In this document: positions 1-64,000 of the stretch, piece by piece | Layout of the letters: the number at the start of each line of letters is the position of its first letter | How positions within the stretch are numbered: the stretch's first letter is position 1 | Assembly (NCBI GenBank): GCA_050014195.1 | Contig: JBEKDT010000014.1 | Coordinates: 1 to 64,000 of the forward strand | Length of the DNA: 64,000 nucleotides | Reading direction: 5' to 3' | Source: Desulfomonilia bacterium | Lineage (GTDB): Bacteria > Desulfobacterota > Desulfomonilia > UBA1062 | Notes under the pieces: generated by a model | What the model was told of the DNA's origin: nothing | Seen by the model: the letters and a program-made list of their open reading frames with translations, nothing else | Databases searched by the model: none | Program-made: the position numbers and the translations under genes

Positions 1-129
1 GATAAGCCCGTGACAAAGCTCTACCGGTCGTGCCTGCCGTTCATCATTATTATGATCATTGCGCTACTTGTGATAACCTACTGTCCCTGGATGAGCCTTG
101 CGCTCATCGAGCACTTCGGCATCCGCTGA
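1..129 (+). CDS. C-terminal fragment of TRAP transporter large permease (DctM-like), truncated by window edge
   Basis: Frame 1 reads DKPVTKLYRSCLPFIIIMIIALLVITYCPWMSLALIEHFGIR*, matching the typical DctM C-terminal helix 'lPF...l.lity.P.lsl'. Confidence 0.7.
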   Translation, partial: DKPVTKLYRSCLPFIIIMIIALLVITYCPWMSLALIEHFGIR

Positions 130-254
130 AAGATTGATTGGAACGTGTAGTTGCTTACATGCTTAGATCATCACAATTATCAAAGAGATTCTTCGCTTCC
201 TTATTTTTTTAAAGTTATCTTGCTCTTTTCAGAATTATTGCAAACAATGAGTTT

Positions 255-341
255 TGCAATTAACCTCATGCGGTGCTCATTGAGCTTCCTGGTCATCTCC
301 ACCGGCACCCCACCAGGGGGTTCATCATCGGCCTCAGCCCA
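255..341 (-). pseudogene. Remnant of a YkgJ-family cysteine-cluster gene
   Basis: Translates to WAEADDEPPGGVPVEMTRKLNEHRMRLIA, 18/29 identical without gaps to the intact protein at 57841-58215; the flanking Cys clusters are absent. Confidence 0.7.
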
Positions 342-397
342 TTCTGAATAAATCCGAATTATTCTCATCGACGCAGCGGAAAAGTCCCGATATATGA

Positions 398-3300
398 ATG
401 AATATGGCACAGGGCATCCCGATTCTGCACTCAAAGTTGATGGCTCCGCGCACAACGGACACCATCATTCGCGATAAACTCCAACAAGTCATTCTTGAGA
501 TCCCCCGGAAAAGGGTTACCACTGTAACTGCTGGTGCTGGTTACGGGAAAACGACATTGATCGCCCAGGCTGTGCAAGGGTACGATACGGTGTGGTACAG
601 GCTGGATAGCCTTGATCGAGATTTTACCACTTTCATGTATCACCTCATTGAAGGAGTGCGCAGGATATACCCGAACTTCGCCGGCGAGGTCATGAAACGT
701 TTAGAGGAAAGTCAGACCTTGAGCCTCGAATACAAGGGCATAATGACGCTCTTTGTCCATGATCTCGGCTCAGTGCTGAAAAAAGACATCATGATTGTCC
801 TGGATGATTATCATAACGTAAAGGACTCCCCAATGATCCTGGATGCAGTACAGCTCCTGGCAGAAAATCTGTGCGCATCCGCCCACCTCATCATCATCAG
901 CCGTTCAGAGATACCCTTGCAGCTTTCACGCATGCGGACCATGCGGGACGTTATTGATATCAATCCGGAGGACCTCCTCTTTTCATCAGAGGAGACAAGG
1001 CTGTTCTTTGCTCAACTTTTTCAGATCATCCTCTCAGAGGATTCCCTTGAGCTTCTCCACGCTAAAACCGCGGGCTGGGTGAGCGCCTTGATTCTCTTCT
1101 TCCATTCGATCAGACAAAAAGATCTCGTGGATATCGAGCGGGAAGTACGCAAGCTCAAAGGCTCAGGCAGGCTTATCTCTGATTACCTTGCTGAAAATGT
1201 GTATGCCATGCTGCAAACCGAGCTGAAGCATTTCCTGATGATAACATCCATCCTTCCCCAGCTGAACGCTGTATTCTGCAACAAGCTTGTGGGCATTTCT
1301 CATTCAGCACAAATCCTTGGAGACCTCCGGAAGAGCCACCTCTTCACCTTTGCTTTAAATGAAGATGGAAATGAATATTGCTACCATCAGCTCTTTCAAG
1401 AGTATCTGCAGGGCGTCCTCAAGCGCGAGATGGGCGAGGCTGAGCTAAGCAGTCTCCATAGCAAAGCAGCCCGGATTCTAGAAGAGAGCGGCAACGAAGA
1501 AGATGCTGTCCATCACTATCTCATGGCAGGCGCTTTTGAGCAGGCCTGCAATGTCCTTGATAAGATTTGCCTTGCCCTCATCGGAATGAGCAGACCCGAA
1601 TTTATCAATGCCTACCTGAACAAAATCCCTGAGACCTATTTCACTACCCACCCATGGCTTGAGTTCTTGCGCGCCCATGCCCACATCTTCTCAGGGAGGT
1701 TTCTTGAGGGAGGGATGTGCCTCATCAAAGCACTCTCCATCTTCAGGCAGCACCATGATCAGCTAGGGATTGACCGCTGCCTCGACACCATGGCCACAGG
1801 ACTGTACTTAAGCGGTGATTTTGACAAGGCAGAAAAGATATTTGAAGAGCTGCTTTTAAGCCCATCCCTTGACCCCATCCTGCACGTGGAAGCACTCATT
1901 CATCTCACATTCATTACCTGCCAATACGGGAAGATCAAAGATTCGGATGCTTATTATGCCAAGGCGCTCACCCTGTTGCCGGACATTGAAGATCCCGTCT
2001 TCAGGGAAGCACACCATGCCTGGCTCATGATCTACCATGGCTTCAGACATGTTATCTCTGGGAATCCCGGTAAGGCCATTGAACTAGCCGGAACAGCCAA
2101 AGAAAAGCTCCAAAGAATGCAATCCGACCGTCTTTTAACCCTGGGCTACAATCTCACATCCATGGCATGTTTTTATCAAGGTTCGTATGTACAGGGACTT
2201 GAAGAGGCCTGCAAAGGGTTGATGATTTGCAGAGAAAAGGGCTTCCGTGACATCACCTATGGATGGCTACTTTGTCAAGCTGGCTCCAATGCCTTAGGGC
2301 TAGGCAAGGTTGATGAGGCCATAGGGTATAAAGAAGAAGGTCTTAAACATTTTTTAGAGTTGAAGTCACCATTTGGTGTTGCCTATGCTTATCTTTTCCT
2401 TGAAAGTACCTACTTGTCTATGGGCAAACTGGATCTTGCCGAAGAAATGGGTATTGCATGCCTTGATGCATCCAAGGGCATGAACCTGCCGCATATTACC
2501 GGGCCTGCCAAGGGCTTGCTGGCGGATATCCATATCCTTCGGGGTAAGCTCGATGAGGCAGAGGCTCTCATCAAAGAGGCACAGTCAACATTTTCTTTTT
2601 CTACCCAGTTTGAATGGGGAATCTATCGCCTCTATACACGGCTGCACTGGCAGCGGGGGCAGAAGGAAGAGGCTCTTTCCTGGCTCCACAAAGGCCTTAA
2701 AATCGCCCGGACCCACCGGTATGACAAATGGGTTGCCAATGACTGGGGCTGGCTGATGCCCATGCTCCTGGAACTGTACGCCAGAGGGTTCATGCGGAGT
2801 TATATCCAACAGATCTTCAGCATCGTCGGCGATCATGCCCGCAGTGGCCTCATGGGCATGCAAAAATTCGCCAATCCGCATATGCTGCAGGCAATCTCAC
2901 AGATCCTTCAGGACTTGCCGGAAGCATCCCTGCCTAGCCTACGGGTATATTGCCTGAGGAGATTCCAGGTATTCAAAGGCAAAGAAGAAATACTACCCGA
3001 GCTCTGGAGGAGCAAGAAGGCAAAGATGCTCTTCAAGCTGCTCTTGCATCATCGCTCCCACGGCTATGTGAGCAAAGAGGTGTTCATGGAGCACCTCTGG
3101 CCTGAAGAAGACCCGGAGAAGACAGCAAAACGCTACCACGTGGCCCTCACAACGTTGCGAAGGATCCTGGAGCCGAACCTCGAGCGGGGTCAGCTCTCAA
3201 CTTATCTTAAGAGTGACGGAGACACCTACCTGCTCGATCTCGGCAAAGATGGTTTTACAGACCTCGACGCCTTTGAAGAGGCATGCAGAAAGGCCAAAGA

Positions 3301-3694
3301 TTCCACAGATGCCCAGCTGTGTATAAAATACCTTTTGGACGCGGATAGGCTCTATAATGGCGATTTTCTCGAAGAAGACCTCTATGAGCCATGGTGCCTG
3401 CAGGAGCGTGAGCGCCTCAAGGAGCTGCATCTTTCAGTTCTTGCCAGCATCATCGACTACTTTGCCCGGAAGAGAGAGCTGGAAACAGCTATCAAATACT
3501 CCCATAGTTATCTGGCTATTGATGCCTATGCTGAGGATATTTACCAAAACCTCATGAAACTCTATGCCCTCACAGGAAACAAGCCAATGGTGCTCAAGAC
3601 CTATGAGCGTTGCAAAGACAATATCATACGCGATCTCGGATGCCCCTTGAGCCAGGAAACTGAGCTGCTGGCAGAAGAATTACTCCAGGGGTGA
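398..3694 (+). CDS. MalT-like ATP-dependent transcriptional regulator with TPRs and C-terminal wHTH-BTAD
   Basis: P-loop GAGYGKTT, Walker B LDDYH, GW motif, TPR-like helices, OmpR-type wHTH (VSKEVFMEHLWPE) and BTAD (LYNGDFLEE..W..ERERL). Confidence 0.85.
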   Translation: MNMAQGIPILHSKLMAPRTTDTIIRDKLQQVILEIPRKRVTTVTAGAGYGKTTLIAQAVQGYDTVWYRLDSLDRDFTTFMYHLIEGVRRIYPNFAGEVMKRLEESQTLSLEYKGIMTLFVHDLGSVLKKDIMIVLDDYHNVKDSPMILDAVQLLAENLCASAHLIIISRSEIPLQLSRMRTMRDVIDINPEDLLFSSEETRLFFAQLFQIILSEDSLELLHAKTAGWVSALILFFHSIRQKDLVDIEREVRKLKGSGRLISDYLAENVYAMLQTELKHFLMITSILPQLNAVFCNKLVGISHSAQILGDLRKSHLFTFALNEDGNEYCYHQLFQEYLQGVLKREMGEAELSSLHSKAARILEESGNEEDAVHHYLMAGAFEQACNVLDKICLALIGMSRPEFINAYLNKIPETYFTTHPWLEFLRAHAHIFSGRFLEGGMCLIKALSIFRQHHDQLGIDRCLDTMATGLYLSGDFDKAEKIFEELLLSPSLDPILHVEALIHLTFITCQYGKIKDSDAYYAKALTLLPDIEDPVFREAHHAWLMIYHGFRHVISGNPGKAIELAGTAKEKLQRMQSDRLLTLGYNLTSMACFYQGSYVQGLEEACKGLMICREKGFRDITYGWLLCQAGSNALGLGKVDEAIGYKEEGLKHFLELKSPFGVAYAYLFLESTYLSMGKLDLAEEMGIACLDASKGMNLPHITGPAKGLLADIHILRGKLDEAEALIKEAQSTFSFSTQFEWGIYRLYTRLHWQRGQKEEALSWLHKGLKIARTHRYDKWVANDWGWLMPMLLELYARGFMRSYIQQIFSIVGDHARSGLMGMQKFANPHMLQAISQILQDLPEASLPSLRVYCLRRFQVFKGKEEILPELWRSKKAKMLFKLLLHHRSHGYVSKEVFMEHLWPEEDPEKTAKRYHVALTTLRRILEPNLERGQLSTYLKSDGDTYLLDLGKDGFTDLDAFEEACRKAKDSTDAQLCIKYLLDADRLYNGDFLEEDLYEPWCLQERERLKELHLSVLASIIDYFARKRELETAIKYSHSYLAIDAYAEDIYQNLMKLYALTGNKPMVLKTYERCKDNIIRDLGCPLSQETELLAEELLQG

Positions 3695-3872
3695 GACCCA
3701 CCAGTTCCAAGAACAGTTAAACGCATAGTGGTGCTGAGACCTTGACACTTCAAAATTCATCTCTGTATTAAACATACACTCAACATTTAAAGTCTTTATA
3801 TCATCAATTAATTCCCGATTAATTCTGATGATTCATTACTGATATCAAGACTGATATTAAAGAGGATAACTG

Positions 3873-4667
3873 ATGGGTTTTGTAAAATCACTTCAGGAAA
3901 TCATGGCCAATATAAGGGCAACTGCCGACTTTTACGATGCCGAGATGCTCACCGTCTTCTGGGAGACTAAGCCTGAGATTATCGCTAGGCTGCTGCCGGC
4001 TCCATTAAAGCCTACCGGAGAGCCTCTCGCCATGGCATTCGTCGCAAACTATCCGAGGACCAATTTCGATGTTGTCTACAAGGAGAGCGCCCTGTTCATA
4101 CATGCCGCTTATAATGGCGAGGAAGGGAATTACTGCCTGGCCATGCCGGTGACCAACGACATTGCCATGGCGGGTGGACGGGAGGTCTACGGATTCCCCA
4201 AGAAGATAGCGGATATCGACATTACCCGGCAGGGAGAAACGGTAAGCGGTTGGACTGAGCGCCGCGGGGTCAGATTCATGGAAGTACGGGCGAGGCTGGC
4301 CGGAAAGTTTAATGATGTCCAGGCTCAGGAGAAACTCATGAGCATGGCTGCAGGCGATGACGGATCAATAAAGGGGATTTCGTACAACTTCAAGTACTTC
4401 CCGGCTCCGGAAGGCGGCTCGTTCGATTATAATCCGCGCCTCGTCAGGCAGGAAACGGTCCTCAGGCCCAAGCAGATGCTGTTTGGAGAAGCAGAGATCA
4501 TCCTGAAGCCGTCAGATTACGACCCCTGGGCTGAGGTCGAGGTCGTGAAGATGCTCGGCGCGCTGTATACTGTGGGTGACAATTCCATGCTCGGAGGGAA
4601 GGTGGTAGCCGAGGCTGACTTCATGCAGTTCGCCCCCTATGCCTTCCTGAAATGGGACATGAAATAA
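3873..4667 (+). CDS. Acetoacetate decarboxylase family protein
   Basis: LLPAPL, Y.E, and GREVYGFPKK Schiff-base Lys motif; RBS agagga. Confidence 0.85.
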   Translation: MGFVKSLQEIMANIRATADFYDAEMLTVFWETKPEIIARLLPAPLKPTGEPLAMAFVANYPRTNFDVVYKESALFIHAAYNGEEGNYCLAMPVTNDIAMAGGREVYGFPKKIADIDITRQGETVSGWTERRGVRFMEVRARLAGKFNDVQAQEKLMSMAAGDDGSIKGISYNFKYFPAPEGGSFDYNPRLVRQETVLRPKQMLFGEAEIILKPSDYDPWAEVEVVKMLGALYTVGDNSMLGGKVVAEADFMQFAPYAFLKWDMK

Positions 4668-4862
4668 CATACGTAGAGGTGCTGCATCATGTCCCACAGA
4701 TGATCATCATGCCTCCGCCCTCTCTATCTCCCGATCCCCGAGGAGAGGGAAGAGACTTTTGGCATGAATGGATGAGAGACCGGTCGCAGCACATAGTATC
4801 CTGTCCTGGATTTCATTTTTCATGGGACGCGGCGGGCATGTGAGCGGATAGGAGGGTGTTCA

Positions 4863-6083
4863 ATGACATACCGTGAAATCGATATCAATGTGAGCCGCGA
4901 GCTGAAGACTATGTTGAACCAGGTGGAGAAGTTCAGCATGGAGGTCATGCGGCCGGCAGGTATTGCCCTGGACAAGCTCCCGAATCCTGAGGATGTGATC
5001 GCGAAAGGCTCGGTGCTGTGGGATGTCATGAAGGGCTTCAGAGAGTTGGGCCTTCACACGATGCAGATACCCAGGGCCTGCGGCGGCATGGCGGAAGACA
5101 GGGACCCTATGGCGGGCATCCTGATCGCAGAGCAACTCGGCTATGGAGATGCCGGTCTGGCCATCAGCATGGGAGTAGCATGCATGCCGTTTAACTATGC
5201 TGGCATGTTTCCTATGCCCGAAATGCAGCAGCTTGCCCAGGATTTCTGTAATGACAAGGAAGGCAGGATGATCGGATGCTGGGCCATTACAGAACCAGAT
5301 CACGGCACTGACTGGAGTCTCGGGGGTAATAACCCGAAGTCCGGCCCTTCGGTAAAAGCAGTATTGAAGGGAGATGAATATATCGTGAACGGTGAAAAAT
5401 CCGCATGGGTTTCCAATGGAACCATTGCCACCCATGCACTTCTCCATGTGGCACTTGACCCATCAAGAGGCATGCAGGGCCAGGGCCTGGCTATCATCCC
5501 CCTGGACCTGCCTGGGATTTCCCGTGGTAAGCCCCTGGACAAGATGGGCCAGAGGCCGTTGAATCAGGGGTCGATAAGATTTGAGGATGCCAGGATCCCG
5601 AAGCACTATATGGTCATCCCTTATCCGGACTTCATCAATGCCTCGGGCGGGCAAGGGCTGGCCAATGTCAATGGCGGTATGGCCATAGTCTTTGCTGGGC
5701 TTGCCAAGGCAGCGTTCGACGAGGCGTTCAGGTATTCGAAGCAGAGGATTCAAGGCGGCAGGCCCATCTGCGAGCACCCCACCATCAAGCTCAAACTCAT
5801 GAAGATGTTTACCATGGTGGAGGCTGCCAGGGCAAACGCCCGCAGGATGGCCCTGTACAACCAGCTGAATCCGTTTGCCCCGGCAGTTGCCCATGCAGTC
5901 GCTGCCAAGTGCCTTTCCACTGAAACAGCTACATGTGTTGCGAGCGATGCCATGCAGATATTCGGTGGTTACGGCCTGGCCAAGGAATATCCCATCGAGA
6001 AGATGTACCGGGATGCAAGGGCAAGCATGATAGAAGACGGTGTCAACGAAGCCCTGTCCATAAAGGCCATGGACTTTATGTAA
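4863..6083 (+). CDS. Acyl-CoA dehydrogenase
   Basis: AITEPDHGTD, NGEKSAWVSNG, KMGQR, R.QGG.PI, QIFGGYG, IEDG motifs; RBS ggaggg. Confidence 0.92.
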   Translation: MTYREIDINVSRELKTMLNQVEKFSMEVMRPAGIALDKLPNPEDVIAKGSVLWDVMKGFRELGLHTMQIPRACGGMAEDRDPMAGILIAEQLGYGDAGLAISMGVACMPFNYAGMFPMPEMQQLAQDFCNDKEGRMIGCWAITEPDHGTDWSLGGNNPKSGPSVKAVLKGDEYIVNGEKSAWVSNGTIATHALLHVALDPSRGMQGQGLAIIPLDLPGISRGKPLDKMGQRPLNQGSIRFEDARIPKHYMVIPYPDFINASGGQGLANVNGGMAIVFAGLAKAAFDEAFRYSKQRIQGGRPICEHPTIKLKLMKMFTMVEAARANARRMALYNQLNPFAPAVAHAVAAKCLSTETATCVASDAMQIFGGYGLAKEYPIEKMYRDARASMIEDGVNEALSIKAMDFM

Positions 6084-6159
6084 ATAACCACACGAAAAGA
6101 CTTTTGCACCATATTCCAAGCCCCTGGGGACAAATATACAGCACGACAGAACTTTGCAT

Positions 6160-6245
6160 ACCCGCGTCGCTCTTCATCGAGAGCGTTGCGGCGTACGCTT
6201 AAGTACGCCTCACGCCTCGATTTCATCGCTCCTTGGTCTGCTTTG
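6160..6245. repeat. Small intergenic palindromic element (ggcgtac-gcttaa-gtacgcc core)
   Basis: Nested inverted repeats tcgag...ggcgtac/gtacgcc...ctcga between convergent genes; resembles dispersed non-autonomous repeats of deltaproteobacteria (recalled, not searched). Confidence 0.4.
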
Positions 6246-6445
6246 TTCTGCCGCGCTGTATGCGCGAACTAATATGTCGCTCTGTATAGTAGGATCAGAG
6301 ATTATTTTCTGCGATTTCTTCTCGGTTTTAGGATGACAGAAAATTGAAGATCTTGGGATTAAACATACGAAACTATCCCTTCATACCAGAGCGTGTCCTC
6401 TGGCACGATATCAATACGTTTCGCAGATTGATTTCAGGTAAAATT

Positions 6446-6856
6446 CTATGTACCAGACTCCTTTTGGAGGTCTTTAGCTTTTTCTCCTCGGGGTGTTAAA
6501 GCTGCAAGCACAATAGCTGTTACAAAAAGTGCGGGTACATCACCCATGAGATGACCATGATTCTGAGGATTAACGAGTGACTGAACGGTCATAATCCCGC
6601 CATGCACAATACTTGACCAGACGGTGAACCAGATGAGGCTGAGATGAGCAAGCGGGTTCCGGGATGCAATGATCAGGAATACACCCAGAGTCGCATATAT
6701 TCCGACAATCATCTGAAGGTAGTCCGATTGGCCTCCTGAATGCCATACCCAGCCTGATGGCCAGATAATTGTAAGCGGGTAGAGTGCAACGAGCATTATT
6801 AATCCAAAGAGAACCAATGCAACCCGAAGATATTTAAGACGATCGATGTCTGTCAT
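6446..6856 (-). CDS. Four-TM membrane protein (DUF6632-like)
   Basis: WPSGW.WH, MIVGIYATLG.FL..A.RNP..H.SLIWFTVWSS.VH, HL.GD motifs; RBS aaggag. Confidence 0.7.
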   Translation of the reverse strand: MTDIDRLKYLRVALVLFGLIMLVALYPLTIIWPSGWVWHSGGQSDYLQMIVGIYATLGVFLIIASRNPLAHLSLIWFTVWSSIVHGGIMTVQSLVNPQNHGHLMGDVPALFVTAIVLAALTPRGEKAKDLQKESGT

Positions 6857-7277
6857 AATTTTCTCCTTTCGCTAAGGGCTATCCGGGAATAGATTATCAG
6901 ATTGAACATTTACTTATAGGTTAAGTTTTGGTCTGATTATGTCAAGGATAGGTTAGTCATTTGTCCCGACTCTTTGATAATGTTTCCTGGTGAACTCGAG
7001 AGAAGTGTCCCCAAGAGATTGATTAGATTGGCCTCATGAAGGTGCCATAGGGACAGTACTGATGAACAGGGTGGACCTGGGACAATTTGTATGAAAAACG
7101 ATTTCTCAAATAAGTATAGATCGGAAGTTTTCTACGCACCCGAATTTCTTGAGGATATCCGTGCTTCCAGACATTGTCTGCAACTTTTTCTTGTCATACG
7201 GGTGCGCTTATGCCATGAAGGGTTCGCGCCGATATGTCATGCACACAATGAAGGTATGCAAGGAGAACCACGCACAG

Positions 7278-8069
7278 ATGTCCACACAGAAGAAGCCGCT
7301 TCGCATCCTCAGCTACAATACGCATGTATGCATCAAGGCATCAAAGCGCTCTGAACGCATGAAGAACCTCTGGAAGCATGTCCTGCCGTCCAGGTGCAAG
7401 ATGGATAACCTCAAGAAGATATCCACCATCATGAAATCGTTCGACATGGTGGGCATCCAGGAGTCGGACGCAGGCAGCATAAGATCGGGCTTTAGGAACC
7501 AGACTACGTTCCTTGCGCACCTCGGCGGGTTCGACTATTGGGCCGAGCAGGTCAACCGAGAAATGGTCTTTGCGCGGCACAGCATCGGCTTTCTCTCCCG
7601 GCACCCCATCCTCTCCGTGACAAGGCATCAGCTCCCGGGCAAGATACCCGGCCGGGGGCTCATGGTCGTCCATCTGGATCTCATGGGACAGCCCATGGCC
7701 TTTGCGGTTTCACACCTGTCGTTGGGCCCAAGAGACAGGATCAGACAGGCCGGCTATATAGGCGACATCATTCGGGAGCTTGACTGCAATACCATCCTTG
7801 TGGGCGACTTCAACTGCACCTCAGACAGCAAGGAGCTTAAGGTCATTGCCAATAAGTCGGGCCTGCGGTTGGCCATCAAGGATATGCCGACATATCCGAG
7901 TTGGAGACCGATGCGGGACATAGACCATGTCCTTGTCTCCGAAGGCATCATGATCAGAAAGGCCCATGTAGTCAATTTCACCTTGTCCGACCACCTTCCC
8001 CTTGCCATAGAGGTGCTCATAGAAGGGACTGAAGGGCGACAAGAACCTGCACTGCCCGAAGCGGCCTGA
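7278..8069 (+). CDS. Endonuclease/exonuclease/phosphatase family protein
   Basis: LSYN, GIQESD, GDFN, IDHV, SDHLP motifs; start chosen after RBS aggaga (ORF open from 7149). Confidence 0.88.
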   Translation: MSTQKKPLRILSYNTHVCIKASKRSERMKNLWKHVLPSRCKMDNLKKISTIMKSFDMVGIQESDAGSIRSGFRNQTTFLAHLGGFDYWAEQVNREMVFARHSIGFLSRHPILSVTRHQLPGKIPGRGLMVVHLDLMGQPMAFAVSHLSLGPRDRIRQAGYIGDIIRELDCNTILVGDFNCTSDSKELKVIANKSGLRLAIKDMPTYPSWRPMRDIDHVLVSEGIMIRKAHVVNFTLSDHLPLAIEVLIEGTEGRQEPALPEAA

Positions 8070-8087
8070 AAGGAAAATCTCCTTAGA

Positions 8088-10211
8088 TTACCTCTTTCCG
8101 ACTTTGATGAAGCCACGGAAGCGAGCATAGTCAACCATGCGGCTGAAGGCATAGATGGCACGCTCCGGTGTGGGGTAGCTCGGTATGCCGAGTTTCATAA
8201 ATCCTTCGTGCGTGTGCCTGATTTCCTTTTCCGTACCGCCATAGGAACTCACCAGGATGGGTTTATGCCGGTGTTCTTGTATGACTCCTCCGAATGCCTC
8301 CTCGATGTCGAAGATGCTCTCCGGCATGAGGACAAAGATGATGAGGAGTGCATCGATGTCGGCCTGATCAAGGAGGCAGCGTGCGATGTGGGCCATGGTC
8401 TTCTGCGAGCCGTGCTGCTCGACTGCCGACCATATGTCGATGGGGTTGCGCACGGGAGCCCAGGCAGGCACGACCTCCCGGAGCCGTTTTATGGTGGATC
8501 GTTTCAGCGTGGGCAGTGCCACGGAGTATTCGTCGCAGGCATCCGTGGTGACCACACACCCCATGCCGGTGATGGAGAGGATCCCAAGGCGGTTGCTGCG
8601 GGGCAGGCTGAGCGACTCAAAGGCGGCCAGGCAATCGAAGAAGGATTCCGAATCGTGGACCCTCACCAAGCCTGTCCGACTGCAGACAGCATCGAATATG
8701 ACATCCGAGCCCGCAAGCGAGCCTGTGTGCGAGGCGATAGCCTGTGCGCCTGCCTCGGTTCGGCCGGACTTTACGACCACGACGGGCTTCTTCCGGCAGG
8801 CCCCGGCTGCGGCTTTTGTAAAGCGCTCTCCGTCCACGATCCCCTCGAGGTACATGCCGATGGTGGTTGTCTCGTCATCATCGGCCAGATACTCCAGCAG
8901 ATCCGACTCGTTCACATCGCCCTTGTTTCCGATGCACGCCACCTTGGACAGCCCGAAGGGCCTGAAGTCGGCAATCCAGCGGCCCCACCCTGAGGAGAAG
9001 ACCCCTGACTGGCCGATGAGTGAGACACCTCCTTGCATGATGGGCTCGAGTCCGACAATGGATGTGGCGAGCCCTGCGCCCGGGTGGATGGTGCCGATGC
9101 TGTTGGGTCCCATGAGCCTGATTCCCGCCCTTCGGGCTTTCAGGACGATCTCTTTCTGCTCGTGGGCGCCGTCCTCGCCCATGTCCGAGTATCCCCCGGT
9201 GCTGAGGATGACGGCCTTCACCCCTTTGGCCGCGCAGTCATCGATGGCTGCAGGCACGGCGGCCTTGGGGATGACGATCATGGCGAGGTCCACGGGACCT
9301 TCGATGTCGCGGACATTCTTATAAGTCTTCATCCCGAGGATATCGTGCCCCGACGGGTTGATGGGGAGGATTGTCCCTTTGAAGCCTGCCTTCATGAGGT
9401 TTCTCAGGATGATATTGCCCCCCTTGCCGTAACTGCGGGATGCCCCGATCAGCGCCATGGACTTGGGGCTGAAGAACGGGTCGATCGTGCCGGGGCCGCG
9501 GTGTTTCACGGATAGGGACGTATATCTTTCAGCAAGCCTGACGAGGGCGTCGACAGCGACCCCGCCATGGGCATATGCAATGAAAGGGTTGATATCGATC
9601 TCGATGATGTCGGACCGCTTCACCATCAGCCGTGACAGTGCCACGATTGCATCGGTCACGGTCTTTACATCGATGGGTGCCTGCCCGCGGATACCCTCCA
9701 GGATGGCGGACCCCCGCAGACGTCCGAGCATAGAACGGGCTGATGCCGAGGATACGGGTGCCAGCTCAATGGCCGTGTCGCGGAAGACCTCGGTGAAAAC
9801 CCCGCCTATACCGGCAAGGACAACCGGGCCGAAGACAGGGTCGCGCCGGGCGCCGAGGATGAGCTCTATCCCCGGGGAGGCCATCTTCTGGACGAGCAGC
9901 ACATGGGGGACGCCTGTAAAGCGGGAACGCAACTCGCGGGCTGATCGTTTGAGGGCCTCGGCATCGGGGATATTCAGGATTACGCCCCCCTGATCGGTCT
10001 TGTGGAGGATTTCCTCCGAGCATACCTTCAGGGCTACCGGATAACCGAAACCGTCGGCATTACAGGCGGCCTCTGCCTCATTACCTGCAATGGCTTCGTC
10101 AATAACAGGAATGCCCCACTGCTTCAGAATAATTTTACCTTCGTATTCATTCACTGCCCGTACTCGCTGCACTTTCACAGGGATTCCCCCATATCTATGA
10201 TTTATACTCAC
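8088..10211 (-). CDS. ADP-forming acyl-CoA synthetase (acetate-CoA ligase family), beta-alpha fusion
   Basis: N-terminal ATP-grasp (GYPVALK..HKTD.GGV, DPVFGPV, EIDINP), then CoA-binding domain (IGAS, GPNS.G) and phospho-His motif SHTGSLAG. True start may be slightly downstream. Confidence 0.88.
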   Translation of the reverse strand: MSINHRYGGIPVKVQRVRAVNEYEGKIILKQWGIPVIDEAIAGNEAEAACNADGFGYPVALKVCSEEILHKTDQGGVILNIPDAEALKRSARELRSRFTGVPHVLLVQKMASPGIELILGARRDPVFGPVVLAGIGGVFTEVFRDTAIELAPVSSASARSMLGRLRGSAILEGIRGQAPIDVKTVTDAIVALSRLMVKRSDIIEIDINPFIAYAHGGVAVDALVRLAERYTSLSVKHRGPGTIDPFFSPKSMALIGASRSYGKGGNIILRNLMKAGFKGTILPINPSGHDILGMKTYKNVRDIEGPVDLAMIVIPKAAVPAAIDDCAAKGVKAVILSTGGYSDMGEDGAHEQKEIVLKARRAGIRLMGPNSIGTIHPGAGLATSIVGLEPIMQGGVSLIGQSGVFSSGWGRWIADFRPFGLSKVACIGNKGDVNESDLLEYLADDDETTTIGMYLEGIVDGERFTKAAAGACRKKPVVVVKSGRTEAGAQAIASHTGSLAGSDVIFDAVCSRTGLVRVHDSESFFDCLAAFESLSLPRSNRLGILSITGMGCVVTTDACDEYSVALPTLKRSTIKRLREVVPAWAPVRNPIDIWSAVEQHGSQKTMAHIARCLLDQADIDALLIIFVLMPESIFDIEEAFGGVIQEHRHKPILVSSYGGTEKEIRHTHEGFMKLGIPSYPTPERAIYAFSRMVDYARFRGFIKVGKR

Positions 10212-10294
10212 CCTAGCAGGGAGAAGGAAAAGGGTGCAACGGGATTATCATGAACAACGGTGGATATATGAGGAAAGAATGCCCAATAAGTTAT

Positions 10295-10324
10295 CCCCCA
10301 CGGAGATAAGGACCTCCGTGGGGG
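10295..10324 (-). terminator. GC-rich hairpin downstream of asd
   Basis: cccccacggag-N8-ctccgtggggg perfect 11-bp stem just after the asd stop; weak U-tract. Confidence 0.5.
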
Positions 10325-10339
10325 CAATTCTTTAAAAGG

Positions 10340-11458
10340 TTAATCCTTGATGAACTCCAGCGCGATCTTGAGCATCCTTCTGATGGGCTCTGCTGCACCC
10401 CAGAGGAGCTGGTCGCCAACGGTGAAGCAGGTGAGGTACCTATCACCAAGGTTCATCTTGCGGATGCGGCCCACCGGGACCGTGAGCGTTCCGGTTACGG
10501 CAGCCGGTGTCAGGTGTGTAAGGGTCTCCTCCTTGATGTTGGGGACTACCTTGACCCAGTCGTTTGCTCCTGCAATGATCTTTGTTATTTCCTTGAGGCT
10601 TATGTCCTTCTTGAGCTTGATCACAAGCCCCTGAGAGTGGCAGCGCATGGAGCTTATGCGCACGCAGATGCCGTCCACGGGGATGGTCTTCTTCGTGCCA
10701 ATAATCTTGTTGGTCTCCACGATGCCTTTCCATTCCTCACGGCTCTGGCCGTTTTCCATGGCGATATCGATCCAGGGCAGGAGGCTGGCGGCCAGCGGAT
10801 AGCCGAATACCTTCTTGGGAAAGGTCTTGTCGTGGAGGGCGGAGATCACCTGCTTATCGAGCTCCAGGGCCGCGGTTGCCGGCTTGTCGAGCAGTTTCTT
10901 TGATGCCTTGCCCACATAGGCCATCTGCTCCACGAGCTCGCGCATGTTGTTGGCGCCTGCGCCGGATGCCGCCTGGTAGGTTATGGACGTCACCCATTCC
11001 ACCAGGCCTTCTCTGAACAGGCCGCCGATAGCCATGAGCATGAGGCTCACGGTGCAGTTGCCGCCGATATAGTCCTTAATGCCCTTTTTCAGGCCCTTAT
11101 CGATAACGTCCCTGTTTACGGGATCTAGGATGATGATGCTATTGTCCTTCATCCGAAGCGCCGATGATGCATCGATCCAGTAGCCCTTCCATCCGGTCTT
11201 GCGGAGCTTGGGGTAGACTTCCTTTGTATGATCGCTCCCCTGGCAGGTGACGATGATGTCGGCAGTCTTCAGCTCCTTGATGTCGTATGCATCCTTGAGT
11301 GGCGGGATACTCAGACCTATCTTCGGGCCCTTCTGTCCAACCTGAGAGGTTGTGAAGAAGACAGGCTCGAATCCGTGGAAGTTATCTTCCGCCGTCATCC
11401 TGTCCATGAGGACCGAGCCGACCATGCCGCGCCAACCGATGAAAGCTACTCGTGCCAT
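10340..11458 (-). CDS. asd: Aspartate-semialdehyde dehydrogenase
   Basis: GWRGMVGSVL, GGNCTVSLM (catalytic Cys), TYQAASGAG, MRCHSQ, GDQLLWGAAEP. Confidence 0.97.
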   Translation of the reverse strand: MARVAFIGWRGMVGSVLMDRMTAEDNFHGFEPVFFTTSQVGQKGPKIGLSIPPLKDAYDIKELKTADIIVTCQGSDHTKEVYPKLRKTGWKGYWIDASSALRMKDNSIIILDPVNRDVIDKGLKKGIKDYIGGNCTVSLMLMAIGGLFREGLVEWVTSITYQAASGAGANNMRELVEQMAYVGKASKKLLDKPATAALELDKQVISALHDKTFPKKVFGYPLAASLLPWIDIAMENGQSREEWKGIVETNKIIGTKKTIPVDGICVRISSMRCHSQGLVIKLKKDISLKEITKIIAGANDWVKVVPNIKEETLTHLTPAAVTGTLTVPVGRIRKMNLGDRYLTCFTVGDQLLWGAAEPIRRMLKIALEFIKD

Positions 11459-11474
11459 GTGAATATCCTTTCTT

Positions 11475-11543
11475 GATACGGAGTCGCATTCAAGCGCTAC
11501 CTGTGTCGGCTTCTTGGTATCATCTTGAATGCGACTCCGTATC
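11475..11543. repeat. 20-bp perfect inverted repeat in the asd leader
   Basis: gatacggagtcgcattcaag (11475-11494) / cttgaatgcgactccgtatc (11524-11543). Confidence 0.85.
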
Positions 11544-11607
11544 CTAATTTTAATTCACTTAACGGTAAAATGCCTGGGGTGTCAATCGGCAGGTATTAAT
11601 TATAGAG

Positions 11608-11723
11608 AGTTTTAAGTGTTAAGTTTGAAGTTTTAAGTCTCAACTCCTGGTGTTGAGATCTCGTAATCAGTTTTTACCCTACCGGAAAATATCTTTAGAA
11701 CTTAAAACCTAAAACTTAAAACT
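11608..11723. repeat. Inverted heptamer arrays (agtttta)n / (acttaaa)n
   Basis: Four agtttta-like units at 11608-11638 and three complementary acttaaa-like units at 11700-11723. Confidence 0.75.
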
Positions 11724-11724
11724 A

Positions 11725-12978
11725 TTACCGACTGATCTTTTTAAGAACGATGACAAGCATCAAGCCCAAAGCCGCCAGTGCGGATTCCGCATAGAGTGCA
11801 TAGGTAAAACCTCCGGTGAGCTCTTTCACCCGGGCGAATACAAGCGGACCGCAGAAGCCGGCGAATCCGCAGGCAGTGAATATCACCCCGTAGATCTTGC
11901 CGATATGTGCTGCTCCGAACTCGTCTGCTGCCAACGCAGGCATGGAGGCCATAGTCCCGCCGTAGCAGGCCAGGAGGTAGAAACAGAGACCAGCAAAGAT
12001 GAATATGGTATTCACATGGGCCAGTGCAGTGAAACCCAGCGACAGGGAGATGAATATCAGTGCAAAGACAGCCCTTCTCCCGATAAAGTCGGAGATCCAG
12101 GCCCATACGAGCCTGCCGAGTCCGTTGAAGATGCCTGCAATAGCCACAATAGTACCGGAAGCGATAACAATGGATTTCATATTCTCATCGGATACGGCGC
12201 CTCGATGAACCCTGATCATGATATCCTGGGCTATGGGAGAGAGTTGGGATATCAGTCCGAGACCGGCAGTGAGGCTTACAAAAAGCATCATCCACAGAAT
12301 CCAGAACCTGGGTGTACGTATGGCATCGGGAAAGGTTGATGAGACAGGCAGGACTGCAGTTTGCATCGATAATGATTTATTCTGAGGGCTCCAGCCTTCC
12401 GGGGGATTCATGAGCGTAAGGGCTGCCGTGAAGATGATCACGAGGCTGACACCCCCCCACACATAAAAGGTATTGGCAATGCCATACGTTATTATAAGAT
12501 GGGGTCCGATGTTGCCCAGCGTGAACGCACCAAGGCCGTACCCCATGACCGCTAGGCCGGTAAGCAGTCCCCGCTTGTCAGGAAACCACCGGATGAGCGT
12601 GGCGATGGGGGTCACATACCCGAAACCACCCCCGAGCCCGGTGATGAGGCCATAGGCAACCAAAAGCAGGCCTATGCTCTTTATGCTGTTTGCCACACCA
12701 GCCAAAAGAATTCCAATACCGAACATAATGCCGCCCAAGGCCCCGATAACCCGGGGTGCTACCCTGTCCACCAGTGTGCCGCCGAAGGCAACGGCGAAGG
12801 CAAACATCGAAGAGTTGATCATGAATGCGGCCTGGGTCTGGGTCTCGCCCCAGCCGTTAGAAGCCATCATGGGCTTCTTAAAGATCGACCAGGCGTAAAC
12901 TGTTCCCAGGCAGAGCTGCATGAGGATTGCAGACACTGCAACAAACCTCCGCCGGTATATCGGAGAGTTATTGTTCAC
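11725..12978 (-). CDS. OFA-family (oxalate/formate antiporter-like) MFS transporter
   Basis: QLCLGTVYAWSIF, WFPDKRGL..G, NGLGRL.W..ISD.IGR; about 12 TM segments. Confidence 0.88.
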   Translation of the reverse strand: MNNNSPIYRRRFVAVSAILMQLCLGTVYAWSIFKKPMMASNGWGETQTQAAFMINSSMFAFAVAFGGTLVDRVAPRVIGALGGIMFGIGILLAGVANSIKSIGLLLVAYGLITGLGGGFGYVTPIATLIRWFPDKRGLLTGLAVMGYGLGAFTLGNIGPHLIITYGIANTFYVWGGVSLVIIFTAALTLMNPPEGWSPQNKSLSMQTAVLPVSSTFPDAIRTPRFWILWMMLFVSLTAGLGLISQLSPIAQDIMIRVHRGAVSDENMKSIVIASGTIVAIAGIFNGLGRLVWAWISDFIGRRAVFALIFISLSLGFTALAHVNTIFIFAGLCFYLLACYGGTMASMPALAADEFGAAHIGKIYGVIFTACGFAGFCGPLVFARVKELTGGFTYALYAESALAALGLMLVIVLKKISR

Positions 12979-13149
12979 CTTTTCACTCCCAAGAGGGTCA
13001 TTTTGCCCGATTACTTCACCTTAAAAGATCGTGTGCTGAACTGTAAAGCTCATTATTATTCCTTTAATCTTACCTCCTGTTTTCCGATAAGAACGGGCAG
13101 AGAAGAAGTTAGGAGAGGAGTGCCAAAAGGATAACGGGTTAAAGAAAGA

Positions 13150-16100
13150 ATGCTATCACCAGGACAAACCAACCAAATCTTTCCGGCAATACTTCCTGCA
13201 CTTACCACGTTGTTGTTGTGCACCTTGATCCTTTTCCCCATAGGAAAGCAAGGCAGGAATGTCTGGAAATTCAGACTGCTGGGGATCATTTGTTGCCTTG
13301 GATGGCTTTACAGCCTTGGGTATATCGGTACACTCTTCAGCGGATCCGCCATAGTCCTCTCTGCAGTGCGCAGGTTTCTCTTTCCCCTTTACTTTTTCTT
13401 CCTCCCGCTTTGCGTTCATCTTTGCCGAAAGATATCACGTGCCCGATCCAGAAAATACCTTTTGGGGACTTTTTATGGCATAACTACACTCCTTGTTGCT
13501 ACTTCCTGGTGGGTGCAGGCACTGCCGGAATTGATTTTCCCCCTGTTAGCCGGTGCAGGGGTCATTTATTGCGCCCTTATCCTGTATAGTGCAATGGGTG
13601 AGAAGAGGATGACCAGCCAGGCTCTCGATGTATGGTTTGTTTTCTCAGGCATTACAGGATTATTGATCCTGGCATCCATGCAAACGTACTCCTTTCTGAG
13701 CAGTGCGTCTGTTTCGTTTGCGTTCATCCCCCTGGTGTTCCTTGCGCTTGGAGTAGTTATAAATGAGGAAGCCCAGGAAGAACCAGTCATCAAAAGGGGA
13801 GAGCTTATCAAATGTATCATGGCGGCATTCATCTTGTTGCCGATTTCCTATGACATTATTGTTCTTGTCCTGAACCTGGGGAGCATAAATCTCGGAATGT
13901 ATCTGTCGAACCTCTTATCCTTCGGTTTGGCGAAGATTATCTCCATAACGATCTGTGCAAGCCTCGCCTTGTTTCTCTTCACCAGGAAGACGGACCAGAC
14001 CAACAACACCCTGATTGCACTGAACTGCATGCTCCTGGCCATACTCAATCTCAGAGATGTGGTAATCGCCCTTCTCCCTGAGTTCCAAACCCTGCAGATC
14101 TTCCTTCTGCATGATATCTTTATCGCAGCATCAATAGGCTCATATGTCCACCTCGTATACCGTATTGCGCAGAAACCACGTAGTATCGCTATTCCTTTGG
14201 GGTATGGCATCAGTGGTATACTCATATCGTTGCTGATCTTCAAGGCTGGTCTTACCGGTATCCAGGGGGAAGGCATCATGCATGCGCCGCTTGTGTGGGT
14301 GCTGCTTGCCATATTCTGTTATTGCAGTATTGTCCTGTTCAAGGCATCAAGGAAAGAGGCTGATCCTCAGAGAAAAGAAGGATTGAGGATTTTCTTCATC
14401 GGCTCCGGGCTTGCCATTCTCATACAGGCCTTTAACTTCCTCTCCAGCTTGGGCATCGACCCCGTACAGGTCGATACCCTCCTTGTCATCCCTGCCGCTT
14501 TGATCGTCTATGGACTCACCTATAAAGATCTCCTGAACATGAGTATGTCCTCAAAGAGGCAGATGCTCACAACAGGCCTCAAGGCCGTCCTTGCTATTGC
14601 TTATATAGCCATCAGCCCGGTCTTTTTATGGATATTACACGAATATGGTGCACTCTATGTCATCAACAGGATCATACCCTATGGCATACCCCCTCTTTTA
14701 TCCTTTCTCTGTGCAGCGGTTCTCTCATTATTTGTTTTAGGTCTTGAACAGAATCGTCTCGAGGCGATTCTCTTCAGCCTTATCAGCTTCTGTTATGCCC
14801 TTTTAAATCTTGATATCACCCTGGTGGCCATTGTACCCGACATCAACCTTGCATTGAAGATTTCCCGTCTCGATCACTTCTTTCTTTGTCTTATCATGTT
14901 CGGGGTCAATCTCCATCTCAGCTATCTCGTGATCGGAAAGAAGACCAAGTGGTGGGTAGTCTATGCGGCATACATTATCGGGATCATCATGGCGCCACTT
15001 TCCCAGACCCGCTACTACTTCCAGGGCATGTATACCTATTACTGGGGATACTTTGCTCACAAGGCCATACTTTTCGATATTATGAGCGGACTATGGCTTG
15101 CCGGTCTTCTCTATGGAATCTATCTGCTCAATAAGGAACGCAAGACGACAAAGGCCTTGCAGAAGACCAAGGTCAGTCGCGTCCTTAGAGCCTTTCAAAT
15201 CCTGGCCGCATTGAGCATGTCCAATATCCCGGCCATCAACGGGGTCGAGTTCTATCCACTCGGGACCTTTGCATTCATAGGACTCATCTACCTTGCCTAT
15301 GGCCTTTTCGTCTTCAATCTAAGACATGCCCTCCAGCAGGTGAGGGCCGCCGTTTTCTGGATCGGCATCGTTATCCTCCTTGGAGCGATCGGGCTCTTTC
15401 CTCAGAAAATACTGCACGTCGAGAATTATACCACCCTGATGCTTGTGAGCGTACTCGGGGTGGTCATCCTCTTTCGTCCGGCGCGCAAGGGGTGGAATGC
15501 GGTGGTGAATCTGTTTATCATGAATGAGAGGGACGAACTGAATGACGAATATGCGCGCTTTACAGAAAACCTCTCCCATATTCATCATCTCAAGGACATC
15601 CATCAGGCCCTCAATGAGTGGTCGTTCCGTGTGTTCTCAACTACATTCTGCGCACTTCTTGTCCGCAGGGGAGATAATGAATCCCTCAAGGGCTGGAATA
15701 CATGGAACACAAATTTTTCATCAGGGCTCTTCAGCAAGGATGATGACATACCCTGCGGTGAACACCTCCTTGACATAGAACCTGATCATGCAATTTCAAG
15801 GATCGCAGGCATGAGCAATGGCATTGCATCAGGCGATATGCTTGCGAAGATGATATCCGAGTTACCGTCTAAGACAAAGCGTGAATCCGAGCTGTTCGAA
15901 TATGCGGAGATCCTTCTCCCTGTCAGTCTGGGTGATCATAGCCTTGCTGTGCTCTTGCTTGGAAGGAAAAACAACGGATCAGGCTACAGGGCCTCCGAGA
16001 TCGATCTGATCCAGTCAATGGTCCTCGTGCTGGGACCCTATATTGAAAATGCATTGCTCCTGGAATCTCTTGAAGGCCAGGTCAACAAACGAACGAGTGA

Positions 16101-17166
16101 TCTCAATAAAGCCCTTATCGAGGCCATGCTCAAGGAAAAGGAGATCATAGCCCGGAATCAGGTGATCGAGACGCAGAATCAGATCATGGCGGTCCTGCTC
16201 GAAACGAGTACAAGGATACACCATATTGAAGGGTTGGATGATCTCTTCAGCTTTACCCTGAATCAGCTGAAGATCCTGTTCCCTGATCTATGCGGAGGTA
16301 TTATCATTGAAGGAGCCAAGCGGAACATCCTTGAAGCCAGTGCATTTGTGGGCCTGAGTGATGCGGAGCAGAAGGTCATCCTGGAACACAGGCTTAGGAT
16401 CACCGAACCTGGAATCGATACTATTTTACGCGCGGAGATGGAAAAGGAAGAGATTGTGGGAAATAGTCCGGACACACCGTTCTGGAAGGTATTTCCTTTG
16501 CAGGGAAGGAGTGAGAAGGCCGTTGGGTATATGATCCTTAAAGGAAAAGACCTTGACGGGCCAACAGGAGAGACGGTCATCCTTTTCATTGCCCAGATCT
16601 CTGCGGTTGTGCAGAACAGGCTCCTGCTCACCCACTTGGAGAAGATGGCAAGCACGGATAGTCTCACCGGCGTCTACAACCGGTCTTTCCTGGACCGTGA
16701 GCTGGGAAAGGCCGTCAAGCATGCCAAGCGTATCAAGAATATGTGGTTCTCGCTTATGATTATTGATGTGAACGGGCTCAAGCAGATCAATGATACCTAC
16801 GGACACGGGGTGGGAGATGAGGCCATCATCAAGGTAGCGGGCATGCTCAAGTCGGCATGTAGGGACACGGACATCGTCTCGCGCATCGGAGGAGATGAGT
16901 TCGCCGTACTGATGCCCTCGACAAACCTGCCTCAGGCTGAGATCCTCCATACCAGGATCAGGGATGGGGAAACGGGCCTAAGGGTGCTTCTTACACCTTC
17001 TGAAGGCAAACATATCAATATCCCCATCCGTATCAGCATCGGGCTTGCAAGCTCAGATGAATCAGATCCTGATAACGTCATGAAGATGGCCGATGATCGC
17101 ATGTACCTTGACAAACAGCATTATTATGCAATGCGGGCCAAAGAACCAAGTTTTGCGCGTCAATGA
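13150..17166 (+). CDS. Polytopic membrane diguanylate cyclase (tandem 7TM-like sensor repeats, GAF-like regions, GGDEF)
   Basis: About 780 aa hydrophobic N-terminus, TDSLTGVYNR, D.NGLKQIND.YGH..GD, intact GGDEF with RxxD I-site (RDTDIVSRIGGDEF). Confidence 0.88.
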   Translation: MLSPGQTNQIFPAILPALTTLLLCTLILFPIGKQGRNVWKFRLLGIICCLGWLYSLGYIGTLFSGSAIVLSAVRRFLFPLYFFFLPLCVHLCRKISRARSRKYLLGTFYGITTLLVATSWWVQALPELIFPLLAGAGVIYCALILYSAMGEKRMTSQALDVWFVFSGITGLLILASMQTYSFLSSASVSFAFIPLVFLALGVVINEEAQEEPVIKRGELIKCIMAAFILLPISYDIIVLVLNLGSINLGMYLSNLLSFGLAKIISITICASLALFLFTRKTDQTNNTLIALNCMLLAILNLRDVVIALLPEFQTLQIFLLHDIFIAASIGSYVHLVYRIAQKPRSIAIPLGYGISGILISLLIFKAGLTGIQGEGIMHAPLVWVLLAIFCYCSIVLFKASRKEADPQRKEGLRIFFIGSGLAILIQAFNFLSSLGIDPVQVDTLLVIPAALIVYGLTYKDLLNMSMSSKRQMLTTGLKAVLAIAYIAISPVFLWILHEYGALYVINRIIPYGIPPLLSFLCAAVLSLFVLGLEQNRLEAILFSLISFCYALLNLDITLVAIVPDINLALKISRLDHFFLCLIMFGVNLHLSYLVIGKKTKWWVVYAAYIIGIIMAPLSQTRYYFQGMYTYYWGYFAHKAILFDIMSGLWLAGLLYGIYLLNKERKTTKALQKTKVSRVLRAFQILAALSMSNIPAINGVEFYPLGTFAFIGLIYLAYGLFVFNLRHALQQVRAAVFWIGIVILLGAIGLFPQKILHVENYTTLMLVSVLGVVILFRPARKGWNAVVNLFIMNERDELNDEYARFTENLSHIHHLKDIHQALNEWSFRVFSTTFCALLVRRGDNESLKGWNTWNTNFSSGLFSKDDDIPCGEHLLDIEPDHAISRIAGMSNGIASGDMLAKMISELPSKTKRESELFEYAEILLPVSLGDHSLAVLLLGRKNNGSGYRASEIDLIQSMVLVLGPYIENALLLESLEGQVNKRTSDLNKALIEAMLKEKEIIARNQVIETQNQIMAVLLETSTRIHHIEGLDDLFSFTLNQLKILFPDLCGGIIIEGAKRNILEASAFVGLSDAEQKVILEHRLRITEPGIDTILRAEMEKEEIVGNSPDTPFWKVFPLQGRSEKAVGYMILKGKDLDGPTGETVILFIAQISAVVQNRLLLTHLEKMASTDSLTGVYNRSFLDRELGKAVKHAKRIKNMWFSLMIIDVNGLKQINDTYGHGVGDEAIIKVAGMLKSACRDTDIVSRIGGDEFAVLMPSTNLPQAEILHTRIRDGETGLRVLLTPSEGKHINIPIRISIGLASSDESDPDNVMKMADDRMYLDKQHYYAMRAKEPSFARQ

Positions 17167-17284
17167 CGCATCGTTTTTAAATTATCCTTAGGTTTTTTCC
17201 CCGGATAAGCGCATATGCTTTCAATCGTCTCATGGTTTTAGTAACCGTTCACCTCCTAGCCGGTAAAAAATTCACAGGAAAGGA

Positions 17285-17313
17285 TTGACAATGCAGAGGA
17301 AAGCAATTATTAC
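17285..17313 (+). promoter_or_regulatory. Putative sigma70 promoter of the OmpA-family gene
   Basis: TTGACA-N17-TATTAC upstream of a strong RBS. Confidence 0.45.
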
Positions 17314-17379
17314 TTGAAGTTAAGAAAATAATTCCCTCTATGAGGATATTCGGAGATGAAGAACGAGGAGGAGGTACCT

Positions 17380-18420
17380 ATGAAGAACCGTAGTATGCTT
17401 TCAGCAGCAGTCATGGCGTTTCTTATTCTATGTTTTTGCGTAACCGGAGCTTATGCCGAGAACCGGGAAGGGGCGATCACGGTGACGCCATTTATAGGCG
17501 GGTTAGACATCGACAGACATATACCCTGGGATGCTACAAGTTGGGCCTATGGACTTGGGCTGGGATATAATATATCTGAGAAGCTCGGAGTAGAATTAAC
17601 TTTCCATTATGCTGAACCCCGAGATAAAGACTCTCAGATGAATCTTAATACCGGCATAACCCCACCTAATTATGATGGGAAAATCTATGTCTACAAGCTT
17701 GATCTGCTCTATCATTTAATAGGTCTTCTTCCGGGTGATTTAGTTCTGCCCTATATTGCAGGGGGCATAGGGGATATCAAATATTCAACTAATCGCCCAA
17801 ATGGTTTTTCGGAAAATAATTTTCTGGTGGATGCTGGTGGAGGCTTAAAAATCTTCCTCACCAGAGATTTGGCCCTTAGAGGGGATGTACGTTATATGTT
17901 GGACTTCGATAGTGAACATGATCATAATAGTCTTCTCTACACCGTCGGCCTGACCTATGAGATCGGCGGGAAAACGAAAGAGGTTGAGCCTGAGCCGGTT
18001 GCCGCCTCTGAGCCTGCACCAGCACCCGCTCCCGCTCCTGCTGTGGTAACTCCTCCACCAGCACCGGCACCGAAAGAGCAGGGGTCGATCACCTTCAGAA
18101 ACATCCTTTTTGATTTCGACAAATACACGATAAAGCCCGAATCCTACCCCATTCTCGATGAGGTGACGGATTATCTCAAGGCCAATCCGAATGTGAAGAT
18201 GGAAGTCCAGGGCTATTGCGACAACAGGGGCACATATAAATACAACGTGAAGCTCTCTGACGAGCGTGCCAAAGCCGTAAGGAAATACTTGGTGGATAAA
18301 GGCATTCCGGGCGATAGACTCACTGCCAAGGGTTACAGCTTCGATAATCCTGTAGCCTCCAATGCCACCGACGAGGGCAGGGCATTGAACAGAAGGGTCG
18401 TATTCAAACCCATCCAGTAG
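17380..18420 (+). CDS. OmpA/OprF-like outer membrane protein
   Basis: Signal peptide, beta-barrel domain, (PA)n linker, C-terminal peptidoglycan-binding domain (FDFDK, YN.KLS.ERA, GRALNRRV); RBS gaggagg. Confidence 0.92.
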   Translation: MKNRSMLSAAVMAFLILCFCVTGAYAENREGAITVTPFIGGLDIDRHIPWDATSWAYGLGLGYNISEKLGVELTFHYAEPRDKDSQMNLNTGITPPNYDGKIYVYKLDLLYHLIGLLPGDLVLPYIAGGIGDIKYSTNRPNGFSENNFLVDAGGGLKIFLTRDLALRGDVRYMLDFDSEHDHNSLLYTVGLTYEIGGKTKEVEPEPVAASEPAPAPAPAPAVVTPPPAPAPKEQGSITFRNILFDFDKYTIKPESYPILDEVTDYLKANPNVKMEVQGYCDNRGTYKYNVKLSDERAKAVRKYLVDKGIPGDRLTAKGYSFDNPVASNATDEGRALNRRVVFKPIQ

Positions 18421-18445
18421 CTGCTGTTTTTACGATATCGCAATG

Positions 18446-18485
18446 AAAGGGAAGGCCGGGTGTTGACCCGTCCTTCCCTTTTTCT
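18446..18485 (+). terminator. Rho-independent terminator
   Basis: aaagggaagg.cggg-N6-cccg.ccttccctt followed by T-tract, just after the ompA-like stop. Confidence 0.75.
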
Positions 18486-18614
18486 GTTCCGACACCGTAT
18501 TTATTGACTCTATGAACCGGCCCCCTATTATTAGACGAAGGCAAGGCATATTCTCTATAAGGACTGTTGATTTTCTTTGGGGTGAAAATCCCGCACGGAC
18601 ATAAGGGAGGTAAC

Positions 18615-19139
18615 ATGGATGAGAGACAACGCATTGAAGCACTTGATGCGGCACTTCAAAACGAAAAGAATGAGAGAGAGTTTTATCTCAAACATGCAGG
18701 GCGTACCCGTAACCCTATAGGGAAGGCCATGTTTCAAAAGATAGCTGATGATGAGCTGGAGCATTACCAGAGGCTTAAGGCCCTCCACGAAAAGTGGCAA
18801 AAGAAAGATAAATGGCCCGAGACTCTCCCACTGAGCGTGAAGAATACGAATATCCAATCCGTCCTTCGGGATTTGATCAGGAAAGTTGAAGAGTCTCCTC
18901 TGGCTGACACCGATGATCTGGAGGCCGTCGACATAGCAGCGGCATTCGAGGCAAAGGGAGCCGAGGCCTATATCGAGCTGAGCAGAAGTGTCACGGATGG
19001 AAAAGAAAAGGCCTTCTTCGAGCTGCTTGCATCAATGGAGCGGGAGCACTACCTCTCCCTGAAAGATTTTGAGGAATATATGAAGGACCCTTCTTCGTGG
19101 TTTACCAAAAGGGAGCACCATGGGTTGGATGGCGCATAG
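18615..19139 (+). CDS. Rubrerythrin/ferritin-like di-iron protein
   Basis: Two E..FY / ExxH helix pairs (DELEH, MEREH); RBS gggagg. Confidence 0.85.
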   Translation: MDERQRIEALDAALQNEKNEREFYLKHAGRTRNPIGKAMFQKIADDELEHYQRLKALHEKWQKKDKWPETLPLSVKNTNIQSVLRDLIRKVEESPLADTDDLEAVDIAAAFEAKGAEAYIELSRSVTDGKEKAFFELLASMEREHYLSLKDFEEYMKDPSSWFTKREHHGLDGA

Positions 19140-19230
19140 GGATTCTTAAGGATGTTTCTTTAAGGTTTGTGACGGCGTCGATGAGGCAAGTATCTCATAA
19201 ATCTTAAAGGGTGACGGAATATGAATATCC

Positions 19231-20079
19231 ATGGGAAAGAGAAAGCATAAACCCGACAAGCCATGCTTTGCCCCGATATACATTATTTCCGGTGGTACGG
19301 GTGCAAGCGGCCTGCAGCTCGTGAATACCGTGCTTGCCCAGTTTCCTGGTTTTGAAGTTCCTGTTGTCGCCAAAGCACATGTAAACAGTATCACCCAACT
19401 GCAAGATGTCCTCGATCAGTCAGAACAGACCGGCGGTATTATTGTGTATACCCTCGTGGATACCTTCCTGAGAAATACCATGAACTCTCTTGGCAACAAG
19501 CATGGTGTGCCTGTTATCGATCTTATGGGGGTATTGATGGAACATCTCTCAGAGATGCTTGATAGTAATCCTGTCTGTCGCCCCGGCCTCTATCATAACC
19601 TGAACAAGCGCTATTTCGATCGTGTGGAAGCCATTGAATTCTCCATTGCCCATGATGACGGGCTGAACCCCCAGGACCTTGACAAAGCCGAGATTGTGTT
19701 GGCCGGGGTATCTCGGGTGGGCAAGACACCTCTTGCCATGTACCTTGCCATGCAGGGGTTCAAAACAGCGAATGTGCCGTTCATACCAGGACAGTCTCCC
19801 CTGCCGGAACTCGATCAGGTCGAACCCGGGCGTGTTATCGGGTTGACTATTGATGAGACGCGCCTTGTATCCCATCGCAAGGACCGTAAAGAGAAGCTCA
19901 AACTCGACAGGCATGGTGGTTATTCGGATCTTAAGATGATCTTTGATGAGCTGGAACAGGCACGGAAAATTTTCAGACAAAAAGGATATTCCGTGATCGA
20001 TATTACGAACAAGCCTTTGGAGACCAGCGCCGATGAGATCGTGAAGATCATAACGCGAAGGTTCGGCAACAGGGAATAA
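19231..20079 (+). CDS. Pyruvate,water/phosphate dikinase regulatory protein (DUF299 kinase-pyrophosphorylase)
   Basis: YFDRVEAIEF...HDDG, GVSRVGKTP, ANVP, IDIT.K..E motifs. Confidence 0.9.
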   Translation: MGKRKHKPDKPCFAPIYIISGGTGASGLQLVNTVLAQFPGFEVPVVAKAHVNSITQLQDVLDQSEQTGGIIVYTLVDTFLRNTMNSLGNKHGVPVIDLMGVLMEHLSEMLDSNPVCRPGLYHNLNKRYFDRVEAIEFSIAHDDGLNPQDLDKAEIVLAGVSRVGKTPLAMYLAMQGFKTANVPFIPGQSPLPELDQVEPGRVIGLTIDETRLVSHRKDRKEKLKLDRHGGYSDLKMIFDELEQARKIFRQKGYSVIDITNKPLETSADEIVKIITRRFGNRE

Positions 20080-20418
20080 ATCCTAAAAAGCGACCCCAAG
20101 AGAGACGCTGAACAATCTTGCCCACGCAAAGGCTGCATTAAGTAGTAACTTACCCCTAATATTTCACATAAATACCAAAAAATATCAATCATTTTGTTGA
20201 CATGGGTGAGATGCAATGCTATGAGCACGTCCAAGACGTTCTTGTATTTTGCAGGGCCTTTGTTTCACGAAAATTGCTTTTAGTTCTGGGCCCCGATTTG
20301 GAAAAACACCATGAATCGCAAGTTTTTTGTTTTGACGCGTCCTGGTCGGCGAGAGAGAGCGCTTTGATCCGGGAAGCAGCGGTGTTGGTGTACAAATTTC
20401 TTTAGAGGGGGGACGCTG

Positions 20419-21495
20419 ATGAGAATCATTGCCGTTATAAATCAGAAGGGTGGGTGTGGCAAGACTACTACCAGCATAAACCTCGGGGCATGCCTGGCTA
20501 AGTTGAAGAAAAGGGTTCTTGTGGTGGATCTTGACCCTCAGGCCCATGCCACATTGGGTTTCGGAATCAACCCAGGTGAATATCAGAAGAGCATCTATGA
20601 TCTTCTAATTGGGAAAGAGAAGGGAACGGTCTTCACGAGTGATGTCATCATGAACCTGGCCCAGAACCTCGACCTGATCCCTTCGGATGTCATGCTCAGT
20701 GCCGCCGAGCCCATCCTGCTTCAGAGAGATCACCGCGAATATTCTCTGGCTGATATCCTTAAACCCTTGTCCGAAAAGTATGATTTCATCATAATCGATT
20801 GTCCCCCGAATATCGGAATCCTCACGTTCAATGCCTTGTATGCATGCACCGAGGCGATCATCCCCATGGAAAGCGGCCTGTTTGCCCTCCATGGTCTGGC
20901 AAAGCTCCTGGAGACCATCCATCTGGTAAATATGAAGAGGGCTATCAGTATCTCTGCATATGCCCTTGCCACCATGTACGACCGCAGGACGAAAATCGCC
21001 TATGAGTCCTTGGAAGAGCTCAGGAAGCATATGCATGGGCACGTGTACAAGACGGTCATCAATGTTAATGTGAAACTGAAGGAGGCTGCGGGATACGGAG
21101 AGTCCATTATCATGTACGCCAGGAACTCCCCCGGCGCCAAAGACTACCAGAGCCTTGCAAAAGAGATTATGTCCATCAAGAAGCTCAAGAAGGTGAGGAT
21201 AGAAGAGGATGAGAAAATCCTCAAACCAATGGTCACGAAAGACGGCGTGTTGTTCACATACTATTCTCCGAAGGCCTCCCGGGTATATGTAGTGGCTGAT
21301 TTCAACGACTGGAATATGGATGGGCTCCCCATGGTCAATATTGAAGGTACCGGCATGTGGCAGAGGATTGTTCCCCTCAAGAAGGGCACATATGAATATA
21401 AATTCTATGTCGACGGCCACTGGGTGAGCGATCCCAATAATCCGGACAAGTTGAAAAACGAGTTCGGTGAGAACTCCCTTATTGAGATCGACTGA
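20419..21495 (+). CDS. ParA/Soj-family ATPase fused to C-terminal CBM48/AMPK-beta-type glycogen-binding domain
   Basis: Deviant Walker A NQKGGCGKTT, DLDPQ, IIIDCPP, TMYDRRT; last ~85 aa: FTYYSPKA..V.V.ADFNDW...M...GMW...VPL..G.YEYKFYVDG.W.SDP.NP......G.NS. Confidence 0.9.
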   Translation: MRIIAVINQKGGCGKTTTSINLGACLAKLKKRVLVVDLDPQAHATLGFGINPGEYQKSIYDLLIGKEKGTVFTSDVIMNLAQNLDLIPSDVMLSAAEPILLQRDHREYSLADILKPLSEKYDFIIIDCPPNIGILTFNALYACTEAIIPMESGLFALHGLAKLLETIHLVNMKRAISISAYALATMYDRRTKIAYESLEELRKHMHGHVYKTVINVNVKLKEAAGYGESIIMYARNSPGAKDYQSLAKEIMSIKKLKKVRIEEDEKILKPMVTKDGVLFTYYSPKASRVYVVADFNDWNMDGLPMVNIEGTGMWQRIVPLKKGTYEYKFYVDGHWVSDPNNPDKLKNEFGENSLIEID

Positions 21496-21497
21496 CC

Positions 21498-22337
21498 ATG
21501 AAGGAGCGGCCCAAGCTGGGGAGAGGGCTACCGGATGTATCAAAGTTTTTTCTGAGTGATGCCTCACACCAAGAACAGAATGCAGGGGAAGTTACATGCT
21601 CGACTTTTGCACCGGAATCCCTCTATATCTGTTCCCCCGGATCGCCGCTGATCCAATCCATAGTCACGGCGAATCTCGCCCTGGAGCTTGCAAGGCACGG
21701 CCACCGTGTACGTATACAAGATTTTTCCACATCCAATGAGACTCGCCTGTCGACCCTGATGGGTTCAATACTTTTCCGTGATGATAGAGACCCGGGCAAG
21801 GCCTTTGTGAGGCTTTACGGGCTGCCGGAGATCATGATAGAAGACGGCTTTTCGGGAGACCTTGGGAAAGAAAAGGAATCTCCTCATGAGGCTGAGCCTT
21901 ATAGGGATGATACAGGCAGTTTGACCCTGGTGAATGCACCCGTTTTACTTGACTTCATCCAGGGAAGGGCTCCATCCGATGAATACATCATCCTCACCAT
22001 GACCGATGAGAAGTCTCTGCTTAAGTGTTATGCCTATATCAAGGTCATTCATGCGCACGGTGAATCAAGCAGGGTTCACGTGGTCTTTGACGATGCGGTC
22101 AATGGAATAAACTCTGATACCGTTTTCAGGAAGTTTGCAGGATTTATCAATGAGCGCCTCGGGTTCGAAGTAGATTATTTCGGCAGCCTTCTTCATGATG
22201 AGCACCTTGAGCGCTCTATCTCCGAAGAAAGGCCGCTCGTGCTCTTTGACGGCATCTCCATTACAAAAGATGCACTCATCAGGATCTGTTCCCTCTTATT
22301 GGAAGGCTACAAAGAAGGCAGGTTAACAGAGCCATGA
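21498..22337 (+). CDS. MinD/FlhG-like protein with degenerate P-loop and N-terminal LGRGL peptide
   Basis: ANLALELARHGHRV, S...CYAYIK, YFG.L.HD..L..SI..ERP resemble FlhG/FleN; Walker A position reads SPGSPLIQS; N-terminus KLGRGL. Confidence 0.7.
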   Translation: MKERPKLGRGLPDVSKFFLSDASHQEQNAGEVTCSTFAPESLYICSPGSPLIQSIVTANLALELARHGHRVRIQDFSTSNETRLSTLMGSILFRDDRDPGKAFVRLYGLPEIMIEDGFSGDLGKEKESPHEAEPYRDDTGSLTLVNAPVLLDFIQGRAPSDEYIILTMTDEKSLLKCYAYIKVIHAHGESSRVHVVFDDAVNGINSDTVFRKFAGFINERLGFEVDYFGSLLHDEHLERSISEERPLVLFDGISITKDALIRICSLLLEGYKEGRLTEP

Positions 22338-22903
22338 TGCGTCTGCTGAAACCTGTTGATATAACCGACCCGGCCCGGGTCATCAGGTTATGCGCTCAGT
22401 GGATCAAGGAAGGACTGGGCTTGAAAATCGTAGAGTACCGAATCGGGAACACCTTTACCGGGAGCATTGATATCCTGGCCACAGACTCAAGCAAGATCTA
22501 TCTGGTCACCATTAATACCGATAGGCTCAGTGATGCCCTGCTCGGTGCTCTGAGGGGCTACGGATGGTATATTGAGAACCTGGGTTTCCTCACAAGGATC
22601 TACCAGCCAAGCGAGATCGACTTCTCGCTCCCGCCGGTTCTTATGATCCTCTCCGCATCGTTTCCGCCTGAGATTACTTCCATCCTCCGGCATGGACTGA
22701 AGGCGGATGTGAGGCTGTTCAGATATCTCATCCTTGGTTCCGAAGACGATCCTGACCTTTATGTGGAGGAACTTGGCGGCACCCAGATTGCTGTCGATGC
22801 AGCCCCTTTTGACCCGGCAGCCCTCAAACAGGAGCTCGGGATCGAAGAGGCGGGCCTCACGGATGAGGAGATCAAGGAATTCCTGACAGCCATGAGGACA
22901 TGA
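22334..22903 (+). CDS. Hypothetical protein, inactivated NucS/PD-(D/E)xK-like fold with acidic C-terminal peptide
   Basis: GSIDILATD...LVTIN resembles NucS 'G.iDiLa.D...vviElK'; ATGA overlap with upstream gene. Confidence 0.55.
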   Translation: MMRLLKPVDITDPARVIRLCAQWIKEGLGLKIVEYRIGNTFTGSIDILATDSSKIYLVTINTDRLSDALLGALRGYGWYIENLGFLTRIYQPSEIDFSLPPVLMILSASFPPEITSILRHGLKADVRLFRYLILGSEDDPDLYVEELGGTQIAVDAAPFDPAALKQELGIEEAGLTDEEIKEFLTAMRT

Positions 22904-22992
22904 GAAAAAAAGCGACCGGTGATCAGTCATAAGTGAACGGTGAACAGAGAAAAAGAATGAATAGGGCGGGGCTGGTCCTTAGTCCTTTATTC

Positions 22993-23052
22993 TGTAGGAG
23001 CGGCTTTAGCCGCGACATTCAAAAACGGATCGCGCCTGAAGGCGCTCCTACA
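22993..23052. repeat. GTAG-type REP doublet (REPIN-like)
   Basis: tgtaggagcggctttagccgcga...tcgcgcctgaaggcgctcctaca; partial third copy near 23068; related doublet at 43940. Confidence 0.8.
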
Positions 23053-23103
23053 TTTCGATAGTAATGTTGTAGGAGCGGTCTTTATCAGTGGACAGGCACG
23101 GCC

Positions 23104-23934
23104 TCAAGGCGTTTGACCCTCATTCAAGGATACCCCGTCCTTACTTGGCGATTGAGGACCGCTGCTTGGCTCAGAAGATTTAATCCATTTTGTCCGTATC
23201 TGGTCTTCTAGGCCCTTGTCTTTCACCGCCTGGAGGCCTTGGTTAATCAGGTCGAGGACCGAAGCATTGCCCTTCTTTATTGCTATCCCATAATCCTCTT
23301 TGGGTATTTGCACACCCTCGGGCAATACCCCGTATGTGAGAGCGAACTTGTCTTTGTACTTGTTACAGGTGGCATAATCCACTGCTACAGGTGAGTCGCA
23401 GAGCACGCCATCGATGTAGCCCTTTGACAGATCCTTGAAGGCCTTATCGGTTTCTTCGACCGTATAAAAGGTGATGTTTACCTTTTGGTACAACCTGATG
23501 GCCTCCGCGCCGGTTGTCAGTTTGAAGGCTGCTATGGTTTTTTCCCTGAGGGGTTCTTCTACTTTAGCCTTGGGGACCACGAAGAGTTGTTCTGTCGTGA
23601 AATAGGGCTCGGAGAAATCGAATTTTTCCTTCCTGCCATCCGTGATGCTTATAGAGGCCAGAACGGCATCGTATTTCCCGGCATCGAGACCATTGAAGAT
23701 ATTTTTCCAAGGCACTTCAACAAATTTGACCTTGAAACCGGCTTCATTTCCCATGGCCTTTATCAGGTCGATTTCATATCCTGATATTTTTCCCTTGTTA
23801 TCTTTCATCTCCATAGGCGGCCAGCAGGGGTTGACCGCAACAACGAGCGTTTGAACGGCGAATGCCGGGATACCCGGGAATACGCATAGCAAGATACCCG
23901 CCAATATATAAGTAATCCACCGTTTCATGCCCAT
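23104..23934 (-). CDS. Amino-acid ABC transporter substrate-binding protein (family 3)
   Basis: Signal peptide, WPPME, GYEIDL, SITDGRK..FDFSEPY, YGIAIKKGN; RBS aaggag. Confidence 0.88.
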   Translation of the reverse strand: MGMKRWITYILAGILLCVFPGIPAFAVQTLVVAVNPCWPPMEMKDNKGKISGYEIDLIKAMGNEAGFKVKFVEVPWKNIFNGLDAGKYDAVLASISITDGRKEKFDFSEPYFTTEQLFVVPKAKVEEPLREKTIAAFKLTTGAEAIRLYQKVNITFYTVEETDKAFKDLSKGYIDGVLCDSPVAVDYATCNKYKDKFALTYGVLPEGVQIPKEDYGIAIKKGNASVLDLINQGLQAVKDKGLEDQIRTKWIKSSEPSSGPQSPSKDGVSLNEGQTP

Positions 23935-24131
23935 GAAGAGTTCTCCTTGTAAACAGTATAGTATCAAGCGAAGCAGTGCAAGACAATTCCCTTTTTAACC
24001 GATCTCAAAAAAAATCATGATTTCAAAATACTTTAAGGTTTCGTATCAATTCTTGGTGGATCTATCTTTTCATTTCAAAAGGTATTATTAAAATATAGAT
24101 ATCATCAAACAATTGCCGTGGAGGTCCTCAC

Positions 24132-25106
24132 ATGAGCATCAGTCTGATAGAGAAGCTCTTGGCGCAGATGGGACAGGCATATCATATCCCCATCAGCAGG
24201 CGGGAATTCATAAAGTCTCATGCAAAAGGGGCGCTCCTGGCCACTGCAGCCTCCTCCGGTCTCGTTACACCCCGGATACTCCTTGCCGCAACAGCCCCGG
24301 ATATCGCAATCGCTGTAGGCGACCCTGCTGCGGCCGCGCGGACGGCGGTGAACCTCTTAGGCGGCATGAAGGCCTTTGTGAAGACAGGAGAGAGGGTGGT
24401 GATCAAGCCCAACATGAGCTTTAACGGCTCAATACAGGATGCCACAAACACCCATCCGGAGATCATCCGTGAACTCGTTGCCATGTGCAGAGAGGCCGGT
24501 GCCTCCAAGATCCGGGTACTCGACCATCCATTAAGACCCTCCGAGCAGTGCATCCAGGGGGCAAGGGAGGCGTGCAGCATATTCGGCGACGACATCGTGC
24601 ATGCACTGGACAAGAAGGATTTCTACAAAGAGGTGGAGATCAGCAAGGGGGTATCATTAAAAGAAACCGATGTCATGAGGGATGTCCTGGAGTCCGACGT
24701 CCTCATCTCCGCACCGGTGGCCAAATCCCACGGCAGTACCGGTGTGAGCCTGTCCATGAAGGGCATGATGGGGCTTGTCTTGAACAGGTCCGTCATGCAC
24801 TGGCGCTATAACCTTCATGAGTCTATCGTGGATCTGAGCACCATACTTAAGCCCAAACTTGTTCTCATCGATGCCACCAGGGTCCTTACGACAAATGGTC
24901 CCGGAGGACCGGGTACCGTGATCACACCAAGGACCGTGATAGTTTCCCGCGACATGGTTGCGGCGGATGCAACGGCAGTCCAGATGTTCGAGTGGTACGG
25001 CAAGAAGATGGAGCCCCGCCAGGTACGCCATATCAAACTCGCCCATGAGCGCGGGCTTGGCCGTATGGACATCCAGAATCTCGTAACCAAGAAAGTCGTT
25101 CTTTGA
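24132..25106 (+). CDS. DUF362 family protein with twin-arginine signal
   Basis: SRREFIK Tat motif, VVIKPN, T.PE, P..KSH....S.SMK.MMG, D.VAAD. Confidence 0.85.
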   Translation: MSISLIEKLLAQMGQAYHIPISRREFIKSHAKGALLATAASSGLVTPRILLAATAPDIAIAVGDPAAAARTAVNLLGGMKAFVKTGERVVIKPNMSFNGSIQDATNTHPEIIRELVAMCREAGASKIRVLDHPLRPSEQCIQGAREACSIFGDDIVHALDKKDFYKEVEISKGVSLKETDVMRDVLESDVLISAPVAKSHGSTGVSLSMKGMMGLVLNRSVMHWRYNLHESIVDLSTILKPKLVLIDATRVLTTNGPGGPGTVITPRTVIVSRDMVAADATAVQMFEWYGKKMEPRQVRHIKLAHERGLGRMDIQNLVTKKVVL

Positions 25107-26740
25107 TGATCCTGAACAGGGTCATACAGACTGCAAGCCTCATCTTTTTCCTGGTGCTGCTGTGGTATGCGGCCTTTCCGTTTCTGCTGCCGATTCCGGT
25201 GGACCTCTTCCTCAAGATGGACCCGCTTATGGTGGTAACCACCATCTTTATGACCAGGGGCTTCATAGCGACACTTCTGCCTGGTGCAGTGATTATCGGC
25301 CTCACAATCATTTTCGGCAGGTTTTTCTGTTCCATGGTCTGCCCCTTAGGGACATCCATAGATGTATCGGATAATCTCTTCAGGGTGTCCAAGGTGTCTG
25401 TTAAGGCCAATGCAGCTCCCGGCAAGAAATTGAAGCTCATCAAGTACCTGGGGCTCTGTTTCATCCTTGCCGCCGCCCTGATCGGGGTGTCGCTCACGGC
25501 ATTTGGGGCACCGATACCCATAGTCACACGGTTTTATGGGTTGCTGATCTATCCCATTCTCACTCTCATAGCTGATGCGGGGTTCACAATATTCAGACCG
25601 ATTGCTGATAAGTTCGGCATCACCTCGCTCGCCTATGCAGGCCTGCCTAACCCCGGGTATACCCTCCAGTGGCTTATCTTGGCCCTGCCTGTGGGCATAT
25701 TCGCATTATCATTGAAGACACCTCGCTTCTGGTGCCGCTATCTGTGCCCTGCCGGGGCGATTCTGGCTCTATTGTCTTTGCGTCCGCTGCTCATCAGGCG
25801 CCGGGTATCCGATCAGTGTACCTCATGCGGACTCTGCAGGAGAGAATGCCCCATGGATGCCATCGCCGAGGACCCCCATGCCACGGACTCTTCGGAGTGT
25901 ATTATCTGTCGGAGATGTTCCCGTGTCTGTCCTGAAAAGGCCGTACGCTTTGCTGTTGGGAAAGGGGCCTTTGCACAACAGGCAATCAGGTTCTCCGCCC
26001 TGAGACGTATGATCATCCTGTCGGCTCTGGCCGGCCTCGGCACTGCCTTGATCTCGCGAATAGGGTTGAAGGGCGGGTCTTGCGAAGGCGGCCCGGGGCG
26101 GATAATGGATCCGGCCTTGATCAGACCGCCCGGTGCAGTATCCGAGTGTTCATTCCTGGATCGATGTGTGGGATGTGGCGAGTGTATGAAGACTTGCCCT
26201 ACCAACACCCTGCAACCGGCAGGCCTTGCAGCGGGGCTTGCCGGATTCTTCAGCCCGGTTATGGTCCCCCGCAAGGGTCCGTGCGATCCCACCTGCAATG
26301 CCTGCGGCCATGTATGCCCGACAGAGGCCATCCGGCCCCTTATCCTGGAGGAGAAGAGGCAAGCCAAGGTAGGAAACGCCTCCATTACCCACCAGAAGTG
26401 CATTGCTTGGGAATTCGGCAAGCCCTGCCTGGTGTGTGCCGAGGTCTGCCCCTATGGTGCCATCAGCCTTGAGCGTGTAAGCGGGGTGCCGGTCGCAGTA
26501 CCCGTTGTACAGGAGAACAGGTGCAGCGGATGCGGGTTCTGTGAATACTACTGCCCTGTGCAGGCGAGGGCTGCTATCGTAGTGGAGCCCATGGGCGCAC
26601 TGCGGCTGGATGATGGTTCATACCGTGAAAAGACAAGACAGCTCGGGCTCGCAATCGAGCCTAGGCTGCAGGACATGCCTGAATCGTCGGAGAAGTCTTA
26701 CGGGCCTGAAGGTTCGGTGCCGCCGGGGTTTACGGAGTAG
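25103..26740 (+). CDS. Membrane polyferredoxin (NapH/MauN-like N-terminus fused to NapG/MauM-like domain)
   Basis: GRFFCSMVCPLG and RFWCRYLCPAG motifs, several CxxCxxCxxxCP clusters, LIRPPGA motif; overlaps upstream stop. Confidence 0.88.
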   Translation: MMILNRVIQTASLIFFLVLLWYAAFPFLLPIPVDLFLKMDPLMVVTTIFMTRGFIATLLPGAVIIGLTIIFGRFFCSMVCPLGTSIDVSDNLFRVSKVSVKANAAPGKKLKLIKYLGLCFILAAALIGVSLTAFGAPIPIVTRFYGLLIYPILTLIADAGFTIFRPIADKFGITSLAYAGLPNPGYTLQWLILALPVGIFALSLKTPRFWCRYLCPAGAILALLSLRPLLIRRRVSDQCTSCGLCRRECPMDAIAEDPHATDSSECIICRRCSRVCPEKAVRFAVGKGAFAQQAIRFSALRRMIILSALAGLGTALISRIGLKGGSCEGGPGRIMDPALIRPPGAVSECSFLDRCVGCGECMKTCPTNTLQPAGLAAGLAGFFSPVMVPRKGPCDPTCNACGHVCPTEAIRPLILEEKRQAKVGNASITHQKCIAWEFGKPCLVCAEVCPYGAISLERVSGVPVAVPVVQENRCSGCGFCEYYCPVQARAAIVVEPMGALRLDDGSYREKTRQLGLAIEPRLQDMPESSEKSYGPEGSVPPGFTE

Positions 26741-26878
26741 GGAACGGTTCCGACCATTCCCCCTTTGTCGCAGAATCCCTTAAGCCTTGGCACGGGGATC
26801 TTTACTTGACAGGCCCGATGCCGTATAGGGCAAGGTATTAAAGGAACATGACACATGTGCATGCCCCCGGAGGATTGC

Positions 26879-28252
26879 ATGAGATATAAGATCGGTTTCG
26901 GTTTGCTCCTCATACTCGCGTTCTTGAGCGCGTGCCAGCCGAAGGTCATAATCAATTACTACGCAGTGCCCTCACTCGCCCCGGGAACACGGCCGGAGAT
27001 GAATACCGCCGGGTTCTGGATCGGCCGCAACCCTGATCCGGACGCTGTTATTATGACGGATCAGGACATTGTCGACTTCAATGGGTACATCAAGAAAAAG
27101 ACCAAGTCAGTGCATGATGTCCTTACGCTTTCCGACTCGCGTGACGGCCGGGCACTGGAGAGTTCTCTCCGGAAGATGCTTGCACAGAACCAGGGCTATA
27201 TCGGCGGTGACGGAAAGATGATGACCAAGGAATTCATCCGCGATATGGAGGCCCTGATGGGTCTGGATCGGATCCCATCCACCATCACTGCGCACTGGGC
27301 ATATGTAGTTAGGCCCTCTGATCAGCGGCTTCTGCCCACTGCAAAGCCTTTTTACAAGAGCGAGAGCGATACCGCTATCGACAGACTCCAGAACAGCGCC
27401 CTGGATGCTGCAACACCACTACTTGTTCTCATTGAGAGTGCGGATCATATGTGGGTCTATGCAATATCCGCCAATTCCGAAGGCTGGGTACTTGCGGATA
27501 ATGTCGCCCTATGCCCCAAGGATGAAATGGCTCGATATGAGGCCTGGACAACATTCGTGGTGGCTACCGATGCCAAGGCGGATATCTACGCCGACCCCTG
27601 GCTCAGACAGCACCAGACCTATATTCAGATGGGCGTCAGGCTCGCTGTCCTTAAGGAATGGGATAACGGCGTCATCCAGGTACTTGTCCCTGTGCGCTCG
27701 GACGGCGGCTGGTGTACGTTTGATGCCGCGTTTGTATCCGCTTCCCAGGTCCACCGGGGCAATCTTTCTTACACGCCGCGTAATGCTATTGTCCAGGCCT
27801 TCAAGCTGCTGAACGCCCCCTACGGCTGGGGCGGCATGTATGGAGAGCAGGACTGCTCCCGTTTCATCCAGGAGGTCTTCGCCACTATGGGCATCACGCT
27901 GCCAAGGAACTCCGCCCAACAGGGCAAGGTGGGCAGGCTCATCGCATCCTTTACGAAATCAGACCCCCCGGACGACCGGCAAAGAAAGCTTAGTATGAGT
28001 GCCATGGGTGGTATCACCACGCTCCAGTTTCCCGGACATATCATGCTTTTTCTTGGATCGATCGACGGTGTGCCCTATGCTATCCATGATCTCTATGCCT
28101 TCACCGAACCGGCCCCTCCAAATGAAAGGCTCGTTCCCATCAATCGGGTAGTGGTATCAAGCCTTGCCATCGGTGAAGGCACGAAGAAAGGGTCGCTGCT
28201 TATGCGCCTTGGCAATGTGCGTGAGGTATCCCCCGAGCCGCAGGCGAATTGA
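26879..28252 (+). CDS. NlpC/P60 cell-wall peptidase lipoprotein with SH3 domains
   Basis: Lipobox LSAC, PYGWGG...DCS, LPRNS..Q, GHIML; RBS ggagga. Confidence 0.88.
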   Translation: MRYKIGFGLLLILAFLSACQPKVIINYYAVPSLAPGTRPEMNTAGFWIGRNPDPDAVIMTDQDIVDFNGYIKKKTKSVHDVLTLSDSRDGRALESSLRKMLAQNQGYIGGDGKMMTKEFIRDMEALMGLDRIPSTITAHWAYVVRPSDQRLLPTAKPFYKSESDTAIDRLQNSALDAATPLLVLIESADHMWVYAISANSEGWVLADNVALCPKDEMARYEAWTTFVVATDAKADIYADPWLRQHQTYIQMGVRLAVLKEWDNGVIQVLVPVRSDGGWCTFDAAFVSASQVHRGNLSYTPRNAIVQAFKLLNAPYGWGGMYGEQDCSRFIQEVFATMGITLPRNSAQQGKVGRLIASFTKSDPPDDRQRKLSMSAMGGITTLQFPGHIMLFLGSIDGVPYAIHDLYAFTEPAPPNERLVPINRVVVSSLAIGEGTKKGSLLMRLGNVREVSPEPQAN

Positions 28253-28380
28253 GGTATCGTAAAGCGGATTGATAAATTAAAAAGCCGAGATTTTCCTCCA
28301 TTGACTCTCTATTTCTTTGTACTTATAACATAAGATACAATGTCTTTGTCTTGGATACAAGGACTTGGAGGCTGTCCCGG

Positions 28381-31300
28381 GTGAGCAGACAGCGAGAAAA
28401 GAGAAGAAGCCCAAACAGGAGCGCCAAAGAGCTTCAAGATGAGCTCAAGTCTTTGCGCTCAGAGCTGAATACAATAAAAAAGACCCTCGCCAGTCATGAA
28501 AAGATAAACACGAATCTTCATGAAGTTCAGGAACTGTTCTCCACAGTAACCAGCAACATTCTTGACGGTCTGGTTGTGATGGATTGGGACGGTAATTTCC
28601 TGTTCATCAACAAGGCTGCCTACCGGATTATAGGTATCCGACCGCGTAAAACCCCCCAAGGACTCAGCATGGCACAATTCCTCCATCCGGATGACCTTGA
28701 GCGGGCAATGAAGAACAACATGCTCACCAAGGCCGGGAAAGGAGGTTTTATTGCCGATTACCGGATCATCACCCCAAAGGGGGAGCACAGGTGCATCGAG
28801 GCCACCGGAGGGCGCATCCCATTTAAAGGCAATGATGCGATCCTGGCCACATTCAGGGATATAACTGCTCATAAACGTTTCGATGAGCAGCTCAAGCTAT
28901 CTGAAAAGAAATTCTGCTCGGCCTTCCATGCAAGCCCGGATTCAATCGTGATCTCGCAACCAACAACAGGCAGGATCATTGATGCCAACAGGGCCTTTGA
29001 AGCATGGTCCGGCTTTGAGCGTAAGGATCTTGTCGGGAAGACAACCCTTGACCTGGGTATATGGCCTGATCTTCAGGATAGGGAGCATCTATTCAATAAT
29101 CTGTCTGACGGGAAGCCAGTCAGCAGATTTGCAACAAAGCTCAAAAAGAGAAATGGTGAGATCCGGGATGTGCTGATATCAGCCAATCTGATCGATATTG
29201 ATAATGAGGTCTATACCATTTCCATTGCACGGGATATTACCGACCTGAGGAAGGCCGAGCTGGCCCTCAAAGAGAGCGAGGAAAGGTTCCGCGCCCTGCA
29301 TGATGCGTCATTCGGCGGCATCGGTATTCATGACAAAGGGATTATCCTGGATTGCAACCAGGGGCTTGCCGACATGACCGGATTCTCAAGGGATGAGCTC
29401 ATCGGCATGAATGGCCTTGAGCTCATCGCACCCCGGTGGCGTGACCACGTGATGCAGAGGATATTGAGCGGGTATGAGCAGCCCTATGATGTGGAGGGTA
29501 TCCGGAAAGATAAAACAATCTATAACCTGGAAATACAGGGCAAGAATATCCACTACCATGGCAAATCGGTCAGGGTAACCGAGTTTAGAGACATCACTGC
29601 ACGAAAAAGGGTGGAAGATGCCTTCCGTGAGAGCGAGGAACGCTACAAGAAGATTGCAGGTGCCGTCACGGATTATATTTACACGGTCTATGTTCAAGAA
29701 GGCAGGGCGGTCCGCACCGAGCACAGCCCTGCATGTGAGTTTGTAACCGGGTACACGGTCGAAGAATTCAATGCCAACCCGTTTCTCTGGTTCAGCATGG
29801 TGGTGGATGAAGACCGACAGAGCGTTCGGGAGTATTTCAACAAGGTCCTCACCGGTGAGCATGAAGTGCCCATCGAGCACCGGATCTACCACAAGAACGG
29901 CTCAATTCGCTGGGTTGTCAACATGCCGGTGGTTCACCGTAACGAGGCAGGGGTCATTGTCTCTTATGACGGGGTATTGAGCGACATCACCGAGCGGAAA
30001 CGGTCCGAGGAGGCGTTGAAAGAGAGCGAGGAACGCTACCGGCTCATGGCCGAGCTGACCGGAAAGCTCGTGTATGACTATGATGTCCCTACAGGGCAGA
30101 TCACCTGGCACGGGGCCATCTCACAGTTCACCGGACTCATGCCCCAAGAGGTGGATGCCATCGATGTCAAGGCATTCAATGAGATGATCCACCCTGAGGA
30201 CCGTGCCGAGACCATCTCCATTCTCGAGGCTGCCCTGAATGAATGCGGGCCGTACAGTGCCGAGTACCGCCTGCGGAGAAAAGATGGTTCGTATATCTTT
30301 GTGGAGGACCATGGCGTTTTCCTCCCTGATGAAAAAGGCCGGGCAGTCCGCATGCTGGGTGGCCTGGGCGACATCTCGGTGCGCAAGCAGGCGGAAGAAG
30401 TCATACGGGAAGCAGAAAAGCGGTATCGCACCCTTTTTGAGAGTGCCAATGACGCGATCTTCATCATGAGCGGGGACAGGTTCATCGAGTGCAACCAGAT
30501 GACACTGAAGATGTTCGGGTGTGACACCAAAGATGACATCTTTGGTCGCAGGCCATGGGAATTCAGCCCATCCCGACAGCCTGACGGAAGAGATTCTCGA
30601 GAAAAGGCAAAGAAATACATAAATGCTGCATTTGAAGGAACACCTCAGCGCTTTTACTGGAAGCACATCCGGAAGGACGGTACACCTTTTGATGCCGAGG
30701 TCTCCCTGAACCGCATTGAGCTGGGAGATCAGTCATACATCCAAGCCATGGTAAGGGATATCACCGAACGTAAACGGGTGGAAGAGGCCTTGCGTGAAAG
30801 TGAGGAGCGCTTCCGTTCTCTGATCCAGAGCTCTTCCGACATTATCGTGATCCTGGATCAGAATGGATTGATTACCTATGAGTCCCCGTCCATGGAACAG
30901 ATCCTGAGATATCCGGCCGGGGAAATGATCGGCAAGAACCCCCTGGATTATATGCATCCCGGGGATATCGGAGGGGTGGTAAAGGCATTGTCCGAGGTCT
31001 TTGAAGACGTCAACCCCGGTATTCCTACGGAATTCCGCTTCAAAAGGGCTGATGGCACCTGGGTATACCTGGAGGCCATCGGAAACAATCTCATCGACTA
31101 CGCCGGCATCAACGGTGTTGTCATTACGGCACGCGACATCACGGAACGCAAAAAAGCAGAGGAGCTGAAGCTCGATATGGAGCGCCGGCTGCTCCATGCC
31201 CAGAAGCTCGAAAGCCTGGGCGTGATGGCAGGGGGAATCGCCCATGACTTCAACAACCTCCTTATGGCGATCCTGGGCAACCTCGATCTCGCCCGGCTTG

Positions 31301-32355
31301 ACCTTTCACCGGTTTCCCGTTCGAGGCCCTTCATCGACCAGGCACTAGTGGCTGCCCGGAGGGCGGCCGACCTTACGAACCAGATGCTTGCCTATTCGGG
31401 CAAAGGCAGGTTCGATCTCAAACCCTTTGACCTCTCCGAGCTTGTACAGGAGATGGCCCATCTGCTGAAGGCATCCATCTCCAAGACTGTGACCCTGAAC
31501 CTCCAGATGGACGGTGATCTCCCGTCCATTGTGGCCGACCCAAGCCAGATCCAGCAGATCATCATGAACCTCATTGTCAATGCATCGGAGGCCATAGGGG
31601 ATCACCCCGGGGTCGTCGCCATTTCCACCGGTTCATTGGACTGCGACCAGGGCTACCTGCAGAGGAGCCGCCTCAAGGAGAAGCCTGCACCCGGGGCTTA
31701 TGTATTCATCGAAGTCAGGGATACGGGCTGCGGTATGGACGAAGAGACGAAAGACCGTCTCTTTGACCCGTTCTTTACCACCAAGTTCACGGGGCGCGGT
31801 CTGGGCATGGCTGCAGTGCTCGGCATAGTGAGCGGACACAAAGGGGCCATTATGGTGGAATCCGAGCCGGGCAGAGGGGCTACCATCAGGGTAATGTTCC
31901 CGGCATCGGACTTGGGGGAACCCGTCAAGGGCAAGAAGCCCGGTGTATCCGCCATGGAAGGTGAAGGTGCGGCCATGGGGCCGATATCAGGCACCGTCCT
32001 GGTTGCAGATGATGAAGACATGGTGCGGGACCTCTGCAAGTCCATGATCGAGCGGCTCGGTTACAAGGTGATGACCGCATGTGATGGTGAGGAGGCAGTC
32101 AAGATCTTCCGGGAGAATGCCTCTGAGATAGTCTGTGTCATCCTGGACCTCACCATGCCCAGATTAGACGGCATGGCGGCCTTTGATGAGCTCCGGCATA
32201 TCAAGGCCGATGTCAAGGTGATCCTCTCCAGCGGTTATGATGAGCGGGAAGCCACCGAGCGTTTTACCGGCAAGGGGCTTGCCGGTTTCATCAAGAAGCC
32301 CTACCAGCTCTCAATCCTTCGTGCTGAGCTGGGCCGGGTTCTGAAGGATCTCTGA
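28381..32355 (+). CDS. Soluble hybrid histidine kinase, 7 PAS domains + HisKA + HATPase + receiver
   Basis: Seven E..[FY]...DI[TS] PAS units, AHDFNN, NA.EA, DTGCGM, FFTTK.TGRGLG, receiver DD...LDLTMP..KP. Confidence 0.92.
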
Positions 32356-32499
32356 TATCAGGGTCATTCATCTCACTATCGAGATGAGTAAAATTTTGTA
32401 ACTTTATTGACTGTGCGTGCCGGGCCCTTATTATGCTCTACAAGGAATAGTGCTGCTCCTTTACATCCAAGAAAGCACTCTCCACCAGGAGGGAGACCA

Positions 32500-32574
32500 A
32501 TGGATTTCGATCTCAGAGAGGTCAAGGTCGCAGGCCCCCAGCAATTGACATTGCAGATGAAAGCCCTCCAGTGA
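32500..32574 (+). CDS. Candidate 24-aa small protein MDFDLREVKVAGPQQLTLQMKALQ
   Basis: Strong RBS aggagggag 4 nt before ATG, with TTGACT-N16-TATTAT upstream (32407-32434); below the ORF-track cutoff. Confidence 0.35.
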   Translation: MDFDLREVKVAGPQQLTLQMKALQ

Positions 32575-32679
32575 CCAGTGATCCGTGATCAGTCAATAGA
32601 GAAAGAATATATTGGTGGGCGGAATGAGTGTAACCCGCATGCAGGGGCGGCTTGAAGCCACGATCCATTGGTGATCTTG

Positions 32680-33720
32680 ATGGGACATGATGATACAAAA
32701 CCACGTTATAGCCTGCATCGTGAAAAGGGGAAAATCGCCCTGGGTGGAGTTTTCACCGAGGCTGCTTCGGGTGAGCTCATTGATGCCTATCATGCAACAG
32801 ACACCAGCTCCGAGCCAGTTCTCGATTTTTCAGAGATCGAGCACATTGACATCTCAGGGATAAACGCACTCATCAAACTGATGCTGCGGGCCGGGGCTCA
32901 AGGCCGAAGACTTGCGGCAACGGGCCTGAGTCGGGAGCTCAGGGATATCTTTCAGGCCACCCGGATCGATGAGGTCTTTTGCTCCGAGCCCGACTCTGCA
33001 GGTCAGGTTGTGTCGTCATATGACCCTGGAAAGATGTCGGCATGGGCCAGGCCTATTGAAGGGATTATGCTGTCCGAGATCCCGGAAGGTGCCATCAATA
33101 TGAATGTCGACGGTCGCAAGGTGGTAGGCCCTCTCCAGGGGTTCGGCCGGCTTTGGGAGAAGATCTTCCGTGTCCGGCTTACCGGGGTGAATGCATCGCC
33201 CCAAGAAGTCATCAATGCCTTCAAGGAACACTTCCCGAGCTTTCAACCGCCTCAGAACCGATTTTTCCCGACCAAGGCCGGGATTGCACCCAGTGAGGTG
33301 GTGCTCATCAATGCCCATACCCCTGCCGGATTCATCTGTTCCGGTGTTTGGGTCGTATATGCCGATAAGGAGGCCTTCACTCTGATGACGCCCCAGGGTC
33401 ATCCCGAATCAGGCTGGGTGAGTTTCAGCGCCTTTGGAGAACACGGCTGCACGGTGGCCCGGATCGTGGCTTTTGCAAGGGCAAGCGACCCGCTCTATGA
33501 GATCGGATTCAATATCATGGGTTCACGCGAGCACGAGCGTATCTGGACCCATGTGCTCGAGTCCCTGGCCGGGCATTTCGGGGTGCCCGGTTGGGTGCGC
33601 ATGGATAAAAGCTGTGTCGGAGACCGTCTCCAATGGAACAGGGTGGGGAACATCTGGTACAATGCACAAATCAGGACCATGCTCTCTTCCCTGAAGAGAC
33701 ATTCCCATAAAGGGACTTAA
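32680..33720 (+). CDS. STAS domain fused to DUF1990/SRPBCC-like domain
   Basis: VLDFSEIEHIDISGINAL...L..IF..TRI STAS region, then F.L.T..GHPESG..SF typical of DUF1990-like proteins. Confidence 0.65.
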   Translation: MGHDDTKPRYSLHREKGKIALGGVFTEAASGELIDAYHATDTSSEPVLDFSEIEHIDISGINALIKLMLRAGAQGRRLAATGLSRELRDIFQATRIDEVFCSEPDSAGQVVSSYDPGKMSAWARPIEGIMLSEIPEGAINMNVDGRKVVGPLQGFGRLWEKIFRVRLTGVNASPQEVINAFKEHFPSFQPPQNRFFPTKAGIAPSEVVLINAHTPAGFICSGVWVVYADKEAFTLMTPQGHPESGWVSFSAFGEHGCTVARIVAFARASDPLYEIGFNIMGSREHERIWTHVLESLAGHFGVPGWVRMDKSCVGDRLQWNRVGNIWYNAQIRTMLSSLKRHSHKGT

Positions 33721-33726
33721 GGTTTA

Positions 33727-35166
33727 GTGAGGATGGCCCTTCAAGCTCGCTATGATTCAATTGTGGTTGGCTCCGGACCCAACGGCCTTGCTGCCGCCAT
33801 CACCCTTGCAGGACAAGGCAGGTCCGTACTTGTATACGAATCGAGGCAAAACCCTGGCGGTGCGGTGAGCTCGGCAGAGCTGACCTTGCCGGGTTTTATA
33901 CACGATGTCGGGGCAGCGGTCTTCCCCATGGTTCTTGATACCCCGTTCTTCCGGGGTCTTCCCTTAAAAAGGCATGGTCTTGAACTGATTTTTCCCCATG
34001 CATCCCTTGCCCACCCGTTTGATGATGGTACCGCAGCCCTTATCTACCGCGATGTTGACAAGACCATCGAGGGTCTCGGGGCAGACGGCAGGGGTTATGA
34101 GATCCTGGTTAAGCCGATCCTCCAGGGATGGAACGAGCTTTCCTCCGACCTGCTTTCTCCTCTGCACATCCCTTATCACCCATTGCACCTGGCAAACTTC
34201 GGCATCCGGGTAATTGCCCCAGTGACTGTCCTGGCAAGGTCGGTTTTTCGTACCCCGAACGCCCGGGCACTGCTCGCCGGTTTAGGTGCACATTCCATCC
34301 TTCCTCTTACACACCCCTTGAGTTCCTTGTTCGGCATCATTATGGCCGTCAGCTGTCACAATCCCGGCTGGCCCATTGTCAGGGGCGGTGCAGGAGCCCT
34401 CTCCCATGCATTGGTCTCACACCTTACCTCCCTCGGCGGGAAAATCTTGCTATCGCAAGAAGTCAGGGATCTCAATGATCTTGAGCCATCGCGGGCCCTA
34501 TTCTTCGATCTTGCGCCTGCAGGCGTGCTCAAGATCGCAGGGGATAAACTGCCAAGTTCATATCGTCACAGACTTGCGCGCCACCGCGCAGGCCCAGGTG
34601 TCTTTAAGGTGGATTGGGCCCTTGACGGCCCCATCCCCTGGAAGGCACCCGAGTGTCTGGAGGCCGCAACGGTCCATGTTGGCGGCAGCCTGGAGGATGT
34701 TGCACGTTCCGAACGTGATGTATGGAAAGGCTCCCATCCTGAAAGACCATTTGTCTTTCTTGTGCAGCCGAGCCTCTTCGACTCTTCCCGCAGCCCTTAT
34801 GGCAAACACACTGCATGGGCGTATTGCCATGTGCCGAATGGGTCGGACTTCGACATGACCGAGCGCATCGAGGCCCAGATCGAGAGGTTCGCCCCGGGTT
34901 TCCGGGATAGTATCATCTGCAGGAATATCATGCCTCCTTCGGCCATCGAGCGGTTTGATGCCAACTGTATCGGCGGCGATATTGCAGGTGGGGCCAACAC
35001 GATCCGAGGGTTGTTTGCCAGGCCCGTCTTGAGCCTCAATCCCTATGCCATGCCTGCAGACCATATGTATATATGCTCAGCCTCCACACCTCCCGGCGGC
35101 GGGGTCCACGGGCTATGCGGCTTTCATGCAGCGAACAGATACCTTGAGATCACCCCGTTCGACTGA
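33727..35166 (+). CDS. Phytoene-dehydrogenase-like FAD-dependent oxidoreductase (COG1233)
   Basis: VVGSGPNGLAAA, TLPGF.HD, IERFAPGF, ASTPPGGGVHG.CG. Confidence 0.88.
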   Translation: MRMALQARYDSIVVGSGPNGLAAAITLAGQGRSVLVYESRQNPGGAVSSAELTLPGFIHDVGAAVFPMVLDTPFFRGLPLKRHGLELIFPHASLAHPFDDGTAALIYRDVDKTIEGLGADGRGYEILVKPILQGWNELSSDLLSPLHIPYHPLHLANFGIRVIAPVTVLARSVFRTPNARALLAGLGAHSILPLTHPLSSLFGIIMAVSCHNPGWPIVRGGAGALSHALVSHLTSLGGKILLSQEVRDLNDLEPSRALFFDLAPAGVLKIAGDKLPSSYRHRLARHRAGPGVFKVDWALDGPIPWKAPECLEAATVHVGGSLEDVARSERDVWKGSHPERPFVFLVQPSLFDSSRSPYGKHTAWAYCHVPNGSDFDMTERIEAQIERFAPGFRDSIICRNIMPPSAIERFDANCIGGDIAGGANTIRGLFARPVLSLNPYAMPADHMYICSASTPPGGGVHGLCGFHAANRYLEITPFD

Positions 35167-35201
35167 GAGGCAATAAGAATCCCGGCCATCATAACGGGCA
35201 G

Positions 35202-36167
35202 CTACCCCGCAAAATGGTCGTATCCCTTTTTCATTTCCAGAGCGCGGCCTTCCTTAAGGATGTAGATCCCGTCTTCTTTCGGCAGGACCTCACCCACAAC
35301 TGTGAAGTCAAGAAACTCTTTTTTCAGGGCAGGGATATTTTTTTGCGGGATGGTGAACACCAGTTCAAAGTCCTCGCCGCCGTAAAGGGCGTATTGCTGC
35401 GGTTCATCGGAAAGGGTCCGTGCCGCCTCGATGGTTTCCTTTGAAAGCGGGATCTTTTCCCAGTCTATGCGTGCACCGGTGCCGCTCTCCTCGCATATGT
35501 GCCCCACTTCGCTCCCCAGCCCGTCGCTCACATCGATCATGGCGTGGGCATGCCGGGCTATGGCCTTGCCTTCGCTTTCCAGTCGGCATAGAGGCTCCAG
35601 GTGGCCTTTCAGGTAGCCTTCTTTTATTCCTTTCCTGAGAAGCCTTAAACCCGCCTCGCTCTTGCCCAGGGTGCCGGTGACACAGACGAAGTCCCCCGGT
35701 ATTGCATGGGAGCGCAGGCGTACCAGGTTTCTGTCCACGTCACCGACAAGGGCCAGGTTGAGCACCAGATCGCGGCCGTGGGTGGTGTCGCCTCCGATGA
35801 GCTCGACACGGTGCTTGGCAGCGGAATCATACAGGCCGCGATAGAAATCATCCATGAACTCCACCTTAGTGTCTGCTCTCAGTGCCAGTGAGATAAAGGC
35901 CCAGCGCGGGGTGCCCCCCATGGAAATGATATCGGACACATTCGATTCCATGAGCTTCTTTCCCACCTGGTAGGGCGTGTGCCAGGCAAGGGAAAAATGG
36001 TCATTCTCTACCATCATGTCTACGGTTATGAGCAGATATCTATCAGAAGTATATTCCAGCACCGCGCAGTCGTCACCGATCCCCTTGATGACGGCAGGGT
36101 CATTATACTGCACACCGGTGAGGCGCCTGATCAAGGCAAATTCACCGCCGATATCCGATATCTTCAT
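35202..36167 (-). CDS. thiL: Thiamine-monophosphate kinase
   Basis: GEF.LI, GIGDDCA, NVSDI.SMGG, GGDT, IDVSDGL, GGEDFEL; ATGA overlap with thiC. Confidence 0.95.
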   Translation of the reverse strand: MKISDIGGEFALIRRLTGVQYNDPAVIKGIGDDCAVLEYTSDRYLLITVDMMVENDHFSLAWHTPYQVGKKLMESNVSDIISMGGTPRWAFISLALRADTKVEFMDDFYRGLYDSAAKHRVELIGGDTTHGRDLVLNLALVGDVDRNLVRLRSHAIPGDFVCVTGTLGKSEAGLRLLRKGIKEGYLKGHLEPLCRLESEGKAIARHAHAMIDVSDGLGSEVGHICEESGTGARIDWEKIPLSKETIEAARTLSDEPQQYALYGGEDFELVFTIPQKNIPALKKEFLDFTVVGEVLPKEDGIYILKEGRALEMKKGYDHFAG

Positions 36168-37435
36168 ATGTGGTATTGCCCCCTGCATTCCTTGTTGATC
36201 TTTGCCGAGCAGAAATCACCGCACATGGTACAGACTTCCGCTCCGTCCTTTCCTGTTTCCTTCCGTATGGCGCGTGCCTTTTCCGGGTTGAGCGCAATGT
36301 TGTACATACCCTCCCAGTCCAGATTGCTTCGTGCCCTGGACATGGCGTCGTCGCGGTCGCGGGCCCCCGGTATGCCCCGGGCGATGTCCGCCGCGTGCGC
36401 AGCGATCTTGGATGCAATCACCCCGTCGATGACGTCCTTTATATCCGGAAGGCCCAGGTGTTCTTTCGGCGTAAGGTAGCAGAGGAAATCCGCCCCGTAA
36501 TAGGCAGCCAGGGCGCCTCCGATGGCGCCGGTGAGGTGGTCGTAACCGGGCGAGCAGTCGGTAACCAGCGGGCCTAAGACATAAAACGGTGCGCCGTTGC
36601 AGTATTTCTTCTGTAGATCGATGTTCTCTTTTATCATGTGCAGGGGTACGTGCCCCGGGCCTTCGATCATCACCTGCACGTCTTTCGCCTGGGCACGTGC
36701 CGCAAGCTCACCCAGGGTCTTGAGCTCTGCTATCTGGGCCGGGTCCGTGGCGTCGGCGAGGCAGCCCGGCCGCAGGCCGTCGCCCAGGCTCAGGACCACA
36801 TCGTATTTTTTCGCCATGTCAAGGATCTCATCATAGCGCGTAAAGAGCGGGTTTTCCTGCCCGTGATGGAGCATCCATTTGATGAGAAAACTCCCGCCAC
36901 GCGACACCACGCCCATGATACGCGACCCCAGAAGGGGGATGCATTTACGTGTGACGCCGCAGTGCACGGTGATGAAGTCCACACCGTCTTCGATGTGCTT
37001 TCGTATGGAATCGAGAAAGTCATCCTCCGTGAGGCCTGCCACGTCCGGGCAGCGCACAATGGCCTCGTATACGGGTACCGTACCCACGGGCACCTTTGAT
37101 GTGCTCAGAATCGTCTTTCGCATGGAGCGGATGTCTCCTCCGGTGGAGAGGTCCATCACCGTATCCGCCCCATACCTGATTGAAGCGGCGAGCTTCTCTA
37201 TCTCCTGCACCGGATCGGCGTTGAAGTTGGATGTCCCGATATTGGCATTTATCTTTATCTTCAGGCCTTTGCCGATCCCTACAGGAACGCAGTCGTGGAG
37301 CGAGCTCTTGAGGATCACGGTATTGCCGGCAGCGACATTGTTCCGAATTTCATCGGCGCTTAAGGGCTCTTGCTCCGCTACCTTTTGCATCTCAACAGAG
37401 ATGCGCTTGTTTTTTGCATATTCAAGCTGTGTCAT
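36164..37435 (-). CDS. thiC: Phosphomethylpyrimidine synthase
   Basis: KINANIGTS, MDLSTG, SRGGS, LGDGLRPG, EGPGH, CTMCGDFC; located in the thi operon. Confidence 0.93.
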   Translation of the reverse strand: MTQLEYAKNKRISVEMQKVAEQEPLSADEIRNNVAAGNTVILKSSLHDCVPVGIGKGLKIKINANIGTSNFNADPVQEIEKLAASIRYGADTVMDLSTGGDIRSMRKTILSTSKVPVGTVPVYEAIVRCPDVAGLTEDDFLDSIRKHIEDGVDFITVHCGVTRKCIPLLGSRIMGVVSRGGSFLIKWMLHHGQENPLFTRYDEILDMAKKYDVVLSLGDGLRPGCLADATDPAQIAELKTLGELAARAQAKDVQVMIEGPGHVPLHMIKENIDLQKKYCNGAPFYVLGPLVTDCSPGYDHLTGAIGGALAAYYGADFLCYLTPKEHLGLPDIKDVIDGVIASKIAAHAADIARGIPGARDRDDAMSRARSNLDWEGMYNIALNPEKARAIRKETGKDGAEVCTMCGDFCSAKINKECRGQYHI

Positions 37436-38043
37436 AATCCGAACTCCTTTTGAAACTTTCGTATTTGGGCTGCAACATCAGGTTTTGTCACCACGGCCGA
37501 TATGGCGCAGACCATATCCGCCCCCGCCTCAATAACCATACCCGCATTAGCCAGGTCGATGCCGCCTATGGCCGCGATTGGTAAGTGGCTGGCCTTCCGG
37601 ATCGCTCTCAATCCTTCTACACCACACGGAGTGCCTGCGTCCAGCTTGGTGGCTGTAGCAAAGATGGGGCTCACACCCAGATAGTCGGCGCCCAAGTCTT
37701 GAGCAATAAGGGCTTCTTCGAGCGTGTGCACGGTCACCCCGATGATCTTATCGTTGCCCAGCAGTCTGCGGGCCTCTTGATAGGGCATGTCCTCCTGCCC
37801 GATATGGACACCGTCGGCATCCACTGCCAGTGCGATATCGATCCGGTCATTTATGATAAGCTTGGCGCCGCTGACTGAACACAGATTCCTTATGGAGACA
37901 GCCTCGTTATACAGTATGCGTGTCTGAGCACCCTTGTTGCGGTACTGAATGATCTTCACCCCTGCCGCAACGGCATTCTCCACGTCACTTGCCATGCCGG
38001 CTGCGCTGTATGTTGAATCGGTGATGAAGTAGTATCCCCTCAT
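37432..38043 (-). CDS. thiE: Thiamine-phosphate synthase
   Basis: QYRNK, INDR.D.A, GVHIGQED, PIF.T.TK, AIGGI. Confidence 0.95.
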   Translation of the reverse strand: MRGYYFITDSTYSAAGMASDVENAVAAGVKIIQYRNKGAQTRILYNEAVSIRNLCSVSGAKLIINDRIDIALAVDADGVHIGQEDMPYQEARRLLGNDKIIGVTVHTLEEALIAQDLGADYLGVSPIFATATKLDAGTPCGVEGLRAIRKASHLPIAAIGGIDLANAGMVIEAGADMVCAISAVVTKPDVAAQIRKFQKEFGL

Positions 38044-38831
38044 TGCCCCACCTTCTGCAAGGAAACTATTTCATCCTTTGTCAGGGAGAAGATGCGATCA
38101 AAGAGGTTTTCTTTGAAGGATGCCGGGCCTTTGGCGGTTTTCACGGCCAGTTCTGCCGCGATCTCGTAGCAGCAGAGACCCGCAGCAGCGGCCGCGGTTA
38201 TATCATGCGGCGACGCCCCTGCAAAGGTGCCGATGACGGATGCGGCCATGCATCCCGTGCCCACCACGTGAGACATCATCTCATGGCCGTTGCGGATGAT
38301 ATAGGTCTCTTTTTTATCCGCCACGATATCTTCCTTGCCGGTGATTACCACGGTGCAATCCCTTTTCCCGGCAAGGTCTAGGGCTATATCGCAAAGGTCA
38401 AACCCGACATGCTCTGCATCAACACCCCGGGTGCGCACGTCCAACCCTAAGATGCGTGCGATCTCCGAGCTGTTTCCCTTGATGATGCCGATTCGTGCAC
38501 TATCAAGGAGCTCGGAGCTTTTCATATCCCTGAAGGGTGTGGCCCCTGCGCCGCATACATCCAGCACTATTGGGATGCCCCTGCTGTTGGCCGCACGGGC
38601 TGCGATCTTCATGCTTTCAATGATATCGACGGTGAGCGTGCCGATGTTCAACACCAAAGCCGAGGCCAGGCCCGACATCTCCGCCGCTTCTTCCGGGGCG
38701 TGTGCCATGACGGGTGATGCGCCGAAGGATTTGACCACCTGGGCGCAGTCATAAATGGTAACCCAGTTCGTGAGATGGTGCACAACAGGGGCCTTCTTGC
38801 GAACGGCTTCAAGAAACGAATACGCATCCAT
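38040..38831 (-). CDS. thiM: Hydroxyethylthiazole kinase
   Basis: HHLTN.VT, GASPVMAH, LNIGTL, IKGN.SEI, VGTGC. Confidence 0.95.
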   Translation of the reverse strand: MDAYSFLEAVRKKAPVVHHLTNWVTIYDCAQVVKSFGASPVMAHAPEEAAEMSGLASALVLNIGTLTVDIIESMKIAARAANSRGIPIVLDVCGAGATPFRDMKSSELLDSARIGIIKGNSSEIARILGLDVRTRGVDAEHVGFDLCDIALDLAGKRDCTVVITGKEDIVADKKETYIIRNGHEMMSHVVGTGCMAASVIGTFAGASPHDITAAAAAGLCCYEIAAELAVKTAKGPASFKENLFDRIFSLTKDEIVSLQKVGQ

Positions 38832-38889
38832 ACCCGTATACTCCTTTATTCTTTTATGAGGGATGGAATGGAGGGAGAAAGGATCATGC

Positions 38890-38976
38890 TCTTTGGATCC
38901 CTACGCCGGCATTACCCGGATCAGGTTCAATGGGTATAATCTCAGGCCCCGTACCGGAACCACCCCTTGTTCATAC
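38890..38976 (-). ncRNA. TPP riboswitch
   Basis: Minus strand AGGGGTG...CTGAGATTATACCCATTGAACCTGATCCGGGTAATGCCGGCGTAGGGA directly upstream of thiM. Confidence 0.95.
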
Positions 38977-39121
38977 CAGTTTAGCGCTGAATGGGGATAT
39001 CGTCAAGCCTTCCTGCAAGAATCATTACTTTGAAGGATTTACCGGGTTGAAACCCAGGGGGAAATATTCGAAACACGGCTTTCATTGACGCGAGATCCCT
39101 GAGTTGGTAAGTCAGATCACT

Positions 39122-40342
39122 ATGCTTACAACGCACTTGAGGCGTATGTCCCGGGAACTTAGGATTTTTATTGCAGCCTCACTGGCAATGGGCATGGCAT
39201 ACAGCATCATGGATGCGACGTTTAATAATTTCCTGAATGATCGGTTTGCCCTGAGCGGGTTCGAGCGATCTTTTCTCGAGATTCCCCGGGAGCTGCCGGG
39301 CGTTCTCGTGGTTTTTGCATCGGCCTTGCTCTGGTTTCTCTGCAGCCGCCGCCTGGCAGTGGTGGCCATGCTGCTGGGGGGTGCGGGCACCGCCCTTATC
39401 GGTTTTGCTTCACCCACCTATGTAGTCATGGTGCTCTGGTTGTTCGTCTACAGCCTGGGCCAGCACATCTTTTTGCCCCTGTCTTCCGCCATCGGGATGG
39501 AGCTTGCCAGGGAAGGCAAGACAGGACAGCGCCTGGGGCAATTGAATGCCATACGTAATCTCTCAGCCATTCTCGGGAGCTTCCTGGTCTTTATCGGATT
39601 CAAGTACCTCGGGTTCACCTTTCATCATACCTTTGCCATGTCCGCTGTGGCCTTTGTGGTGGCAGCCCTCCTCTTGATCATCATGAAGCCGGATAAAACG
39701 CAGCCGCCGGCGCTGCATCTGAAGCTCCATAAGGAATACTCTCTGTATTATGTCCTCTCAGTGCTCTATGGGTCACGCAAACAGCTGTTCCTTACGTTTG
39801 CGCCCTGGGTGCTGGTTACCGTATTTCATCAGCCGACACAGACCCTCGCCACGCTCCTGACCCTGGGCGGGGTGATCGGCATTGTGTTCCAGCCCCTGCT
39901 GGGCTGGGCGACCGACCGTTTGGGCGAGCGCTTTGTCCTGATGTCCGAGGCCGTGCTGCTGGTGTTCGTTTGCTCCGGTTATGGATTTGCCAGGTCCTTG
40001 TTTTCAGAGGACGTCGCGTTCCTCATCGCCTGCGGGTGCTTCCTGCTCGATCAGATGCTGATGTCGGTGAATATGGCCCGCGCCATGTATATGAAGAAGA
40101 TAGCCCTTCATGCCTCGCACGTCCAGCCTGCGCTCACCATGTCGGTGAGCATCGATCATATCTTCTCCATGACGGTTGCCTTGCTGGGCGGGCTCATTTG
40201 GAACCGCTTCGGCTTCCAGTATGTGTTTCTGCTCGGGGCCTTCATCGCACTCGGAAACTTCCTGGCTGCATGGCAGGTCCGCGTGCCGAAGCCAGCCGGA
40301 ATAATTGAAGAAGTATCCCCGGATCTTCTGCAGGGAGATTGA
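39122..40342 (+). CDS. MFS transporter
   Basis: About 12 hydrophobic segments, LEIPRELPG, LGWATDRLGER motif A-like. Confidence 0.85.
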   Translation: MLTTHLRRMSRELRIFIAASLAMGMAYSIMDATFNNFLNDRFALSGFERSFLEIPRELPGVLVVFASALLWFLCSRRLAVVAMLLGGAGTALIGFASPTYVVMVLWLFVYSLGQHIFLPLSSAIGMELAREGKTGQRLGQLNAIRNLSAILGSFLVFIGFKYLGFTFHHTFAMSAVAFVVAALLLIIMKPDKTQPPALHLKLHKEYSLYYVLSVLYGSRKQLFLTFAPWVLVTVFHQPTQTLATLLTLGGVIGIVFQPLLGWATDRLGERFVLMSEAVLLVFVCSGYGFARSLFSEDVAFLIACGCFLLDQMLMSVNMARAMYMKKIALHASHVQPALTMSVSIDHIFSMTVALLGGLIWNRFGFQYVFLLGAFIALGNFLAAWQVRVPKPAGIIEEVSPDLLQGD

Positions 40343-40431
40343 TACCAGGGTCGGCAGGGAGGAAGCAGGGTATACTCCGGGAAACTTTTGACCATGAATG
40401 CATCCTCGTTGGCCCCTGCCGGATTTTTTTA

Positions 40432-40498
40432 TTGCAATCTGAATCTTCAGGGATTATATTGACCTTAATAATAGGTCATATGACCTATATTTGAGGTC
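40432..40498 (+). promoter_or_regulatory. Sigma70 promoter with overlapping palindromic operator
   Basis: TTGCAA-N17-TATATT followed at once by two GACC-N9-GGTC boxes centred on the perfect palindrome ataggtcatatgacctat. Confidence 0.7.
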
Positions 40499-40504
40499 GG
40501 TAGG

Positions 40505-40834
40505 ATGCTTGAGTCTTTGCTTGGATCCATAAACAGGGAACGGGTTCTCCTTTTCCTTCATGCCAGAAACGAAGGATATGCGCGAGAGATCGCCAGGTTC
40601 TTCAAGACCGATCTCGACCCCATCCAGAAACAACTTGAAAGGCTGGAATTTGGCAATGTCATCTACAGCAGGAATGCCGGCAAAACAAGGGTATATTCTC
40701 TCAGCCCCCGTTACCCATTTCTGGCAGAACTGAAGGCCCTTCTTGATAAGGCATTATCCTTCTACTCTGCTGAGGAAAGGGAAGGTCTTGTCATGGTCAG
40801 GCAGAGACCAAGGAGGAAGGGTAAACCACTGTGA
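40505..40834 (+). CDS. Winged-helix (ArsR-like) DNA-binding protein, putative antitoxin/autoregulator
   Basis: GYAREIAR......IQKQL.RLE.G....S...G.TR.Y wHTH pattern; overlaps next gene (GTGA). Confidence 0.75.
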   Translation: MLESLLGSINRERVLLFLHARNEGYAREIARFFKTDLDPIQKQLERLEFGNVIYSRNAGKTRVYSLSPRYPFLAELKALLDKALSFYSAEEREGLVMVRQRPRRKGKPL

Positions 40835-41379
40835 AGCCGATCAGTGATATGACTCTTGGCGAGCTTGCAGCCTACGCATGCACGCATCTCAAGAGCAAAG
40901 GCATTAATGTAGTTCTTTCCGGCGGCGCCTGCGTGTCGATTTATACGACGAATCGATATCAATCATTTGACCTCGACTTCATAGAAAACATTGCTTCCGG
41001 CAGGAAGAAGATAAAAGAAGTACTACAAGAGATCGGATTCTCTGAGGAGCATCGTTACTTCAAACACCCTGAAACCGAATTCTTCATTGAGTTTCCGCCC
41101 GGCCCGCTTTCCATCGGCGATGAGCCCGTAATGGAAACCGTAACAAAAGAATTCTCCACAGGTCAGCTCCGGCTCATCTCCCCCACGGATTGCGTGAAGG
41201 ACAGACTTGCTGCGTATTACCACTGGAATGACAGACAGAGCCTCGATCAGGCGCTTCTTGTGGCAGAATCAAACGACATTGATCTTAAGGAGGTAGAGCG
41301 CTGGTCGGCCAAAGAGGGCAGGTCACGTGAGTTCTCGGCAGTGCGGGAACTGTTTGTTAAAAAACAGAAGTCAGAGTAG
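40831..41379 (+). CDS. Pol-beta-superfamily nucleotidyltransferase (AbiEii/DUF6036-like)
   Basis: VVLSGG.C...Y....Y.S.DLDF = GG plus DxD motif. Confidence 0.65.
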   Translation: MKPISDMTLGELAAYACTHLKSKGINVVLSGGACVSIYTTNRYQSFDLDFIENIASGRKKIKEVLQEIGFSEEHRYFKHPETEFFIEFPPGPLSIGDEPVMETVTKEFSTGQLRLISPTDCVKDRLAAYYHWNDRQSLDQALLVAESNDIDLKEVERWSAKEGRSREFSAVRELFVKKQKSE

Positions 41380-41600
41380 AGGTAGATTGAGAAGAGTGAC
41401 ACCAACCCCGGCAATGCGACCATGAGCCCTGCCCCTCGCAGCGGCTTAACCGGCGCCCAGCGCCTCAAGGCACGATGGGGCCCGGCCCTTCTATTGGCGC
41501 GCGGTGGGGTAATCGAGCACGGTCACAGGGATTAATCTATTTCGGCATCGCACAGACGGACAATAAATCTGTTCCCTCTTTCTCTTTAATACTTATGTAC

Positions 41601-41630
41601 CACGGGCAAGCCCTTCGGGCTTCGCCCGTG
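41601..41630. terminator. Strong hairpin between convergent genes (terminator or REP-like)
   Basis: cacgggcaagcc-cttcg-ggcttcgcccgtg stem-loop. Confidence 0.5.
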
Positions 41631-41695
41631 CCACCCATAAATATTGTTTCTTATCAATGCCACCCGACGGTCTGAATGCCATTGCAGGGCTAGGC

Positions 41696-42322
41696 CTATT
41701 CTGCTTCATGTTCTTTCCCCAATCGCTTAAGAATTAGGTCGCCCTGTTGATAGTAAACATCTGTTGGCTTTGGGATATCCTTTCTTGGCTTTTTTTCGTC
41801 TTTCAGAATTTCAAAACGCACATACCTACACAGCCTGAGTAATGCCAATGGGCCGCCATATTGGCGCCAATCAAAAGATGTACCATGCAAATCGGTAGTA
41901 TTAAGAGTAACAATGCCATGCACTTCAAAAGTACGATCACGGCAATCTGGGTCGATCGACCATTTCGGATCAAAAGGACTATGCGCAAAAGCGTTGCGGA
42001 TGAGGCGTGATATCTGGTAGGCAGCTTGGACACTGGAGTCATTTGAATTTTTAGGATCTTCCACTGCCGCCTTTATAGCGTCTTTCATTGCAACAGCCAT
42101 CAAGAAGGTGGCAGATCTATGCATATTCATGGCGGCGAAATCGGCTTGGTCTTTGCGTAAAGCAATTTCCTCATAGCTGACTTTGTGATTTCCATGGCTC
42201 CACTCAATTGGCAGATCAAGCGGTTGTTTTTCCATAGTCACAGCAAGACGGACAGCAGAAGCTAGCCTAAACTGTAGTTCAGCTGAGAAAAGACGACTGA
42301 TATGTTTTTTAATATCGTTCAT
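41696..42322 (-). CDS. Hypothetical protein with HEPN-like RxxxxH motif
   Basis: LIRNAFAH motif in a mostly helical 208-aa protein; visibly more AT-rich than its neighbours. Confidence 0.6.
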   Translation of the reverse strand: MNDIKKHISRLFSAELQFRLASAVRLAVTMEKQPLDLPIEWSHGNHKVSYEEIALRKDQADFAAMNMHRSATFLMAVAMKDAIKAAVEDPKNSNDSSVQAAYQISRLIRNAFAHSPFDPKWSIDPDCRDRTFEVHGIVTLNTTDLHGTSFDWRQYGGPLALLRLCRYVRFEILKDEKKPRKDIPKPTDVYYQQGDLILKRLGKEHEAE

Positions 42323-42577
42323 TATTTACTCTTTGTGCTCTAACAATTGCTATCCCAATTTTTTCGGTATAGCAAAATACATACTGACTCACATTGATGA
42401 TCCATGTACTCCGCTCGTTTGTCATGAAAGGTAGTGATCTATGGACCTCCTCATATATGCTTAGGTGCTGTGAAATCACAGGTGCAGATCATTCAATGCT
42501 TGAATTATAGCCTAATGTTCCATGGAAGTCCATGAATATCATTAGGAAGTTAAGGGCTTTCTTCTTTCCGGGAATAA

Positions 42578-42822
42578 CCGGATTCCCGCTTACGTAGGAA
42601 TGACAGATCTATACTTATTTACTCGCTGATTCAAGAATAGACCCATCCCCACCCTGGCCCTCCCCTTGAAGGGGAGGGAACTTTAATGTCTTGATATCCC
42701 TTGGAAGGAGAGGGAACTCTGGAACACTGTGCCTCCTCTCAAGGGAGGGGACAAAGGTCCAGGGAGCATGGTGAGGTAAACCTAAAGGTCGCCATGTCGC
42801 TTTCGGCCCCTCGCAATGACGG
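42578..42822. repeat. Cluster of short palindromic repeats of three types
   Basis: ggattcccgcttacgtaggaatgac; cccaccctggccctccccttgaaggggaggg plus two decayed copies; gtcgctttcggcccctcgcaatgac. Confidence 0.55.
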
Positions 42823-43044
42823 GTAAAGGTCATCATTTTAAGATGTACAACAACGTATTGCCGGTCATTTTTACCATGTATTTTGGTCCAAGATTATAAT
42901 CTTGGGCGACATGCAGGCCCCATATCCTTATTTTTAACCTACAGTGGGGCATTTTGTTTCCACTACGAATATATTCGGCATCAAGGTGGACACCTCTTGT
43001 TTCGCGCCAGGCACATTCATAGTACAATGAGGCAAGGAGTGAAT

Positions 43045-43923
43045 ATGAAAAGGAGCGATGTGGAATTTTACAGCATGGGGCTTAAGTGCTCGGCTTGGCT
43101 CTACCTGCCGGATGGAATTGAGAAGCCCCCCGTGGTTGTCATGGCACATGGGTTTGCAGGCCAGAAGGACTTCATGCTCCAGCCCTATGCCGAGTATTTC
43201 GCCGGCAAAGGCATGGCCTGCTTCGTGTTCGACTACCGCAACTTCGGCACGTCAGAGGGAGAACCGAGGAACCTGGTGAATCCCTGGAGGCACCTGAATG
43301 ACTGGAAGGCGGCGATCACCCATGTACGGTATCTTGACAGCGTCGATGGGAAGAGGATCGCCCTGTGGGGCACCTCCTTTTCAGGCGGGCATGTGATGGT
43401 GACGGCTGCAAGGCAAAATGGCATCAAGGCTGTGGTGGCCCAGGTGCCGTTTGTGGATGGCATTGCAACCACCATGCAGTTTTCTGTTCCCTATCAGATC
43501 GAGGGCCTCTATCACGGCCTCAAGGACCTTTTCAGCATGGTCAAGGGGGGTGCCCCGCACATGGTACCTGCAGTTGCGGAGCCCGGGACCTTTGCCTGCA
43601 TGAACACCCCTGATGCCATGCAGGGCTATTACACCCTCGTGCCCCCGGATTCTGATATGAAGAACGAGGTGCCGGCCAGGATCTTGCTCATGATATCGGC
43701 CTATAGGCCCATCATGTACGCGCGCAGGATCAAGAGCCCTGTGCTTCTCATGTATGCGAAGAACGACTCGCTCATCCCTGCCAGGGCCGTTGAGAAGATG
43801 GGCTCAAGGATACCGAATGCCGAGGTCATCGGCCTGGAGGCAAGCCACTTCGAGGTCTACACGGGTGAGCTTTTCAAACAGGTGGTGCAGAGGCAGGCGG
43901 AGTTTCTGGCAAGACATCTATAA
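43045..43923 (+). CDS. Alpha/beta hydrolase (X-Pro dipeptidyl-peptidase/esterase-like)
   Basis: MAHGF, FDYR.FG.S.GEPR, nucleophile elbow GTSFSG, D and H of the triad; RBS aaggag. Confidence 0.88.
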   Translation: MKRSDVEFYSMGLKCSAWLYLPDGIEKPPVVVMAHGFAGQKDFMLQPYAEYFAGKGMACFVFDYRNFGTSEGEPRNLVNPWRHLNDWKAAITHVRYLDSVDGKRIALWGTSFSGGHVMVTAARQNGIKAVVAQVPFVDGIATTMQFSVPYQIEGLYHGLKDLFSMVKGGAPHMVPAVAEPGTFACMNTPDAMQGYYTLVPPDSDMKNEVPARILLMISAYRPIMYARRIKSPVLLMYAKNDSLIPARAVEKMGSRIPNAEVIGLEASHFEVYTGELFKQVVQRQAEFLARHL

Positions 43924-43939
43924 TCAAGCAGGTGCCCGC

Positions 43940-43993
43940 TGTAGGAGCGCCTTCAGGTGCGAAATGGGAATCGCGGCTGAAGCCGCTCTTACA
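43940..43993. repeat. GTAG-type REP doublet
   Basis: tgtaggagcgccttcaggtgcga...tcgcggctgaagccgctcttaca; same family as 22993-23052. Confidence 0.75.
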
Positions 43994-44013
43994 ATATATT
44001 GATAGGAGGGATT

Positions 44014-44841
44014 ATGCCGGGAATCAAGGATTTCAGGGGAAAGGTAACTCTCATCACGGGCGCGGGGTCGGGCATCGGCAGGGCGACTGCACTGGCCTTT
44101 GCAGCCCAAGGGGCTGACCTGGTCATCGTGGACAAAGAGGAAGACCGCATTGCGGAAGCGGCCGGGGAGATCGAGGCCAGGGGGGCGCGTGTCCTGGCGC
44201 GGAAGGTGGACGTGTCCGATTGCACCCAGGTGGATGATCTTGCCAGGTTTGTGATAGCCGAGCGGGGCAGGGTGGATATACTCTACAACAATGCCGGCAT
44301 AGGTGTCGGGGGGAGCTTTGAATGCACAAGCCTTCAGGAGTGGGAGAGGATCTTTTCCATCAACTTCTGGGGTGTGCTTTACGGCATAAGGGCGTTTCTG
44401 CCCCATATGATCGAGCGCAGGTACGGCCACATCGTCAACACATCGAGCCTTGCAGGGCTGTGCGCCATCCCGGGGATGTCGGCCTACTGCTCCACCAAGT
44501 TCGCCGTGGCCGGTCTGGGCGAGGCACTCAGGGCAGAGGTGAGGAGGTACGGCATAGGGGTGAGCACCATATGCCCTGGTGTCATTAACACCCGTGTCGT
44601 GGCAGACGGGTGCATGAACCTCAGGGAGGAGTCCCGGGCCAACAGACAGGCTGTAGTGGAATTCTACAAGAAGTTCGGCTGGCCGCCGGAGCGCGTTGCC
44701 AGGGCCGTTCTGAGCGCAGTGCGTCATAACCGTTCCGTAGTGCCGGTGGGCCCCGAGTCATGGATCCAGTGGATCGGCAAGCGCCTCTCGCAAAAAGGTT
44801 ATGAAGCAGCGAGCGAGCTTGCAGGAAGATTTCTGATGTAA
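44014..44841 (+). CDS. Short-chain dehydrogenase/reductase
   Basis: TGAGSGIG, NNAG, SS, YCSTK; RBS ggaggg. Confidence 0.92.
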   Translation: MPGIKDFRGKVTLITGAGSGIGRATALAFAAQGADLVIVDKEEDRIAEAAGEIEARGARVLARKVDVSDCTQVDDLARFVIAERGRVDILYNNAGIGVGGSFECTSLQEWERIFSINFWGVLYGIRAFLPHMIERRYGHIVNTSSLAGLCAIPGMSAYCSTKFAVAGLGEALRAEVRRYGIGVSTICPGVINTRVVADGCMNLREESRANRQAVVEFYKKFGWPPERVARAVLSAVRHNRSVVPVGPESWIQWIGKRLSQKGYEAASELAGRFLM

Positions 44842-44888
44842 TCAAGTTCTCCGGTTAGGACAGACGTGACCATGCATAAGGGGGTATA

Positions 44889-47549
44889 ATGGAACATTTT
44901 AAAATGTATATCGGTGGGGACTTTGTTGAATCCGTGGGCGGGCGGACAAGAGAGGCTATAGACCCGGGTATCGGCCTGCCCTTTGCCACGTTCGCCTACG
45001 GCAATGCTGCGGATGCCCAGGCTGCAATCGACGTTGCGCGAAAGACCTTCGATTCGGGTGTGTGGAGCAATCTGGCCCAGGAAGAGCGCTCCCGGATCAT
45101 CATGGATTTTTCCGACCGGCTTACCAAATACATTGTCCGGATTGCATCATACGAGTCCATGGACTCAGGGGGGCTCATAAACAGGACCGGTGCGGAGGTG
45201 ATCGGCAATGCAATGACGGCGCGGAATCTCGCATGGTATGCCGCCCATGAATTCAAGTGGCATGAAGAAGTCCGCGTGCCGTGTTCCCTGGCAAGTCCCG
45301 GAAGAAATTACATCCGCAGGGAACCCGTCGGGGTGTGTGCAGGCATCATCCCGTGGAACTTCCCGTTCAATATGGCCATGTGGAAAATCCTTCATGCGAT
45401 AATCATGGGCAACACGATTGTATTAAAACCGGCAACCGACACGACGCTTTCCGCACTCATCCTTGCAGAAGTGATTGCGGAGAGCAGGATCCCCAAGGGT
45501 GTTGTGAATATCATAACAGGCCCGGGAAGCGAGGTCGGCCAGGCACTGTGCCTGAGCCCGAAGGTGGACAAGATCGCATTTACCGGGAGCACCGAGGTGG
45601 GCCGGCAGATCATGAAGATGGGGGCGGACACCATCAAGAAGGTGACCCTGGAGCTGGGCGGAAAATCCGCAAACATCATCTGCGAAGATGCCAAGATGGA
45701 CCTTGCCGTTGACGGCGGTCTGTTCGGTGCTTTCTTCCACACGGGCCAGATCTGCGAATCAGGCACAAGGCTCCTTGTTCATAGAAAAATATATGATGAG
45801 TACCTCGATCGTTTCTTGAAGAGGCTCTCACAGGTCAGGATCGGGTATCAGCTCGACCCTGCAACCCAGATGGGGCCCCTGGTAAATGAGATACAGCGGG
45901 CCACCACTGAGAAGTATGTCAAGATCGGGCTCGATGAAGGTGCCCAGATTGTATACGGCGGGAAAAGGCCGGAAGGCGATCAGTATGCATCGGGTTTCTA
46001 CTATATGCCGACCGTCTTTGTCGGTGTGGATAACAAGATGCGCATCGCACAGGAAGAGATCTTCGGACCTGTGGTGTGCATCATGCCGTTTGCCGATGAC
46101 GATGAGGCCGTGGCAAAAGCGAATGACTCCATTTACGGGCTCGGCGGAGGGGTATTCTCAAACGATATCGGCCGTGCAGAAAGGATAGCAGCACAGGTAA
46201 AGACCGGGACCATGTGGATCAATGACTACCATGCCTTTGCCGACATCATGCCCTTCGGCGGGTATAAGCAGTCCGGCATAGGCAGGGAATTCGGGGAATA
46301 CGGTCTTGGTGAATATACGCAGATAAAGAGGGTCCATATCTGTCCGTTATCCGACGGCATACAGAAATATACCTTCCCCATCATGTTCGATTATCAGCAG
46401 CCGGCACAGTCGTTTATGTTCGAAGGACCGACAAAGGTTGTGGGAGGCCCTGACAGTATCATTGCGCTGCAGTACGAGATATCCCGGCTTAATTGCCGGA
46501 GCGCCGTCATCATAACGGATAAGGGCATACGCGAAGCAGGTCTCTTGGACAAAGTTGAGAAGGCCATCGGCAACCTGTGTGTCGGAGTATTCGACGAGGT
46601 CGTGGAAGATTCGGGATACACGGTTGTGGACAAGGCCGTGGAGTTCTGCAGGAGAGTGAATGCCGACATCCTGGTGAGTCTTGGCGGCGGAAGCTCCATC
46701 GATACGGCAAAGGGTGTGGCCGTGACACTGACGAACGGCGGCAAGGCCATCGATAACGTCACGATCTATAAGCTTGTAGACCCTTTGATGCCGCACATTG
46801 CAATCCCCACCACCGCAGGCACCGGGAGCGAGGTGACCAATATCGCGGTCATAAAAAACGAGGAGATCGGCAGGAAATTCAATATCGCAGAGAACGTCAT
46901 CTATCCGAACGTAGCCATACTCGATCCACATCTGACCGTTAGCCTTCCGAAGATACTCACCGCAGCCACGGGCATGGACGCCCTCTCCCATGCCATAGAT
47001 GGGATGTGCTCCATCATGAGAAACACCATCTGCACAGGCCATGGTCTGAATGCCATCCGGCTGATCGCGAAGTACCTTCCCATCGTTGTGGAAAACGGCC
47101 ACGATGTTCACGCAAGGATGCAGATGCTGCTTGCAGCATCAACAGCCGGCTGGGCATTTTCCATCCCCTCGACCATACTCACGCATTCGCTTGCCCATGC
47201 CATCGGCGCTAAGTACAAGATCCACCATGGCACCCTGTGCGGCCTCTTCCTGCCGCATGTCATGCGGTTCAACCGGGACCACTGCACGGATGAGCTTGCT
47301 GAAATCGCTGAAGCCATGGGTGTCAAGGTTGAGGGAATGTCAAAACAGGATGCTGCATCTGCAGCCGCCGATGCCGTGGCTGACCTTGTCAAAAAGATAG
47401 GGCTGCCCACACGTTTGAGTGAGCTGGGCATAGCCGAGGCCGATATCGTCTTGATAGCATTGGACGCCATGACAGAGATACCCACACTCGCAAACCCGCG
47501 CAAGTGCACGGTTGAGCTTATAGACGGGGTTATCCGACAGGCATTCTAA
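44889..47549 (+). CDS. Fusion of non-acylating aldehyde dehydrogenase and iron-containing alcohol dehydrogenase
   Basis: ALDH: PWNFP, FTGST, LELGGKS, GQICESG, EEIFGPV, PFGGYKQSG. Fe-ADH: GGGS, PTTAGTGSE, DALSHA, H.LAH, HHG. Confidence 0.9.
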   Translation: MEHFKMYIGGDFVESVGGRTREAIDPGIGLPFATFAYGNAADAQAAIDVARKTFDSGVWSNLAQEERSRIIMDFSDRLTKYIVRIASYESMDSGGLINRTGAEVIGNAMTARNLAWYAAHEFKWHEEVRVPCSLASPGRNYIRREPVGVCAGIIPWNFPFNMAMWKILHAIIMGNTIVLKPATDTTLSALILAEVIAESRIPKGVVNIITGPGSEVGQALCLSPKVDKIAFTGSTEVGRQIMKMGADTIKKVTLELGGKSANIICEDAKMDLAVDGGLFGAFFHTGQICESGTRLLVHRKIYDEYLDRFLKRLSQVRIGYQLDPATQMGPLVNEIQRATTEKYVKIGLDEGAQIVYGGKRPEGDQYASGFYYMPTVFVGVDNKMRIAQEEIFGPVVCIMPFADDDEAVAKANDSIYGLGGGVFSNDIGRAERIAAQVKTGTMWINDYHAFADIMPFGGYKQSGIGREFGEYGLGEYTQIKRVHICPLSDGIQKYTFPIMFDYQQPAQSFMFEGPTKVVGGPDSIIALQYEISRLNCRSAVIITDKGIREAGLLDKVEKAIGNLCVGVFDEVVEDSGYTVVDKAVEFCRRVNADILVSLGGGSSIDTAKGVAVTLTNGGKAIDNVTIYKLVDPLMPHIAIPTTAGTGSEVTNIAVIKNEEIGRKFNIAENVIYPNVAILDPHLTVSLPKILTAATGMDALSHAIDGMCSIMRNTICTGHGLNAIRLIAKYLPIVVENGHDVHARMQMLLAASTAGWAFSIPSTILTHSLAHAIGAKYKIHHGTLCGLFLPHVMRFNRDHCTDELAEIAEAMGVKVEGMSKQDAASAAADAVADLVKKIGLPTRLSELGIAEADIVLIALDAMTEIPTLANPRKCTVELIDGVIRQAF

Positions 47550-47679
47550 GGGCAGAGGATTGTGCGGGCCCGGACCTTTCAATCAAATGAGTCCCCTTAA
47601 GCTTGCTGTGCGGGGTCTCATGAGGGCCGGGACTCTCTGCATGACCGGCCACAGGGCCCGGTCTTTCCCGGCACGGTGG

Positions 47680-49317
47680 TTACCGGTCACATCGAGGTGG
47701 ACTGCAGGGCCCTGCCTCCACGGGTTTCGACCACAACATGTTCATAACGCGGCCGAGCATGGTTTTCATGTCGGCAGGCACAAAGCACAGGCCATACAGG
47801 GATCGGAAGCGTGATATCTTTGCCCCGTTGTAGGGGTGCCATACCCAGAACCTGTCCCAGAGGATCCTGGGAATGGGCATGGTGTTGTAGTTCACATGAC
47901 AGGCAAGGCAAAGGTCTTTGAGTCCCTCGTCGGAATGTACCCTGCCCAGGCCGCTTGCCTTGAATCCTTGCCACGGCGTCTCGGGGAATCCGTGGGTGAT
48001 GATGGTCTCGTTCACCATGACCGTACCTGCCTCGAGCTGTTCCGCGATGCGCCTCCCCTTGCGTGTGTTTCTCGTGAACACATAGGCACAAAGGCCATAG
48101 ATGCTTTCGTTTGCAGCCCTGATAGCCTCCTCATCGCTGTGGACCCTCATAACAGGGAGCAGGGGGCCGAAGGTCTCCTCGGCGATTACCTCCATGTCCG
48201 GGGTCACATCCAACAACACGGTGGGCTCGAAGAACCGGCCTTCGATAGGCAGACACCGGCCGCCGGTCAGGATCTTCGCCCCCTTGGAGACGGCGTCTTG
48301 AATCTGCCTTTGAACGATGAGAACCTGCTCTTCACTTGTCATGGCCCCGAGGTCCGTGGAGCAATTCTCCAGCGGGTGGCCCTGTCTGAGCCTTTTTGTC
48401 AGGCGAACCACCTCTTTCACAAAAGCATCGTAGATGTCCGTGTGAGCATAAACCCGCTCCACCGATGCGCAAATCTGCCCCGAATTGCCGAAGGCGCCCA
48501 TAACCACCGACCTGGCGGCAAGGGCGATATCGGCGTCCGTACAGATGATCGCCGGGTCCTTGCCTCCGAGTTCCATGGAGCAGGGTATGAGGTGTTGCCC
48601 GCACACCGAGGCAACCACCCTGCCGATCTCGGTGGAGCCGGTGAAGTTGACGAAGCCGATGAGGCCGGAGCCCTTTTCGATGACCTCCTGAGCCATCCTT
48701 CCCGGGCCGGAGACGACCTGAAAGAGTTTGGGATCGAGGCCTGCCTCATCGAAGAGCGCGCGCATCTTGTAGGCGATGAGCGGGGTGAGCGATGCGGGTT
48801 TGAGAAGTACCCCGTTGCCTGCCAGGAGGTTCATGACAACGGCCCCGGCAGGTATGGTGAACGGGAAGTTCCACGGTGAGATGATGAAGGTAACGCCCCG
48901 GGGACGATAATGGATGTAGCTCGTACGATTCTTGAAGATCCACAGGGGAAGAGGTTCGGTTTTGAGGATCTTCTTCGCCCGACGGGCAAAGTAAGCGGCC
49001 AGGTGGATGACGGTGAACACCTCATGGGTATAAGATTCGTAGAGGGGCTTCCCGTTCTCGGCGCTCAGAAGGCGCGCCACCTCATCGGAGCGGTCAAGAA
49101 GTATCCTGGCGAAGTCCTTTATAACACGGCAACGTTCCTCAATGGGTACAAGGGCCCACTTTTTCTGAGCGGCATGAACCTCGTGGAGGGCCTTCAGGGC
49201 ATCTTCTACACTGCATACGGGTACTTCTCCGATCTTCTTTCCATCTGCCGGGCCGAATACGGCGGTAACCTTCCGGGAGGTCGAGGGGCTTCCTTTGTCC
49301 ATGGTATAATCAAGCAT
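47680..49317 (-). CDS. Aldehyde dehydrogenase
   Basis: PWNFP, FTGST, MELGGKD, GQICAS, EETFGP; C-terminal extension. Confidence 0.92.
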   Translation of the reverse strand: MLDYTMDKGSPSTSRKVTAVFGPADGKKIGEVPVCSVEDALKALHEVHAAQKKWALVPIEERCRVIKDFARILLDRSDEVARLLSAENGKPLYESYTHEVFTVIHLAAYFARRAKKILKTEPLPLWIFKNRTSYIHYRPRGVTFIISPWNFPFTIPAGAVVMNLLAGNGVLLKPASLTPLIAYKMRALFDEAGLDPKLFQVVSGPGRMAQEVIEKGSGLIGFVNFTGSTEIGRVVASVCGQHLIPCSMELGGKDPAIICTDADIALAARSVVMGAFGNSGQICASVERVYAHTDIYDAFVKEVVRLTKRLRQGHPLENCSTDLGAMTSEEQVLIVQRQIQDAVSKGAKILTGGRCLPIEGRFFEPTVLLDVTPDMEVIAEETFGPLLPVMRVHSDEEAIRAANESIYGLCAYVFTRNTRKGRRIAEQLEAGTVMVNETIITHGFPETPWQGFKASGLGRVHSDEGLKDLCLACHVNYNTMPIPRILWDRFWVWHPYNGAKISRFRSLYGLCFVPADMKTMLGRVMNMLWSKPVEAGPCSPPRCDR

Positions 49318-49374
49318 GATCTTTTTCCTTTCCTTTCTCGTTAACCCAGCTTGCTATCTTTGAGACAGAATCCC

Positions 49375-50874
49375 TCAGTCATTGAACAGGTAGTCGTACC
49401 AGAACTTCTTTGAGCGGTCGATGTTCAGGTCCACGTGTATGTGCTTGATCTGGGTGAATTCCAGCAGGCCCTGGGGCCCCAGCTCCCTGCCGACGCCCGA
49501 CTGCTTATAGCCGCCGAATGGTGCCAGGGGGTTGAGCAGGTGGTAGTCGTTTATCCACACCGTGCCGGTGCGGATCTGCTTGGCCACCTCGATGGCCCAG
49601 GGGATGTCACGTGAGAAGACCGCACCCCCGAGCCCGTAGATGGAATCGTTGGCCATGGTTATGGCCTCCTCGGTGCTGCGGTATTTGATCACGGACAGGA
49701 CCGGTCCGAAGATCTCTTCGCGGGCAATGGCCATATCATTGCGCACTCCTTCGAATATGGTGGGCTCAACGTAGTATCCCTTGGAGAGGTGTCCGGGCTG
49801 TTTCTCGCCAATGGAGCATTTTGCACCCTCTTTCTTGCCTGTCTCAATATAGCGCAGAACCGTTTTGTGCTGAGCCTTGGAGATGACCGGGCCCATGGTG
49901 GTCTCGGGGTCCATGGGGTCGCCGACCTTGATGTGAGTGACCCGCTCCTTTACCCGCTCCATGAACTCGTCATAGATCGACTCCTGGACAAAGCACCGGG
50001 TGCCTGACTCGCAGACCTGGCCCACATGGAAGAAGGTTCCGAACAGGGCTCCGTCAACAGCGAGATTGAGGTCCGCATCCTCCAGGATGATAGTGGGGCT
50101 CTTGCCGCCCAGCTCCAGGGTCACCTTCTTGATGGTGTCTGCGGCCAGCTTCATCACCTGACGGCCTGTCTCCGTGGAGCCGGTAAGGGCGACCTTGTCC
50201 ACTTTTGGGTTGGTGCAGAGCTCCTCACCAATGACCGAGCCGGGGCCGGTAACAAGGTTGAAAACACCCGGGGGAATATCACACTCAGCGATAATTTTTG
50301 CCAGCTCAAGGGCGGACAGAGGCGTGTCGGAAGCCGGTTTCAGCACAAGGCTGTTGCCCATGATAAGTGACGGTGCGGTTTTCCAGACTGCCATAAGGAG
50401 TGGAAAGTTCCAGGGGATGATGCCGGCACAGACGCCGATGGGCTCCCTGTGGACAAAGTTCCAGGAGGTGTACGGAAGGTCAATCCACGGCAGCGGTTCG
50501 TAGCATGATATTCGCTCTCCAAGCTCCACAAGGGTGCGGAAATGCTCGATGCTGAAGGGCAGGTCCATGAGTGATGCCTTCCGGAATGTAGCGCCCGAGT
50601 CCATGGACTCAATGGTGGCGATCTCGGTGGTGCGCTCGGCCAGCTTCTCCGCCACCTTCATGAGAATCTGGGCGCGCTCTTTTACCTTCATCCTGCTCCA
50701 GACCCCGGAATCGAACGATCTGCGGGCCGCATCAATGGCCTTTTTCGCATCGTTCCTGGTACCCACCGGGACAAGGGCGATTGCGTCCTCGGTGGCCGGG
50801 TTATAGGTAGGCCTGGTCTCACCCGTCTCTGCATCAACAAACTTGCCGTCAATGAACATCCGGTATTTCTCCAT
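49375..50874 (-). CDS. Aldehyde dehydrogenase
   Basis: PWNFP, LELGGKS, GQVCESG, EEIFGPV, PFGGYKQSG; RBS gagggg. Confidence 0.93.
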   Translation of the reverse strand: MEKYRMFIDGKFVDAETGETRPTYNPATEDAIALVPVGTRNDAKKAIDAARRSFDSGVWSRMKVKERAQILMKVAEKLAERTTEIATIESMDSGATFRKASLMDLPFSIEHFRTLVELGERISCYEPLPWIDLPYTSWNFVHREPIGVCAGIIPWNFPLLMAVWKTAPSLIMGNSLVLKPASDTPLSALELAKIIAECDIPPGVFNLVTGPGSVIGEELCTNPKVDKVALTGSTETGRQVMKLAADTIKKVTLELGGKSPTIILEDADLNLAVDGALFGTFFHVGQVCESGTRCFVQESIYDEFMERVKERVTHIKVGDPMDPETTMGPVISKAQHKTVLRYIETGKKEGAKCSIGEKQPGHLSKGYYVEPTIFEGVRNDMAIAREEIFGPVLSVIKYRSTEEAITMANDSIYGLGGAVFSRDIPWAIEVAKQIRTGTVWINDYHLLNPLAPFGGYKQSGVGRELGPQGLLEFTQIKHIHVDLNIDRSKKFWYDYLFND

Positions 50875-51058
50875 ACAACCCCCCTCATCATACGGATTAG
50901 GCAGATCGAGGAAATTAACACGTTTAATATGTATTAAAAAGCATATTAATACGAAAACCGATCCTTATCAATAGAGAGTGAATCGAAAATGGTGTCAGGA
51001 CAGATGGTATGGTTTTGTAGCAGATTATATTACAGCAAACTCTAAAAGAGAGAGTCAG

Positions 51059-51154
51059 GAATGCAATGCCGACTGGCTCACCAACCCGGTATTCGACCCG
51101 TTCACCCAGACTGCAGAATACAAGGCTTGTGCAGTGGCCGTCGAGAAGATCTGA
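51059..51154 (+). pseudogene. 3' remnant of a formate dehydrogenase alpha / molybdopterin oxidoreductase gene
   Basis: ECNADWLTNPVFDPFTQTAEYKACAVAVEKI* matches the FdhA/FdhF-type terminus 'aN.LT....DP....pEyK.cAv.vek'; upstream sequence is not homologous. Confidence 0.75.
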
Positions 51155-51159
51155 AGTCT

Positions 51160-51184
51160 GTTGGGGGAGACGATTTCCCCCAAC
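51160..51184 (+). terminator. Hairpin following the fdh remnant
   Basis: gttgggggag-acgat-ttcccccaac. Confidence 0.5.
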
Positions 51185-51281
51185 GCCCTTCGCTTGTGTT
51201 AAATCTTCCAGAAATATTGGTATAAGGAAACTACCGCTGTTTTTATTCCGTGAACTGACCATGGTTGCTTGCGGCAGAGAA

Positions 51282-51299
51282 TATGTTAAAGTTAACATA
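51282..51299 (+). promoter_or_regulatory. Palindromic candidate operator upstream of modA
   Basis: tatgttaa-ag-ttaacata perfect inverted repeat 23 nt before the modA start. Confidence 0.45.
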
Positions 51300-51322
51300 A
51301 AACAAATAAAGGGACATCCATT

Positions 51323-52066
51323 ATGAAGATCCGGGCAATCATCTTTGTATTTTGTATTATTTTTGGTTTTGCATTTAGTGCTTCTGCCCAGGACAAGATC
51401 ACGGTGGCGGTTGCGGCGAATTTCATCGAGCCGTTCAAGGAGATAGCCGTGCTGTTCGAGACGAATACCCACATCCGCCCAGAGCCGACATTCTCTTCAA
51501 CCGGAAAGCTCTTTGCACAGATCAATGAAGGTGCACCTTACGATGTGTTCCTCTCTGCGGATGAGAAGAGGCCGGAGGAGCTTTATCAGAAGGGGCTTTC
51601 AGGGAAACCCTTTGTTTATGCAAAGGGTGAGGTCGTGCTGTGGACCGCACGGAAAGACCTTTGTGATGCAGGTGAGTGGAAGGCGATACTCGTGAGATCC
51701 GATGTGAAAAAGATCGCCATTGCCAACATTGAGACAGCGCCCTATGGCACTGCATCCATGATGGCCTTGAAGGATGCCGGTCTATGGGACAGCCTGCAGG
51801 GAAAATTCGTCTTTCCCCAGGACATTGCCCAGGCCTTTCAGTATGCCTCTACCGGAAGTGTGGATGCAGGGTTCTGCGCCCTTTCTTCCGCTCTTTCACA
51901 GCAGGGCAAGGCCGGGTGTTACCTTGTGGTGAAGGAAGCGCCTGGTGTTGTCCAGGCCGCATGCGTGCTGGGTAGGACAGGACAGAGAGCGGCTGCCGGG
52001 AAGTTTGCCGCATTCCTCCTCTCTCCAGAGGCGGAAACGGTGAAGAAGAAATACGGGTACAAGTAG
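51323..52066 (+). CDS. modA: Molybdate ABC transporter substrate-binding protein
   Basis: Signal peptide, VAVAAN, STGKL.AQI..GAPYDVFLSAD, APYG. Confidence 0.93.
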   Translation: MKIRAIIFVFCIIFGFAFSASAQDKITVAVAANFIEPFKEIAVLFETNTHIRPEPTFSSTGKLFAQINEGAPYDVFLSADEKRPEELYQKGLSGKPFVYAKGEVVLWTARKDLCDAGEWKAILVRSDVKKIAIANIETAPYGTASMMALKDAGLWDSLQGKFVFPQDIAQAFQYASTGSVDAGFCALSSALSQQGKAGCYLVVKEAPGVVQAACVLGRTGQRAAAGKFAAFLLSPEAETVKKKYGYK

Positions 52067-52068
52067 GG

Positions 52069-52734
52069 ATGGACCTCGTCGCGTTATCTCTCTCCATCAA
52101 GCTTGCCGTGGTGAGCACGATCGTATTGATCATCATCGCGGCCCCGCTTTCCTATTCGCTTGTGTTTCATCGTATCCCGGGAAGATCCTTCGTGGAGGCG
52201 CTCATCAACCTCCCCATCGTACTCCCGCCGACAGTGCTGGGTTTTTACCTCCTCGTGGCCATGGGCCCGAAGGGAGGCATCGGCTCTGCGTGGGAGGGGG
52301 TATTCGGATCTCCCCTCTTGTTTACCTTCACCGGAATCGTTATCGCTTCTATCATCTACAGCCTGCCCTTTGCCGTTGCCCCCATGAAAGCTTCCTTTGC
52401 CAGGATGGAACCACGCCTTGTGGAAAATGCACAGGTGCTTGGGCTTTCCCCTGTTGCGATCTTCTTCAGGGTGATTCTCCCAAACTCTTTAGCCGGGATT
52501 GCGGCTTCAGCCATCCTTGTCTTTTTGCATACCATCGGCGAGTTCGGGGTGATCCTCATGGTGGGCGGCAGTATCCCGGGCAAGACCAAGGTGGCATCCA
52601 TCGCCATCTATGAAGCCGTAGAGGCATTGCGGTATCAGGATGCCTGGCTGATGTCCATCACACTTGTCCCTGTGTGCTTTGTGTTTCTGCTCATGGTGAA
52701 CCGGCTCACACCCGAGGTGCGCCATGGGGCTTGA
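52069..52734 (+). CDS. modB: Molybdate ABC transporter permease
   Basis: LPIVLPPTVLGFYLL, GEFG...M.GG.IPG.T. Confidence 0.94.
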   Translation: MDLVALSLSIKLAVVSTIVLIIIAAPLSYSLVFHRIPGRSFVEALINLPIVLPPTVLGFYLLVAMGPKGGIGSAWEGVFGSPLLFTFTGIVIASIIYSLPFAVAPMKASFARMEPRLVENAQVLGLSPVAIFFRVILPNSLAGIAASAILVFLHTIGEFGVILMVGGSIPGKTKVASIAIYEAVEALRYQDAWLMSITLVPVCFVFLLMVNRLTPEVRHGA

Positions 52735-53485
52735 TGTCCGGATAAAGAAGAGGCTCAAGGACCTTGAGCTCAATGTAATGTTCTCCTGCGAGGACGGGAG
52801 GCTGCTCGCCATCGTAGGCCCCTCGGGCGCAGGGAAAACCACCATCATACGCATACTGGCCGGCCTCCAGAAACCGGACCAGGGCCTCATTATCTGTAAA
52901 GAAGAGATATGGGCCAGCACGAAAGATAAGATCCATGTGCCTGCCAGGAAGAGGGGAATCGGATATGTATTTCAGGAATTCACCCTGTTCCCTCATCTGA
53001 GTGTCTATAAAAACGTGGCCTTTGCCGCAAAGGACGGGCAGAGAGTGGATGATCTCTTAAGGCTGTTCGATATCTGGCACATCAGGGACAGCAAACCACA
53101 TAAGATTTCAGGCGGGGAACGCCAGCGGTGCGCCATATGCCAGGCCTTAGCCCGATCACCAAAAGTCTTGCTCTTGGACGAGCCGTTTTCAGCCCTTGAT
53201 GCGCTGACCCGAAGGAAGCTCCGCGAGATGGTAAAGACCCTGAAAAATGAACTCCATATCCCCATCATTCATGTGACCCATGACATCCGGGAGGCCCTTT
53301 TCCTGGCCGATGACATCCTGCCGGTAGTACGGGGCAGGGTAGAGAGCAAGTGGATGCTGCAGTTCATGCTCATGTCCAGGGAGGTCGGCCGGTGTCTTGG
53401 CCACGGCATCGGTGCCGGAAATAATGAAGAAGAGGAAATCGAGCTATCTATTGCCACGAATGCTACGAAGGAGTCCATGCGATGA
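52724..53485 (+). CDS. modC: Molybdate ABC transporter ATPase (no TOBE domain)
   Basis: GPSGAGKTT, ISGGERQR, LLLDEP, VTHD; follows modB. Confidence 0.88.
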   Translation: MGLDVRIKKRLKDLELNVMFSCEDGRLLAIVGPSGAGKTTIIRILAGLQKPDQGLIICKEEIWASTKDKIHVPARKRGIGYVFQEFTLFPHLSVYKNVAFAAKDGQRVDDLLRLFDIWHIRDSKPHKISGGERQRCAICQALARSPKVLLLDEPFSALDALTRRKLREMVKTLKNELHIPIIHVTHDIREALFLADDILPVVRGRVESKWMLQFMLMSREVGRCLGHGIGAGNNEEEEIELSIATNATKESMR

Positions 53486-54120
53486 ATATCGGACCCTATT
53501 CCATTGAAGACTACATGCACTTGGTCAAATCATTTCACGGCAACATTGCGCCCGGGCTCATCATCGGCGGGTTTATGGCGGACCTGGCCATGAAAAATAT
53601 CCCGGACGGGGTCCTGTTCGATGCCATCAGCGAGACCCAGACCTGCCTGCCGGATGCCATCCAGCTGCTGACACCCTGTACTATTGGAAACGGCTGGCTC
53701 AAGGTCATGGACTTCGGCCGTTATGCCCTGTGCCTGTATGACAAAAACCAGGGGAAAGGGGTACGGGTGTTTCTCGATACGGAAAAGCTCAAGGGCTGGC
53801 CGGAGATCAATACCTGGTTCTTCAAACTCAAGCCCAAAAAGGAGCAGGACCCGATCATCCTCAGGGACCGGATCATCGATGCAGGCCCGGACATCCTTAC
53901 TGTTCAACATGTCACGGTGGACAACGCTTTTCTTGGCAAGAAGGGTAAGGGGGCCATTGGGACGTGCCCTTCGTGCGGTGAGGCATACCCGGCCAAGGAC
54001 GGTACTGTCTGCCTTGCCTGCCAGGGAGGCAGCCCGTATTGCAGCGATCCTCTTGGCCAGGCACAGGATTACAGACCGACTCTTGCGGTTGTTCCCGCGG
54101 TGAAGCCGGATAAAGTATGA
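53482..54120 (+). CDS. FmdE-family protein with C-terminal zinc finger
   Basis: FHG..APG...G, CLPDAIQLLTPCTIGNG, CPSCGE...CLAC. Confidence 0.85.
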   Translation: MNIGPYSIEDYMHLVKSFHGNIAPGLIIGGFMADLAMKNIPDGVLFDAISETQTCLPDAIQLLTPCTIGNGWLKVMDFGRYALCLYDKNQGKGVRVFLDTEKLKGWPEINTWFFKLKPKKEQDPIILRDRIIDAGPDILTVQHVTVDNAFLGKKGKGAIGTCPSCGEAYPAKDGTVCLACQGGSPYCSDPLGQAQDYRPTLAVVPAVKPDKV

Positions 54121-54358
54121 ACTCAGAGCAGATGCTTAAGGAGGTAATGAAAGCAGCAGGCCCCAGGCCCATACAGATCAACACCGGTCATGTCTGATTG
54201 TTTCCCATGGCAGATAAGACACCTTCAAAAAACTCCCTGCCCCTGTATCCCACTTACCTTTCTTCGCATAATCGAGTATTGTAGTGTGACAAAAAGGCTT
54301 CGATCCGGAATACCAGGCCTGGTCTTATCCGTATATTTAGGAACAAGGGAGGTATATC

Positions 54359-54631
54359 ATGAAGCCCAATGTCATCATCATCAACACACAGGATAATGTT
54401 GCAGTGGCCCTGGAAGACATCCCTGAAGGAGGAATTGTGACCCTGCCCGGAGGGGGTGAGTTCACGGCGCTCGAAAGGATCCCTTACAGCCACAAGGTGG
54501 CGTTAACGGATATTAAGCCAGGCATGGCAGTACATAAATACGGTGAGACGATCGGGTATGCCTTGGGAGATATCAAAAAAGGCGCATGGGTCCACACACA
54601 CAATCTCACCATCGATGGGGTAATGGTATGA
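54359..54631 (+). CDS. UxaA-family dehydratase small (SAF) subunit
   Basis: DNVAVAL, IP..HKVAL, KYGE.IG, G.WVHTHN. Confidence 0.9.
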   Translation: MKPNVIIINTQDNVAVALEDIPEGGIVTLPGGGEFTALERIPYSHKVALTDIKPGMAVHKYGETIGYALGDIKKGAWVHTHNLTIDGVMV

Positions 54632-55791
54632 AGCGTGATACCGTTCAAGGCTATGTCCGGCCCGATGGCTCGATCGGCATCAGGAACTACGTTGCTGTTA
54701 TCCCTACGGTGGCGTGTGCGAATGGCGTGGCGGACATGATCGGACGGGAGGTTAAGGGAACGGTCCCCCTCCTGCACGGCCACGGATGCGGTCGTGCTCT
54801 CGAGATAGGCATGCAGACAAATACCCTTGCAGGCCTGGGTAAGAACCCCAATGTCTCGGGCGCCATTGTCATCGGCCTCGGGTGCGAGACCATCAGCGCC
54901 GAGGCCGTTGCGTCCGAGATCGCAAAGACTCTCAAGCCTGTTGAGTTTTTCCTTATCCAGAACGAGGGCGGATCGCGCAAGACAGCGGTCAAGGGCATCC
55001 GGTCCGCAAAGAAGATGGTGGATGATGCATCCGGCATGAAGCGGGTCGAATGCCCTCTGGAGTCCATCACCATGGGGCTCGAGTGCGGGGGGTCGGATGC
55101 CTTCTCGGGCGTCACGGCAAACCCTGCTGTGGGGCTCGTATCCGACTGGCTGGTGGATGCCGGTGGTACGGTGATACTGACGGAGAACACCGAGATGATC
55201 GGAACCTCCCACATCCTCTCGAAGAGGGCAAAGACCCCGGAGGTGGGCCAGAGGATCGTGCAGATCATCGAGACTGCGGAAAAGCGCACCAAGGATATCT
55301 TAGGACCGCTGGCCTCCTATGTTATAGCGCCCGGCAACATGGACGGCGGCATGAGCTCCATCCAGGAGAAATCACTGGGGTGTATCTGCAAGGCAGGAAG
55401 CCGCCCCATCAATGGGGTAGTGGAGTACGGTCGGAATCCAAATGACAAAGGACTCGTCATCCTGGACGGCCCGGGTTATGATATGGAATCCATGGCAGGC
55501 CTCGGTGCGGCAGGCTGCCAGCTCATTATCTTCACTACGGGAAGAGGGACACCCGCTGGTTTTCCCATCATACCGGTCATCAAGGTATCGAGTACGACCA
55601 GGCTCTTCCTCGCCATGGAGGATGATATCGACGTGAATGCGGGCGCCGTGCTCGAAGGTGTGACCCTGGAGCGGATTGCAGAGGAGATCATCGACCTGTC
55701 CATCGATGTGATAAACGGCAGGAAATCAAAGGCGGAGCTGAACCGGCAGGGTGGCATCTTATGCCTTTATGCCGCTACTCCTGCTTTCTGA
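54628..55791 (+). CDS. UxaA-family dehydratase/lyase large subunit
   Basis: GY.RPDG..GIRN, GLGCE, CGGSD..SG.TANP, EKSLG, FTTGRG; ATGA overlap with the small subunit. Confidence 0.9.
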   Translation: MKRDTVQGYVRPDGSIGIRNYVAVIPTVACANGVADMIGREVKGTVPLLHGHGCGRALEIGMQTNTLAGLGKNPNVSGAIVIGLGCETISAEAVASEIAKTLKPVEFFLIQNEGGSRKTAVKGIRSAKKMVDDASGMKRVECPLESITMGLECGGSDAFSGVTANPAVGLVSDWLVDAGGTVILTENTEMIGTSHILSKRAKTPEVGQRIVQIIETAEKRTKDILGPLASYVIAPGNMDGGMSSIQEKSLGCICKAGSRPINGVVEYGRNPNDKGLVILDGPGYDMESMAGLGAAGCQLIIFTTGRGTPAGFPIIPVIKVSSTTRLFLAMEDDIDVNAGAVLEGVTLERIAEEIIDLSIDVINGRKSKAELNRQGGILCLYAATPAF

Positions 55792-55838
55792 TTATAATAG
55801 GTTAAGTTATTCTCATCAGGTAAAAACATGGGGGGAAT

Positions 55839-57674
55839 ATGGCTCGAAAAAGCAGTATGGCAGGCAAGCATCTCTCGATGGAGAAACAGGTCGGGCGAAG
55901 GTCGTTTATAAAAAAGATGACAGCACTCCTTGGAGGGATAACCTTCATGAGCTGGGGGTTGTTTCCCCTGAGAATCATGGGCACTACTTTACCCGCCGGG
56001 GACTCGGCAAACAATCGAGAGAAACTTATCTTCATTGCCATCGATGCCCTTAACCCGAAATATTTAGAGCTCGATGCCAAGGGATTCCCGGGAGGTAGCG
56101 AAGGAAATTGGCTCATGCCCAATATCCGTGCATTCATAAAAAAATCATTGTGGTACAGGAATGCAAAATCCTTTCTCCCTGCCGCCACGGATATGAACCA
56201 CCTCAATGCCCTGGCAGGGACGTCTTCGGCACAGACCGGGATCATCAGTGTATGGGCCCAGCCAACCGGATGGGACGAGAGCGGTGAGGCTGTCATACAA
56301 CGTACAAGCATGTCATTTGCAAGGGATGATAAAGGCAGGCCCGTTGATACCCTCTTCCATGCCTGGAAGAGGCGCCGGCCAGGCTCCAGGACACTTCTCA
56401 TCACAGGCAAGGAATGGGTGGGCGAGATGTTCCGCGATAATCCGGCCGGTTCGGGCATCGATATCCTGGTGACCGGGGTGAACCATCCCGACTATCTTAA
56501 GCAACCACACCCCGAAAGCTTCGCCCATCCGGCCACAGACAAGAATGCGGCCTGTGATCCTGCATCAACACACCTCGGGTACTTCGGGGGGTCTATGAGG
56601 ACGAGCGATGTCATGACCCGGCTTTATACAGGCCAAGGGAGCCTCCTGACATGGCAGATGGAGCATTTCTCCAACCATTTTCCCCATGACAGGTGGATTG
56701 TGGATTCGACCCTTGAGATATTCAGGCGTGAGAATCCTGACATGGCCTACATTCTTCTTGCCCAGTGCGATGATGCAGGGCACTGCATCGGATGTGCATC
56801 AGATCCGTCGGAATTCATAAACGCATCGGAGGCGTATGAACCGCCCGAAGGGTGCGAGAACAAGCCCGAATATCAGCTGGTAAGCATGAGGAACAAGCTC
56901 TTGTACCGAGAGGCGGCCTTAAATGTCATCCGCGATGTAGACATCCAGTTCGGCCGTCTTATCGATGGCCTGGAGAAACAGGGTGTGCTCGGTCATGCAA
57001 GGATCATTCTTTTGAGCGACCATTCTGCAGTGAACCACCTTTATACCGAAGACTTCTCATCTACCGATTGCATGGGCCTATTAGAGAATGCAGGGATAGT
57101 GGAGAAGAGAGGGATCCTGGAGAAGAAGACAGTCTATGCCTTCAGCGTGAGCAGCTACGGGGTTCTGTACTGGCGCGTCAACAAGGATCGTGTACCCAAA
57201 GCAAAGGCCTTTCTCCGGGCTCACAGGGTATTGAACCCCCAGACCGGGGTCAAGGAGTGCCCGTGGTGGGTACTGGACCGTACCGACATGAAGAACGGCA
57301 TCGAAGGCGTATGCCTTCCGGGAGAGCTCTATCATACCTATTATGTTGACGTTGACAGGGAAAAGACCGTTATATGGCCCGACCTCATCATCTTTGCGAA
57401 AAACGGCTGGCAGATACCGGTGTATAACGGCCAGATCCCCAATGTGGGCATCAAGGCGCCGACATGGTCACCTCCGTGGCGGGTGTACAACGGAGGCCAC
57501 GGCTCGGTGGATACGCTTCCCATCGTTGCCGCAATATCAGTGCCCGGCGGCAAGACAGGCATACAAGACAGGCCCATCCTTATTGCCGATCTGGCCGTTA
57601 CGGCCGCTTCTCTCTTTGGTTTAGAATTGAAGAGCACTACGATCGGAAAGGATCTGAGCAGAGACCTTCTCTGA
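55839..57674 (+). CDS. Tat-exported alkaline-phosphatase-superfamily (nucleotide pyrophosphatase/phosphodiesterase) protein
   Basis: GRRSFIKK Tat motif, IAIDA, ATDMNH (Thr nucleophile), DDAGH, LSDH, GGHG. Confidence 0.8.
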   Translation: MARKSSMAGKHLSMEKQVGRRSFIKKMTALLGGITFMSWGLFPLRIMGTTLPAGDSANNREKLIFIAIDALNPKYLELDAKGFPGGSEGNWLMPNIRAFIKKSLWYRNAKSFLPAATDMNHLNALAGTSSAQTGIISVWAQPTGWDESGEAVIQRTSMSFARDDKGRPVDTLFHAWKRRRPGSRTLLITGKEWVGEMFRDNPAGSGIDILVTGVNHPDYLKQPHPESFAHPATDKNAACDPASTHLGYFGGSMRTSDVMTRLYTGQGSLLTWQMEHFSNHFPHDRWIVDSTLEIFRRENPDMAYILLAQCDDAGHCIGCASDPSEFINASEAYEPPEGCENKPEYQLVSMRNKLLYREAALNVIRDVDIQFGRLIDGLEKQGVLGHARIILLSDHSAVNHLYTEDFSSTDCMGLLENAGIVEKRGILEKKTVYAFSVSSYGVLYWRVNKDRVPKAKAFLRAHRVLNPQTGVKECPWWVLDRTDMKNGIEGVCLPGELYHTYYVDVDREKTVIWPDLIIFAKNGWQIPVYNGQIPNVGIKAPTWSPPWRVYNGGHGSVDTLPIVAAISVPGGKTGIQDRPILIADLAVTAASLFGLELKSTTIGKDLSRDLL

Positions 57675-57840
57675 GTTGTTATTGCATCGACGCGGTTCTT
57701 TATCAGAAGGAATACGAAAGGGTAAGAGAGCCGAATACCTCTCCCGTATCCTGAGTGAGGATTTTATGCCATAATTGCAGTTGATTTCCTTGCCATGCTC
57801 ATTCATATAATCCCTGAAAAAAAGATTTTAGGTAAAAATC

Positions 57841-58215
57841 ATGCAGGACGACACAAGAGATAAAACTCATCCATGCCTTACCTGTGGGGCGTGCTGCGCC
57901 TACTTCAGGGCATCGTTCTACTGGGCCGAGGCCGATGATACAACCCCCGGCGGGGTGCCTGCGAACATGACCAGGAAGCTGGGCAAGTTCCGCAGGTCCA
58001 TGATCGGCATGGACGGTACCAAACCCAGGTGTATCGCCCTTGAAGGAGAGATCGGCAAGGCAGTGTTCTGTTCCATCTATGAAAGGCGGGCCTCGGTGTG
58101 CCGCGCATTCGATCCCTCATGGGAGAAGGGCGCGCCTAACGAGCGTTGCGACAGGGCCAGAGAAGCATGGGGACTCGGGCTGTTGAACCCCGATGTCTGG
58201 AATGAAAGCAAATAA
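57841..58215 (+). CDS. YkgJ-family cysteine-cluster protein
   Basis: CLTCGACC, RC.AL.G, CSIYERR..VCR.F. Confidence 0.9.
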   Translation: MQDDTRDKTHPCLTCGACCAYFRASFYWAEADDTTPGGVPANMTRKLGKFRRSMIGMDGTKPRCIALEGEIGKAVFCSIYERRASVCRAFDPSWEKGAPNERCDRAREAWGLGLLNPDVWNESK

Positions 58216-58389
58216 TTGGGATGTGAAAGGAAGTTATGGTGCGAAACCTCCATTTCATATAGTTATGTGGACATTCTTCTCGGTAATGGTTCGTTATGAT
58301 TTTAGGATGATATAATCCCTGTAGAGAGATTCCATGTAATAGCGCATAATCGACAATTTCCCATGCCAATCAAAGAGCAATAAATATCT

Positions 58390-58426
58390 AATAAACTACC
58401 CCGCTGCTTGCGGGGGGTAGTTTATT
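58390..58426. terminator. Palindrome at the 3' end of the convergent gene (bidirectional terminator or small repeat)
   Basis: aataaactacccc...ggggtagtttatt. Confidence 0.6.
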
Positions 58427-58799
58427 AAGCGATCTTTCTGCTCCGTTTCTTCAACCTGCTGATGCGCCGGCGGAGGATGGCGACCCTGGTTTTCTCCTTA
58501 TTTTCAAGCGCGGATGCCTTCGCCCCTTTGAGCTCCCTGATCTTGGCCTTTATATCCTGCCTGGTGAGGACAACCTTTACCTTAACCTTCTTTTTCTTTT
58601 CATGATGTACAGGCCCTTCGTCCTTGATTCCCCGTGCCTGTTTGATGAACGCCGTGAGCTGATCCTTGGTCATATCCCGCACAGCGACCTCGGTATGCTC
58701 ATGGGGGATCTCCAGTGCGACCTCCCTGAGTTCCTTGACGGTCATCTTATCAATGGGCTTTTCTTCCTTAGGGTGTTTCTTCTTGCTTTCTTCAGGCAT
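58425..58799 (-). CDS. Small basic protein with Rho N-terminal-like helical domain
   Basis: KMTVKELREVA...M.K..L...I pattern, basic coiled-coil tail; RBS gaggagg. Confidence 0.65.
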   Translation of the reverse strand: MPEESKKKHPKEEKPIDKMTVKELREVALEIPHEHTEVAVRDMTKDQLTAFIKQARGIKDEGPVHHEKKKKVKVKVVLTRQDIKAKIRELKGAKASALENKEKTRVAILRRRISRLKKRSRKIA

Positions 58800-59034
58800 G
58801 GATACGATCCTCCTCCCTCTGGTTATAATCCGCACATGAAGGCCGTAAATCGAGGAGACTCTTAAGGATGAGGTATCATGTTGGCGTCAGGTCTGCATCC
58901 CCTTAAGATTCCCCGCGACGCGGCCAATGATACATTGTAACGGACAAGGGATTTTCAAACAATAGAAAAATTGTAGAATGCCGGCAATCAGGATTGCGTG
59001 ACTAGTGAATAGTGAATACCTCTCGCCACTGCCT

Positions 59035-60375
59035 TCATCCCACAATAAGCAGCTGGATGTCGCAGACATTCGTTTTTGTCGGGCCTGTCTTGAAGAGGAG
59101 GCCCCGGGCCTCGAAAAAATGATAAGCGTCATTTTCGTCAAGATGATCCATGGCTTCAAGCTCATGCCCCCTCATGATCTCCATCAGATCCGGGGTCACA
59201 AAAGCGCCTGCAGCATCTGTGGGGCCATCGATCCCGTCTGTGCCGGCTGAGAGAAAGAAGATGTTCTTCGGGTCAGGACAGGATTTGTACAGATCTAAGG
59301 CAAAGGCGAGGGCTATCTCCTGGTTCCTGCCGCCCATCCCTCTTCCCCGAATGGTCACTGTGGTCTCCCCGCCGGTGATGAGCAATGCGGGTTTATTCAA
59401 GCCGGATTTACCAAAAGCTATGTCTCTGGCAACCAATGATAAACAGCCTCCCACCCGGCGTGCCTCGCCTGACACGGTCGTGGTGAGGATGTGGGCATCG
59501 TACCCCAGCCTTTTGCCGCATTCAAGTGAAGCCCTGCATGCAAGCGAGTTGTTCCCGATAATGATATTTTCTGTGTTTTGAAATGCCCTATCTCCTGTTT
59601 TGGGAGTCTCGTGGATTAGCCCATCAGCGCCTGCAATGAGCCGATCTTTTACTGCTTTGGGTATCTTGGATTCGATATGGTACTTCTTCAGAATAGAAAG
59701 GGCTTCGTCAAATGTCGTGGGGTCAGGGGCCGTGATGCCGGAGGCAATGGTATCGACCCTATCCCCTACAACATCCGAGAGGATGAGGTTGATGAGTCTG
59801 GCCGGGTAGGACAACTTTGCAAAGTTGCCGCCTTTTACTAAAGAGATGTGCTTCCTGATGCAGTTCATCTCATCGATGGTTGCACCTGATGCAAGCAGAA
59901 CCTTGGTCGTTTCAATCTTGTCCTTAAGGGTTAACCCGTCCGCAGGCAGGCTGAACAGCGATGATCCCCCGCCTGAGATGAGGTTGATAATGAGTGTTCC
60001 CTCATCGGCATCATTTACAAGCCGTGTAAGTATGTGGGCCCCCTCCATACTGTTTGTGTCCGGTATGGGGTGGCCGGCCTCCCTGATGCGGATCTTGTGA
60101 AGGCTCTCGCCATGCCCGTATTTTGTTATAACAAAACCCTGGCTCAGCGCTTCACCCAGGATGTCTTCCATGGCCGCCGCCATCCTGGCGGATGCCTTGC
60201 CTATGCCCAGGACCATCACGTGCCTGTAGTGTGAAAGGTCTTCCGAGATAACCTTTCCATCGGCATCAATGATCAGTGTGCTGCCTTCTTTTCTTACCCG
60301 TCGTTTCATGAGGCCCTCTGGATCTACCTCTTTGATTGCCGCCCAGTATATGGCCTCAAGATCTTTCACGCTCAC
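59035..60375 (-). CDS. Glycerate kinase type 2 (MOFRL/TtuD family)
   Basis: GIGKAS, AGHP.PD, LISGGGS, SDV.GD..D.IASG, GGETTV, GGRNQE, GTDG.DG, GPT.TNV.D; GTG start after gaggg. Confidence 0.92.
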   Translation of the reverse strand: MSVKDLEAIYWAAIKEVDPEGLMKRRVRKEGSTLIIDADGKVISEDLSHYRHVMVLGIGKASARMAAAMEDILGEALSQGFVITKYGHGESLHKIRIREAGHPIPDTNSMEGAHILTRLVNDADEGTLIINLISGGGSSLFSLPADGLTLKDKIETTKVLLASGATIDEMNCIRKHISLVKGGNFAKLSYPARLINLILSDVVGDRVDTIASGITAPDPTTFDEALSILKKYHIESKIPKAVKDRLIAGADGLIHETPKTGDRAFQNTENIIIGNNSLACRASLECGKRLGYDAHILTTTVSGEARRVGGCLSLVARDIAFGKSGLNKPALLITGGETTVTIRGRGMGGRNQEIALAFALDLYKSCPDPKNIFFLSAGTDGIDGPTDAAGAFVTPDLMEIMRGHELEAMDHLDENDAYHFFEARGLLFKTGPTKTNVCDIQLLIVG

Positions 60376-60542
60376 CTTTGCATTCCCTCGTGCTTTGATT
60401 AATCTTTTGCAATGTCTTTGGGTCCAAGTATCCTTCAATGACCGGATCATTGCAAGGGTGTGTGCATGTTTTATCTTTATGAACAAAAGGCCTGATGATA
60501 TGCAAAGGGGGAAAACCGCGCAAGGGAGGTAAGGACAGGATC

Positions 60543-61454
60543 ATGAATATGAGCATACCGCATTCAGAGCTTTGTTTTGCCCGCGCAAACGGCATCGAGA
60601 TCGCCTATGATACCTTCGGAGTAAAGGGTGATGACCCGCTCCTTCTCATCATGGGACTGAGCGCCCAGATGATCCTCTGGGAGGATAAATTCTGCGAAGG
60701 CCTCGCTGAAAGAGGTTTTTACGTAATCCGGTTTGACAACCGGGATGTGGGTATGTCAACGAAAATATCCTCAGCGGGCATGCCCCATATTCATGCACTC
60801 CTGTCGGGGAGACTCAAAGGTGTGGGTTCTGTACCTTATATACTCTTGGATATGGCAAAGGACACCATTGGTCTACTTGATGTCTTACAGATCGAGAATG
60901 CCCACATAGTCGGTGTGTCCATGGGTGGTATGATCGGCCAGGAAATTGCAATGCATTATCCGAAGCGAATCAAGACGTTTACATCCATCATGTCCACCAC
61001 AGGTAACCCTTTGCTTCCGCCGCCGATGCAGGAGGTGCTCGAGATGCTCTTCAGGCCTATACCCACGAGCCGGGAGGCCTTCGTTGAGTACTTTAAGGAT
61101 GTTTGGAGGATTCTCAGCGGGCCACGCTTCCCCATTGATGAGCCCAGGGCGGCCAGACTCGGCGAGGAGACCTATCGGAGAGGGATGGACCCGGCAGGAA
61201 ACGCACGGCAACTGGCAGCTATCCTTGCTTCGGGCAGCAGAAAAGACGGCCTTGCCTTTGTGAAGGCGCCCACGCTCGTTATTCACGGCACTGATGACCC
61301 ATTGGTGCCGGTGGAATGCGGAGTAGATACGGCCCGATCGATTCCCGGGGCACGACTTAAGATTATGGATGGCATGGGCCATTGGCTCCCGCCCCAATTA
61401 TGGCCGGAGATCATCAATACGATTGTCGGACATACCAGTGGACCCCGCTCATGA
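60543..61454 (+). CDS. Alpha/beta hydrolase
   Basis: LLLIMGL, FDNRDVG, GVSMGG, HG.DDPL, MGH. Confidence 0.9.
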   Translation: MNMSIPHSELCFARANGIEIAYDTFGVKGDDPLLLIMGLSAQMILWEDKFCEGLAERGFYVIRFDNRDVGMSTKISSAGMPHIHALLSGRLKGVGSVPYILLDMAKDTIGLLDVLQIENAHIVGVSMGGMIGQEIAMHYPKRIKTFTSIMSTTGNPLLPPPMQEVLEMLFRPIPTSREAFVEYFKDVWRILSGPRFPIDEPRAARLGEETYRRGMDPAGNARQLAAILASGSRKDGLAFVKAPTLVIHGTDDPLVPVECGVDTARSIPGARLKIMDGMGHWLPPQLWPEIINTIVGHTSGPRS

Positions 61455-61551
61455 TGGATATCTTTAGGCTGCTATCGTAAAGCATGCTTGAATGCCGTGA
61501 AAATGTGACCTATTGAACAGATAAGATGTTCACGTCAAAGAGGATTGCACT

Positions 61552-62058
61552 ATGGCAAGGATAAAGAGCACGCTGGACCTGGTCATGGAACGGACCAGGA
61601 ACATCACCATAACAGAGGAAGATAAAGAGGCCCTGCAAAAGAAAGAAATGTCCGACAAGGCCAGGGGCTGGGTAGGGATGCTTATGGACCGGAGAATTAC
61701 GATCCATGAGCTCAAGAGAGAATTCACATCGGAATCGTCCCGACACCGTGAGTTGAAGGATATCATGCGGACGGAACTGCTGGACCATATTGACCCTGAT
61801 GCGGAAAACAGCAGTATCCTGGAGGCACTTGCAGAAGTGCTTGAACTCGATGTGAAGCCGTTCGAAGATTCCATCAAAGACTACCGTGACCGTTATGAAT
61901 TGCACAGGCAAGAGCACCAGGAACGTGTCCTTTCCAAGCTTAAGGCCGACGGGATATCGGGGAGGGCGGTTGTTCCGAATGCAGATAAGAATGAGTCATG
62001 GATAGCTCACGCCAAGGGTCTCAAGGATCAGTTCAAGCAGAAGATCCAGGCGCTCTAG
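61552..62058 (+). CDS. Conserved hypothetical helical protein
   Basis: 168-aa ORF with RBS gagga; N-terminus MA.IKSTLDLVME.T recalled from deltaproteobacterial hypotheticals. Confidence 0.7.
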   Translation: MARIKSTLDLVMERTRNITITEEDKEALQKKEMSDKARGWVGMLMDRRITIHELKREFTSESSRHRELKDIMRTELLDHIDPDAENSSILEALAEVLELDVKPFEDSIKDYRDRYELHRQEHQERVLSKLKADGISGRAVVPNADKNESWIAHAKGLKDQFKQKIQAL

Positions 62059-62702
62059 AGGTATCTGAACCAGTAGTCCTTTATCTGCTTGAAGTTGTCT
62101 TTTACTGCCTTGACACCGCTGATGACACCGCCGTGGCCGGGGAATAGATATTGAGCCGGCAAAGGCTCCACCTTGAGGATGCTTTCCTTGAGCTGCTTTC
62201 CACTGCCTCCGGGCAGGTCGGTGCGGCCGATGCCCTGTTCGAACACCAGATCGCCGGTGAAGAGCGCCCCGTGTTTGGGCCAATACAAACATATGGACCC
62301 GGGTGTATGCCCCGGTGTATCAAAGACCTCAAACTGGAGGCTGCCTAGGGAAAGATCCCCCTGTGTTAAGAAAAAATCCGGCTCCGGTATCTTGTAATAA
62401 TCCCCTGCCAGCTCCTTGAGATACTCGAACTCCGACTTGCCCATGGTGAGCTGGGTGGGCTTCTTAAAGAGCAGGGCTGCCTCCATATGATCGGGATGCG
62501 CATGGGTGATGAGAATGAGGTCGATGGAGCCCGGATCGATCTTGAGGTTGGTGAGCCCCTGTTCCACATGACTGAACAGATGGCTGTGCCCCGGGTCGAT
62601 GAGAATGCGTTTCCCATCATCGATAAGATAGCTGTTGCAGTTGTTTTGCCGGTAATCCTCCCAGATGAATGCATATAAACCTTCGAATACCTTCTTGACC
62701 AT
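62055..62702 (-). CDS. Metallo-beta-lactamase fold hydrolase (glyoxalase II-like)
   Basis: THAHPDH, TPGHTPG, FTGD, GRTD.PGG, PGHG. Confidence 0.92.
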   Translation of the reverse strand: MVKKVFEGLYAFIWEDYRQNNCNSYLIDDGKRILIDPGHSHLFSHVEQGLTNLKIDPGSIDLILITHAHPDHMEAALLFKKPTQLTMGKSEFEYLKELAGDYYKIPEPDFFLTQGDLSLGSLQFEVFDTPGHTPGSICLYWPKHGALFTGDLVFEQGIGRTDLPGGSGKQLKESILKVEPLPAQYLFPGHGGVISGVKAVKDNFKQIKDYWFRYL

Positions 62703-62776
62703 ATTCTTAAGCCTCTCTTCGCAATTTTTAAAAGATAACGGGTTCTGCGTAGAAGAAACCCCTTCACTGGACTATC

Positions 62777-63370
62777 TCAAGCTGCAGGCCCTCCGGGCTC
62801 TCCCTTCAGCCCGATCGTCTCCGCCACCTCGCGCATGCCCATGATGGTGTCTTCAATGAGTTGATCCACGGTCACACCGAGCATCTCGGCCCCTTTGGTG
62901 ATTATGGAACGGTTCACCCCTGCGGCGAATGCGCTCGACTTCCACTTCTTTTTAACCGAGCTAACCGTAAGGTCAAGAACACTCTTGGAAGGCCTCACAA
63001 GGGTACTTGCAGCCACGAGCCCCGTGAGCTCATCGATGGCATAGAGTGTCTTCTCCAGATCGCTTAAAGGCTCCACATCCGAGCACATCCCCCACCCGTG
63101 AGATATTACTGCCCGGACATACTCTACAGGCCAGCCCTTTTCCTCGAGGATCATACGGGTTTTGGTGCAGTGCTGCTCAGGGAACTGCTCATAGTCGAGG
63201 TCATGGATCAGGCCGATGACACCCCATTTCTCCTCGTCTTGCCCTCTCTTTCGAGCGATGTGGCGCATCACTGCCTCTACGGCATAGGCGTGGGTGCGTA
63301 AATTGTCACTCCTGTTGTAGGAATGGAGCAGTGTAAGGGCCTCATTGCGAGTGGGAGCATACTCAGACAT
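62777..63370 (-). CDS. HD(IG)-domain hydrolase
   Basis: H...VE..M, G.IHDLDYE, DELTG.......VRP. Confidence 0.88.
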   Translation of the reverse strand: MSEYAPTRNEALTLLHSYNRSDNLRTHAYAVEAVMRHIARKRGQDEEKWGVIGLIHDLDYEQFPEQHCTKTRMILEEKGWPVEYVRAVISHGWGMCSDVEPLSDLEKTLYAIDELTGLVAASTLVRPSKSVLDLTVSSVKKKWKSSAFAAGVNRSIITKGAEMLGVTVDQLIEDTIMGMREVAETIGLKGEPGGPAA

Positions 63371-63790
63371 GAAAGGCCTCCTATCTTGAGTTTTCTAAAG
63401 AGTATTACTTTTTGAAGCAAAGAGGCAACCCAAACATTTCCGTTTCACGGAAGTATAGGTCAATGCCAGGGGTACAGGGAAAAAATTACAGGATAGAGGA
63501 GCAAGAGGATATGCCCCATATTACCGGGTGTTCCCACTTTTTGGGAAAAAAATGAAAATATTTACATACTAATGAATGAGACCGGAATGCTTGGTTGCAC
63601 AAATACATTTATAATTCCCTAACATTATTATTGGAATTAACAATACTGTACTTTGGCATATCTCTTGAATAGCTCTAGAGGGATATGCACTTGGATGCGG
63701 CATGAAAGAGGAAGGCATTCCTCGGGTGGTCAGAGCAATAGAGCTTATTAAGGTAAAGAACCCTTAGGATACTCATATCCTATTCCTCCT

Positions 63791-63822
63791 CAGGTCGCAT
63801 CCGGCTTGCCGGATGCGACCTG
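63791..63822. terminator. Perfect 14-bp hairpin
   Basis: caggtcgcatccgg-cttg-ccggatgcgacctg. Confidence 0.65.
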
Positions 63823-63859
63823 CTCCCTCAAAATGCCCATAGACATAAGGACGTGACTC

Positions 63860-64000
63860 TTATTCTATCACTTCAACCCTTAGCCCGAACTTGGACATGG
63901 CCTCACACTTGTCTTTGAGGATGAGGATGGGGTTTTCATATCGGAGCCCGATTTTCTCATCAGGGCATGAGTACTGCATCGCACAGATGAGCACCTCGTT
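63860..64000 (-). CDS. C-terminal fragment of a probable M24 (Xaa-Pro) peptidase-family protein, truncated by window edge
   Basis: NEVLICAMQYSCPDEKIGLRYENPILILKDKCEAMSKFGLRVEVIE*; the 'G.R.E..ili....ce.ls' tail. Confidence 0.55.
   Translation of the reverse strand, partial: NEVLICAMQYSCPDEKIGLRYENPILILKDKCEAMSKFGLRVEVIE

Follow-up and report, generated by a model that had tools for sequence, protein, structure and literature searches.

Three closely spaced genes, here termed g1, g2 and g3, lie on the forward strand at positions 20419 to 22903 of the window (the whole 64,000-nucleotide stretch of Desulfomonilia DNA that was analyzed). The first encodes a ParA-type ATPase fused to a carbohydrate-binding module, and the other two encode proteins whose folds appear to be catalytically dead. 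The genes and their features are as follows:

20405..20412, + strand: Shine-Dalgarno-like sequence GAGGGGGG, 6 nt 5' of the g1 ATG (read from the sequence).
20419..21495, + strand: g1, ParA/Soj-type ATPase with C-terminal CBM48, 358 amino acids (open reading frame, Pfam).
20419..21183, + strand: ATPase domain of g1, residues 1-255, with a complete catalytic set (structure matches, conservation).
21184..21234, + strand: linker of g1, residues 256-272, basic and poorly conserved (pI, identity drop).
21235..21492, + strand: CBM48/AMPK-beta-like module of g1, residues 273-358 (alignment to AMPK beta chains).
21498..22337, + strand: g2, N-terminal peptide, variable linker and MinD/FlhG-fold pseudo-ATPase, 279 amino acids (open reading frame, alignment, model, Foldseek).
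21498..21557, + strand: ParB-like N-terminal peptide of g2, residues 1-20, core LGRGL..VS.FFLS (alignment).
21618..22325, + strand: degenerate P-loop NTPase domain of g2, residues 41-276 (model, alignment).
22334..22903, + strand: g3, probably inactivated PD-(D/E)xK (restriction-endonuclease-like) protein ending in an acidic helical tail, 189 amino acids (open reading frame, alignment, model).
22802..22900, + strand: conserved C-terminal motif of g3, ELGIE.AGL...E....F (alignment of 14 orthologs).

A preliminary description of this DNA had reported three coupled genes, and both the open reading frames (20419-21495, 21498-22337 and 22334-22903) and the junctions agree with it: g1 and g2 are separated by a 2-nt gap (TGA-cc-ATG), and g2 and g3 overlap by 4 nt (ATGA). 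The motifs it quoted (KGGCGKTT, DLDPQ, DCPP, TMYDRRT, DFNDW, GMW and YEYKFYVDGHW..DP.NP) are all found in the g1 translation, and its domain calls for g1 proved right in an HMM scan with Pfam, where AAA_31, AMPK1_CBM and CBM_48 all match.

Residues 1-173 of g1 match AAA_31 with an E-value of 1.5e-55 (188 bits against a cut-off of 27), and the CbiA family is matched at 73 bits (cut-off 25.4); no NCBIfam equivalog cut-off is reached, the ParA_partition model scoring 104.6 against 180. The closest solved chains are ParA-ATP in 8ray (E 6e-53) and Thermus Soj (E 4e-44). The deviant Walker A motif with its signature lysine is present (NQKGGCGKTT), with K10, G11, G12, G14, K15, T16 and T17 invariant in 15 close orthologs and both lysines retained in 19 of 19 distant ones, and the aspartates of Walker A' (D39 in DLDPQ) and Walker B (D127 in IIIDCPP) are invariant in the 15 close and 19 distant orthologs alike. 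Arg190, in the DRRT stretch, aligns with the DGRT stretch of Soj, which reportedly binds DNA, and is kept in 15/15 close and 17/19 distant orthologs. That g1 is an intact and presumably active Soj-like ATPase is well supported by these features. The region that follows is basic (pI 9.7 for residues 253-272, 20 residues that include the last three of the ATPase part), and identity within the linker falls to 0.38-0.12 where the ATPase and the carbohydrate-binding module hold 0.75-0.43 (112 homologs).

In the carboxy-terminal module, AMPK1_CBM matches residues 283-347 (E 7.2e-11, 42.6 bits against a Pfam cut-off of 26.8) and CBM_48 matches residues 274-335 (E 1.3e-10, 41.9 bits against 22.4), and the module aligns to the CBM chains of AMPK beta1 and beta2 with E-values of 1.8e-8 to 3.5e-8. 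W298, K328 and W335 fall on the FNNW, YKF and DGQW positions of AMPK beta in this alignment; the g1 positions were judged against the carbohydrate contacts of the AMPK-beta module, which we take to be two tryptophans, a lysine and an asparagine. Among 112 fused homologs, W298, W335, N352 and S353 are each present in all 112 and W314 in 111, and position 328 is lysine in 97 and arginine in 15; the distant orthologs keep the three tryptophans in 19/19 cases and a lysine or arginine at position 328 in 18/19. The module is thus complete, as had been claimed, with its carbohydrate-binding residues conserved in close and distant orthologs, and it is a well supported candidate for an alpha-glucan (glycogen) binder. 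It belongs to the same family as the CBM of AMPK beta, SEX4 and the N-terminal CBM48 of GlgB, and its aromatic platform is conserved; in those proteins, however, CBM48 joins kinases, phosphatases and glucan enzymes, whereas in g1 it joins a P-loop positioning ATPase.

The fused module keeps pace with the ATPase. Pairwise identities of ATPase and CBM are 0.75/0.75, 0.65/0.62, 0.52/0.49 and 0.49/0.43 across the 112 homologs, and 0.37-0.46 versus 0.31-0.45 in the 19 distant orthologs from other families and phyla, both sets having been chosen by similarity to g1 and the fused CBM being the one measured. In both of these sets, the fused CBM diverges no faster than the ATPase.

Neither g2 nor g3 matches a family in Pfam or NCBIfam. 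The model of g2 (pLDDT 77, mostly above 85 over residues 41-276) finds its best structural matches in FlhG, FleN and MinD, with Foldseek E-values from 1.5e-11 (4rz3_A) to 1e-9 and a TM score of about 0.6. Although g2 shares their fold, it has neither the lysines of their Walker A motif nor the aspartate of their Walker B motif: the Walker A position reads S-P-G-S-P-L-I-Q-S, without a lysine, and the Walker B position is an invariant asparagine, N146. A search with the g2 profile returned 2530 representatives at E <= 0.001, and 8 of 10 sampled lower matches were genuine ParA/CbiA/AAA_31 proteins. ATPases of the MinD type have a C-terminal membrane helix; g2 carries an N-terminal peptide instead.

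This peptide, which the preliminary description overlooked, appears to be of the ParB type. It is conserved in 15 of 15 orthologs, with R9 invariant and G8, G10, L11 and S15 at 90% or above, and it resembles the N-terminus of the same genome's own ParB. A ParB N-terminal motif is sufficient to bind and activate ParA, according to the available text of a published study (PMC12462528). Scanning genomes with the peptide pattern alone brought up 51 loci, spread over at least 10 named phyla; ParA lies directly upstream in 50 of the 51, and it bears CBM48 in 48. Of these loci, 39 have the peptide joined to a g2-type domain, and the other 12 have it fused straight onto a g3-type domain. Comparative genomics thus supports g2 as the putative activating partner of g1. 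At two loci (L224 and L236) the same partner accompanies a ParA without room for a CBM. The possibility that g2 or g3 is itself a ParB was rejected, as both lack the ParB/Srx N-terminal and HTH domains in Pfam and only the short N-terminal motif is shared.

The model of g3 (pLDDT 84) has a PD-(D/E)xK nuclease-like fold. Foldseek alone gave zero matches at E <= 0.001; VIA-align places g3 close to the FokI cleavage domain (Z 9.7), the XisH-like 2okf (9.7), PaqCI (9.3) and NucS (9.0), and its neighbors also include HamA, Can2, NucC and McrBC. Structural neighbors in the Atlas carry NucS_C. Asp46 is invariant, and the next strand has T-x-N/D-T in place of (D/E)xK, so that g3 is predicted, from the alignment rather than from residue-level superposition, to be catalytically inactive. 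The earlier reading of both partners as inactive therefore stands, g2 lacking the P-loop lysines and g3 the ExK. The protein is acidic (pI 4.6), and its C-terminus conserves E167, L168, G169, I170, E171, A173, G174, L175 and F183 as invariant or at 90% or above in 14 orthologs; this motif is one of two patterns that retrieved a set of 26 loci.

The order g1-g2-g3 is collinear in 14 of 14 related loci, and in the 26-locus set g2 is present in 26/26 and g1 in all 24 loci that extend far enough. Within the 14 loci g1 evolves slowest of the trio (55-96% identity), and g2 is fast-evolving (26-93%). g1 diverges in step with the DUF362 and ferredoxin genes that flank it, and 12 of the 14 loci have a rubrerythrin gene upstream. 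In the window, the neighbors are genes for OmpA, rubrerythrin, a PEP-synthase-regulator-type kinase, a solute-binding protein, DUF362 and ferredoxin; no mobile or defense gene is found among the eight neighboring genes, which are of housekeeping type. PADLOC models gave zero matches for g2 and g3, and for g1 matched only the P-loop stretch, at 5.8e-5. The distribution is patchy, the trio being carried by 14 genomes in a sample of 301 from the phylum, and it is single-copy in the genomes of the relatives searched.

As the preliminary description had noted, no parB, glucan enzyme or parS-like or centromere-like repeat adjoins the trio; three separate genes with ParB_N domains lie elsewhere in the genome. 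Glycogen metabolism is represented in the genome by a glycogen synthase of family GT5, by phosphorylases and by a GH13 enzyme. The genome also encodes three small stand-alone CBM48 paralogs, one of which adjoins the GH13 gene. Stand-alone CBM48 genes also occur beside the system itself, in L092, in L094 (where an alpha-amylase-family gene is present too) and in 7 of the 51 peptide-pattern loci. A search within about 8 kb of the system, at 11 loci in other phyla, turned up no gene for glycogen synthase, phosphorylase or a GH13 enzyme. The expectation that carriers have glycogen synthesis was correct as far as it goes, since 16 of 18 carriers have the synthase and the two that gave no match are genomes of 88% and 78% completeness, but it does not discriminate: the enzyme is equally common in non-carriers (22 of 23), and its co-occurrence is therefore uninformative. 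The preliminary description had named beforehand, as findings that would count against it, a fusion and trio that are not conserved and carriers that generally lack glycogen synthesis genes; as far as these checks were run, the fusion and the trio are conserved and carriers generally have glycogen synthase.

The architecture itself is already in print. A preprint that the preliminary description overlooked (Li, Burroughs and Aravind, bioRxiv 10.64898/2026.10.19.760177, 22 October 2026) describes, in the part of its text available, a ParA-CBM or 'CBM-containing' system, ConB5, and predicts that it acts in immunity. The likeness is close: ParA carries a C-terminal AMPK1_CBM, as in g1, and a 'second variant' pairs it with a rapidly evolving inactive ParA (compare g2) and an inactive REase (compare g3). 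The available text makes no mention of the ParB-like partner peptide, of its fusion to the REase-type domain or of the MerR gene discussed below. The immune role is put forward there as a prediction. Because the architecture has been described, the locus contributes evidence on function rather than a discovery.

Several other systems offer partial parallels. As in ParABS (Soj/Spo0J), the ATPase is nearest to chromosomal ParA/Soj and the partner starts with a ParB-like motif, but ParB/Srx and HTH domains are missing from g2 and g3, there are no parS-like repeats, and the ATPase bears an extra CBM48. In McdA/McdB and PomXYZ, an orphan ParA-type ATPase works with one or two fast-evolving partners that activate it by way of an N-terminal peptide. 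The trio resembles such cargo-positioning systems in that a partner with a putative ATPase-binding N-terminal peptide, and possibly an activating role, is encoded beside the ATPase. In McdA/McdB and PomXYZ the partner binds the cargo, whereas in the trio it is the ATPase that bears the cargo-binding module, next to one partner with a dead MinD fold and another with a dead nuclease fold.

We tentatively favor the view that the trio is a housekeeping, glycogen-linked ParA module that distributes glycogen rather than a defense system, and place it ahead of sensing and immunity. As an ATP-bound dimer, g1 would bind DNA non-specifically and bear two CBM48 modules for binding alpha-glucan (glycogen). 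g2 would be the ATPase-activating partner, presenting a ParB-type ParA-binding peptide on a dead MinD-like scaffold, and g3 would form part of the same partner unit because the peptide occurs in other phyla as a direct fusion with a g3-type domain. Repeated rounds of nucleoid binding, dependent on ATP, and of release triggered by the partner might then tether glycogen particles and distribute them over the nucleoid, so that the carbon store would be spread through the cell and passed to both daughters by a mechanism like those of McdAB and ParABS, with the unusual feature that the cargo would be held by the ATPase itself rather than by the partner. The granule positioning step is one that we infer. 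Possibly, although we hold this more tentatively still, the trio represents the first storage-polysaccharide positioning system, in which a CBM48-anchored Soj-derived ATPase acts with a split ParB analog in many uncultured phyla. By split ParB analog we mean a ParB-type activating peptide on a dead MinD-fold and/or dead nuclease-fold scaffold.

ParA/MinD ATPases are the main known means by which bacteria place large objects: DNA, carboxysomes, chemoreceptor arrays, flagella and the divisome are the cargos recognized so far. Neither glycogen nor storage granules appear in a 2024 review of these ATPases, and literature searches found no characterized ParA-based glycogen positioning system, in line with what the preliminary description had stated. 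If positioning is true, a carbohydrate store would join the list of ParA cargos and the printed immune reading would be wrong; if the preprint is right, a lectin-gated ParA would act in immunity. The two make opposite, testable predictions, and the peptide offers a defined handle, a putative 20-residue activator with a conserved arginine to mutate.

Some observations run against glycogen positioning. In the known positioning systems it is the partner that marks the cargo, but Pfam recognizes no glycan-binding domain in g2 or g3, the cargo-binding module sitting on the ATPase. Bacterial glycogen usually consists of many small particles, for which active partition may be unneeded. The lack of glycogen enzymes near the system in the 11 loci and the CBM-less ParA of L224 and L236 also count against it. 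The conserved MerR-type gene that precedes the ATPase in many lineages is a better fit to regulation than to positioning.

Regulation is the substance of an alternative that we regard as doubtful, in which CBM48 would report on the glycogen store, as it does in the AMPK beta subunit. Glycogen binding would sequester or release the ParA dimer. Acting with g2 and g3 or, in other lineages, with the MerR-type protein, the dimer would in turn influence an event tied to DNA, for example transcription, the initiation of replication or division. DnaA is acted on by Soj, and FleQ by FleN, in a comparable manner, and the best structural neighbors of g2, FlhG and FleN, are regulators of a transcription factor; among solved structures, the closest sequence relatives of the CBM are the AMPK-beta sensors. 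The gene of the MerR family, which shows 50-59% identity across phyla, lies ahead of the ATPase gene at L093, L095-L099, L130 and L140 and in 7 of the 51 peptide-pattern loci, and in L094 the peptide-bearing partner has a weak HTH_17/MerR match (E 3.6e-4). The presence of a PEP-synthase-regulator-type kinase gene closely upstream, seen both in the window and in several relatives, also fits sensing. However, the source genome has no ortholog of the MerR gene at E <= 1e-5, the acidity of g3 (pI 4.6) does not suggest DNA binding, and an upstream search found neither a target gene nor an operator-like repeat.

The patchy distribution (14/301) and the fast evolution of g2 (26-93% identity) tell against a housekeeping role as such, and the available text of the preprint counts patchiness and fast evolution as hallmarks of conflict systems. 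An immune, anti-phage or anti-plasmid, function nevertheless seems unlikely. The CBM would detect a carbohydrate signal of infection, such as glycosylated virion parts, cell-wall or capsule fragments or the loss of storage polysaccharide, whereupon ParA would multimerize on nucleic acid and block the invader, with the inactive REase perhaps sensing DNA. Li, Burroughs and Aravind base this prediction, in the text available, on sporadic distribution, on a CBM said to diverge rapidly and on a second ParA that evolves fast. Our data confirm the first, in the phylum sample, and the third; the fused CBM, however, does not evolve fast in the sets measured, and its aromatic platform is invariant. Dead nuclease folds are frequent in defense systems, and HamA, Can2, NucC and McrBC are neighbors of g3, but the trio has no effector domain, g2 and g3 are unmatched by PADLOC models, and the peptide on the partner belongs to the type seen in housekeeping ParB. 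The trio is present in one copy per genome in the relatives searched. Whereas the preprint predicts immunity, the locus here also lies in stable synteny with housekeeping genes across a genus and beyond, the synteny being kept over the family; the check for defense genes covered the eight neighbors in the window.

Least probable of all is that glycogen serves a different cargo, either a protein complex or a DNA element, as its anchor or matrix, with CBM48 parking the ATPase on particles that would play the role of the nucleoid or membrane for other ParA/MinD ATPases and g2 and g3 linking the cargo: this option, raised in the preliminary description, would fit a glycan-binding module placed on the ATPase and not the partner, a partner unit with two further folded domains and an acidic g3 motif that resembles a docking peptide, but conservation of the Soj-type arginine speaks for retained nucleoid binding, the surroundings of the trio in related loci and other phyla show no conserved gene for a candidate cargo, and we know of no precedent for glycogen in this role.

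Another variant of ConB5, in the available text of the preprint, has an upstream gene for a single-pass membrane protein, and the same arrangement is seen at L132, L136 and L137.

The three coupled genes, g1 (ParA-CBM48) and its partners g2 and g3, occupy three open reading frames (ORFs) of the window:

20419-21495, + strand: g1, ORF of 358 aa
21498-22337, + strand: g2, ORF of 279 aa
22334-22903, + strand: g3, ORF of 189 aa

Read directly from the sequence, the g1/g2 junction is TGA-cc-ATG and the g2/g3 junction is ATGA, and GAGGGGGG lies six bases 5' of the g1 start codon. Since the coordinates, the junctions and every motif quoted in the preliminary description are present, its observation of three coupled ORFs is confirmed. 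A search upstream of g1 for centromere-like repeats or an operator returned just short two-copy matches, and promoter-like sites there are at chance level (4 observed vs 3.7 expected). A search of sequencing runs listed 24 DNA runs, of peat and wetland metagenomes, and no RNA run, a result that carries no information on expression.

The ParA and CBM48 domains proposed for g1 are both recovered by an HMM scan: in Pfam, residues 1-250 match the AAA_31, CbiA and ParA-type models, and residues 274-347 match AMPK1_CBM and CBM_48, each over its curated cut-off; in NCBIfam, no equivalog cut-off is attained by g1, g2 or g3. The nearest solved structures to the ATPase domain are chromosomal ParA/Soj proteins (8ray, ParA-ATP, E 6e-53; Thermus Soj, E 4e-44), and orthologue alignments show that the signature and P-loop lysines, the A' and Walker B aspartates, and an Arg within the stretch aligned to the DGRT of Soj are all retained. 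The CBM aligns, at E about 2e-8, with the AMPK beta1 and beta2 glycogen-binding modules and matches the AMPK-beta FNNW Trp, YKF Lys and DGQW Trp. By sequence, g1 is an intact Soj-type ATPase with a conserved glycogen-type CBM48.

Neither Pfam nor NCBIfam contains a family that matches g2 or g3. A structure model of g2, built on a 15-row alignment (pLDDT 77), has a predicted MinD/FlhG/FleN fold (Foldseek E 1.5e-11 to 1e-9), and at E <= 0.001 a profile search with the g2 alignment returned 2530 representative proteins; eight of ten sampled lower-ranked matches were genuine ParA/CbiA/AAA_31 proteins. The Walker A position of g2 is without lysine and the Walker B Asp is replaced by an invariant Asn. 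Comparison of the g2 and g1 alignments with hhalign gave a 28-column match in the correct register and nothing beyond it (E 0.03), and a predicted complex of two g1 ATPase domains, ATP and g2 scored 0.02 (mark 0.32), which counts neither way. The g3 model (pLDDT 84) has a predicted PD-(D/E)xK nuclease-like fold. Foldseek found nothing for this model in the PDB at E <= 0.001; the fold call draws on VIA-align (Z of 9.7 for the FokI cleavage domain, 9.7 for an XisH-like protein, 9.3 for PaqCI and 9.0 for NucS) and on Atlas structural neighbours, which carry NucS_C. Asp46 of g3 is invariant, the strand expected to hold (D/E)xK reads T-x-N/D-T, and the protein is acidic (pI 4.6) with a conserved helical motif at its C-terminal end. 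By sequence, g2 is thus a partner of MinD fold that is dead and carries a ParB-type peptide, and g3 is a dead nuclease-fold protein.

The three genes are tightly linked across genomes. The g1-g2-g3 order, which the preliminary description had proposed to survey, is identical in 14/14 related loci, with identities of 55-96% for g1, 26-93% for g2 and 34-94% for g3, and a rubrerythrin gene lies upstream of the trio in 12 of the 14. When the g3 alignment was used to scan species genomes, 26 loci emerged, and the contigs of 14 were already among the related loci; g2 is directly upstream of g3 in all 26, and g1 is upstream in all 24 that are uncut by a contig end. The ParA-CBM fusion is present in 17/24 other genomes of the window's family and in 0/16 of the sister family. 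The same-genus genome G001 was rejected as a true absence of g1, since its contig stops exactly where the trio would start, and the gap is one of assembly. In a phylum sample the fusion occurs in 14/301 genomes, 10 of these 14 outside the window's family, and an additional scan detected it under the record titles Myxococcota, Omnitrophota, Planctomycetia, Gemmatimonadales, Sedimentisphaerales and Thiogranum. One related locus (L124:1528-3362) is partial, with g1 residues 1-55 and 193-358, g2 1-210 and g3 80-189 between whole flanking genes, and looks decayed or misassembled. In the Sedimentisphaerales orthologue (L139:8001-9362) an insertion of ~115 residues separates the ATPase and the CBM.

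The N-terminus of g2 carries, in 15/15 orthologues, a conserved basic-aliphatic motif with the core LGRGL..VS.FFLS, and a ParB-domain gene on contig C3 of the window's own genome (G000) starts nearly alike. Of the 7787 ORFs in this genome that are at least 100 aa long, 26 have a loose form of the motif near the start; a longer form is common only to the C3 ParB and g2. In the accessible part of one paper, an N-terminal ParB motif is reported as sufficient to bind ParA and to stimulate its ATPase with DNA (PMC12462528). A peptide-pattern scan of species genomes gave 51 confirmed loci, in records titled Thermodesulfobacteriota, Latescibacterota, Zixibacteria, Omnitrophota, Nitrospirota, Schekmanbacteria, Binatia, Eisenbacteria, Gemmatimonadales, Vicinamibacterales, Rokubacteria/Methylomirabilota and Pseudomonadota. 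A ParA gene is directly upstream of the peptide in 50/51 loci, the one exception being a contig-end cut, and this ParA bears CBM48 in 48/51. In 39 loci (3 of them truncated) the peptide is followed by a g2-type domain, and at six of these a g3-type gene stands separately downstream; in the other 12 the peptide is fused straight onto a g3-type domain, in proteins of 202-266 aa (11 found by HMM, one by tblastn). This Rosetta-stone pattern links g2 and g3 as one partner unit and singles out the peptide as the element that accompanies ParA-CBM.

A MerR-family gene precedes the ATPase in 7/51 peptide loci and in the related loci L093, L095-L099, L130 and L140, at 50-59% identity across phyla; no orthologue of it was found in the window's genome. 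At two peptide loci, in records titled Nitrospirae and Binatia (L224:2602-3357 and L236:1978-2736), the partner gene follows too closely for the ParA to include CBM48, the partner bears the peptide as elsewhere, and a MerR gene lies upstream; this CBM-less ParA may be an ancestral or a reduced form.

We tentatively favor a cycle in which g1-ATP dimers would bind the nucleoid and glycogen simultaneously, the g2/g3 unit would, via its peptide, trigger hydrolysis and release of g1, and glycogen particles would in this way be positioned or spread through the cell. Granule positioning was also the account of the preliminary description, which is right as a sequence observation and plausible as an interpretation. 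That the trio is instead a switch responding to glycogen status seems somewhat unlikely. The window's genome encodes a glycogen synthase of family GT5 and three frames of the glycogen-phosphorylase family, one of which (C3:47236-48729) has an in-frame TAG that could reflect a pseudogene or an error. Among 41 relatives, glycogen synthase is found in 16/18 carriers of the system vs 22/23 non-carriers, a co-occurrence that is uninformative either way, and in 11 loci from other phyla a tblastn search reaching about 8 kb from the system returned no glycogen enzyme. In L092, L094 and 7/51 peptide loci the system has a stand-alone CBM48 gene as its neighbor, and the window's genome has stand-alone CBM48/AMPK1_CBM paralogues (102-113 aa, with Lys-rich N-termini) outside the window:

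C4:191706-192014, just downstream of a 691-aa GH13 gene (C4:192157-194232)
C6:13079-13405
C21:61325-61666

The string MSIKK, found in the g1 linker and at the N-terminal ends of these proteins, may mark the fusion point, although so short a match (five residues) within a weakly conserved linker could also be chance.

Our search of the literature found no characterised ParA-glycogen system, and the words 'glycogen' and 'granule' are absent from a 2024 ParA-family review and a 2023 multi-cargo paper. The architecture itself is already known in silico, since a preprint (Li, Burroughs and Aravind, bioRxiv 10.64898/2026.10.19.760177, 22 Oct 2026) sets out, in its accessible part, a 'CBM-containing system' of ParA fused to AMPK1_CBM, sporadic across phyla, that corresponds to the g1-g2-g3 trio; its function is a prediction. 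The same part makes no mention of the peptide or of the g2-g3 pattern reported here.

The preprint predicts an immune sensor, citing rapid divergence of the CBM, whereas the g1-type fused CBM keeps pace with the ATPase. Over 112 fused homologues (340-400 aa with CBM coverage, among the best 120 matches; eight dropped), ATPase/CBM identity pairs are 0.75/0.75, 0.65/0.62, 0.52/0.49 and 0.49/0.43, and the linker decays to 0.12; in 19 orthologues of other families and phyla, a set picked like the first by similarity to g1, CBM identity is 0.31-0.45 vs 0.37-0.46 for the ATPase. W298, W335, N352 and S353 are kept in 112/112 and W314 in 111/112, position 328 holds Lys in 97 homologues and Arg in the other 15, and all 19 distant orthologues retain the three Trp. 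As the CBM tracks the ATPase and the Trp are kept, the sugar platform appears to be under steady purifying selection. L100, from another family, was excluded from the set of 19; its ParA-CBM gene (2285-3359) is split over two frames near residue 318 by a frameshift or sequencing error. The trio also sits among housekeeping-type neighbors (OmpA, rubrerythrin, a PEP-synthase-regulator-type kinase/pyrophosphorylase, a solute-binding protein, DUF362, poly-ferredoxin, a GGDEF protein and an NlpC/P60 protein), a context, read from the neighboring genes, that persists across the family; g2 and g3 match no PADLOC defence model, and the trio contains no effector domain. These points weigh against immunity in this clade, and we consider an immune role unlikely.

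That glycogen is the matrix for another cargo is improbable; under every reading, the placing of a putative cargo-binding module on the ATPase, not on its partner, is unusual.

Other arrangements and repeats were also observed. In the Omnitrophota and Planctomycetia loci, a gene for a ~190-aa protein with one hydrophobic segment precedes ParA-CBM (L132:334-930, L136:6532-7104 and L137:1677-2258), and in L132 and L136 a ~105-aa membrane protein follows, replacing the g2-type partner; this matches the other variant in the accessible part of the preprint. For the positional partner in f46, another ParA-CBM lineage, hhalign gave no support for homology to g2 (probability 0.6%, no match); in L097:4441-5919 this partner is 492 aa long, of which ~170 residues form a C-terminal extension that its four relatives lack. 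Elsewhere in the window, 13150-17166 holds a 1338-aa ORF with many predicted membrane-spanning stretches and a C-terminal GGDEF diguanylate cyclase domain. The convergent intergenic region past g3 contains a 23-nt inverted repeat (22993-23015 / 30-52, 87% complementary), and the 11-mer TGTAGGAGCGG recurs there at 23068-23078; the repeats of 22993-23078 could act as a bidirectional terminator or represent a repeat element.

Follow-up and report, generated by a model that had tools for sequence, protein, structure and literature searches.

What does a protein with the fold of a ParA/MinD-type ATPase do when its catalytic motifs have been lost, when it opens with a peptide resembling that of ParB, and when it is encoded directly behind a ParA ATPase fused to a carbohydrate-binding module? 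This question is raised by an open reading frame (ORF) at positions 21498-22337 of a 64,000-nucleotide stretch of contig JBEKDT010000014.1 from a Desulfomonilia bacterium (assembly GCA_050014195.1), the whole of which we refer to as the window. A sequence-only reading had taken the encoded protein for a dead ParA-superfamily paralogue, repurposed in place of ParB as an activator or adaptor of the upstream ParA-CBM48. The ORF is real, and every string quoted for that reading is present in its product: the start MKERPKLGRGL (residues 1-11), SPGSPLIQS (46-54), ANLALELARHGHRV, YAYIK and YFGSLLHDEHLERSISEERP. The protein, hereafter the pseudo-ATPase, is encoded by the middle gene of a three-gene cassette, the features of which are as follows.

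20419..21495, + strand: ParA-CBM48, 358 aa; Soj-type ParA ATPase at residues 1-252, a variable linker and a C-terminal CBM48/AMPK1_CBM at about 276-358
21498..22337, + strand: pseudo-ATPase (whole ORF), 279 aa; middle gene of the cassette
21498..21557, + strand: putative N-terminal partner peptide, residues 1-20; basic residues, LGRGL and a short amphipathic helix, DVSKFFLS
21558..21617, + strand: variable low-confidence linker, residues 21-40; no conserved columns, pLDDT 33-44
21618..22337, + strand: degenerate MinD/FlhG-fold domain, residues 41-279, as assigned from Foldseek, the family profile and Q53/N146
21633-21659, + strand: P-loop position of the pseudo-ATPase, reading SPGSPLIQS, residues 46-54
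22334..22903, + strand: ORF3, 189 aa; predicted restriction-endonuclease (PD-(D/E)xK) fold and a conserved C-terminal helical tail

The pseudo-ATPase gene starts 2 nt beyond the ParA-CBM48 stop and overlaps ORF3 by 4 nt.

The three proteins of the cassette

No Pfam family matched the pseudo-ATPase at E ≤ 1, neither a ParB N-terminal (CTPase) domain nor an HTH being found, and NCBIfam holds no family for it, its single match (E 0.065) being a chance one. A word-indexed search returned 64 homologues at E ≤ 0.001, mainly unnamed metagenome proteins, a few others carrying the label Desulfomonilia, Desulfobacterota or 'MinD/ParA family ATP-binding protein', and an exhaustive phmmer search of 1.84 billion representatives returned 157 at E ≤ 1e-3 and 25 at E ≤ 1e-30. 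Longer, fused forms were looked for at E ≤ 0.001 and none emerged, which is weak as evidence. We aligned 34 of the 64 homologues, picked to cover the identity range, and compared the resulting profile with PDB sequences; it matched FlhG (4rz3, E 2.5e-14) and FleN (E 1.3e-8 to 1.9e-8), mainly over residues 136-276 of the pseudo-ATPase. Structure prediction and fold search, which the sequence-only reading had proposed as a check on the MinD/FlhG fold, agree with this. The AlphaFold2 model (pLDDT 79.5, pTM 0.77; pLDDT below 50 at residues 1-37, 121-138 and 275-279) has FlhG 4rz3_A as its best Foldseek match (E 3.4e-11, prob 1.00, TM 0.58/0.66), with FleN 5j1j and MinD 1hyq among the other top matches (prob 1.00).

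The catalytic motifs of this fold have been replaced. In the profile alignment, GKGGVGKS of FlhG lies opposite HPGSeliQS of the pseudo-ATPase family; this P-loop segment is weak alone (3.8 bits) and agrees with the modelled strand 41-45 and helix 50-66. The deviant Walker A, K-G-G-x-x-G-K-[ST], is absent, as had been proposed from SPGSPLIQS, and Q53, at the position of the Walker A lysine, is invariant in the 34 homologues. N146, conserved in at least 90% of them, faces the Walker B aspartate of FleN (VVDTAAG). Of the Switch I / Walker A' D-x-D, the first aspartate corresponds to D75, found in at least 90% of homologues, and the place of the second is taken by S77, this segment alignment being weak (3.8 bits). 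Other residues of the body have become fixed: Q53, N59, A61-L62-E63, L106-Y107-G108-L109-P110, Y178, D234, S240 and P246 are invariant in the 34 homologues. Distant metagenome relatives retain partial P-loops (GKS, GKT, EKS, DKS), and some of them have, by eye, a C-terminal amphipathic tail like those that target MinD and FlhG to membranes.

Searched against its own genome, the family profile matched, besides the pseudo-ATPase, a single FlhG-like gene on contig 3, and neither Soj nor the adjacent ParA. Since the profile skips both, the pseudo-ATPase belongs to the FlhG/MinD branch and is not a duplicate of its neighbour. Judged by its aligned motifs and its modelled fold, the pseudo-ATPase is thus predicted to be a catalytically dead, FlhG/MinD-branch member of the ParA/MinD superfamily, and this part of the sequence-only reading stands.

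Its upstream neighbour, ParA-CBM48, matches Pfam AAA_31 (1.5e-55), AMPK1_CBM (7.2e-11) and CBM_48 (1.3e-10), its deviant Walker A is intact (NQKGGCGKTT), and its top PDB sequence match is the ParA 8ray (6e-53). Across 20 orthologues, 12 residues of the CBM are invariant, F295, W298, W314, Y327, K328, W335, N341 and S353 among them, and mean pairwise identity is 45.6% for the CBM versus 53.3% for the ParA domain. K219 aligns with R238 of Myxococcus xanthus ParA, where R238E abolishes non-specific DNA binding, and the position is, read by eye, K or R in 20/20 orthologues; on this alignment, ParA-CBM48 retains the residue required for non-specific DNA binding.

ORF3 has no Pfam or NCBIfam family; 38 homologues were found, and 24 sequences were aligned. 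Its AlphaFold2 model (pLDDT 83.8) gave weak Foldseek results, with one match at E ≤ 0.001 and EndoMS 5gke at prob 0.97, and VIA-align matched it to XisH-like 2okf (Z 9.9), the FokI cleavage domain (Z 9.0) and NucS 2vld (Z 8.8), in an exhaustive list dominated by PD-(D/E)xK nucleases. Because Z values of 7-8 are common in VIA-align, the evidence for a nuclease fold is moderate. D46 is invariant, and the third strand reads, by eye, LVTIN, without E-x-K. ORF3 is therefore best described, with moderate confidence, as a predicted endonuclease fold lacking the E-x-K catalytic pair, in agreement with the 'inactive REase' of a preprint discussed below.

Conservation of the N-terminal peptide and coupling to ParA-CBM48

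The peptide is the best-conserved part of the fast-evolving pseudo-ATPase and is followed by a variable, disordered linker. In the 34 homologues L7, G8, R9, G10, S15 and L19 are invariant and K6 and L11 are conserved in at least 90%; the basic residues of the N-terminus are K2, R4, K6 and R9, and in the AlphaFold2 model the region, at pLDDT below 50, forms a helix at 12-19. Homologues range from 274 to 372 aa, their linkers varying widely in length. Using a degenerate DNA pattern for [KR]LGRGL[DE][DE]xSH, we searched 596 Gb of species-representative genomes and found 22 places, 18 of which are the start of a pseudo-ATPase homologue. At the remaining four (L049, L051, L054 and L055) no ORF of the family is present, a number near the chance expectation of about four that we estimated from the information content of the pattern. 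The N-terminal motif thus exceeds chance, and L7, G8, R9, G10, L11 and S15 are invariant in 16 wider loci. Hosts of the motif-found homologues include Thermodesulfobacteriota, Nitrospirota, Latescibacterota and others.

The pseudo-ATPase is strictly coupled to ParA-CBM48. All motif-found homologues with visible upstream DNA (16/16) are preceded by ParA-CBM48; two further loci, L042 and L052, open at the partner gene. Where downstream DNA is visible, ORF3 comes next in 12 of 14 motif-found loci. All related genomes compared (4/4) have the genes in the order ParA-CBM48, pseudo-ATPase, ORF3, with identities to the window of 60-75% for ParA, 26-47% for the pseudo-ATPase and 37-66% for ORF3.

Starting from the ATPase, we searched a sample of 401 genomes of the phylum with a ParA-CBM48 profile. 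It identified 21 carriers, 20 of them full-length and one having a broken CBM, and a motif-bearing protein lies directly downstream in 17 of the 21. The other four have no such partner within 1.5 kb downstream, so the ATPase can exist alone: in one a small CBM protein stands in its place, one is the broken-CBM carrier, and two are followed by other or unrecognised ORFs. A search of the same 401 genomes with the pseudo-ATPase profile listed at least five full-length members, an undercount since diverged partners were found beside ParA-CBM48 in 12 more genomes.

These 17 partners also define how far LGRGL itself is conserved, a point on which the sequence-only reading holds in part: L7-G10 is invariant in the 34 homologues, but variants occur elsewhere and one clade lacks LGRG. 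Five of the 17 carry LGRGL; five carry the variants HGRGL, ASRGI, KKRGL, QGRGL and LGRGM; and seven, from one family of three genera, read (R/K)(K/R)QLEEIAHLYF(S/P), i.e. (R/K)KQLEEIAHLYFSS. What all share is a basic residue two positions before the leucine (or Ile/Met) that opens an amphipathic helix of the pattern L-[E/x]-[E/D]-[IVF]-[SA]-x-[LFY]-[FY]-[LF], or in a tighter form a basic residue and then L-E-E-[IV]-[SA]-H-L-[FY]-[FL]-S, and the conserved unit is therefore broader than LGRGL, given that the variant and (R/K)KQL partners have only this core in common. Distant metagenome relatives share K(K/R)LGRGLE(E/D)(V/I)SH(L/F)FLS.

The peptide, the ParA pocket and the proposed partnership

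How closely does this peptide resemble that of ParB? In M. xanthus, the ParB motif consists of L11, R13, L15, L18 and I19 (Schnabel et al. 2025, PMC12462528). According to the available text of that paper, L11, L15, L18 and I19 fill a hydrophobic pocket of the ParA dimer formed by V116, L150, L152, L155, L187 and L192, R13 contacts ParA Y81, E82, D110 and E117, R13A eliminates ATPase stimulation, and serine at any of the four hydrophobic positions (I19S included) strongly impairs binding. When L7-x-R9-x-L11-x-x-V14-S15 is aligned to L11-x-R13-x-L15-x-x-L18-I19, the two match at L, R, L and V, but the invariant S15 occupies the I19 position, which counts against a ParB-type partnership. Moreover, when a profile of the 24-residue peptide was run against PDB sequences, three chance matches but no ParB chain came up at E ≤ 10, so that the ParB likeness rests on a short motif.

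On the ATPase side, we transferred the M. xanthus positions through 8ray (chain index + 19 = M. xanthus numbering, set from the D-to-A position). The pocket equivalents in ParA-CBM48 are P98, I132, I134, F137, L169 and R174, four of which (I132, I134, F137, L169) retain the hydrophobic character, while P98 and R174 differ from Soj. The arginine-site equivalents are Y60, D61, M92 and I99; two of these four are retained, Y60-D61 forming a Tyr-acid pair equivalent to Y81-E82, while M92 and I99 differ. The changes at both sites count against the partner reading. By comparison, the genome's own Soj (contig 3, 194875-195669) has the canonical V, L, L, L, L and keeps Y, D and E. A partly altered site in ParA-CBM48 is what would be expected if cross-talk with chromosomal ParB must be avoided.

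The canonical pocket of Soj raises the alternative that the ParB-like peptide targets chromosomal Soj and not ParA-CBM48, providing cross-talk with chromosome segregation. In line with this, LGRGL is near the motif of the genome's own chromosomal ParB, which begins ...KPRLGKGIDALIP and carries LGKGI. Against it, the serine at the I19-equivalent strongly impairs Soj-type binding in M. xanthus, as far as the text of PMC12462528 describes it, the gene always adjoins ParA-CBM48 and never soj, and motif and ParA-CBM48 diverge together in one clade; we regard this alternative as highly improbable.

That joint divergence was read from a MAFFT alignment. Among 16 ParA-CBM48 with R-G-core partners, Y60 is present in 15 (H in one) and D or E at position 61 in 16/16, and the seven from the (R/K)KQL-partner clade have R60 in 7/7 and S or N at 61. 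GRG has thus been lost from the peptide in one clade whose ParA-CBM48 also lacks the Tyr-acid pair. With one evolutionary event behind it, in one clade of three genera, the covariation is suggestive only. For a complex of two ParA domains, ATP, Mg and residues 1-32, structure prediction gave scores of 0.15 and 0.01, short of the 0.32 mark; these values are neither support nor counter-evidence.

Taken together, these observations lead us to think that the pseudo-ATPase is, on balance, probably the cognate activating and adaptor partner of the upstream ParA-CBM48. Its disordered basic N-terminus bears a ParB-like motif, that is, a basic residue flanked by leucines and then a short amphipathic helix, which would dock on the ATP-bound dimer of ParA-CBM48 along its edge, the place that ParB peptides occupy on Soj-type ParAs. 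We infer that the docked motif would stimulate ATP hydrolysis by ParA-CBM48, that the dead MinD-like body, held on its flexible linker, may serve as a scaffold, and that the pseudo-ATPase probably works with the co-translated, inactive endonuclease-fold ORF3. This is the mechanism of the sequence-only reading, which is the best available and is strengthened by synteny, by the anatomy of the motif and by the one covariation event.

A different arrangement, which we think unlikely, would have the dead protein pair with or cap ParA-CBM48 through its ATP-sandwich face, or bind the CBM or linker, and so control oligomerisation, leaving the N-terminal motif with another job such as binding ORF3 or acting as a membrane/amphipathic anchor. 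The invariant surface motifs of the body (Q53, N59-A61-L62-E63, L106-Y107-G108-L109-P110, Y178 and D234) could be read in this way, as could the partial P-loops and MinD/FlhG-like amphipathic tail (by eye) of distant family members and EE[IV]SHLFLS, the later half of the motif, which is amphipathic and more universal than LGRG. However, the body changes at roughly double the rate of ParA and originates in the FlhG/MinD branch, not among Soj-type ParAs, and ParA/MinD dimer interfaces are described as homodimer-specific in the available text of bioRxiv 2022.06.09.495121. Furthermore, an invariant G-R-G with acidic residues would be unusual in a membrane anchor, and the covariation is located at the arginine-binding site of ParA. 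An activating peptide on a scaffold remains the reading we favour.

Possible role of the cassette and comparison with known systems

What might such a pair act upon? Because ParA-CBM48 keeps the DNA-binding residue and a well-conserved glycogen-binding module, the most likely task of the three genes would be to organise glycogen-type alpha-glucan, or to sense it, with respect to the nucleoid. That the cargo-binding module sits on the ATPase itself, when in classical systems the partner marks the cargo, counts against the partner reading. The genome encodes GlgA, GH57 enzymes and three small CBM proteins; a GlgA domain is present in 342/401 sampled genomes of the phylum and is too common there to tell whether the cassette is linked to glycogen synthesis. 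A promoter scan gave results at chance level.

The cassette may instead be an anti-phage or anti-plasmid system in which the CBM senses an infection-linked carbohydrate and ParA-CBM multimerises, with the dead ParA and dead endonuclease adding sensing or regulation, a proposal that is compatible with the peptide mechanism. An immune-sensor reading of this kind appears in section 29 of a preprint of October 2026 (bioRxiv 10.64898/2026.10.19.760177), whose available text describes a 'CBM-containing system' as a putative immune carbohydrate sensor. The patchy distribution, with ParA-CBM48 in 21 of the 401 sampled genomes, and the rapid divergence of the pseudo-ATPase are compatible with immunity, and endonuclease folds are frequent in defence systems. 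The gene context, however, weakly favours a housekeeping, glycogen-linked role. A housekeeping neighbourhood is conserved across three genera and kept in part of the related genomes, with OmpA-like, rubrerythrin and PEP-synthase-regulator kinase (kinase/pyrophosphorylase) genes as conserved neighbours, and no defence family stands among the commonest 25 of 117 Pfam families from 103 neighbouring ORFs at 20 loci. In three loci (L036, L037 and L046, probably close kin) the cassette has a GH57 branching enzyme and a small CBM protein as neighbours, and the CBM of ParA-CBM48 is not fast-evolving here, its sugar-binding-type residues being invariant. PADLOC left the pseudo-ATPase and ORF3 unmatched and gave ParA-CBM48 only weak P-loop matches, and searches of 72,556 plasmids and 50,697 phages came back without a match. 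We therefore consider a defence role distinctly unlikely, and prefer the glycogen-linked one.

The cassette itself has already been catalogued. Variant 2 of the preprint, as its available text describes it, has the same gene set: a ParA-AMPK1_CBM fusion, a predicted-inactive second ParA and a predicted-inactive REase. The preprint calls the CBM rapidly diverging and infers immunity, whereas the CBM is well conserved in the loci studied here and the context is housekeeping or glycogen-related. Its main text contains neither 'N-terminal peptide' nor 'arginine finger'. Among the literature matches listed for LGRGL there was no ParB/ParA paper, nor that preprint; those listed for ParA, CBM48 and glycogen were unrelated papers only, and nothing was found joining ParA MinD, cargo and glycogen. 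What is new here is the identity of the proposed partner as a dead FlhG/MinD-fold protein, together with the conservation of the peptide, its match to the ParB motif, the 16/16 coupling and the covariation in one clade.

A fuller version of the preferred reading, possible and put forward tentatively, is that a pseudo-ATPase of the FlhG/MinD lineage serves as a ParB analogue, its 'luggage-tag' peptide firing a nucleoid-binding ParA that carries a glycogen-binding module, with the dead body and the dead REase fold as an anchor. If this is true, polysaccharide storage granules would have here their first dedicated positioning system, and a dead member of the ParA/MinD superfamily would for the first time be seen as the activating partner of a live one. 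It would also open a route to asking whether glycogen granules are actively organised or whether glycogen-type sugars act as an infection signal, and the peptide with its ATPase could be put to use as a compact, orthogonal module for positioning. Many ParA/MinD ATPases remain 'orphans' because their partners are too diverse for recognition; for this widespread class, a testable rule would be that a dead paralogue carries a conserved motif at its N-terminus and that the arginine site of the ParA changes along with it.

In kind, the proposed partnership is an ordinary one, since ParA/MinD partners generally use charged N-terminal peptides: the available text of bioRxiv 2022.06.09.495121 describes partners acting through a disordered, positively charged N-terminus, and the pseudo-ATPase has this trait of the class, being adjacent to its ATPase and having a disordered basic N-terminus. 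Compared with McdA/McdB, MinD-MinE and PomZ-PomXY, as that text presents them, the layout of an ATPase and an adjacent partner with a charged N-terminal peptide is the same, but here the partner itself belongs, as a dead member, to the superfamily of its ATPase, and it is the ATPase, not the partner, that carries the CBM48 cargo module. The likeness to the ParB/Spo0J peptide lies in its place at the extreme N-terminus, in its disorder and basic character, and in L-x-R-x-L-x-x-hydrophobic. Unlike ParB/Spo0J, the pseudo-ATPase has no CTPase domain or HTH, has Ser for the last hydrophobic and then an extra F-F-L cluster, and includes one clade entirely without LGRG; nor is the likeness statistically retrievable.

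The other point of comparison is FlhG (YlxH/FleN), known from flagellar patterning, which is the best profile and fold match of the pseudo-ATPase. According to the available text of PMC12327844, an N-terminal 'activator helix' of FlhG, DQAxxLR, stimulates the SIMIBI NTPase FlhF, and the pseudo-ATPase shows the same layout of an N-terminal activating (here putative) peptide, a linker and a MinD fold. It differs from FlhG in lacking the deviant Walker A and in having Asn for the Walker B Asp; in lacking DQAxxLR as that text gives it, its N-terminus MKERPKLGRGL resembling that of ParB instead; in showing, by eye, no evident C-terminal membrane helix (its end reads ...EGYKEGRLTEP); and in being linked to ParA-CBM48 and not to flagellar genes. 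By analogy, the FlhG activator helix for FlhF appears to be the closest architectural precedent. If the partnership were confirmed, it would mean that pseudo-enzymes can be recruited as regulators inside their own superfamily, mirroring the action of the FlhG activator helix on FlhF.

Neighbouring genes of the cassette

At five of the loci found by the genome-wide motif search, the cassette of ParA-CBM48, pseudo-ATPase partner and ORF3 is followed immediately by a convergent gene for a small stand-alone CBM48/AMPK1_CBM protein of about 100-140 aa, and in L036, L037 and L046 a gene for a GH57 glycogen branching enzyme comes next. The genome of the window itself holds three similar small CBM genes away from the cassette, on contigs 21, 6 and 4.

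Small CBM genes just past the cassette (locus coordinates, convergent)
L036: 6337-6642
L037: 6422-6781
L042: 1803-2228
L046: 6373-6669
L048: 5792-6097

Genes on the other side of the cassette in the window include the following two.

Genes upstream of the cassette (window coordinates)
13150-17166: 1338-aa multi-pass membrane protein with a GGDEF-type domain at its end, assigned from the sequence by eye; upstream of an OmpA-like gene
19231-20079: kinase/pyrophosphorylase (PF03618) of the PEP-synthase/PPDK regulator type, directly upstream of the cassette

The position of the kinase/pyrophosphorylase gene is kept in two of four related genomes, and this gene may link the cassette to gluconeogenic carbon flow.

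Other ParA/MinD-superfamily genes of the same genome

The sole intact FlhG/MinD-like gene of this genome adjoins an SMC-like gene (1170 aa); its product lacks an N-terminal activator helix and begins right at the P-loop strand. Both additional ParA-ParB pairs, on contig 7, have non-canonical ParB N-termini and look like mobile elements.

Superfamily genes away from the cassette
Contig 3, 232150-233130: FlhG/MinD-like protein, 326 aa
Contig 7, 28241-30005: ParA-ParB pair
Contig 7, 99719-101445: ParA-ParB pair
Contig 23, 22134-23093: orphan ParA, extended at its N-terminus by some 70 residues

Broken and diverged partners

In L048 (3973-4957, one MAG) the partner gene is divided into two ORFs of 157 and 183 aa, a frameshift or assembly error. 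L074, from genome G035 of the phylum sample, encodes a broken ParA-CBM48 with its CBM in a separate short ORF, and no partner gene follows it.

One family of the phylum carries a diverged partner of 290-474 aa behind ParA-CBM48.

Diverged-partner loci (genome)
L072 (G211)
L073 (G117)
L075 (G083)
L076 (G297)
L078 (G045)
L079 (G269)
L080 (G241)

The body of this protein matches the pseudo-ATPase family profile weakly (E about 1e-4), and its N-terminus reads (R/K)(K/R)QLEEIAHLYFS in place of LGRGL. The ParA of the same family has R-S/N at the site of the Y-D/E of other ParA-CBM48 proteins (positions 60-61), which is equivalent to Y81-E82 of M. xanthus ParA.
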